Position numbers and translations under genes: made by a program. This document shows positions 1 through 34,716 of a stretch of 34,716 bases of DNA, one piece after another. Numbering within the stretch: position 1 is the stretch's first letter; each line of letters opens with the position of its first letter. The notes under the pieces were generated by a model. The model had not been told where the DNA came from. It searched no databases and saw only the letters and a list, made by a program, of their open reading frames with translations. The DNA comes from a virus. Taxonomy: Duplodnaviria; Caudoviricetes. The DNA is taken from positions 1 through 34,716 of the IMG/VR virus record IMGVR_UViG_3300012808_000019; one strand, given 5' to 3'.

Positions 1-303
1 ATGGCCATAGACTACAAACAATATCACCCGAAATGGAAACTGATTAGCCGCTTGATACGATTCAAGCGCGCTAAGAATCGATGCGAGCTGTGCGATGCTG
101 AAAATTATCAACCTCATACTATTACCGGTAGCAAGGTGGTGCTTACTGTAGCTCACATGGATCACGACAAAACGAATAACCGCTTTTGTAATTTGAATGC
201 TCTGTGCCAACGCTGCCATTTAAAGCATGACCATCCGCAGCACATTGAAAATCGGAGGTACGGTAGGAATTGGAAGGTTAATCAGACGAGATTGGATATA
301 TGA
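1..303 (+). CDS. HNH endonuclease-like protein
   Basis: CELC ... LTVAHMDHDKTNN..CNLNALCQRCH, a zinc-binding HNH pattern. Confidence 0.8.
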   Translation: MAIDYKQYHPKWKLISRLIRFKRAKNRCELCDAENYQPHTITGSKVVLTVAHMDHDKTNNRFCNLNALCQRCHLKHDHPQHIENRRYGRNWKVNQTRLDI

Positions 304-609
304 ATTAATTCAAAAATCATTTGATAATATACGGGTATAATTAGATAAAATATTGCCATAAAAAAACCTACAAATGTTGTATTTTTATGGCAAAACCTCA
401 TTACGTACCGAAGAATTATATTATGAATTATCAACTTAATAGAAAGTTTTTTTTGCATACTTATCGAAACAAAATTTGGAAATCAGCTCTGATACGCCTG
501 ACTCAATTTTAAACCCAACCTTACTAAAAATGATAAAAATAAACGAATACACACCATAGCTCCCAAAATTCACTAATTAATATTTAATCTTAAACTTTAA
601 ACCGCTTTT

Positions 610-1359
610 ATGAGAATTATCTTATTAAACCTCTTTCTAGCTTTATTGGTTCTTACCATTAGCTGTGAGAAAAATGTAATAATTGAACCCTATCAAGATT
701 ATGAATCGAAATTGAGATCTGAATTTAATATGAAAGTTGTATCGGATAAACACATACTTGATAGTTTGTCGAATCTGAATCTTCAAGAATTCAGTAGCTA
801 TGAGGATATTTATAAGCACTACAAAGGTATGTTAAGCAGACATATTGAAAGAGACACGATTCAAATATATCCCGTTAAAAAAACAAAATTATTAAAGCCC
901 AAAATGGGGGATAAAAGAATGGATCAATGGTCTGCCTCAGCGCAGTATAACGCATTTATCCAAAGTTCGGCATCGTCAACATTATCAGCAACATTCAATA
1001 TAATGTATACAGCAGAGACTACGATTTATTGGAATTGGAGTCAATCAAGTATTACAGCACCAATCATATTTCTGGGAAACACTTTTTCTGGCACGAGTTC
1101 TTCAAATCACTTTTTAGGTTACACTGGCACGAACCAAATGACAGGTAGTGCTATACATCCCTTCGATACTGCAAACGGAGGTAACGGAGGTTTCGCAGGA
1201 ATGGCAAACTGCTATGCGACAATTGCCGGAATACCGATGTCACTGTCAGTAAAGTTAAATGGAACATATAAATTCTTAGCTCCAGCCAGTCCACAGAGCC
1301 CCGCTCACGTCGCTCATACTTTCACTGCTACCGATGCTACGAGTATATTCCCAGATTAA
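610..1359 (+). CDS. Hypothetical lipoprotein (moron)
   Basis: Hydrophobic N-terminus ending in lipobox LTISC; AT-rich; followed by a terminator-like hairpin. Confidence 0.7.
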   Translation: MRIILLNLFLALLVLTISCEKNVIIEPYQDYESKLRSEFNMKVVSDKHILDSLSNLNLQEFSSYEDIYKHYKGMLSRHIERDTIQIYPVKKTKLLKPKMGDKRMDQWSASAQYNAFIQSSASSTLSATFNIMYTAETTIYWNWSQSSITAPIIFLGNTFSGTSSSNHFLGYTGTNQMTGSAIHPFDTANGGNGGFAGMANCYATIAGIPMSLSVKLNGTYKFLAPASPQSPAHVAHTFTATDATSIFPD

Positions 1360-1433
1360 CTCAACACCACTCCATTTATGTAAAGTGTAAATGAGTTTTG
1401 GGAGATTATTATAGAAATATTTTAAACTAATAG

Positions 1434-1460
1434 AAGGCTAGCATTATTCGCTAGCCTTTT
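1434..1460 (+). terminator. Intrinsic terminator
   Basis: AAGGCTAGC-attattc-GCTAGCCTT followed by T residues. Confidence 0.65.
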
Positions 1461-1488
1461 CACTTTAGCAAACTTTAGCTTTCATAAA

Positions 1489-1505
1489 TACTAAAATACT
1501 TAGCA
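1489..1505. promoter_or_regulatory. Palindromic operator CTAA-N5-TTAG (candidate SOS/LexA-type box)
   Basis: TACTAA-AATAC-TTAGCA lying 10 nt upstream of the ATG at 1516. Confidence 0.4.
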
Positions 1506-1515
1506 ATTTTGTTTT

Positions 1516-1977
1516 ATGAAACCGCTAGAAATCCATGTCCGTAATCGCGTCATGTTTGCTAAGATACAAGCCGAGCAGAAGTTTATCGGAACCTGCGACT
1601 ATACCCTATTCGATAAAAACGGGATGTCTATCTACATCTTCAGGTACGATAAAGGAAAATGGAGCCATGTATACGGAACACTGGCCGAAGATGTCCGTGA
1701 GGCTTGCATCGATGCGCTTGTTATAAGGTTCGACACCAGCTGCACGGAGATGTTCTACTTTAAAGGGGAACGGAAGATCGTAGATGTAAGCTTCGCCCAG
1801 GGTGCCAATCACTGGGATGTGCTGGTTAACCGGTTTTGGATGGGATCAATCATATTGAAGGATTCTACCATGGAGCTTATCTACCTAAAGCATAATGAAT
1901 GCGAAGCGCTACCGCCTGAGAGGATAGAAAAGTATTTACAGTGGATAAGGGAAGGTAAGATTAAAGGGGCTAGGTAA
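1516..1977 (+). CDS. Hypothetical protein
   Basis: 153 aa ORF with plausible start context; no recognisable motif. Confidence 0.7.
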   Translation: MKPLEIHVRNRVMFAKIQAEQKFIGTCDYTLFDKNGMSIYIFRYDKGKWSHVYGTLAEDVREACIDALVIRFDTSCTEMFYFKGERKIVDVSFAQGANHWDVLVNRFWMGSIILKDSTMELIYLKHNECEALPPERIEKYLQWIREGKIKGAR

Positions 1978-2086
1978 AATAAATCCCTAATCAATTTTAT
2001 TTGAAGGCACGAGGGGCTAACTTTACGATGAATGCCCTACATTCTACCAAAAGAACCGTTCAGGCGCACTCAAATTTCTACACAAT

Positions 2087-2118
2087 GTCCCTCTGTCTTT
2101 TGGCAGGGGGATTTTTAT
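2087..2118 (+). terminator. Intrinsic terminator-like hairpin
   Basis: TCCCTCTGTC-tttt-GGCAGGGGGA followed by TTTTT. Confidence 0.55.
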
Positions 2119-2438
2119 TGAATAGCTAGTTATACATCTCGTAAAGTTCTTTTACCTATGCTCTGGCCAGTAGATTTTATGTCGATCTGCTAACCATATC
2201 TTATATTTTAACTACTTTTTATCTATATCGCTCGTAAAACCAAAAAATTATTTATAATTCAAATAATGATTCTAATCACTTTTGTTCTGATTTAAAATAT
2301 TTACGTTTGACCAACAATGTTGCCCCTCCCAAGGGCACAATTTTCATAAGCATGGCTCTCCTTGGAAACTCGGAGAGCCTATTTAGCATCGATAACGAAT
2401 ACCAGTTTGTGATGTCGTAATTTATTGTACCTTCGCGC

Positions 2439-2643
2439 ATGACAATCCCCGAACTTAAGGCCTTCTTTCAAGACAAGACCTTTAACCCCACCCATCCAGA
2501 TAACCGACGATCAGATAGTAACGGATCCTGTACAGTTCCTCCATACCCAATTCATCATGATAGGCCAATGGCCCGATAAGAAGCCACTGGAGAAATGCCC
2601 CGCTTATTTGAGGTTAATGAAGTTTTGGGAGGCGGTGAAATAA
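2439..2643 (+). pseudogene. Frameshifted small gene (resembles DUF6965-type Bacteroidetes proteins)
   Basis: MTIPELKAFFQDKTF in one frame continues as PIQITDDQIVTDPVQFLHTQF...CPAYLRLMKFWEAVK* in another; span 205 nt (3n+1); promoter-like TTTG..TACCTTCG directly upstream. Confidence 0.55.
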
Positions 2644-2790
2644 TAATATTTCAGGAACATAATGTCCTATGTAGCTATAATTCATCTGAATTATTTACTA
2701 AACAAAAGTTGCACCTATTGTTTTTTTACATATTTTAGCTACGTGAAAATTTAGAAACCAAACAATTACAAATTATTACCGTTACCAAGT

Positions 2791-3717
2791 ATGAATGTAG
2801 CCGAAATTCTTCGACGAATAGACGTAGTTAAACCTGAAATGAATTATTGGTTCGTTAGAACTGATGATGGCACCCTTTTCGAAGAATTTTACGAAAATGG
2901 ATATATAGCAATCGGTTGGGACTATTTGACGTTATCAGAAATAAACACACTTTCAGATGAAGCAATAAGAAACCGGATTGCTGAAAAGGAGAATCTTGAT
3001 CCGACAACTTTTAAAGGGAAGGGGGCAATAACAACGATTCACAACAAACTTAAAACCTTCATTTCTTTAAAGAAGGGAGACGTTGTCGTTATACCTAGCA
3101 AAAATTCCGATAGGCTGGCTTTTGGAAGAATTTCAAGCGATAAACCTTATACAGCGGACGCTAAAAACTTTACAAAACGATTCAATGTAAGTTGGTACGA
3201 CGTTAAAAATATCCGAGATCTGAACGCTATTTTTTATCAAGTTAAATCTAATCAACACAGCATTAGTTCTATAGACCGTTTTGCACCACATATTGATAGA
3301 GTTGTAGGCAATCTCTTCGAGAAAAATAATATGACCCACTATGTGTTAAAGATCGAAAAAAATGATGATATAAACTTTGACGACCTAAATGACTTGATGA
3401 CTAACATCAAGAAGCTTACTAAAGCGATTAATAAGCATTTCGGTTTCAACGAAAATACCGACGAATTTTATATTAAAGTAAATTTACAGTCAAAAGGAGC
3501 TTTGGAATTGATAAAATCTGGAAAAAGTTTAGCAATTTTGGCATTCCTATTGTTCGCTTCTTCATGTGATAATTTAGATAAACAAGATGATGCAAAAATA
3601 AAATCTTTTGTTGCGGACAACAAAAAATTGATAGAACAAACTACCACAAATATAGATACACTAGAGGGCAACACCGACGAACTTACAAAACCTTTTAAAA
3701 AGAAAAATGGAAAATAG
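2791..3717 (+). CDS. Protein with N-terminal domain of the type seen in Mrr/McrB-like restriction proteins, plus C-terminal hydrophobic segment
   Basis: YWFVR...FYENGYIAIGW...LKKGDVVVIPS motif; late hydrophobic stretch SLAILAFLLFASSC. Confidence 0.6.
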   Translation: MNVAEILRRIDVVKPEMNYWFVRTDDGTLFEEFYENGYIAIGWDYLTLSEINTLSDEAIRNRIAEKENLDPTTFKGKGAITTIHNKLKTFISLKKGDVVVIPSKNSDRLAFGRISSDKPYTADAKNFTKRFNVSWYDVKNIRDLNAIFYQVKSNQHSISSIDRFAPHIDRVVGNLFEKNNMTHYVLKIEKNDDINFDDLNDLMTNIKKLTKAINKHFGFNENTDEFYIKVNLQSKGALELIKSGKSLAILAFLLFASSCDNLDKQDDAKIKSFVADNKKLIEQTTTNIDTLEGNTDELTKPFKKKNGK

Positions 3718-4204
3718 CTTCTTAGGCGGATCAGAGAATTTGTATAAATACCTCGTTACAATTGGGCTTCTGCTTATTGTGGGATCTGTTTATTATCCAT
3801 TGAAGGAAAAACAAAGTTTAGAATTACTCAAAATAGAACTGCAAGCAGATGTCGAGCAGCTTTCCATTAAGGTCAAAAATAATGCTAAGGCTGCAGAAGA
3901 GTTGAAAAACAAAAAAAATCCATTGACATATAAAAATGATTTGATTAAAATCAAAGAATTGAATGAACAAAACCAAATTGAACAGATAGAAACGGAAAAA
4001 ATGGTTTCAGAAATGAATAATCGAACAATTTACATTTGTTGGTATAATGTGTTATTTTGGATCTTTTTCCCGACAGGTATCGTTTTATGCGGTTTTGGCT
4101 TTTTGAAATGGAAGCAAGTCAAGAAATGCGATGATGAGATAAAAACCTTAGAGTTAGAGAAACTTAGGATAGAAGTAGAACAACTTAAAAAAGCCACTCC
4201 TTAG
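3707..4204 (+). CDS. Two-TM membrane protein with coiled-coil loop
   Basis: Hydrophobic segments YLVTIGLLLIVGSVYY and WYNVLFWIFFPTGIVLCGFGFL; overlaps the upstream gene by 11 nt. Confidence 0.75.
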   Translation: MENSFLGGSENLYKYLVTIGLLLIVGSVYYPLKEKQSLELLKIELQADVEQLSIKVKNNAKAAEELKNKKNPLTYKNDLIKIKELNEQNQIEQIETEKMVSEMNNRTIYICWYNVLFWIFFPTGIVLCGFGFLKWKQVKKCDDEIKTLELEKLRIEVEQLKKATP

Positions 4205-4214
4205 AGTGGCTTTG
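4186..4214. terminator. Bidirectional terminator between convergent units
   Basis: AAAAAAGCCACTC-ctta-GAGTGGCTTT. Confidence 0.7.
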
Positions 4215-4226
4215 CCATTATTTATC

Positions 4227-4370
4227 TCAATCGCCCCATCCGAACCAAATTTCTCTTTTTGGCTTCTTCTTAAAACGATTAGCAAAATTCAAAATAGGCT
4301 GTTTAAAGAACAGCTTTAATAAAAATTTAATAAATTCAATTGTTACTTCAGAAGAAACATCGTCAATCAT
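4227..4370 (-). CDS. Possible small peptide (47 aa)
   Basis: MIDDVSSEVTIEFIKFLLKLFFKQPILNFANRFKKKPKREIWFGWGD; A-rich leader; ends just before the terminator; not in the ORF track. Confidence 0.3.
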   Translation of the reverse strand: MIDDVSSEVTIEFIKFLLKLFFKQPILNFANRFKKKPKREIWFGWGD

Positions 4371-4558
4371 TCCTTTTATTGTTTTATGCCTAGCAGCGTC
4401 GGCGGTTATCGATATGGTAGTGCATGCTGCATTGATTAGATGGATACAATAAATCTAATTGCATATACCACTTTTATAAAGATAACTAAAGAAAAAATTA
4501 TGGTTCGAAACTTTTACTTTCAAAAATGCATATCCGTAAAGCCGTTTTAACGTTTAAA

Positions 4559-5191
4559 CTATCTGTTGTTATTTCTACCAAAAAACCACCAAGCCAATCC
4601 AATAACCACAAGCAAAACAGCCACCGCCCCACCAATCCAATTGCCAATGATCCCAGTTGCACTTGGCTGCGAATTACTAACCGTGCTAGATGACTTCTCA
4701 CTACGCCGCTGTTCAGCCGTCACAGCAACCTGCTTTTCCTGCTTCTGCTCATGCTTTTCTTCCCTTTCCTTTGTCTGATCCTTCTTTTCAGTGATCGTCT
4801 CATTCTCGGTTTTCGTTGTCCGCTCGGGCGGCGTGTTGATCTCGAAAGTGAGAGTGTTCGCCATAGTGTCAAGTACAGCTTTCACCACTTGCCCAGCAGA
4901 ATCCCTCAAAAAGTTATCCCCCGGCTTCAGCTCCCCTTTCTTTACGGTGATCTTCGACCTCCCGCCCTTCTCGGTCACGGTAGTGGTTTCGCGCTGCGTG
5001 ACTATGGTACCTTTATCGATCGTTTGCTCTTTGATCTCGCCGGAGGAGGTTGCAGTGGATACCTCCACGCTATCCCTCTTGGCAACGGTTTCAATCTGAT
5101 GGGATTGTTTATTCTTATTTTTGCGGAGCATACCGCAAGAAGCGAAGGCGGCCACTATGGCCACCATCGCTAAAAGCTTACTCAAGTTCAT
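4559..5191 (-). CDS. Putative unimolecular spanin
   Basis: N-terminal lipobox AFASC plus C-terminal TM helix (WIGGAVAVLLVVIGLAWWFF); last gene of the lysis cassette. Confidence 0.65.
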   Translation of the reverse strand: MNLSKLLAMVAIVAAFASCGMLRKNKNKQSHQIETVAKRDSVEVSTATSSGEIKEQTIDKGTIVTQRETTTVTEKGGRSKITVKKGELKPGDNFLRDSAGQVVKAVLDTMANTLTFEINTPPERTTKTENETITEKKDQTKEREEKHEQKQEKQVAVTAEQRRSEKSSSTVSNSQPSATGIIGNWIGGAVAVLLVVIGLAWWFFGRNNNR

Positions 5192-5357
5192 GAAATGCTT
5201 TGTTTAGACTGTCAAGTGAAGAATTGAGGCCATCGAGGCTCTTATCTATTTCGGGTGATGGCGTGCGTTTGACCTTCAAACGGCTGCGCTCACTGTTATA
5301 GGATGATGTCACCACTCCAAGCAGCAACAACCCGATTAAAATCAATTTTCTTTTCAT
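5178..5357 (-). CDS. Small lysis-cassette membrane/secreted protein (59 aa)
   Basis: MKRKLILIGLLLLGVVTSS...; ATGA overlap with the upstream stop; fills the gap exactly; below the ORF-track cutoff. Confidence 0.7.
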   Translation of the reverse strand: MKRKLILIGLLLLGVVTSSYNSERSRLKVKRTPSPEIDKSLDGLNSSLDSLNKAFHELE

Positions 5358-5692
5358 CGTAATTTCTCCTTAATGACCTGAATGGCCCCTTTGGCCGACT
5401 CGGTGACAGTGTCCACCTTCTGCCGCATGCTATCAACTTTGGGCACAACCTCTTCCTGTACTACGCGCCGCGATTCAAGACGGGAAACAGCCTTTATTTC
5501 CTCGATGCGCTTTTCGTTGAGCGTGGATGTGTCGTCAATCAGCCGGTTCATTAATTTGTTGTTGTCGTAGCGCTGCCAAAATATGATGATAAGACATATC
5601 ACCAAGCAAAAGGCCAGCGTACGTTGGTGGGCGGCAGATGTTAGCTTAGTGATGCCGCCCGTTGCTTTCTCGATCAATTCTTCTTTACTCAT
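5354..5692 (-). CDS. Single-TM lysis protein (holin- or spanin-like)
   Basis: TM segment LAFCLVICLIIIFW followed by a coiled-coil; directly after the endolysin. Confidence 0.55.
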   Translation of the reverse strand: MSKEELIEKATGGITKLTSAAHQRTLAFCLVICLIIIFWQRYDNNKLMNRLIDDTSTLNEKRIEEIKAVSRLESRRVVQEEVVPKVDSMRQKVDTVTESAKGAIQVIKEKLR

Positions 5693-5696
5693 TTCT

Positions 5697-6446
5697 CTAT
5701 TTCAAATAATCCGCACTCACCCATCCTCTAAGCTTATCCTTGCATACGAGCGCTTCAATCCAACCGCCAGAAATATAAAGCACATTTACTTCGGTGCCCA
5801 GCGGTAGTGTCCGGATGATAGCATGGCCAGTGCCCGCGCCGGTCCGTAAGTTTAGCCTTGCCGTGGTGCGCATAGTGGTTACATTACCCGCATTACTGCC
5901 GCCGCCGTCATACTGATTGATGATGCGAGCGTGCTCCTTAGCCAAAGCGACCTTGCCCCGCTCGTAAGCTGTGACATCATTTGGGTTGGTGATAAAGAAA
6001 AGCTCCTGTAGGCTGTTGATGCCTCCTTTGCGGACAAATGCCAATCGACCTCGTGCAGACTGGCTCTCCTTGATCACTCCACGGTTGCGGATACCCAGCA
6101 CATCGCTAGTGGCTTTCACCATTTCAGTAGCGAAAGCTTTGTCCTGCGCGGTGTGAGCATCCGCGATCACACCAGTCGCACCCGTAGCAGTTGGGCCAGC
6201 GGCATCTGCATGGAACTCGCACGCAACGTCATTCTTTTTAGGTTTGATCCGCGTTAGGTACTGTCCAAGTGTTTCGCTATCACGATCGTTCACCACGGTC
6301 GCGCCTAGCGCTAGCAGCTCGTTGGTTACAAGATCACGATACTCCATCATCATCGTGCTTTCACGTAGCCCATTGGCCATTGCGCCGGGGTCATTGTTAT
6401 GATGCCCCGCGCTTATGTAACTGTCGTCTAATAATAGTAATGCCAT
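5697..6446 (-). CDS. Endolysin: N-acetylmuramoyl-L-alanine amidase (Amidase_3) with C-terminal SH3b
   Basis: ISAGH..DPGA..NG..E, EFHADA and ELFFITN motifs; C-terminal LNLRTGAGT..II...GW...GWVSADYL. Confidence 0.9.
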   Translation of the reverse strand: MALLLLDDSYISAGHHNNDPGAMANGLRESTMMMEYRDLVTNELLALGATVVNDRDSETLGQYLTRIKPKKNDVACEFHADAAGPTATGATGVIADAHTAQDKAFATEMVKATSDVLGIRNRGVIKESQSARGRLAFVRKGGINSLQELFFITNPNDVTAYERGKVALAKEHARIINQYDGGGSNAGNVTTMRTTARLNLRTGAGTGHAIIRTLPLGTEVNVLYISGGWIEALVCKDKLRGWVSADYLK

Positions 6447-6455
6447 AATTCTTTG

Positions 6456-9266
6456 TTATAATTTATTGTCTAAAAAAGCCCTGATTTTACCGTATGTGCC
6501 CCTGGCAAGCTGCTGGTAACCTATATTTTCAGGATGGATGCCATCCGTGTAAACCTTTACTGTTGCCACGACGTAGTCGTTAACTGGTTGCATATTGAAT
6601 TTATAGCTATTTTCCCTATCAATGTATGCGCCATGCATCACCACGGTGAGGTTAGGGTTATACTTACCATTATCAAATAAATCGATAACTCGTTGATTAA
6701 ATTTACCAATCGATCTGCGGAAGATCGTACCAGACCTATCTGCCGTCGGTAGTTCCGGTGCGCCCGGCGAACATAGGCCAAGCATGAACTTTGCATTTGG
6801 AAAGCCTCTATCAGCGCTGAAGAATGCGTCTATAAAAATTTTCGCATTGTTCATCATCACTTCAATTTCGGCATCAGTCCGGACGACAATACCCTGTCCT
6901 ACATCATTTGTACCTAGGTTCATTGACATGATATCAATCTCCTTTCGTACCAAGTTTGGAAAGTTGGTATTCATATAAGCTTGGAAATTCAAAACCCCAT
7001 CTTTCATGAATGCATTTCTTTTGCCTGCATAATCACTATTTTCATACAGTGGATTAACATAGTGCTCCCATGCCCAACTACCGCGACCCTCATGCACCGC
7101 GGTTGAACCACGAGTGCCAATCCTGTTGATTACAAAGTCTCCGTCCTGCGCAAGCAATGCGTACACTTCCTGAGCGTATGCTGTATTATCAACAAGGGAG
7201 TCACCAGATAGACAAACCTGCTTCTGCGTGGTACCATCACCAACATCCTTTCGAACCGGCCGCAATGTCATCACCTTACTTTCAATCACATTCATGCTTC
7301 GATCTCTCAAAGTATATGTAAGATTATTGTTTGTGGAGGTGACAAGCGGCACGTGCCGTAAAGCTTTACCACGTCTTGCTATTGGTGCTTGGGAATCATT
7401 TCCTTGAACAATGATTGTTTCGGGATCGTCGTATGTACCTAAATATGAAAAATCAAGATAAAAGTCGTTGTTACGCCCAATTACACTATCCAAATACCGC
7501 GGAACTATCAATCTTGATTCCGACACTGCCACGGCTTTAGCCGCCATTGCTTCACGTTCTATTATAGACAGCCACATGCTAAGTTTTAAACTTATCCGTA
7601 GCGTGTTATAATACGTTTGGTTACTTGCGCACACCCTGTAGTAGTTGGCCTCAGCTGGGGCTTCTATAACTTCATCTACCCATGTAATAAGGCCCGCATT
7701 AGACATTCTTACACCGGATATAAAACTATCCTCATTCTTCGCTTTGTAATATGATATTTTGTTCACTACCGTACTACCCGTCAACTGGCTTGTACCCGAG
7801 AATGCACCTATTATACCGGGCTTGCAAGGCATGTAATCTGAATATGCCCATCCCGACGCGGGAGATATTTTGCCAGAACCGTTGATATATTGACCTATGG
7901 TAGCGGTTGGCAAAACCTGTTTGAATGTATCGATAACACTATTTAATTCCTCGTTATCGAAGAGCTGGAAGACATTACCGATGCTAACTTTTGCCAGTCC
8001 TATCAATGCTGTAGTACTAGTTATCCTCATAAACCTTGCTCCTGCCGGCTTAATTATGCCAACTTTCCTGTATGTTGATGGCCCAGTAGTAGTAACACTG
8101 GATATGTAGGAGGATTCGTCCGCACGGGCATACCAAGCGACCGAGCTAACTGTCAGTGTTGAACCTGCGGTCACTCTCAACGATAACAAGAATGAATTAT
8201 CTGGGATATAAATAAATCGCGAAACCGACCATGAGCTATTAACGGTAGCGCGACCTAAACTATTTAAATAATAACCCTCCACCCATCTGATGACTGTTGT
8301 ATCGATTTGAAACTCTTTTGATACGACGGCTTTCCCTACATCAGCAACGGAAAAAAACGAAGAAATCTCACCATATGACTGCGGATTGGACAGCATATAG
8401 CTTGTGGCACCTACAGGAATATCTATGGTTTTTTCATCAGTACTGTTCGATATCTGTAGACCTGATATGTAAGCACCTGAAAAGTCATAAAACGATATAT
8501 TGTTCTGAACTTCACCATAGCGTATATTGCCTGTGAGGTGTAGTTTACGCAATCCGTCTGGTACGATAATTGGTTGCGTCCGATGGTAACCATCAAGCAA
8601 TGATATCCCGCCATTCTGATTGATGTATGAGCCACTAACCCAAGTAACAACAGACACGTTTCCGACCAACGTCATATCGGTGAGGAGCTTTTGGCTTGGT
8701 GATGATGTAGTGTTTTGGCCCGTCCGCTGCACTATCTCGGTTGATTTTAAAACCCACTTTGTACTCACCCCAGGTACATCCGCAGATGTCGCGGTTTGAT
8801 CTGCAGCTATTGACCAAAGCTTACCTTGATACAATACATATTGATCAGCCGTATTAATCCATGTGTAGGTTTTCTGATCGGACCAGTCCCCCAAGTTTGC
8901 ATCCTTCCCGGGGTCACCAACAATAGTTCCCATATCCCACAAAGCCCATGCGGTGCCACTCCATCCCCAAATCCAGCGATGTCCTTTAACGGCTTCGACC
9001 GTCTGGCCGCCAACAGAATACCACCCCGGCGAAGCTTCGCGCTTACGAAGTTGCCCAGCTGGCCCGGGAGCAAGAACCGTTGCTGTCGCCGAGGTTGCAC
9101 CACCGGTGACAGGATCGAGCTCAATACCTTCTATTGCAAGACCGTTTTTCAGTTCGTCCTTGCTTATCTTACCGATCGTCTTTTCATCACCCGTGTCGGT
9201 CATGATCTGCTTTATTTCAGCGTATTTCTTGGCCTTCGCATCTTTTGGCCATGTCTTGATTGCCAT
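6456..9266 (-). CDS. Tail-associated/receptor-binding protein with C-terminal SGNH/GDSL hydrolase
   Basis: GDSL, HEGRG, LGTND and DGIHP blocks; three internal repeats starting GSYINQNG / GYYLNSLG / GQYINGSG; follows the tail hub gene. Confidence 0.8.
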   Translation of the reverse strand: MAIKTWPKDAKAKKYAEIKQIMTDTGDEKTIGKISKDELKNGLAIEGIELDPVTGGATSATATVLAPGPAGQLRKREASPGWYSVGGQTVEAVKGHRWIWGWSGTAWALWDMGTIVGDPGKDANLGDWSDQKTYTWINTADQYVLYQGKLWSIAADQTATSADVPGVSTKWVLKSTEIVQRTGQNTTSSPSQKLLTDMTLVGNVSVVTWVSGSYINQNGGISLLDGYHRTQPIIVPDGLRKLHLTGNIRYGEVQNNISFYDFSGAYISGLQISNSTDEKTIDIPVGATSYMLSNPQSYGEISSFFSVADVGKAVVSKEFQIDTTVIRWVEGYYLNSLGRATVNSSWSVSRFIYIPDNSFLLSLRVTAGSTLTVSSVAWYARADESSYISSVTTTGPSTYRKVGIIKPAGARFMRITSTTALIGLAKVSIGNVFQLFDNEELNSVIDTFKQVLPTATIGQYINGSGKISPASGWAYSDYMPCKPGIIGAFSGTSQLTGSTVVNKISYYKAKNEDSFISGVRMSNAGLITWVDEVIEAPAEANYYRVCASNQTYYNTLRISLKLSMWLSIIEREAMAAKAVAVSESRLIVPRYLDSVIGRNNDFYLDFSYLGTYDDPETIIVQGNDSQAPIARRGKALRHVPLVTSTNNNLTYTLRDRSMNVIESKVMTLRPVRKDVGDGTTQKQVCLSGDSLVDNTAYAQEVYALLAQDGDFVINRIGTRGSTAVHEGRGSWAWEHYVNPLYENSDYAGKRNAFMKDGVLNFQAYMNTNFPNLVRKEIDIMSMNLGTNDVGQGIVVRTDAEIEVMMNNAKIFIDAFFSADRGFPNAKFMLGLCSPGAPELPTADRSGTIFRRSIGKFNQRVIDLFDNGKYNPNLTVVMHGAYIDRENSYKFNMQPVNDYVVATVKVYTDGIHPENIGYQQLARGTYGKIRAFLDNKL

Positions 9267-9280
9267 ATCGTTATTAATTG

Positions 9281-11989
9281 TTAGTGCGTATTAGTTTCTA
9301 TCCAGTTGCCGCCATCAAATGTGAATGAGCGGACGTTGTTGCTTGTAAATATCATGGGGTTTTCCAGCCCTCCACCTGTCTTGACGAATTGGCCATTTCC
9401 GGCATTCGCCTGTAGAGCCAAAGCCTGACTCGTGTTATTCTTTACGATTATTGTGCGACCTAGCTCGGCATTCGATGGCATGAACAGGTTTGCAATACCA
9501 TCAAAGCCGTTGAGTGAGTTCACCACGGCCAAGTAAGCGTCGCTATTGATCACGGTAGCATCGTTTGTTACGATCTGCACGCCCACACATACGCTCTTTA
9601 GCCGCGACATCCCGTAGAATACGTCAAGTGCAATGTTCTTAGCGCCGTTCTTGGCTCCGATGGCCAGCGCCGTGTTATTGGTGAAGCTTTGAATATTATT
9701 GACGATCCGTGCGCCTACTTCGGTTCCCATGCCCAAATATCCCATAGCAATCTCGATGATGTCATTTAGGAAAGCCGGATTGCTCCCGTTTCGCCGCATG
9801 AGGAAATCCCCAGGGGAAAACGAGGTGTAGTTGGTGAACGGTGTCCACGGGGCGCCCGAGTAGATACCGCTTCCGAGGCTCCAAGAACCGATCTTGCCCG
9901 AAGTTGCCGACATGGTACCATCGTTGAGCACGCGGAACGGGGCACTATCCCTTAATGTAGCCTCAGCACCTGCCCAAAACCTTACGGATTGGTTGCCGTT
10001 GTCAGCAAGGCCGGATATTCCTGCATTGGTGTAGCCGCCCGACCCTACACTGATCAACTGCGCAAACAGCTTCTCCACATTTATCTGATAGGCGGTAATC
10101 GTATCAGTGACGATCTGCCCACCGGAAATAAGCGTGTAGCCTTTCGTCGATTCAAGTGTACGTTCACCCTCGATCACGCTGGAAAGCACACCAAGGTTAA
10201 AGTGCCAGTAACCAGCCTCGGCTTCCGTGGCGATCTGCGTTTCGGATAGCACCCATTCACCAATTAAAGCGGTGCGGCTACATTTGGCAGATAGGTAGTA
10301 CACCTTGAGAGGATCCAAGCCCGTCACGGCCAAGGGCAGCAAATCCCAGATATATCCCAGCCCCGGTATATTGTACACCTTATGCACGAGCCGGCCGCCG
10401 GTGATGGAGAAAGCATTGGGATTACCGCCCACATTCGTTTCATACGTAACCCCGTCCAAATCGTATAGCATGGACTGCGCGCCGAAGAATCCGACGATAG
10501 CCTTGATAAGTGGCTCCTGCAGATTGCCATCAGGATCGAATACCTTACTGGTAAACTCATTCAAAGCGGCCACGGTCCGGCGATCGTTTTCCCATGAGGT
10601 ACGGCTTACCTGCGTGATTACGTTGCGGGTTTTCTTGATATCCTCCTCCACCTTCTGCATGCGGTTGTAGGTGATCTCGTTGGCGATCTCTGAGGTAAAG
10701 CGCATACCGTTTTCCAGTACATGTGGAAAATGCCCGGGATAGGAAACAGTAGTCACGCGGATATCGGCATCTAGCCCAATGGCCGCATGCTTGACATTGA
10801 TGATATCTCCGGCATTTAAAGTATAGTTCTGAACCTTTGCGCGGTACAGATCGATTTCAAGCGAATAGCGTACACGAGGGATTTTGTTGCTGTTAAGGTA
10901 TTCCAGCGCCTTTTCTTCCAATTCCTCCAATGCAGCATCAACATAAGTCTGCGGCATGCGGATGCCCACGATGGTGTATTTGTCACCTATTTCCGCACGA
11001 ACCAAACCAGCAGGTGTCAAAGCCCCGTTGCTATCCTTATTGGCTTCATAGCGTATTTCCTTGCGCGTGTTGTTGTAGGAAAGCACCTTAAATGCCTGCC
11101 CATTGAGCGCGCCTGTGGTGAATATGATCTGTGCGTCGGTGCCGGCAATCCGCTGCCCGTTGATATCGAAATCCAGTCCGCTATCGGCGATTACCCAAGT
11201 ACCCTCGTTGATCTGCTCAATATCCGACACGGTGCCAGTACGATGCGGATATATTTCCTCGTTGCTGTAGGATCCTTCCCGAAGTCCGTAAACCTCGATA
11301 GCTGCTTCATCTTCAACATAGCCTGGCATAGTTAAACGCTTTGGTCCATATCCGGCAGGAAGGTTTTGCGAGCCGCCCACGGCATAGGCGCGCGTAATGA
11401 TCCGGCCACCGTCGATGTTTTCACGGGTAAGGCTATATAGGCCGTTGCCCTTGCCATATGCAAAGGAAAGCGCTCGAACCTCGCCGACGGTTTTCTTTAC
11501 GGTAATCTGCTTGCCGCGGATCATCCATTCAAGCTCAAATAGCTCCGCAATCATTGTCAAGGCATCCCAGCAGTACGCATTATCGAAAACGAGTGATTTA
11601 GGCTCCGTCTCGTCAAGCTCGCCTAGCGTCCATCCGCTATCACTTTGGTTCACAGATTCCAAAAACATAAACATGAAGTCATCCAGCGTACCGAAATACT
11701 CGATGTAGGGCGTTCCCTCATCTTTAAGCAGCCAGCGACCTAAGTCATGCCGCACGCCTTGGAATACAATACCGTAGACATTCAATCCGTCATGCGTATA
11801 GTTAGGCACCTGGTTAACGGTCATCCTTTCACCCTCATACTGGATGTAATCCCCAACTTGAATATCAAGTGCAGGCGCGGTAAAGTCAAATACAAGCTCA
11901 TGTGCACCCATAAGCGCATCAGTGAACGTCGAAACGTTCAACGGTATTTTAACCGTCGGCTCACCTGCTCTGTATACCTGTATTTTCAT
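9281..11989 (-). CDS. Tail hub/spike (prophage tail endopeptidase-like) protein
   Basis: FAYGKGNGLYSLTR..IITRAYAVGGSQNLP and EEIYPHRTGTV motifs; position after the distal tail gene. Confidence 0.8.
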   Translation of the reverse strand: MKIQVYRAGEPTVKIPLNVSTFTDALMGAHELVFDFTAPALDIQVGDYIQYEGERMTVNQVPNYTHDGLNVYGIVFQGVRHDLGRWLLKDEGTPYIEYFGTLDDFMFMFLESVNQSDSGWTLGELDETEPKSLVFDNAYCWDALTMIAELFELEWMIRGKQITVKKTVGEVRALSFAYGKGNGLYSLTRENIDGGRIITRAYAVGGSQNLPAGYGPKRLTMPGYVEDEAAIEVYGLREGSYSNEEIYPHRTGTVSDIEQINEGTWVIADSGLDFDINGQRIAGTDAQIIFTTGALNGQAFKVLSYNNTRKEIRYEANKDSNGALTPAGLVRAEIGDKYTIVGIRMPQTYVDAALEELEEKALEYLNSNKIPRVRYSLEIDLYRAKVQNYTLNAGDIINVKHAAIGLDADIRVTTVSYPGHFPHVLENGMRFTSEIANEITYNRMQKVEEDIKKTRNVITQVSRTSWENDRRTVAALNEFTSKVFDPDGNLQEPLIKAIVGFFGAQSMLYDLDGVTYETNVGGNPNAFSITGGRLVHKVYNIPGLGYIWDLLPLAVTGLDPLKVYYLSAKCSRTALIGEWVLSETQIATEAEAGYWHFNLGVLSSVIEGERTLESTKGYTLISGGQIVTDTITAYQINVEKLFAQLISVGSGGYTNAGISGLADNGNQSVRFWAGAEATLRDSAPFRVLNDGTMSATSGKIGSWSLGSGIYSGAPWTPFTNYTSFSPGDFLMRRNGSNPAFLNDIIEIAMGYLGMGTEVGARIVNNIQSFTNNTALAIGAKNGAKNIALDVFYGMSRLKSVCVGVQIVTNDATVINSDAYLAVVNSLNGFDGIANLFMPSNAELGRTIIVKNNTSQALALQANAGNGQFVKTGGGLENPMIFTSNNVRSFTFDGGNWIETNTH

Positions 11990-12007
11990 TATCCCTGTAG
12001 TGTGGTG

Positions 12008-12523
12008 TTAAAAGTTTTGTGAATATGCCTCGACATAGATCTGGTCACCGGATTCGGTAACGATCAAGCTTTCCTCATCAGCCAGCTCGAATACGTTGAT
12101 CGTCGGGGCGTAGTTATTTTCCAGTGTCAATGTGAACTCCGCGTATAGCTTGCCTTCTCTCCAAATAGGCGTAAGCGTATTGAACGATGGGCTATCGATG
12201 TAGCGAAGCTTATAAGAAAGCCCTAGCGTGTGGCTTGTCAGGATAAAACCCTCCGGTGCCGATAGGATAGCAAGCAACGCCGCTCGCTTGGCCATAAAGT
12301 CCGGCAGGTTGTCCGCTTCGAGATAACAGGCAAAGTTGTACTGGATAGCCTCGTAAACCGTTGGGCTTACCTCGTCCACCTCCTTGCCGTGCTCATCCTT
12401 CCAGTCGTAGCTATAGCGCTCTTTTGGCTTAGGGAGGCGCAACAGCTGATTGTACAGGGTGCCTTGCTTGAAGTGGATCCCCAGTGCGGTTTGCGGCTTA
12501 TCGTTGAAGCTAGTTCCTGCCAT
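12008..12523 (-). CDS. Distal tail protein
   Basis: Synteny after tape measure; PKPKER..DWKDEHG motif. Confidence 0.65.
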   Translation of the reverse strand: MAGTSFNDKPQTALGIHFKQGTLYNQLLRLPKPKERYSYDWKDEHGKEVDEVSPTVYEAIQYNFACYLEADNLPDFMAKRAALLAILSAPEGFILTSHTLGLSYKLRYIDSPSFNTLTPIWREGKLYAEFTLTLENNYAPTINVFELADEESLIVTESGDQIYVEAYSQNF

Positions 12524-15500
12524 ATGCCCCTCCTAAGTTTTTATCGATGTTCTGAAGGTGTTTGACGGCTGTATCGAGCCTTGCCACCGTATTAGCCGTA
12601 TTGACGTTAATGCTGTTCAACACAAGTAGCTTATCGTTAGCAACCTGCAGAAGCGAAATCTGTGTCTTGCTCTGCAATTCCATGGTGATAAGTTGACGCT
12701 TCCAGATGTCGTATCCGGCGCGGTACATTCCGACTATCTCGGTTCCGGTTTGCTCAGTCAATTGTCTAGCGATAGATTCTGATTTCACAGACGATTCCCC
12801 GTCATCACCTAGACTAATACCAAGATCCTTTTCATAAGAATCCAAACGCTTTTTGCCCTCTTGCTCAATTTCTGCCCACTTATTTTGAAGGATTTTCTTT
12901 TCATCTTCCGTTAGGCCATCTGCAGCTAACTTATCGTATAGATCGTAAAATTCCTGCACAGAACCTTCCAAGAACTCCCGACTGAACATGTTCTTTAAAT
13001 AATCCTTCATGATGCTACTAAAGCCCTTTTGCCAAGCAGAAGCCGAATCTTCGCCCGAATTGAAGAATAAATCTTTTGTGAGATCGAGCACCCCCTCGAA
13101 GCTGATACCAAGAAGTTCCTCGCGGAGCTGGTTGGTAGCATCTTTCCATAGCTGGTATTGATCAATGATGTTCTGAACTTGGCGAGTAGTCGCGTCGTCC
13201 AGCTTTCCGCCGTCGATAAGCTTGTACAAGTAATCAAGATCCTCCGTAGTGATGTCCTCGATGCTGTCGAAGTTTAATTTAACAGCAGTTAGCATACCTT
13301 CCCGCAGCATTCTATCCATGCGCTCATGGAACTTCTTCATCGCAGAATTGGTCGATCCACCGAACTTCTTCACTAAATCGACACCACCCTGATTTAAGTA
13401 TTCGATAATCTCATCGTATTCCTTTATCCCGGTGTACTCGTATTTAACAGAGTTCTCTTTACCTTTAGCCACACGGATGATGTCATTACCTTCCGCTGTA
13501 TTGAGGTCGATCCCTTCCGCGAAGAATCCTACAGAATCTCGCAAAGCTTTGGATGCTTCTAAAGCAATTTTCTCATACTGCCTAACACGGTCCATACCGT
13601 AGATATCATTGATAAGGTCAAGTTGACGTTCCAATTGTCTTGTAACGGCCTCCATGGCTTTAATTTGATAATCGTAGGCATGCTTAGAAGCGGCAATGTT
13701 TTCATCGGAACGTCTTCTATTATAATTCTCGCCCAATTCGACCAAGGTACCCATAGCACCGATCATTGCACCAACGGCTCCCAAACTAGCACTTGCGCCC
13801 TGCATTGTAGCCCCCATGCGTTTAGAAAGTTCGGAAACAGATCTAGTCATCGTGCTTATAATTTTTAGAGCAGATGACATGTTTCCATCAAATTCAGCTG
13901 ATTGACGAACTAGGTTATCAAAAGCGGAAATCAAACCGTCAATTCTCTCAAAATCTTTATCGTTGAGTGTTCTGTCAGTTTCGTCCAGCTGTAAATTGAT
14001 CACGCGGCCCAACTCATTTAGCTCTTTTTCTAATTCCGGACGCTCCTTTTTAAGCCCTTCAATGATCCCGTTTACAGTGCTTCGGCCCAAGGCCACTGCT
14101 TCCTTCGCCAGCTTGGATGCGACACCGTTAATACGAGAGTCTAAATTTGCAAAAGCAGGATTCTCACTAATTTGCTCTTCGGCAATAGTTAGTAATTCCT
14201 TGTTCAATTCTTCTTTAAGCCTAGCTTTTTGCTGTTCGGTAACCTTTTGACCTTTCTTTGCCGCTTCTCGTTCTAGAACTTGGTATTTCCGCTGGTAATC
14301 GCGCTCCGCATCTAAACGACGATCGTTATAGGTACGAATGGAAGAAAGCGTATCGGCCAGCTCTTCTTTTTGACGGTTACGCACTTCGGCCAGCTGCCCG
14401 CCCAAGTATTTCATCAGCGATGCTTCATTGGGATTAATCCCTATTGACAGCATTTTGGTAACAAGCAAGCCGTATTCAACGGACATCTTATCAAGTGTAT
14501 CTTTGTACTTCCCGTATTGCTCAGTGGCGATTTCCTCACCGAGAGAAACCTTTAAAGATTCGTACTTACCGAAGTTTTGATAATCTTGTTGGTACAATTT
14601 AATTCTCCGGTCGGTTGCCTGACGATCTTTGACGGCGGCAATTGAATTTTGCATACTACCATCTAAGCCGTCTAGGGAAATCTTCTTTGCTTTAGTATCA
14701 CGGTTATACTTCTCGATGGCCTTACGCATCTCGGAGTACTTATTTTTTACACTTTCAACTTCCTGCTGATCACGAGAAAGCTGTTTATTCAAATAGTCGG
14801 CATCGGCTTTAGACCAGTTGTCAAGGAGCTTGACGCGCTCATCTTCATCACGCTGGATTTGCTTGCGAAGTCTATCTGCGGCAGATTCTTGCTTATTGAT
14901 GGCCTTAAGGTTCATCTCATCGTAAAGCTTTTGCCATTTATCGACTTCTTTCTTAGCCTCCGCGCGCTGAGCTGCTCCTACAGAGTTTTTGTAAACGAGA
15001 TTAGCATCATCCAGCTTCTCCTGTACTTCGGCCATAGAAAAGATTCCTTTAGCCTGACGGGCTTGAATTGCCATTTCATTGGTTACGCCTCGAGCATATG
15101 CTAGCGTAGCCTGTATGGCCTGTTGCTGCTCAATAAGTGGCTTCTGTAAGCTAGCAAGATAATCTTCCGGATTTTGGAACTTAAACATGCTTCTATTCCG
15201 CTTACTGTCCTCGTAAAGCTTTTTAAATGCTGGACTATCGATATTAAGGCTACCAATGCTTTTATTGATTTCTTCAAGCTGCTTCTGTGAGTTTTCGATA
15301 AACCTTTTACGTGAATCGTCGCTATACCCTTTGATAGCCTCAAAGCTATTTTTATATGCTTCCGTGAGCTTTTCGACATTATCGGCATCGGGGCGACCAG
15401 GAACGAAGAAATCAGCTATACCCTGTGCAAGATTCTTTTTAAAGTTGGCCCATGTTACAGATAGCCTATTGGTTTTCTCCGTAAGGCCGTCAACCGCCGT

Positions 15501-17225
15501 TCCTGACTTGGCCATCTCTCGGTCGATAATGTTACCCACGGAGGTCGCGAAGTCTCCCGTACGGCTTATCTCTTCGTTAAGTTCAACAGCGGAAATACCA
15601 AGGTTATCCAAGATAAGCTTTGATTTTCGGCCTAGACCGGTAACGAATGAATTGACCAGATAATCCACGCTTTGTCCAGTTTCACTTGCTCTTCGTGTGG
15701 CAAACTCTAAACCTTTCGCAAGAACATCCATAGGGATGCGGAAATTGTCCGCGTTTACGGCCAGCTTCATTAGCTCAAGATCGGAGACAGTGCCACGGGT
15801 AGCAGCACGGAGCTTATCAAGGCCTTTCGTATCGCCGATCTTTGCAAAACGCAGTTCTATACCTTCGGCCTGTCTAGCAAGATTGTATAGTTCTGTTCCA
15901 AATGCTACAAGCTGCTGTACAGAGAAGGTGATACCAAGCGCTCCGGCGATGCCTCGGATCGAAGAGTAAAGGGAAGATATACCTTGGCCTTTTGTGCCAT
16001 TGAGCGCGCGGTTAAGCCGTTCAATCTCCTTTGCGAGTTCCTGATACTCTTTGCGCAATTTTCCGCCGACATTGATGTTATTTCGTTGGGCTTGCGATAG
16101 ATTATCATACTGCAGCTTTAATTGTGTCAGCTTTGCCGTTTTTTCAGCAATGGAGCCGATCGTTTTGCGCTCAACAGTCTCTAGGCTATTTAACTCCTTC
16201 TTTACGTCAGCAATACGCCCTTTTACGGCATTCTGCTGCACCATCAGCGCCTTTGTCGAGTTGGTGTATTCCCTTTGGGTGATATCACCGTTCTTGAAGG
16301 CTGCTGTAAGCTCCTTTTGAGCTGCTGTGATATCCTTACTTTCCGTTTCCAGTTTTAGGAGCGATGCCGTTAGGTATCTTGTACGGGAATCAATATCGGA
16401 ATAAGCGTTAGTCGCATCTTGTAAGAGCTGCTTATATTCGGCGGACAGTGTATCAAGTACGTTTTTTTGCTTTTGACCTTCAACCTCTACGGCCTGTCCG
16501 GACTTACCCACATTATCAGCAAAATGCTTTTGCGCGTCATTGAGCGCTTCAATTTTATCGCCAATAGATTTGCTGCTTTTAGCATACTGCTCATTAGAGA
16601 TGGATCCTGCCTTTAGCTTTTTATTAAGCTCGTCCATCTCCGAATTGAGATCAGCAATAGCTTGCTTATTTGCTTTAGTGAAAGCTTCATTGACAGAAAG
16701 AGAGGGTAGAGCTGGGCCGCTACCTGCTCCGTGGGCATTCGCTAGCTCGTTAAGCGTATCCTGTGTAGTGAATTTTGGCGTTGGTTGCTTTTTCGCTTCT
16801 TCTGCATACGCTTTCAGCTCCGCCTTGTTATTGCGGATCTTCTCCGATAGCTGATCGCGCAAAGCATTTAATTGAGCTGTTTTGTTGATATGGTCCTGCT
16901 CCGTCGTGATTCCGTCCCGAAATTCCTTGTTAAGCTGATTCTGCTCGTTGCGGATCTTCTGCAGGGCAAGTTCGGCCTTTGCTATTTCCGCATAGAAGTC
17001 TCTCGACTTATTGGCGAACGCGTCGAATGCTGTGGTAGCATCGTCGAGAATGGATTTATATTGACCGGAAGCTTTAGCCGCGGCTTTTTGAGCAGAAGTA
17101 TTACCGGTACCACGCGCGTTTACATCTTGAATTTTCTTCAAGAAGGAATCTAAATTCTGTTCAGCTTCGCGGCTGTCAAATTCAGCTGTAAATTTTAGTG
17201 GTTTACCATCAAGCTCGATAGCCAT
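12510..17225 (-). CDS. Tape measure protein
   Basis: 1571 aa helical/coiled-coil protein; GLGRKSKLILDNLGIS motif; synteny. Confidence 0.9.
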   Translation of the reverse strand: MAIELDGKPLKFTAEFDSREAEQNLDSFLKKIQDVNARGTGNTSAQKAAAKASGQYKSILDDATTAFDAFANKSRDFYAEIAKAELALQKIRNEQNQLNKEFRDGITTEQDHINKTAQLNALRDQLSEKIRNNKAELKAYAEEAKKQPTPKFTTQDTLNELANAHGAGSGPALPSLSVNEAFTKANKQAIADLNSEMDELNKKLKAGSISNEQYAKSSKSIGDKIEALNDAQKHFADNVGKSGQAVEVEGQKQKNVLDTLSAEYKQLLQDATNAYSDIDSRTRYLTASLLKLETESKDITAAQKELTAAFKNGDITQREYTNSTKALMVQQNAVKGRIADVKKELNSLETVERKTIGSIAEKTAKLTQLKLQYDNLSQAQRNNINVGGKLRKEYQELAKEIERLNRALNGTKGQGISSLYSSIRGIAGALGITFSVQQLVAFGTELYNLARQAEGIELRFAKIGDTKGLDKLRAATRGTVSDLELMKLAVNADNFRIPMDVLAKGLEFATRRASETGQSVDYLVNSFVTGLGRKSKLILDNLGISAVELNEEISRTGDFATSVGNIIDREMAKSGTAVDGLTEKTNRLSVTWANFKKNLAQGIADFFVPGRPDADNVEKLTEAYKNSFEAIKGYSDDSRKRFIENSQKQLEEINKSIGSLNIDSPAFKKLYEDSKRNRSMFKFQNPEDYLASLQKPLIEQQQAIQATLAYARGVTNEMAIQARQAKGIFSMAEVQEKLDDANLVYKNSVGAAQRAEAKKEVDKWQKLYDEMNLKAINKQESAADRLRKQIQRDEDERVKLLDNWSKADADYLNKQLSRDQQEVESVKNKYSEMRKAIEKYNRDTKAKKISLDGLDGSMQNSIAAVKDRQATDRRIKLYQQDYQNFGKYESLKVSLGEEIATEQYGKYKDTLDKMSVEYGLLVTKMLSIGINPNEASLMKYLGGQLAEVRNRQKEELADTLSSIRTYNDRRLDAERDYQRKYQVLEREAAKKGQKVTEQQKARLKEELNKELLTIAEEQISENPAFANLDSRINGVASKLAKEAVALGRSTVNGIIEGLKKERPELEKELNELGRVINLQLDETDRTLNDKDFERIDGLISAFDNLVRQSAEFDGNMSSALKIISTMTRSVSELSKRMGATMQGASASLGAVGAMIGAMGTLVELGENYNRRRSDENIAASKHAYDYQIKAMEAVTRQLERQLDLINDIYGMDRVRQYEKIALEASKALRDSVGFFAEGIDLNTAEGNDIIRVAKGKENSVKYEYTGIKEYDEIIEYLNQGGVDLVKKFGGSTNSAMKKFHERMDRMLREGMLTAVKLNFDSIEDITTEDLDYLYKLIDGGKLDDATTRQVQNIIDQYQLWKDATNQLREELLGISFEGVLDLTKDLFFNSGEDSASAWQKGFSSIMKDYLKNMFSREFLEGSVQEFYDLYDKLAADGLTEDEKKILQNKWAEIEQEGKKRLDSYEKDLGISLGDDGESSVKSESIARQLTEQTGTEIVGMYRAGYDIWKRQLITMELQSKTQISLLQVANDKLLVLNSINVNTANTVARLDTAVKHLQNIDKNLGGAYGRN

Positions 17226-17407
17226 TATTTATCTTTTTTCTTCCTGCCTTTAAATCGTGCGGCTAGATCCTTACTTGTTAATTCTGTTGGCGGCTCAATC
17301 TTGTTGCCGTCCTTGTCGTATTGGGGAATGCTCATGTTTAACATTATCAAATTCTGATAACTCATCGACCAGATAGCCTCCGTGTAGGTTAGCCCCCAGT
17401 ACTTCAT
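17225..17407 (-). CDS. Tail assembly chaperone T part (likely made as a GT frameshift product)
   Basis: Lies between chaperone G and tape measure; frame is -1 relative to G and stays open upstream into G. Confidence 0.65.
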   Translation of the reverse strand: MKYWGLTYTEAIWSMSYQNLIMLNMSIPQYDKDGNKIEPPTELTSKDLAARFKGRKKKDK

Positions 17408-17433
17408 AGCATTCCCGACGATCTCCCAGTAGT

Positions 17434-17928
17434 TTATTTTGTACGTGCCGGGCTTTCGTTTTCGGGGGCTATTATCTCCTCCGTTTTTAGGCTCATCCCG
17501 TTTATCGAGATGATAGAACTTAGAAAAGAATCCGTGTCGATACTAGACTGGACAAATAGTAGAAGATCGTTCAATTCCACTTGGGACAAATTTCGTATCT
17601 CTCTAAGCATCCATCTAGGCGGCACGGATTCTTTGTTATTCAGCACGACCGCGATGGCCATAACCAAATCGTCTATCTTCTCGCTTACCAGCAGGTGGGC
17701 ACGTGTCTTGGAAACATCCTTTGCGATCTTATCGACATCGAGACGAAGAGCGTACTTACTGTACAAGGCTCTTGCTCCGAAAGTGATCGGTTTCACGTGA
17801 ACCACCCTAACTCGTGGCCTAATTTTAAACTTGAATAAGAGCTTCTCGAACCAATTCCGAGGTTCAAGTGTAAAAGTAAATTCTAGCGGCTTCTCCGCGA
17901 AGCTTTCGAACAGGTTATTCGTTCCCAT
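17434..17928 (-). CDS. Tail assembly chaperone G
   Basis: Synteny between major tail and tape measure genes. Confidence 0.7.
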   Translation of the reverse strand: MGTNNLFESFAEKPLEFTFTLEPRNWFEKLLFKFKIRPRVRVVHVKPITFGARALYSKYALRLDVDKIAKDVSKTRAHLLVSEKIDDLVMAIAVVLNNKESVPPRWMLREIRNLSQVELNDLLLFVQSSIDTDSFLSSIISINGMSLKTEEIIAPENESPARTK

Positions 17929-17968
17929 AATGTTTTGGGGTATAATTTTTATAACTTTCAGATATATG

Positions 17969-18002
17969 CAAAAAGCCCTTACAAGATTTTATAAGGGCTT
18001 TT
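17969..18002 (-). terminator. Terminator after major tail gene
   Basis: AAAAGCCCTTA ... TAAGGGCTTTT inverted repeat. Confidence 0.7.
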
Positions 18003-18021
18003 ATATTATTCTCGGACTGTA

Positions 18022-18531
18022 CTAATCAGCAAGAGGCTCTTCGATGATAACATCGCCCAACTCATGATCCTGCGCCGCGATTGTTAAGGTGATCGTTGCT
18101 AAAGCAGACTTTGCTAGCGCCCAAGTGATCAAAGCTGTTACATATCCATTAGGGATATAGATTTTAAAGTCATCTAAGGTAATCAGCTCTAAGGCTTTTG
18201 TAACCTCTACAGTTTCCGAGCGCGCCCAGCGCTTTCCAACTTGCGCGGTGGCAGGTGTAACAGTGCCACCTTTCAATAATGCGATGTTATCCGGAGATAC
18301 ATTGTAAAGCTGAACGGTAAATACAGTTGAACCCTCTTCGGTTTCAATCCGGCGATAAACTCCTTTTCTCTGTTCGATACGAATATCTTCCGTGGTTGGC
18401 TCCGATTCCGTTAATGACGCAGAATCGATCTGCGCATCTTCCAGCTCGGTGAACACCGTGGGCAATGCGTTGGCGATCACCTCAGCAACCCCGATACGCT
18501 TTAATCCTAAACTTGAATTTTCTACTGCCAT
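18022..18531 (-). CDS. Major tail (tube) protein
   Basis: 169 aa, beta-rich; synteny; followed by a terminator. Confidence 0.7.
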   Translation of the reverse strand: MAVENSSLGLKRIGVAEVIANALPTVFTELEDAQIDSASLTESEPTTEDIRIEQRKGVYRRIETEEGSTVFTVQLYNVSPDNIALLKGGTVTPATAQVGKRWARSETVEVTKALELITLDDFKIYIPNGYVTALITWALAKSALATITLTIAAQDHELGDVIIEEPLAD

Positions 18532-18533
18532 GG

Positions 18534-18953
18534 CTATAGATTTTTAATAGTTAATTTTACTCTGTTGTTAATTATTGTTTGCTCCGCTTCGGGAAGAATG
18601 ATTTGATTGACCAGCTCTACCAAAACATGCTTCTTCTTGTCGTACTGGAATTTCAGAACCACCTCACAAAGCGCCGCAAGAACTTTAATACGGGTTTGGT
18701 CGGGGATATCCTTCATTTTTACAATCTTTCCGTCTATTGTCGCGCTATACTCCGGATTAGGTACGAATACATTAACGGGGAAAACGCCGCTTTGCAGCTG
18801 CTCGAAATCTCCGTTTAATACATTTACCGTTACATCCTCTGCCTTACTGTTTGTGGGCCGGAAATACCGCCTGACGGAGCCTTTCACGGTAGTCTTTAAA
18901 GAACTGTTCCAAATGATAGCAAATAAGTGATCTAGTGCATCCGGTGCCGTCAT
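18534..18953 (-). CDS. Tail terminator/completion protein
   Basis: Synteny; start MTAPD at 18953 gives an ATGA overlap with the upstream stop. Confidence 0.6.
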   Translation of the reverse strand: MTAPDALDHLFAIIWNSSLKTTVKGSVRRYFRPTNSKAEDVTVNVLNGDFEQLQSGVFPVNVFVPNPEYSATIDGKIVKMKDIPDQTRIKVLAALCEVVLKFQYDKKKHVLVELVNQIILPEAEQTIINNRVKLTIKNL

Positions 18954-19372
18954 ACCATTCGTTGTAACATCTTGGCAAGCATCATAGAGCTGCCAGTAAT
19001 AACCCATTTATTGTCTTTGGCTTCTACGTATGAAGCATAATCTTCGCCTGCTATGAGCATCATCCCGATGCCTGACGACGGCAAGTTTTCCTCCGCAACC
19101 TTCTTCCCCTTTTCAAACCCTTCGGATCCGTCGCCCATGAGCTTAAAATTTTGATGGACGATTTGACCGTCTCGGAAAACAATGGTACCTGATGAGCTGC
19201 GTAGGTTGTACGAGTGGTTCATGTAGTCGGCATTGTTTCGGATATCCTCCGCGATCGTATCAGCGAGGGTAACCAAAATCGAGACTACCTGCTCCACCAT
19301 TTTCAGTTTGTAGTCCGAAAAATGCTTCTTGACATCGGCAACGTTGAACTTTGGCTTAATTACGACAGCCAT
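18950..19372 (-). CDS. Neck/tail completion protein (HK97 gp10-like)
   Basis: YMNHSYNLRSS ... AGEDYASYVEAK motif. Confidence 0.7.
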   Translation of the reverse strand: MAVVIKPKFNVADVKKHFSDYKLKMVEQVVSILVTLADTIAEDIRNNADYMNHSYNLRSSSGTIVFRDGQIVHQNFKLMGDGSEGFEKGKKVAEENLPSSGIGMMLIAGEDYASYVEAKDNKWVITGSSMMLAKMLQRMV

Positions 19373-19698
19373 ATCCTAGTAACTCTTTGCCCACGCTCGA
19401 AATACACAACTTCTCCTTCCCCAAACACTTCACCTGAAGCATCATCAATCACCCGGACGTTGGTATTTATAGGCAAAGTTTCTATGGACCTGTTGGTAAA
19501 CACCAAATAAGAGTACTCCAAAGCAACACCATCTTTTACAAGTCGCTGGCCATCCTTCGTGCCGCTCTCCGCTCTGCACAATTCCGTTATGTTTCTAGTA
19601 GACGGTTCCGGAAAGACCATATTGCCGTCCGCATCCTCGTATGGAGGCAGACTAGAAACGATGGCAGTATGCAAAGTGTGAATTCGCTTCTTGATCAT
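19360..19698 (-). CDS. Head-tail joining (closure) protein
   Basis: Synteny and size; overlapping start/stop with neighbours. Confidence 0.6.
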   Translation of the reverse strand: MIKKRIHTLHTAIVSSLPPYEDADGNMVFPEPSTRNITELCRAESGTKDGQRLVKDGVALEYSYLVFTNRSIETLPINTNVRVIDDASGEVFGEGEVVYFERGQRVTRIWLS

Positions 19699-20018
19699 CG
19701 CATCCGGCTTATGTCCTTTACTCTTACTCTGCTAGTCAGGGCATTTAAGATATCTGCACGCCCGTATTTACGAGCCAAATAAAGAAGCCTTTCACGCATT
19801 ATCTTGGCATCTTTCGAGGTGCTGTACTGGCTTTCCGATTCAGATGTAACAGCTATTGACTGAAACAACAGATCGATCACATTACCTTCAACGAGAGGGC
19901 GGAGAGCCGCACTGTACTCGCTCGTGCCGTCAAGGCCAGCGTTTAACAATGCAAGCTCTACTGCTTTCGAATCAACCTCGATGCCAAGAAACTGCTGAAA
20001 GGCTTCTTTAATAGTCAT
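19695..20018 (-). CDS. Head-tail adaptor/connector
   Basis: Follows capsid; MTIKEA...SESESQYSTS...LARKYG pattern. Confidence 0.6.
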   Translation of the reverse strand: MTIKEAFQQFLGIEVDSKAVELALLNAGLDGTSEYSAALRPLVEGNVIDLLFQSIAVTSESESQYSTSKDAKIMRERLLYLARKYGRADILNALTSRVRVKDISRMR

Positions 20019-20020
20019 GC

Positions 20021-21115
20021 TTAGGCCGCCAAAGTGTTTAAGATTACAATGCGCTTAGCCTGCTCTAAACCAGGGAAAGCATTGTACACTCCTTCGGTAA
20101 CCTCCGCGATTGGCTTACGATGTCTGTAACGGGAAAGCAACACTCCGTCCGCTTCCAAATAGATCGTTCCGTCGTGTGGCGTGATCTGCTCATCAGCAAG
20201 AGCATTGTGAATAATCCCTAAATCTCCAGCAGGAGCAAATACCACATTGGTTTGGCTCCAACCGTTTTGGGATGTTTTTTGTTTCTTGCCATCGACCTCG
20301 ATGTAAGCCAGATCAGAAATGATCTCAAAAGTTGGGAACCGATTCGCTCGAAGAACATTATTGATGTTTTCCAATGTGAACGCATAGCGTGCATTTGTTC
20401 CCGGATTGAGATATCCCTTAAGCAGATTTTGAAGTGATTTGTTATTCAAAATTTTGAACCATAGAGATTCTGCAATCATAGCAATTTCGAACGAAACGCC
20501 CAATTCCAGTCCTTTCATCCGAATTGCCTCAAAATCTTTTACGATATCAGTATCCGGGTTAGACCAGTCAGCATTCGCATTCATCTTGTTGTTGTCGCCA
20601 ACTAAAGGAACGTCGAACGTAACACCATTAGGGTTATTATCTAGACTAATCGTAACCTTTCCATATGACACAGCTTGCTTACACATGAAATCTAATCTGC
20701 GTAATACAGAATTACGACAGTATAGGTAATCATCCACCTCGCGAGCCATAACTTGACGTAATCTCTCAGGAAGACCTAACGCATTGGAGGCGATCAAAAT
20801 CTCAAGATTCCGAAGCTCCTGTGCATTAAATTTTCGGCCAACAAAGATAGGAGGAACTTCCCCTTTTAGTTTTTCAATTCCTTGACGGCTATGCAAAGGG
20901 ACTTCTGACTCGCGAGATCCCACGACTGCCATTGCCTCAAGCGTCTCGGCTGAAAGAATCGTTTGGAACTCCAACGACACGGTAGGATCCGCTGTCCGGA
21001 AGAATCGAGGAAACCATAACGGAGCAAAACGAGCCTCCGCCTGCTCTAGCATCACTTGTGGCGTGATTCCCTCATTCGCCAAAAATGCCAATAATAGTGA
21101 ACTCTGTAATTCCAT
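20021..21115 (-). CDS. Major capsid protein (lambda E-like)
   Basis: 364 aa; KGEVPPI, W SNPDTDIVKDF and VVFAPAGDLG motifs; synteny. Confidence 0.85.
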   Translation of the reverse strand: MELQSSLLLAFLANEGITPQVMLEQAEARFAPLWFPRFFRTADPTVSLEFQTILSAETLEAMAVVGSRESEVPLHSRQGIEKLKGEVPPIFVGRKFNAQELRNLEILIASNALGLPERLRQVMAREVDDYLYCRNSVLRRLDFMCKQAVSYGKVTISLDNNPNGVTFDVPLVGDNNKMNANADWSNPDTDIVKDFEAIRMKGLELGVSFEIAMIAESLWFKILNNKSLQNLLKGYLNPGTNARYAFTLENINNVLRANRFPTFEIISDLAYIEVDGKKQKTSQNGWSQTNVVFAPAGDLGIIHNALADEQITPHDGTIYLEADGVLLSRYRHRKPIAEVTEGVYNAFPGLEQAKRIVILNTLAA

Positions 21116-21124
21116 TTCCCTCTA

Positions 21125-21667
21125 TTACTTGGTTTGTGAAAAAATAACGTTTGGCAAATTAGCCTTTGTTGCAGCGGAAATGAATCCGATACGACGAGCG
21201 TAAACCAAACCACCAACTACAGCATCTACAAGATGCGTGTTGCCCGTAACAACTTTGATTGAGTTGTACAGCAACGCATTTCCGTCTCCCGATCCGATCT
21301 TGTTTCCATTAGCTTCGGCTTTACCATATCCGGCGGCCAATACTACAACATCATGTGTTGTATGAGTAGTAGTGTCAATTGAGTCGATGGTTTTACCGTT
21401 CAACTTATCGCCAACAACTAGGAAGTGACCTTTTGCAACTTCGATGGAGGTGTCAGCTGTTACTACAGCTTTGGTCAACGTGGCCGATTTAACAGGTGTC
21501 GCAGTGCGCGCCGCCTCATCAACCAGAATTGCCGTTCCCATTCTGATGATCGCACCATTTGGGAAGCCGCTAACAACAAGATTAAATCCTCCAGTTAGCA
21601 ACTGCAGTGTTTTGTCGTGCTGAAATACAGGCGGTTCGGCGTTGTATGATTCTCTACGAATATTCAT
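21125..21667 (-). CDS. Head decoration protein
   Basis: GGFNL...GTAI..D...ATPVKSA...IEVAKGH; between scaffold and capsid. Confidence 0.6.
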   Translation of the reverse strand: MNIRRESYNAEPPVFQHDKTLQLLTGGFNLVVSGFPNGAIIRMGTAILVDEAARTATPVKSATLTKAVVTADTSIEVAKGHFLVVGDKLNGKTIDSIDTTTHTTHDVVVLAAGYGKAEANGNKIGSGDGNALLYNSIKVVTGNTHLVDAVVGGLVYARRIGFISAATKANLPNVIFSQTK

Positions 21668-21685
21668 TGTTAATTAAACTTAAAA

Positions 21686-22336
21686 TTAGGAAGCCTTTTT
21701 AGCGTGGCGTTCATTCGCTTTTTTGAACCCCTCTAGAGCGGCTTTGCCTGTAGCGGAAAGCTCTTTGGGTTTCTTTGGATCGGGATCCGCTGGATTGCCG
21801 GAATTTGGTTTGCCGGTCGATTTGGTGTTAGCTGATTGCTTAACGAAATCTTTGCTGAAAGTTTTAAGTTCTTCCATTGAGCTGTCAAAATCATCTTCCG
21901 ATTGTGGTTGCCACTTTGCAATAAGTGTCGGATTGGTGATCCCATTTGCTTCTGCGAGCTTCTCCCATTTCTGCTTAAGAGAAAGGGCGCTGCTTTGAGC
22001 AAGAAGCGTTTTGTAATTGTTTTCCAACTCCGCAAGCTTAGCCTCAACACTGTTGGAGTCTGGATTTGCCGGATTTGGGGTGTTTGGTTGTGGATTAGGA
22101 TTTGGCGGCGTTGGGTTCTTTTTCTTGTATTCGTTAATGTAGCGGGTATTCTCCGACTGCATCAATGTGAAATAAGGCTTAGCACCCTCGATGGCCGCTG
22201 TGATATCTTCATCCGTGCTTTCGTCTGACAGGCTTGTACTGAGGTTTGTTGCCAACCCTTCAACTGTCGTAGCTCCGAACCCATTACTTGCAACTAAAGG
22301 TTTCAAAGCCGCTAAAACTCGTTCTTGAATATTCAT
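21686..22336 (-). CDS. Capsid scaffolding protein
   Basis: Helical, with a PNPNPQPN linker; upstream of decoration and capsid genes. Confidence 0.6.
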   Translation of the reverse strand: MNIQERVLAALKPLVASNGFGATTVEGLATNLSTSLSDESTDEDITAAIEGAKPYFTLMQSENTRYINEYKKKNPTPPNPNPQPNTPNPANPDSNSVEAKLAELENNYKTLLAQSSALSLKQKWEKLAEANGITNPTLIAKWQPQSEDDFDSSMEELKTFSKDFVKQSANTKSTGKPNSGNPADPDPKKPKELSATGKAALEGFKKANERHAKKAS

Positions 22337-22449
22337 GCGCTATGATTGTGTTTAAAATCGTTAGCACAAATTTCTATATCACGATTTACGCGCGCGAATA
22401 ATCAGCAGCCTAATGCTGTCCTGTAATATTTTGGGATAGTATTACGCAA

Positions 22450-22473
22450 CAAAAAAGCCTCCGAGCGGAGGCC
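22450..22473 (-). terminator. Intrinsic terminator
   Basis: Minus strand GCCTCCG-ct-CGGAGGC followed by TTTTTT, just after the 22478 stop. Confidence 0.7.
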
Positions 22474-22477
22474 TATA

Positions 22478-23029
22478 CTATTTCTTTAATGCTTTTTTGA
22501 TTTTGCTGGTGTAAACTTGGAACGGGACGATCTTATCGACTTTTTTCCCGTCGATCTCGAACTGGAGCACCGCTCGATCATTGGGCAGCTTTCCGTTTTC
22601 CTGAAAATACTTGTTCGATTTGAAGAAGTTGAAAAGCACAGCGTCTTTGGTTGCGCAGCGAAGGATGACCTTTGATTCGGGAGCAATTACAGTCGGTGGC
22701 GATACGCTGTTTACTTCCTTCACTTGGATTCCGATCACTCCACCTGCGTCAGCATTGACAACGGGAATGGTTTCTTCTGCTATAACGAAGTAGGAGGTGG
22801 GCCACTGGAATGATATCGCTTTGTCGGAATTGTTCCGGACATTGAAATAAACGTAGCCCATGGCCACATCGTGGATCGCTATCGATACGTCGTCATCTTT
22901 GTGCTTGTACTCCTTTGGAGTTTTGCCGTCGAACGCGACGCTGACACTTCCGATGTTTTTGCCGAACTCTTGAGAGTAACTCGACAAGCCGATAAATGCG
23001 ATAATCGTAGTTAACAAATATTCTTTCAT
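22478..23029 (-). CDS. Secreted hypothetical protein
   Basis: Signal peptide MKEYLLTTIIAFIGLSSYSQ. Confidence 0.7.
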   Translation of the reverse strand: MKEYLLTTIIAFIGLSSYSQEFGKNIGSVSVAFDGKTPKEYKHKDDDVSIAIHDVAMGYVYFNVRNNSDKAISFQWPTSYFVIAEETIPVVNADAGGVIGIQVKEVNSVSPPTVIAPESKVILRCATKDAVLFNFFKSNKYFQENGKLPNDRAVLQFEIDGKKVDKIVPFQVYTSKIKKALKK

Positions 23030-23491
23030 TTAGTATTTTCTTATTTTTTCATTTTTAATTGCCACCATGTCGTAAACACTTATGCCATTTGACAAAGCTG
23101 TATCAGACAGGTTAGAATCCGATGTTATAAGCGCTCTATATTCTTTAGCGGAGTGCAACAGAAGAGTGTCCGTTACACCCAAGATGCTGTATTCGTGTTT
23201 ATCTACGACGTCTAATGTCCCACGGTAAACTTCGGTGCATTCCTTTATTAATTGGATGGTTGTCTCTATGTACGGATACTTTAAATTTCCACTGAAATTG
23301 TTTAAAAGGTTATCTGTTTCAGTCCAAACGTTAGGGAGTATAATTAGATTTTTGATATCTCCAATAAAGTCTAGTAATTCATCAAAGTCATTTTCATCAA
23401 ACAGGCTTGTGCGTTTATGTTGAGATATTTGCCTCTTATCCATTGTTCCTATAATCAGCAGAACAAGCGCATTTGTGTCAATAACGAACAT
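23030..23491 (-). CDS. PIN-domain ribonuclease
   Basis: VIDTNAL, VWTE, LGVTD and LITSDSNL acidic PIN motifs. Confidence 0.85.
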   Translation of the reverse strand: MFVIDTNALVLLIIGTMDKRQISQHKRTSLFDENDFDELLDFIGDIKNLIILPNVWTETDNLLNNFSGNLKYPYIETTIQLIKECTEVYRGTLDVVDKHEYSILGVTDTLLLHSAKEYRALITSDSNLSDTALSNGISVYDMVAIKNEKIRKY

Positions 23492-23492
23492 T

Positions 23493-23768
23493 TTAATCTT
23501 TGTACATGTACATCCCTAGAAATTTACCGCTACTATCAAAGTGTAGCTTTTTGTACAACCGAACATACTGAAAATCCGAAGCCAACATCCCCAAAGCTCC
23601 GTGACTGCTTTTTTTATTAGTATTTGCCGATAAATAGGATACTACAATTTCCCAACGTTGATGAGTTTCGTTAAACTCTGCTTGCTCCAAACGTATATCT
23701 GGAGAATCTAGCGAAGTTATTTTAGAAATTTGCTCTATTGCAAGGCTTAGAAGTTTAGATAAATCCAT
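23493..23768 (-). CDS. Small partner of the PIN protein (putative antitoxin)
   Basis: 91 aa; stop lies 1 nt before the PIN start; DIRLEQAE...WEIVVSY...RLYK. Confidence 0.6.
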   Translation of the reverse strand: MDLSKLLSLAIEQISKITSLDSPDIRLEQAEFNETHQRWEIVVSYLSANTNKKSSHGALGMLASDFQYVRLYKKLHFDSSGKFLGMYMYKD

Positions 23769-23892
23769 ATTGTTTTTTAGCCTAATATACGGATATGTTG
23801 CAAATTATAGAGTGCGATTAACAACTCACTATCAAAAAACAGGGGATCGCGTAGTTAAATGACTACAAAATTATTACTATTCAAATATAAAT

Positions 23893-23923
23893 TTTGGTTA
23901 TTAAAAACCATTTATTAACTTTG
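23893..23923 (+). promoter_or_regulatory. Bacteroidetes sigma-A promoter
   Basis: TTTG-N19-TAACTTTG, matching the -33/-7 consensus. Confidence 0.7.
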
Positions 23924-23942
23924 AGTCATACTAAAAAGAAAG

Positions 23943-24440
23943 ATGGATATATATGGCATAAACAAAATCAATGAATACTCTAAAACTTTAGAATTTTTAG
24001 AGCATAAACTCGAGATTATAAAAAAGATTGAGAAGGAGATCGATGTACGGAATTATTACGAAATAGTGAATGACACCTACTTAGACGGAATAATTGAAAG
24101 ATATAGTTTTCTCCTTAAATCGGCATACTTCGAGTACAGCGACAACTTCAAAGAGATTATTTTAAAAGCCGCTAGAGACTACGAACCACACAAATACAAC
24201 GTTCCTATTTTCGCCGCTCTTAAAAGAAGGATATCGCGACAGATCGAACGGATTCGAAAAAAGAATTCGAGACGATTTATAGATTACAGGGTTAAAATTA
24301 GATCATTTGTTAACAGGATAATTAGAAAGAATACGGAGGAAGACTCGAACTATGTGGTACTACAAATTTTAAGTAATATTTTTTTTAACAAAACCACATC
24401 AAAGGAGTATGGACAAAGACCGTATTTTAGCAATAATTGA
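23943..24440 (+). CDS. Hypothetical basic protein
   Basis: 165 aa ORF downstream of a consensus promoter. Confidence 0.55.
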   Translation: MDIYGINKINEYSKTLEFLEHKLEIIKKIEKEIDVRNYYEIVNDTYLDGIIERYSFLLKSAYFEYSDNFKEIILKAARDYEPHKYNVPIFAALKRRISRQIERIRKKNSRRFIDYRVKIRSFVNRIIRKNTEEDSNYVVLQILSNIFFNKTTSKEYGQRPYFSNN

Positions 24441-24606
24441 TACCATGTTAGATGCAGATGACATTTCTAACAGTCACAAAGTTTCTCTAAAAATAATTAG
24501 ACAGGAAATCGACAGCAAAAATTCCAAGCTTTCTACAAAAGAAGCTATGGATATCAGTCTTCGAATTACACAAATATTTAGCAATTTTATGAGATTCTTT
24601 GATTAG
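24409..24606 (+). CDS. Small hypothetical protein
   Basis: 65 aa helical ORF preceded by AAAGGAG. Confidence 0.55.
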   Translation: MDKDRILAIIDTMLDADDISNSHKVSLKIIRQEIDSKNSKLSTKEAMDISLRITQIFSNFMRFFD

Positions 24607-24621
24607 CACTATTACTATTCA

Positions 24622-24915
24622 ATGAAAATTGGAAAAACTATCAAGGATTTAAGAAAATCCAAAGCGCTTAGTCAAAGCGAACTTTCAGGAAAGGCGGGAA
24701 TAACACAGACTGCTTTGTCACAAATAGAAGGGGATAAGAAGTTCCCTAGTCAAAGTACACTAGAGGCTCTTAGTGCCGCCTTAGGTGTCACTAATGCGGC
24801 TATCTATGTAATGTCGGCAACAGTTGACGATGTACCTGCTGAGAACAAAGAAACGTTCAATAAGCTTTACCCAAGCATCAAAAATATGTTGGAAGAGCTG
24901 TTTATCAAAAAATAA
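24622..24915 (+). CDS. XRE-family HTH regulator
   Basis: IGKTIKDLRKSKALSQSELS..AGITQTALSQIEG..KFPS..TLEALS..LGV. Confidence 0.9.
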   Translation: MKIGKTIKDLRKSKALSQSELSGKAGITQTALSQIEGDKKFPSQSTLEALSAALGVTNAAIYVMSATVDDVPAENKETFNKLYPSIKNMLEELFIKK

Positions 24916-25005
24916 ACAGCTCACCGGCATTTTTGGTCGAAAGCGCTTAGAGTACGTCATTTTACGGGATTTTAAAGAACAATACTTTATAACTATTCTT
25001 CCGGG

Positions 25006-25701
25006 TTATACATTGTTTTTAACGACCTTCCAAAATTCGTATGAGTTATTCGAATGCCTTTCCTTTATCACTTCTGCATCATCTAAATTTAGTTCAAAAT
25101 CAGATGTTTTTTGAGAAATGCCAATTACCTTAGCTTTGTGAATCAACAAATTACAAGCGTCAAAAATTAATGGTGATAGCTGCCTATAACTTACCAACTC
25201 TGCACTATAATTATTGTTAGTATTGTTATCAGCTAAAATAGAGAAAAGATTACCAAGGTAAGGGTCTATTGAATTTTTATCTAATCTACGCATCGTCAAA
25301 TGAAATCCATTTCCCTTTTTTAGATTGTAATCTGATATAAAACCTATTGCAGATCCCCCTAGGTCTAAATATAGATTGTAGAACATGGAATGTTCTATAC
25401 AATTTCCTACGTGCATAAAGCACTCTCTAGAAATGAATCTAGCTAAAGATACTGGTAAATGTGTCTTTAGCAACCAATAATACCCTCCAAATACTTCATT
25501 TATGTATATGTGGCAAAGCTCATGAAGAAAAGAGTTTTGATCAAGTCCGTTCAACCTTAATTCTATTGGATCAAATTTAGTTTGTGTAAATACTTCTGAA
25601 TATTTTTCGTCCCAAATTGTGATCTTTATTCTTCCATCTTTATTCAAAAGCTCCCATAATGGTCTGCTTTTATCTGTCAATAAATTTTCTATAATATCCA
25701 T
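25006..25701 (-). CDS. Putative zinc metallopeptidase-like protein
   Basis: FLHELCH (HExxH) with a downstream EH; AT-rich. Confidence 0.55.
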   Translation of the reverse strand: MDIIENLLTDKSRPLWELLNKDGRIKITIWDEKYSEVFTQTKFDPIELRLNGLDQNSFLHELCHIYINEVFGGYYWLLKTHLPVSLARFISRECFMHVGNCIEHSMFYNLYLDLGGSAIGFISDYNLKKGNGFHLTMRRLDKNSIDPYLGNLFSILADNNTNNNYSAELVSYRQLSPLIFDACNLLIHKAKVIGISQKTSDFELNLDDAEVIKERHSNNSYEFWKVVKNNV

Positions 25702-25839
25702 AACAAGTTTGAGTTACTTTGCTGATGAATATACAAACATCTCAACAAATAAAGAATAAGGGAAACCGTAATATTTTTAATGCTTTTTTTCTAACTTTAT
25801 CATTAATATATTTATTGAATTATTTATTAACCAAATCTT

Positions 25840-26997
25840 ATGGAAAATCTTGAAAGTACGAATACGGATGTCGATGCTCCTTTAGCGTCAGCAGACAATG
25901 TAGCAATTGAACTGCCAGCGGCACCTTCGAAGGAAGAACTAGAAGCTATTAGAATAGAGAAAGAAACAAAGCAACTTCTTGCCAATGTTTATTCTGATAA
26001 CATAACGGATACGAAAGATAGGGTAGCATCTATACTCAGTAAAAACATAAACGCTAGGAATTCAGATATTGAGCTCGCCTGGGCGTATTGGTTTAAATAT
26101 GAATCAGAATTGGTCCAAGGAGGATCTATCACTAAGAAAGCAATGTTGCAAGCAACGAAGATGTCAACCTTATGTAGAGAGCGAGCTAAGATTCAAAATG
26201 AGTACAAACTATTTCAAGCAGATGTAGAAGTAAAACAACAAAGAGGAACACTAGAAGGTGAGTTCAAAAAAAGGGCTATTAAAGATCGAGCACCTGAAAT
26301 TAAAAGCCTTTTTACATACATTGATGAGACGGGTAAAAATCAAGAATTCATTTCAGTTGGATCAGTATGGTTACCGACCTTCTCTAATTCAAGCTTTGCG
26401 CGAACCAAGGAAATTAAACAGTGGAAAGAGTATTCGGACATTAAGTACGAATTTCATTTTGCCGAGCTTCGCGCCAATCAACTAGAAAGGTATAAAGAAT
26501 TCGTTGCAAAATTTTTAATGCTATTTCCTGAAGTTAGTTTCAAAACTATAATAATAAAGAAAGAGGGGCTTGGCAATGTTGAGGAGGCAATAAATAACCT
26601 AACTTACTTTTTGATAAGAAAAGGGGTCGATCATGAGCATTCATCAAATAGAGCACCTTTACCACGATCACTTTTTGTAACTATCGATGATGAGAATGAA
26701 GCAAAAGACGCTCTTAAGTTGGAAAACATCAAAGATAAGTTAGAAGCTCAAAAAATTGAAGGGTTAACGTTAGGTAACTTTGTAGCCGTTCCTTCTCGCG
26801 GAAATGAATACATACAAATTGTAGACTTATTTATTGGAGCGATCAACCGGAAGTTACATTTTCCCGATGGTAATGGACATAAAGACGAGCTAGCAAATTT
26901 TATTCTGGATCAACTAGGCCTAAATATCAATGATTATTTGAATGATCAAGTAATAGGCGACGATTTAAAAATGTTTAGCTTCCTAAAGAATGAATAG
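25840..26997 (+). CDS. DUF3800-family protein with N-terminal extension
   Basis: YIDETG, EFHF, TIDDE and IQIVDLFIG (QxxD) motifs. Confidence 0.85.
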   Translation: MENLESTNTDVDAPLASADNVAIELPAAPSKEELEAIRIEKETKQLLANVYSDNITDTKDRVASILSKNINARNSDIELAWAYWFKYESELVQGGSITKKAMLQATKMSTLCRERAKIQNEYKLFQADVEVKQQRGTLEGEFKKRAIKDRAPEIKSLFTYIDETGKNQEFISVGSVWLPTFSNSSFARTKEIKQWKEYSDIKYEFHFAELRANQLERYKEFVAKFLMLFPEVSFKTIIIKKEGLGNVEEAINNLTYFLIRKGVDHEHSSNRAPLPRSLFVTIDDENEAKDALKLENIKDKLEAQKIEGLTLGNFVAVPSRGNEYIQIVDLFIGAINRKLHFPDGNGHKDELANFILDQLGLNINDYLNDQVIGDDLKMFSFLKNE

Positions 26998-27001
26998 TAA
27001 A

Positions 27002-27138
27002 TAAAAAACATCACCGCTGGAAAAAAGGACGATGAAGTCGGGAAAATAATAAAACCCTGCGCCCTCGGTCAAGCATTTATGACCCCTTATTGCTTACTTA
27101 CTTTGCTCAACCCAACTCGTGGGTAGTGATGTTTTTTA
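27002..27138 (+). ncRNA. Candidate DUF3800-associated structured RNA
   Basis: 13-bp perfect closing inverted repeat TAAAAAACATCAC/GTGATGTTTTTTA enclosing several short hairpins; starts 5 nt after the DUF3800 stop. Confidence 0.55.
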
Positions 27139-27143
27139 ATTTG

Positions 27144-27215
27144 CAGGTGTGGGCAGATTCGAACTGCCGGTGTCGGTTTTGGAGACCGATGCCTTACCAA
27201 CTTGGCTACACACCC
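27144..27215 (-). tRNA. trnW: tRNA-Trp(CCA)
   Basis: GGGTGTG TA GCCAAGTTGGTAAGGC A TCGGT CTCCAAA ACCGA CACC GGCAG TTCGAAT CTGCC CACACCT G; full cloverleaf, G discriminator, CCA end not encoded. Confidence 0.9.
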
Positions 27216-27227
27216 TTTTTGCCATTT

Positions 27228-27338
27228 CTAGCGATTGCTTTTCCTGCTGCGGAGATATCGCCATAGCTCCCGATAGATGATTATCCCAATAGGGATAACG
27301 AAGATGATCAGGATCACGAAAGCATATGTATACCTCAT
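27228..27338 (-). CDS. Small single-TM peptide (36 aa)
   Basis: MRYTYAFVILIIFVIPIGIIIYRELWRYLRSRKSNR; ATG 4 nt after the upstream stop. Confidence 0.55.
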   Translation of the reverse strand: MRYTYAFVILIIFVIPIGIIIYRELWRYLRSRKSNR

Positions 27339-27342
27339 GGCT

Positions 27343-27750
27343 TCACTTCCTCGCTTCCAGTATCGGTATGCCAGCCTCTGTAGGAACATAGATCTTATCG
27401 CCTTTACTGTTCCTGATGGCATCGATCTGCAGATACTTTAGATACTCGCTGTTGCCTTTGAGTGATTCGCCGATGATCTTGTTCGCTTCGGCCACTCCCT
27501 TGGCGCGTTCGACTTCCGCCTGGGCTTCGGCTTTCGCGATCTTGATCTTTGCCTCCGCTTGCAGCGTTGCGCTTTCGTTTTCCGCTTTAGCTTGTTCAAC
27601 CATCGCTTTTTTGGAGTTCTCCGCTTCGACCAGCGTCGCCTTTCCATTGTTTTCCGCGTCTTTTAAGCGCTGCTCTCGGGAGAAATCATAACAAGATGTC
27701 ACAGACATCAACAATGCGCATAGCGCGAACATTAAACCTACTCTTTTCAT
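27343..27750 (-). CDS. Lipoprotein resembling the C-terminal coiled-coil of SPFH/band-7 'membrane protease subunit' phage proteins
   Basis: Lipobox VTSC; AEAQAEVERAKGVAEANKIIGESL..YLKYL..IYVPTEAGIPILEA. Confidence 0.75.
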   Translation of the reverse strand: MKRVGLMFALCALLMSVTSCYDFSREQRLKDAENNGKATLVEAENSKKAMVEQAKAENESATLQAEAKIKIAKAEAQAEVERAKGVAEANKIIGESLKGNSEYLKYLQIDAIRNSKGDKIYVPTEAGIPILEARK

Positions 27751-27771
27751 GTTAAAGAACTAATTAGTGAG

Positions 27772-27879
27772 CGGAGCAGGAGGGAATCGAACACCTCGCA
27801 ACCAACATAACCACATAACCGAAAGGGAATCATCCTTCAAGTTTTACGAGCGACTAACTTCAAATGTGATCACTGCTCC
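27772..27879 (-). ncRNA. tRNA-like element A (acceptor and T arm; D and anticodon arms replaced)
   Basis: GGAGCAG/CTGCTCC-G acceptor; GAGGTG-TTCGATT-CCCTC T arm with a bulge; internal helix GATCACAT/ATGTGGTT. Confidence 0.65.
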
Positions 27880-27886
27880 AAATTTT

Positions 27887-28150
27887 GCCGGTCTGTTCCC
27901 GGCTGTCAACCTATCCTCAGTAATAATCTATCTACCGTTAGCGCCTTTTTACTGATCCATCTACGTCTTTCCGTATATCGTCAGATAGCATCGATTAGAA
28001 CTTACTTTCAGTGTTCGTCTGACAATTTGCGTTGCGACAGGAGCCGGAATCGAACCGACTATCAAGGTGTGATTTATTACTCCGCCTACGGAACCTTTTG
28101 TTTTACCATTTACAACATCCTGTCAAATGCTCGTCTTTCCGAGCCGCCAG
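27887..28150 (-). repeat. Three copies of a YTGRCR-stem-GAA(C)AGA-stem hairpin motif (27887-27909, 27961-27984, 28129-28150)
   Basis: TTGACA GCCGG GAACAGA CCGGC; CTGACGATA TACG GAAAGA CGTA; CTGGCG GCTCG GAAAGA CGAGC. Confidence 0.7.
28035..28124 (-). ncRNA. tRNA-like element B (expanded 24-nt anticodon loop)
   Basis: GACAGGA/TCCTGTC-G; D arm TTGTAAATGGTAAAACAA; AAGGT/ACCTT stem around 24 nt; GTCGG-TTCGATT-CCGGC. Confidence 0.75.
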
Positions 28151-28316
28151 TCTTTGTGGAAAATAGGGTGAATGTAATATTACTTGTTACCCCCATTCGT
28201 AATAGATAGTAATTAATTCTCTACAAGCAACAGGAAACAATCTATCACTATTAACCACCGAACTCTGAACCCGACAAGGTTCAACGCTTTAATGTAACAA
28301 AACCTGTTGCTTCGTG

Positions 28317-28375
28317 TGGAGAAGGGCGGACTCGAACCACCGACCTAACGTTCTAACCAACTGAACTACTTCCCC
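28317..28375 (-). ncRNA. tRNA-like element C (anticodon arm deleted)
   Basis: GGGGAAG TA GTTC AGTTGGTTA GAAC GTT AGGTC GGTGG TTCGAGT CCGCC CTTCTCC A; 59 nt. Confidence 0.8.
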
Positions 28376-28442
28376 AAATGTACCGCGGGAAACGGGGAGG
28401 ATCCCGCGGGTACCAAACCAATTATTAACCTAAATTATGAAG

Positions 28443-28560
28443 TGGAAAGAGCAGGATTCGAACCTGCACGTTAAGACCCTTTGTTTCAACCGCACGCTCA
28501 TCATCGCGGTGTATTACTTAACTTTTCCTACTTAGCGTCTACCAATTCCGCCATCTTTCC
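28443..28560 (-). ncRNA. tRNA-like element D (Leu-type scaffold, anticodon/variable region replaced)
   Basis: GGAAAGA/TCTTTCC-A; D arm GGCGGAATTGGTAGACGC; GCAGG-TTCGAAT-CCTGC; ~65-nt insert with GTTAAG/CTTAAC and ACCGC/GCGGT stems. Confidence 0.75.
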
Positions 28561-28735
28561 AATTGGCATACTATTACAGATTTCAAAGCCGAATACCTCA
28601 AGGGTCTTACATCGGAACGTTCTTCACGTTGTGGTATGCCAGCACTTTAGAATGTCAAAGAAAAGACGGATGTCCAACCGACTACGTGTCGCTAATCTTC
28701 TCGAACTTGGACTGTCTTGATGTCTTTCGATAGTT

Positions 28736-28766
28736 CAAAGGTAGAAAACTGTTTTTATATATGCAA
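28736..28766 (-). promoter_or_regulatory. Bacteroidetes sigma-A promoter upstream of the RNA array
   Basis: Minus strand TTG-N20-TACCTTTG just downstream of the portal stop. Confidence 0.65.
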
Positions 28767-28796
28767 GAAAAACTATATAATTATTATACTTTTCAG

Positions 28797-30299
28797 TTAT
28801 ATTTTTGGTTCCGAGTCTGCCTTTGCTTCTTTAGCCATCTGTAGATCCTGTTTCGCTTCCGCAAGGATCTGCTCTAGCTCTGCCTCTACGTCTGAAACTT
28901 CGCCAAGCATCGTCATAGCTGTCTTGCGGCTGAGAAGCTTTGATGTTACCATTTTGGACACATCGCCGATCAGTTCTGTCTTATTGACTGGCAGCGCATC
29001 TTTAAACTTGATGGATGGCAATAGGCTGTCCATGTCGTCGAACTCCGCAGGAGAGAAGCTGATCAGCATCTTTTTGATCACGTTCAGGCGGCGAACAAGC
29101 ATTTCCTTTAAACGCTTTTGGTTCTTGTTGCCCTTCAATTGTGGCCCCATGAAAAGGAGACGGAGTGCGATGCCGCTGGTCCCGTTGCTCATGAGCTGTG
29201 ACATAGTGTTGAAACTAATGTCCGGCGTGTTAGTGATATCGAATTGCTCTTGTTTAAGCTTATCGAACTCCATTTTCTTAGAATCGACCATAGCATCCGG
29301 CTGGGCAAAGGAAACGCTACCACGTCCGCCGTTCTCGCCTTTAACCTGCATAACTTTTGCGACTTCGCCTTTGGACGGGAGGCTCTCCGCTTCGCCTTCA
29401 ACCACCATTGTAGGATCACCGTAGTAGTCGTTCGTATCGGCAAGGTTCGAAACGTTGTTTTCCTCTCGGTCGGCGAGCGGCTGGATGTTAGCCCACTCTG
29501 GACGCTTTTGGGAGTGGTAAATTATCGGAAGAAAGCCGTAGCCGGGTTTCTCTTCGGTTGTCCAGTCAGCGCCATCTACTTGACTACCTAGCAAAATAGT
29601 GTCAGCTGTATAAAAGTCGAAATGCAGCGTTTTGATATCAGTAATGGGGTTGACCGTCTGATATCTCCGACCGAAAGCGATAAGCCCATCATGTTCATCC
29701 CATACAGGGAAGATGTCATCACCGTTTTCTTTGCAAAGGAGCATCATGCCCGGGCGGCGCTCGCTACCTTCGAGCGGGGTGCCCTTCCAGTAATCTGCAT
29801 CAAGAAAGTCGTACCACAGCTCCGCACAGTGCGTTTCGATCATGCGGCGCTCGACGATATCCTCTGTTTTGTAGGAAAGCTTATTGTCGGTCCATACTTT
29901 CTTGATTAGGTCAAAGAAAGCCGTCTCGCTTTCCTCTTCACTATTAAAATCGATCGTAATGTCGGAGCCGCACTCAAAGAATACAGCTGATTGTACGATC
30001 TGCTGTTGGCGCGCGAGCTGCAGGCGGTTTACCTCGACTTCTTCATAGGATGTGCTTACCTTGGTATCCTTATTCTCGGACACGGCGTTTTCGTATTCTT
30101 CTCCCTCGAACTCAAGCTTTCGGTTCTCGCGAATGGCCGGATCGTTCACGTCATGCAAGAACGGATCATACTGGCGCATGGCCTGCTCAACGGTCATTGT
30201 TTTGGTTCCAAGCTTAATTACTCGTTGGCCTTTGCTTATAACTTCGTAAAGCTTGGCGTAATCGCCTGATAATAATAGTTGTAGTTGTTCAACTGTCAT
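28797..30299 (-). CDS. Portal protein (SPP1 gp6-like)
   Basis: 500 aa after TerL; ADTNDYYGDP, TPDISF, TSGIALRLLF, SRKTA motifs. Confidence 0.9.
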   Translation of the reverse strand: MTVEQLQLLLSGDYAKLYEVISKGQRVIKLGTKTMTVEQAMRQYDPFLHDVNDPAIRENRKLEFEGEEYENAVSENKDTKVSTSYEEVEVNRLQLARQQQIVQSAVFFECGSDITIDFNSEEESETAFFDLIKKVWTDNKLSYKTEDIVERRMIETHCAELWYDFLDADYWKGTPLEGSERRPGMMLLCKENGDDIFPVWDEHDGLIAFGRRYQTVNPITDIKTLHFDFYTADTILLGSQVDGADWTTEEKPGYGFLPIIYHSQKRPEWANIQPLADREENNVSNLADTNDYYGDPTMVVEGEAESLPSKGEVAKVMQVKGENGGRGSVSFAQPDAMVDSKKMEFDKLKQEQFDITNTPDISFNTMSQLMSNGTSGIALRLLFMGPQLKGNKNQKRLKEMLVRRLNVIKKMLISFSPAEFDDMDSLLPSIKFKDALPVNKTELIGDVSKMVTSKLLSRKTAMTMLGEVSDVEAELEQILAEAKQDLQMAKEAKADSEPKI

Positions 30300-31723
30300 C
30301 TTCTTACCCTCCTTTTAGGTGATCTTGCGGCCTGAGCCGCCATTTTAGTTTTTTGTTTGGCGTTAGGATCGTTCTTCGTCAAGAAATCGAACGCGTAACG
30401 TATTGCATCAATTGAGTGATTCCATTTATCAATGGGGATACCTGCTTTTTTATCATTCCAGATGTAGTTTTTCAGCTCCGTGCGAACGTTGCGGCTCCGC
30501 GGTGTGTACACGATGGTGTAATCGGCCATCTTAAGCAGCGACGCATTTACAGAGCCGGGAGCCTTCCAGCATTCGACAATGTTTACTTTGCCTTTCTTGA
30601 TGTCCGCTATCAATCGATCCTCCGCGCTATCGCCCACAATCAAATCGTTCGGCAGCTTAATGCGGGATTTGTTCAGCTCGATGATATCGTTTGTGCCCAG
30701 GTGCTTCGTGTCGTAGTATTCCTCATCGACGTGGATAAGCATCTTTTTACGATCCACAGCCACACGTATGAGCGTATCCGGATCGACAGAGAAACCGTAA
30801 TCCTGACCGTAACAGTAGGGCAGGTACTCGTTAAAATCGCCCTCCATGGTCTTCGGAAGAATAACGCCCTCTTTGATATCCGCCCACCGGCCAATGACAA
30901 CATTGGCGTACTTCGTCATTTGGAACTTGGAACGGTCGAAAACGCCCTGTGCATCCGTTGCCTGCGCGATTGACTCTTGCTTGATCTGTTCGATGCGCTC
31001 TAAGAAGTTATCGGACAGGTTCTCTATGTTGTCTAGATAGCTTGTGTGGATGTGCAGCACATTCGGGTGCGTCGATATCTGGACATCAACGCCGTCAATC
31101 GTCACGACCTTATGAGTGTCCTTGATGTACTGTTCATAGACGAAATGGGAGTCGTCCGTCGGGTTCATGATCAGGATGATCCTGTTCTGAATGCCCTTTT
31201 GACGGATGGAAAGCATCAGCTTCTCATAACTGTCGAAGTCGGTCCATTCCTCCATCTCATCGCCAACAAACGTTGTAAGGCCTTGGATTGACTTTAGCTT
31301 CGCTGTTTGGTTGCCGGATCCTGTCTTGATACCTCGGAACATGATCGGCACGCCCGAGCGTTTATTGATGATGTTGTTCTTATTGACCTTGAAGTGCTTC
31401 GCTGTGCCCTCTAGGTCGATCTTCTGCTGAAACTCCGGAATAACAGAGTCGCCAGCCGATGACATCGTATAACGGGAGAAGAGGATGCTATGACCCTGCT
31501 GAAAACTCAATCTTTCAAGGAACAATGAGCCGTTGAAGGATTTACCCGATCCACGGCCGCCCGTGATCAAAATGATAAACTTCTCCTTATCCGTGTACAA
31601 CGGAAGGTAAGGAGTAGCAATTTTGATCTTAGGCTTAGGTTTTGTGCGCTTAATGCCGCGAGAACTAGCCGTCGATATCTTCCTGTTCGGTACTAGTTTC
31701 TTCCTGTTCGCCGGTATTAGCAT
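30296..31723 (-). CDS. terL: Terminase large subunit (PBSX-type)
   Basis: ITGGRGSGKS Walker A, DEMEE Walker B, MNP, GQDYGFSVDP, NHSIDAIRY; true start may be slightly downstream. Confidence 0.95.
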   Translation of the reverse strand: MLIPANRKKLVPNRKISTASSRGIKRTKPKPKIKIATPYLPLYTDKEKFIILITGGRGSGKSFNGSLFLERLSFQQGHSILFSRYTMSSAGDSVIPEFQQKIDLEGTAKHFKVNKNNIINKRSGVPIMFRGIKTGSGNQTAKLKSIQGLTTFVGDEMEEWTDFDSYEKLMLSIRQKGIQNRIILIMNPTDDSHFVYEQYIKDTHKVVTIDGVDVQISTHPNVLHIHTSYLDNIENLSDNFLERIEQIKQESIAQATDAQGVFDRSKFQMTKYANVVIGRWADIKEGVILPKTMEGDFNEYLPYCYGQDYGFSVDPDTLIRVAVDRKKMLIHVDEEYYDTKHLGTNDIIELNKSRIKLPNDLIVGDSAEDRLIADIKKGKVNIVECWKAPGSVNASLLKMADYTIVYTPRSRNVRTELKNYIWNDKKAGIPIDKWNHSIDAIRYAFDFLTKNDPNAKQKTKMAAQAARSPKRRVRR

Positions 31724-32201
31724 CTAACCACGATTCTATCTCAATACTTCCACTCATGTGGATATCCTGCTCCATTTGCATTTTAGTGGCTATATTCCAC
31801 ACCTCAGGCTTTTTATGCTTAAGCCATGCCATAGCAGCGCCAGTGTCGGGCGGCAACTCGGTTTCCGTTTCCTGCACTATTTGGACATTGTGAAATTCTC
31901 CTTTATCATCCTCGTAGACATCCCATTTTCGAACTGTCGTTTTAACTTTAAGACCTGTAGCCCTCTTAAATAGCGCATTCTCGACAAGTACCTCCAACGG
32001 CTGCCGCCCCTTTTTTAGGGCTTGTGTTAATTGGGGAAACTGACTCTTTACTTTGCAAAACCAAGTCGGATCAAGATCAAGCATTTCAGCTATTTGCTTA
32101 TCATCATAGCCATCTCTCGCCCAACCTTCAATCTGAAGGATGAACATAGGATCATCATACTCATGCTTTGGCTTTCTGCCGCCTTTGTTTCCTTTTGACA
32201 T
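31665..32201 (-). CDS. terS: Terminase small subunit
   Basis: IEGWARDG.DDKQIA HTH, VENALFKRATG, PPDTGAAMAWLK. Confidence 0.85.
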   Translation of the reverse strand: MSKGNKGGRKPKHEYDDPMFILQIEGWARDGYDDKQIAEMLDLDPTWFCKVKSQFPQLTQALKKGRQPLEVLVENALFKRATGLKVKTTVRKWDVYEDDKGEFHNVQIVQETETELPPDTGAAMAWLKHKKPEVWNIATKMQMEQDIHMSGSIEIESWLDANTGEQEETSTEQEDIDG

Positions 32202-32204
32202 ATA

Positions 32205-32447
32205 TTATTTGTAAAGCACGTTATATACAAGTTCTTTCATCTTGCGGTATGGAATTGTTGTGATAAACCCGGTCCCGTTAGTATGTATCTCAGTCATTTC
32301 ACGTCCGTCAGCCTCATAAGGGCTGATTGCCGCGATGCTATAAAAAGTCATCATTCGCGTGTTGTCATAGTCTTGCTGAGTTTTTATGCCAAGATCATGG
32401 AGTTGACAATCTTCTTTCTCTATCCAAAGTATTGGTAGCTCTATCAT
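32205..32447 (-). CDS. Hypothetical protein
   Basis: 80 aa ORF ending 3 nt before TerS. Confidence 0.65.
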   Translation of the reverse strand: MIELPILWIEKEDCQLHDLGIKTQQDYDNTRMMTFYSIAAISPYEADGREMTEIHTNGTGFITTIPYRKMKELVYNVLYK

Positions 32448-32544
32448 AATGTATTTAATTATATCTTTTACGGGTTCAAATTAATGCAAACCCAAATCCT
32501 TCGCATATAATTGTTATAACTTTCGATTATATAACAAAGCGTGA

Positions 32545-33234
32545 TCAAGCGTTAAACAGCCTTTCTGCAACCTCTTCGCCTTTCACGATCTTCTCATATA
32601 GATCTTTTCCCATGGCCTCCATGAACTCAGCTTTGTTCTGGAAGGAATCGAAAGACAGAAGTAGGACCGGCTCACCTTCCCAACGTTCGTCCACCTCATT
32701 GCTGAACTTATCCTTTTTGGCTTTTATATCTTCCTTGCTGGATGGCGGTGTCGGTGGCGTTAGCTTTGATGCTTTCTCCATGATGTCTGTAAAATCTACT
32801 GACGGCGATTCGAGCTGCAGCATTGTTAGGTCGATATCATCCAGTCCGGCTAGGATAGGGTCAATATCGCCGATAATGTCGGCCATTAGATCGGCGTCGA
32901 ACTCACCCTGTACTGACTTGGAGTTGAGGAAGATGTTTTGTTCCTTTTCCTCTTTGTCGTTTAGGTTTACTTTCTCGACGGTGATGTCATAGTCTTTTTT
33001 CGGGTAGCCGTTGATCTCATCTAGGATAGATACGCGCTGGTGCCCACTTACGAGGTTTCCAGATAGCTCATTCCAAACGATGCCGCCCATGATACCTACG
33101 CGTTTGATATTGGCTTTTAGCTTTTTTCTTGCATCGGCGGATAGCTTACGTGGATTGTAATCGGCTAGCGTGATCTGTGACCGCGGTACGGTGATCGATT
33201 CCGATGACTTATGCTTGTTCGTACTCATATTCAA
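32545..33234 (-). CDS. ParB/Srx-like N-terminal domain protein
   Basis: ADYNPRK...IVWN...LVSGHQRV. Confidence 0.85.
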   Translation of the reverse strand: MNMSTNKHKSSESITVPRSQITLADYNPRKLSADARKKLKANIKRVGIMGGIVWNELSGNLVSGHQRVSILDEINGYPKKDYDITVEKVNLNDKEEKEQNIFLNSKSVQGEFDADLMADIIGDIDPILAGLDDIDLTMLQLESPSVDFTDIMEKASKLTPPTPPSSKEDIKAKKDKFSNEVDERWEGEPVLLLSFDSFQNKAEFMEAMGKDLYEKIVKGEEVAERLFNA

Positions 33235-33895
33235 AAATTATGGTTTCAGCTTCGGGAAATTCTTTCAATACTTTAGTGTAATCGCCTGGTGAATGCTTGC
33301 GGCACCAAAGCAGGAAATTAAGATCAGCTGGTGATACGCCTTGCGATTGGTGCTTAGGATCGTAGATTGTTGGCCGAGGGAGCCGCATTTTGTCAATGTA
33401 AGCAAGAACATGCTTGTTGGTCCATCCCTCTATAGGGTAGACGTTCTTTGTTTTTGCGTTATAACCCGGCGTTCCGACCTTATCCAATCCCATCATCATA
33501 AGGCGGCGCTGTAGGCCGTCTGTACGCTTAAACCCGAAGCATGCCCATTCAATGCCCGTTCCGGCTTTTACATCCTGTCCGATCTGCGCCAGCGTTCGCC
33601 GCTTCAGCTTTTCGTGTCCAACATACCCTAGATATCCATTCTTTTGATAGCCATATAGCGCGAAGTGCGGGCGCTCAATAAATTCAATGTTGTGGTACCG
33701 GCTTTGGTGCACGCGCTTGAAAGCTTCTATATGAGCAAGGTCTTTGACCGTATATAGGTAAACGCTTACCACTCGATCAAAGACCTTGGAACACATATCT
33801 GTTAGCAATATAGAATCCTTCCCGTTCAATGAGCTGAACAGGATAATTTGGCTAGACTGCTGTCTAACTTGATTCAATATTTCTAAAGGCGTCAT
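33209..33895 (-). CDS. PAPS-reductase-like (PP-loop) protein
   Basis: FSSLNGKDS PP-loop variant; GFKRTDGLQRR; YPIEGWT. Confidence 0.75.
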   Translation of the reverse strand: MTPLEILNQVRQQSSQIILFSSLNGKDSILLTDMCSKVFDRVVSVYLYTVKDLAHIEAFKRVHQSRYHNIEFIERPHFALYGYQKNGYLGYVGHEKLKRRTLAQIGQDVKAGTGIEWACFGFKRTDGLQRRLMMMGLDKVGTPGYNAKTKNVYPIEGWTNKHVLAYIDKMRLPRPTIYDPKHQSQGVSPADLNFLLWCRKHSPGDYTKVLKEFPEAETIIFEYEYEQA

Positions 33896-34047
33896 TATCG
33901 GGTTACTCTACGAATTCCGGTTGGTTGACGCATGTCACGGCGCGCAGCCGTATTTACTGGTGTAACGGTTCTTACACCGCTGTTTGATGTGCTGATCCTG
34001 TATCGAGGCCGGGCACTTCTTCTTCTTTGCTCTGCTGTTTCTGCCAT
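33895..34047 (-). CDS. Small Arg-rich peptide (50 aa)
   Basis: MAETAEQRRRSARPRYRISTSNSGVRTVTPVNTAARRDMRQPTGIRRVTR; TAATG coupling to the next gene; not in the ORF track. Confidence 0.7.
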   Translation of the reverse strand: MAETAEQRRRSARPRYRISTSNSGVRTVTPVNTAARRDMRQPTGIRRVTR

Positions 34048-34060
34048 AAGTTATAAAGTA

Positions 34061-34393
34061 TTAGAAATTCCTTTCCAATACCTTACCAAGCTCTAGGACA
34101 AAACATTCATCACCCTTTTCAAATCCTTCTGGAATTTCGTGCTGAAATTCGACGATATAAATATCTTTCAACTCAATCAATGCGGTCTTACGGGCCTTAT
34201 GATACCCAACGGCCAAGATAATCTTGTCGATTGGTTTTCGGAACTCGTATTCGCCGTCTTTGTTCTTATCAAAGAACATTTTGAAATAATGGTCGCTCAG
34301 ACTTCGATACTCTTCGGGCTTATTGCCGGATAGGATATCATTGAAATGCACTTCCTTAATGATCAGAACGGGTGTCTTTTGTGTTTTACTCAT
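34061..34393 (-). CDS. ASCH/PUA-like domain protein
   Basis: LIIKEVHFNDILSGNKPEEYR motif. Confidence 0.8.
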   Translation of the reverse strand: MSKTQKTPVLIIKEVHFNDILSGNKPEEYRSLSDHYFKMFFDKNKDGEYEFRKPIDKIILAVGYHKARKTALIELKDIYIVEFQHEIPEGFEKGDECFVLELGKVLERNF

Positions 34394-34551
34394 AAAAAGC
34401 TAGTAAGGCTTTGAAGTATCAAAAATACCCCAAAGCCATGTTTAAAGCTACTGCTTGACAGATTAATAATGTCCCGAAATATTTTGAAGCCTTATTTGCT
34501 ATCTATAGTTTAATTGTAGATATCATGCTTCTTTATATTATCGCGATGCAA

Positions 34552-34716
34552 TTAGAAATCTGTAGTCCAGTTATCACCTTCCTTTATCTTTTCCCAATCT
34601 TTCCGAGAAATCCATTCGCTTTTTCCGTCACGATATTCAACCAATACCTTCTTTGCGCCATAACCAATCATTGTAGCTACTACTTCGATGTGGTCCATTT
34701 GAAATTTACTGCTCAT
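34552..34716 (-). CDS. Small hypothetical protein (54 aa)
   Basis: MSSKFQMDHIEVVATMIGYGAKKVLVEYRDGKSEWISRKDWEKIKEGDNWTTDF; starts at the window edge. Confidence 0.5.
   Translation of the reverse strand: MSSKFQMDHIEVVATMIGYGAKKVLVEYRDGKSEWISRKDWEKIKEGDNWTTDF

Follow-up and report, generated by a model that had tools for sequence, protein, structure and literature searches.

Several RNAs adopt the shape of a tRNA without taking part in decoding. In eukaryotes, mascRNA and menRNA (from MALAT1 and MEN-beta, respectively) are ~58-59 nts long and retain the tRNA elbow (PMC11693755, PMC9976931). Their maturation by RNase P, RNase Z and CCA addition was demonstrated, and mascRNA keeps an anticodon-like stem-loop while the linker residues of the core and the larger part of the D arm are gone (PMC11693755). 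The t-elements of plant mitochondria are tRNA-like folds with a T-arm motif in longer transcripts, which are likely substrates of RNase P/Z and whose termini correspond to mapped ends of mRNAs (Forner et al. 2007, PMC1920247). The tRNA-like domain of tmRNA has a G3-U70 alanine acceptor and a T arm but no anticodon, and is accompanied by a deformed D arm, a tag reading frame and pseudoknots (PMC3985003). The YrlA Y RNAs of bacteria and phages mimic the D arm, T arm and acceptor of tRNA; they are 80-130 nts long, contain a Ro60-binding stem and are encoded beside the Ro60 gene (Chen et al. 2014, PMC4201824). Phage T5 encodes RNA1, RNA2 and RNA3, non-decoding RNAs interleaved with tRNAs and other stable RNAs and recorded as 'tRNA-like stable RNA with unknown functions' (AY543070). 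Together with the irregular tRNA polycistrons of Mukai et al. (PMC5389517), they form the closest precedent for the whole array described below.

The window analyzed here is the complete 34,716-nt contig of a Caudoviricetes virus (IMG/VR record IMGVR_UViG_3300012808_000019). It contains a 59-nt element that, judged from comparative sequence data, is a real and selected member of a widespread and structurally conserved phage family. As a non-decoding tRNA mimic the element can be likened to mascRNA, t-elements, YrlA and the tmRNA domain, but it departs from mascRNA, YrlA and tmRNA in a defining feature of each. It is the reverse of mascRNA, with no anticodon-equivalent stem-loop and with the core residues present, and was therefore not placed in that class; moreover, it comes from a phage and not from a eukaryote, and the RNase P, RNase Z and CCA steps are predictions here. 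It shares with t-elements the T-arm motif within an acceptor-like stem. The phage family differs from them by its uniform, fully conserved tRNA core and by being usually single-copy. A tmRNA was rejected because neither ARAGORN nor Rfam gave a tmRNA match and the 4-bp D stem is normal; a tag reading frame and pseudoknots are likewise missing, and G3-U70, invariant in tmRNA and present in this copy, is rare in the armless family. An assignment to the YrlA/Y RNAs was rejected on the length of 59 nts, the free acceptor ends and the lack of a YrlA match up to E 10. No Ro60-binding stem was seen, and no Ro60 (TROVE) gene was matched among the 37 ORFs of the window, a contig that may be incomplete. 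The T5 RNAs (144, 125 and 73 nts) have expanded or altered middles and resemble the long neighbours of the element rather than the element itself. In the T5 tRNA region, the family model R1 (see below) gave no full-model match of 57-65 nts and one 51-nt match inside RNA2 (17 bits).

Rfam 15 holds no dedicated family, and members score as generic tRNA alone. No description of such a phage family was found in the full texts searched, a scope short of subscription journals and the older T4/T5 papers, nor in the accessible portions of PMC13434031, PMC7609411, PMC9897764, PMC12482277 and PMC10690425. Likewise, the accessible portion of Mukai et al. (PMC5389517) describes no armless form. None of four short motifs occurs in the 6 supplementary files of PMC10690425 that were searched; files 1, 2 and 4, outside this scope, may hold the family.

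Anatomy of the 59-nt element

The element passes the gathering score of Rfam model RF00005 (46.6 bits, E 2.8e-8, gathering 29), and its acceptor, D arm, T arm and core bases are all present (Table 1). In this alignment, the 17-nt anticodon arm of the model is reduced to 2 bases; the anticodon stem and 7-nt loop are absent, hence the element was not filed as a tRNA. ARAGORN made no call on it, and family model R1, which was built partly from the element, scores it at 66.9 bits. The minimum free energy and centroid structures coincide, with a 7-bp acceptor, a 4-bp D stem with a 9-nt loop and a 5-bp T stem with a 7-nt loop (-17.6 kcal/mol). Since the folding z-score is weak when taken alone (-1.5, with 16 of 200 shuffles folding equally well), the support beyond chance comes from the Rfam score and from comparative data. 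CCA is not encoded, and CAC comes after A73.

The first-pass annotation had claimed a 59-nt tRNA without an anticodon arm and given no strand; the Rfam score and the fold confirm this claim and place the element on the minus strand. It had also read GTT as the remnant of the arm, which holds for the two T residues, while the G is position 26, outside the arm and facing A44. As G26 and A44-C48 are kept, the missing part corresponds exactly to positions 27-43. The view that the element cannot decode, keeps the elbow and forms a minimal tRNA mimic is supported by the presence of the elbow and core bases and by the covariation of the 15:48 pair across the family.

Table 1. Features of the element and of the surrounding RNA array (window coordinates).
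Feature	Position	Strand	Basis or remark
SPP1-type portal gene, upstream of array	28797..30299	-	PF05133
Promoter-like motif (TTG, spacer, TAnnTTTG), head of array	28736..28766	-	motif match
Irregular tRNA-like element, 118 nts: long non-anticodon insert enclosed by the acceptor, a D-arm-like start and the T arm	28443..28560	-	interior differs among relatives
GC-rich hairpin module, directly upstream of the 59-nt element	28380..28414	-	sequence; also precedes the slot in L002 and L003
Anticodon-arm-less tRNA-like gene, whole, 59 nts	28317..28375	-	Rfam match, fold, family model R1
Acceptor 5′ strand, positions 1-7	28369..28375	-	sequence and fold; 7 bp with 28318-28324, including G2-C71, G3-U70, G4-C69
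U8, A9 and D arm (4-bp stem; loop A14, G15, G18, G19, U20, A21)	28350..28368	-	sequence, Rfam, fold
8-nt connector: G26, 2 bases for the anticodon arm, A44-C48 variable loop	28342..28349	-	sequence, Rfam
T arm: 5-bp stem with one U-G pair, canonical T loop	28325..28341	-	Rfam, fold
Acceptor 3′ strand and discriminator A73; C at 74	28317..28324	-	sequence
90-nt irregular tRNA-like element; ARAGORN: Leu-TAG, anticodon region irregular	28035..28124	-	ARAGORN, Rfam
~108-nt tRNA-like element, 7-bp acceptor, irregular T arm	27772..27879	-	by eye, fold; same element in L003
Canonical tRNA-Trp(CCA), last tRNA in array	27144..27215	-	ARAGORN

Genome setting and RNA array

The minus strand of the contig encodes the terminase, SPP1-type portal, major capsid, tail and amidase, and three close relatives have been assigned to the proviruses. 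No gene for head morphogenesis could be recognised past the portal gene of the window. A mostly non-coding array of 1.7 kb (27050-28790, minus strand) separates the portal stop (28797) from a convergent DUF3800 gene. It combines tRNAs with irregular tRNA-like frames and further structured modules in a mosaic, headed by one conserved promoter-like motif. All 10 related loci that were examined have this motif in the corresponding place, and the whole window has 6 matches to it; it is of the Bacteroidota promoter type. The host would then belong to the Bacteroidota, and the array would be expressed from 28766-28736. A scan of the array for sigma-70 promoters returned 5 sites, where 3.3 are expected, and was thus uninformative.

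Three array neighbours of the 59-nt element are irregular tRNA-like RNAs too, and the array elements of this lineage, which range from 52 to 132 nts, have little beyond the acceptor and T arm in common. Array modules are swapped between related phages at short acceptor-stem homologies. A tRNA fragment left at an att site was rejected, since both ends of the element are present, its middle is missing and it is located inside the genome behind the portal gene.

A structured module with a GGCATAC/GTATGCC closing stem (28563-28645, minus strand) is found near the array head in most relatives. A hairpin with a conserved AAATGCT loop and a G-rich tract, possibly a pseudoknot, occurs one to two times per array (27050-27110, minus strand, and the array heads of L002 and L007-L012); neither module matches Rfam. 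The 31-mer at 28411-28441 is also present on several extra short contigs of runs X1, X10 and X11 at much higher depth, and is thus likely an element with several copies in hosts or other phages. The relatives L002 (7901-7969), L007 (8428-8497) and L008 (2593-2662) encode tRNA-like elements of 69-70 nts in which the anticodon arm is a short hairpin with a GAAA-type loop, and which ARAGORN miscalls as Phe at low threshold. Inside the array, a 135-aa ORF (27343-27750, minus strand) with a lipoprotein-like N terminus and a coiled-coil-like body is kept in relatives, e.g., L010, and has no Pfam match. A low-GC accessory island with DUF3800, PIN-domain and HTH genes (22478-26997) lies between the array and the head genes.

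Independent copies in other phages

The first-pass annotation had suggested a search for independent armless copies and named a deletion unique to this genome or assembly, with the full tRNA in close relatives and no stable RNA, as the result that would speak against its reading. Armless copies with structure-preserving changes were found in provirus L012, in run X11 from another study and in the cultured Polaribacter phage Danklef, which rules out an assembly artefact. In run X11, one contig covers 28116-28440 with 9 differences, 2 of which are within the element (U-G to U-A and G-C to G-U) and keep the pairing. In L012, whose portal is 71% identical, the copy has the same acceptor, a compensated D stem and a different connector. 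The Danklef copy (MT732458.1, 43546-43603) is 58 nts long and 88% identical, with the same acceptor and a compensated T stem. It bears the automatic annotation 'tRNA-OTHER, Undet_(NNN)', and the accessible text of the Danklef paper merely counts one tRNA (PMC8776804). Runs X1-X4 were left out of this count, as they may be the same source. None of the sequencing runs listed as carrying the sequence is an RNA run, which has no bearing on expression.

The array slot of the 59-nt element is occupied by a 91-nt irregular element in L002, L003 and runs X7 and X9, and a full tRNA-Asn stands at the site of the L012 armless copy in L007, L008 and L010. The armless form is thus dispensable or replaceable, which suits a role as a cutting signal (discussed below) equally well. 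An exact-flank search of viral contigs for a full-length parent gave 0 matches.

A family of armless tRNA-like genes

A first pattern, requiring D-loop and T-loop motifs at armless spacing and nothing else, returned 107 loci in viral contigs, 106 of which were re-found by script. With a structure filter set at 5 or more of the 7 acceptor pairs, 99 of these passed; the others were 3 full tRNA-Thr genes and 4 failures. The 5′ strand of the D stem with U8-A9 was no part of the pattern, yet 100 of the 106 loci have it. A scan of GTDB returned 120 loci, of which 7 passed, 109 were false matches to full tRNA-Thr(GGT) and 4 failed otherwise; locus L221 passed the filter but was dropped for an N in its connector. 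The anticodon loop of tRNA-Thr(GGT) mimics a D loop (L164-L283, Chloroflexota and others) and is the main false positive for armless-tRNA patterns. Among the 120 matches listed for each of two relaxed viral scans, 17 and 57 passed while 103 and 63 failed, the commonest failures shown being mis-registered full tRNAs. A rough scaling, based on an estimated ~1000 + 730 stretches, suggests ~500 viral stretches with two T-loop types.

The pooled family comprises at least 128 distinct members of 57-65 nts, mostly viral, with a connector mode of 8-9 nts, and the first viral scan gave one match per locus in 80 of 80 listed loci. BLAST of family members against plasmids returned none; against phages, L398 and L449 returned none and L100 only full tRNA-Arg or flanks. 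A family-member query found 30 Lactococcus phage records, including P335, bIL309, TP712 and ul36, in which the copies are unannotated as RNA. The three Lactococcus phages examined carry a 61-nt variant with a slightly irregular D stem (53-57 bits with R1). The family defines a uniform natural minimal tRNA core of ~58 nts that selection has kept in many unrelated phages and that annotation has missed or mislabelled. An engineered tRNA scaffold exists, and the armless family is its natural counterpart, with the long neighbours in the window as loaded versions.

Conservation of the core and of the remodelled junction

In 77 distinct aligned members, 97.6% of 1232 stem cells are paired, with 377 double changes in total, and each of the 7 acceptor pairs shows such changes. 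At least 6 acceptor pairs form in 74 of the 77, compared with 3.8 for shuffled partners (as members are related, the shuffle and Fisher values overstate significance). The 15:48 tertiary pair, in 61 members found without specifying base 48, is G-C in 36, A-U in 22 and other in 3, and is kept in 19 of 20 after redundancy reduction. The pair that caps the stump (register 26:44, possibly 27:43) is Watson-Crick in 75 of 127 members, where shuffling predicts 41, and in 32 of 57 after redundancy reduction, where 18 are expected. Of 183 full-length tRNAs at these loci, other than Thr(GGT) and Ala, 13 have a Watson-Crick pair in this position, and a capping C-G is found in 54 family members versus 0 of 318 full tRNAs. 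A control shifted by one base yielded 54 of 125, and composition therefore contributes to the capping signal; the capping pair of the 59-nt element itself is G-A, like in ordinary tRNAs. Because the capping pair is common in the family and rare in full tRNAs, members are mostly remodelled at the junction and not merely deleted. Taken together, the comparative data argue that selection acts on the shape, across free acceptor sequences.

At the 3′ end, C is found at position 74 in 52% of the 128 members, versus 17-23% at positions 75-79 and 77-83% in real tRNAs, an excess that would fit selection on a CCA-type end. Among the 128 members, 10 encode CCA and 19 have an open base pair 1-72.

Alternatively, slippage or recombination could remove the anticodon hairpin from phage tRNA genes time and again, leaving pseudogenes or crossover points in mosaic arrays. 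The exchange of modules at acceptor-stem homologies agrees with this neutral origin, and the very diverse acceptors are compatible with repeated origins. However, no more than 4 of the 103 non-Thr viral matches fail the structure filter, the junction carries a capping pair that full tRNAs almost never have, and both changes of the run X11 allele preserve pairing. In addition, the nearest of the 318 full tRNAs differs at 5 of 40 frame positions, and the covariation is left unexplained. A neutral relic is therefore very unlikely.

Possible function in trans or in cis

A tRNA-shaped gene unable to decode isolates the non-decoding part of the answer to the open question why phages have tRNA genes at all. 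The best reading of these sequences, with a probability of about 0.45, is a processed, stable, non-decoding mini-tRNA that acts as a decoy. The element would be transcribed from the own promoter of the array and cut at base 1 by host RNase P; 3′ nucleases would trim the end and CCA would be added, steps that are common to the leading readings. The product, a presumably stable mini-tRNA of ~62 nts, would compete in trans for host enzymes that hold a tRNA by its elbow, acceptor stem or 3′ end, the most plausible, albeit speculative, targets being tRNA-attacking anti-phage enzymes. The absence of an anticodon should confer immunity to anticodon nucleases, yet an armless RNA could not replace a cleaved tRNA, so that its benefit would have to come from competition for enzymes acting on the tRNA body or 3′ end.

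The neighbourhood of the members was surveyed for partners and promoters. No protein partner was shared among 118 neighbouring ORFs, no defence gene co-occurred, and promoter-like motifs within 150 nts upstream were not enriched across the family (17 versus 10-18 of 123). Of the distinct members with long flanks, 23 of 62 lie within 1 kb of an ARAGORN tRNA. The nearest neighbour is a terminase, portal, late activator or terminase-type HNH gene in 14 of 56 viral loci (9 beside a packaging gene, 5 by association), a count that does not in itself speak for enrichment. In bIL309 and D2950, the armless copy follows the lysin gene, and in bIL309 it stands ~360 nts behind a perfect (12/12) sigma-70 promoter match. 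In the lactococcal phages examined, no annotated same-strand gene is directly downstream of the copy, and unannotated short open frames are present.

The fold could also act in cis as a cutting signal, comparable to t-elements or to mascRNA-like punctuation, where it would mark RNase P and 3′ nuclease cuts that free or end neighbouring RNAs or messages and the mini-tRNA would be a by-product. This role, which accounts for much of the same data, is possible, although we give it less weight than the decoy. RNase P gauges the length of the acceptor-T stack from the elbow, irrespective of sequence and anticodon (PMC4919913), in line with the free acceptor sequences of the family, and precedents for such cutting exist (PMC1920247, PMC11693755). 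The acceptor and T arm are the only constant of the array slots in this lineage, and slots are exchanged. The L060, L096, L103 and Danklef copies are closely flanked on both sides by ORFs of the same strand, and the arrangement in the lactococcal phages also recalls mascRNA, which ends an upstream RNA. Moreover, RNase P prefers U at position -1, which is the commonest base there (56 of 128 members).

Against a cutting signal, the complete D arm is retained, together with the 15:48 and capping pairs, and these features covary. The element is usually present once per locus and not repeated at gene junctions, and the 23 members near true tRNAs are located where cut sites already exist. The whole tRNA core exceeds the needs of a cut site, and the D loop appears dispensable for RNase P (PMC4919913). 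The decoy is favoured because the whole core and the new capping pair are kept and because the gene is usually single, often among true tRNAs and can end a non-coding unit. It is disfavoured by the C74 frequency below that of real tRNAs, the occasional opening of pair 1-72, the variable slot in relatives and the lack of upstream promoter enrichment. The copies in cultured lactococcal (bIL309, ul36 and P335) and Polaribacter phages make the choice between decoy and cutting signal testable.

Acceptor identity

The 59-nt element carries A73, G2-C71, G3-U70 and G4-C69, which form the bacterial alanine acceptor set (PMC9976931). It lacks G20, with a U after G18-G19. Among the metagenome matches to its 5′ half, 92 of 119 are tRNA-Ala with this acceptor type. 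Across the 128 members, G3-U70 occurs in 10 and the full alanine set in 4, and G-U pairs number 4-8 at each other acceptor position. A family-wide alanine identity was rejected, as G3-U70 is found in just these 10 members. Furthermore, the 112 different acceptor heptamers and the use of all four discriminators (A 64, G 26, U 20 and C 18) rule out a single amino acid identity for the family.

AlaRS does not read the anticodon, hence this copy could be charged and serve as a codon-independent alanyl donor or as a ligand of EF-Tu or SmpB, like a free-standing tRNA-like domain of tmRNA. The full acceptor set and the tRNA-Ala matches favour such a carrier, as do L012 and Danklef, in which the acceptor is identical while the D stem, T stem and connector differ. 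However, the identity of these three acceptors may stem from a tRNA-Ala ancestor or from slot homology, G20 is absent, and charging is possible without being the function. In addition, tmRNA binds SmpB via its deformed D arm (PMC3985003) while the D stem of the element is normal, and the rarity of G3-U70 makes the proposal applicable to this branch only. We regard an alanine carrier as improbable. A joint reading would have minimal tRNA-core RNAs, in phages across several bacterial phyla, acting as uncleavable decoys against tRNA-attacking host defences, with the alanine-acceptor branch charged by AlaRS and delivering alanine without a codon; it appears doubtful, although less so than the carrier by itself.

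Alanine-type acceptors (G3-U70, A73) were also observed in full viral tRNAs with non-alanine anticodons (L650, L647, L654, L678 and L680; GCA in 5 loci, GCT, GAT, CTA and ACA). From their sequences, such tRNAs could place alanine at other codons or at amber stops.
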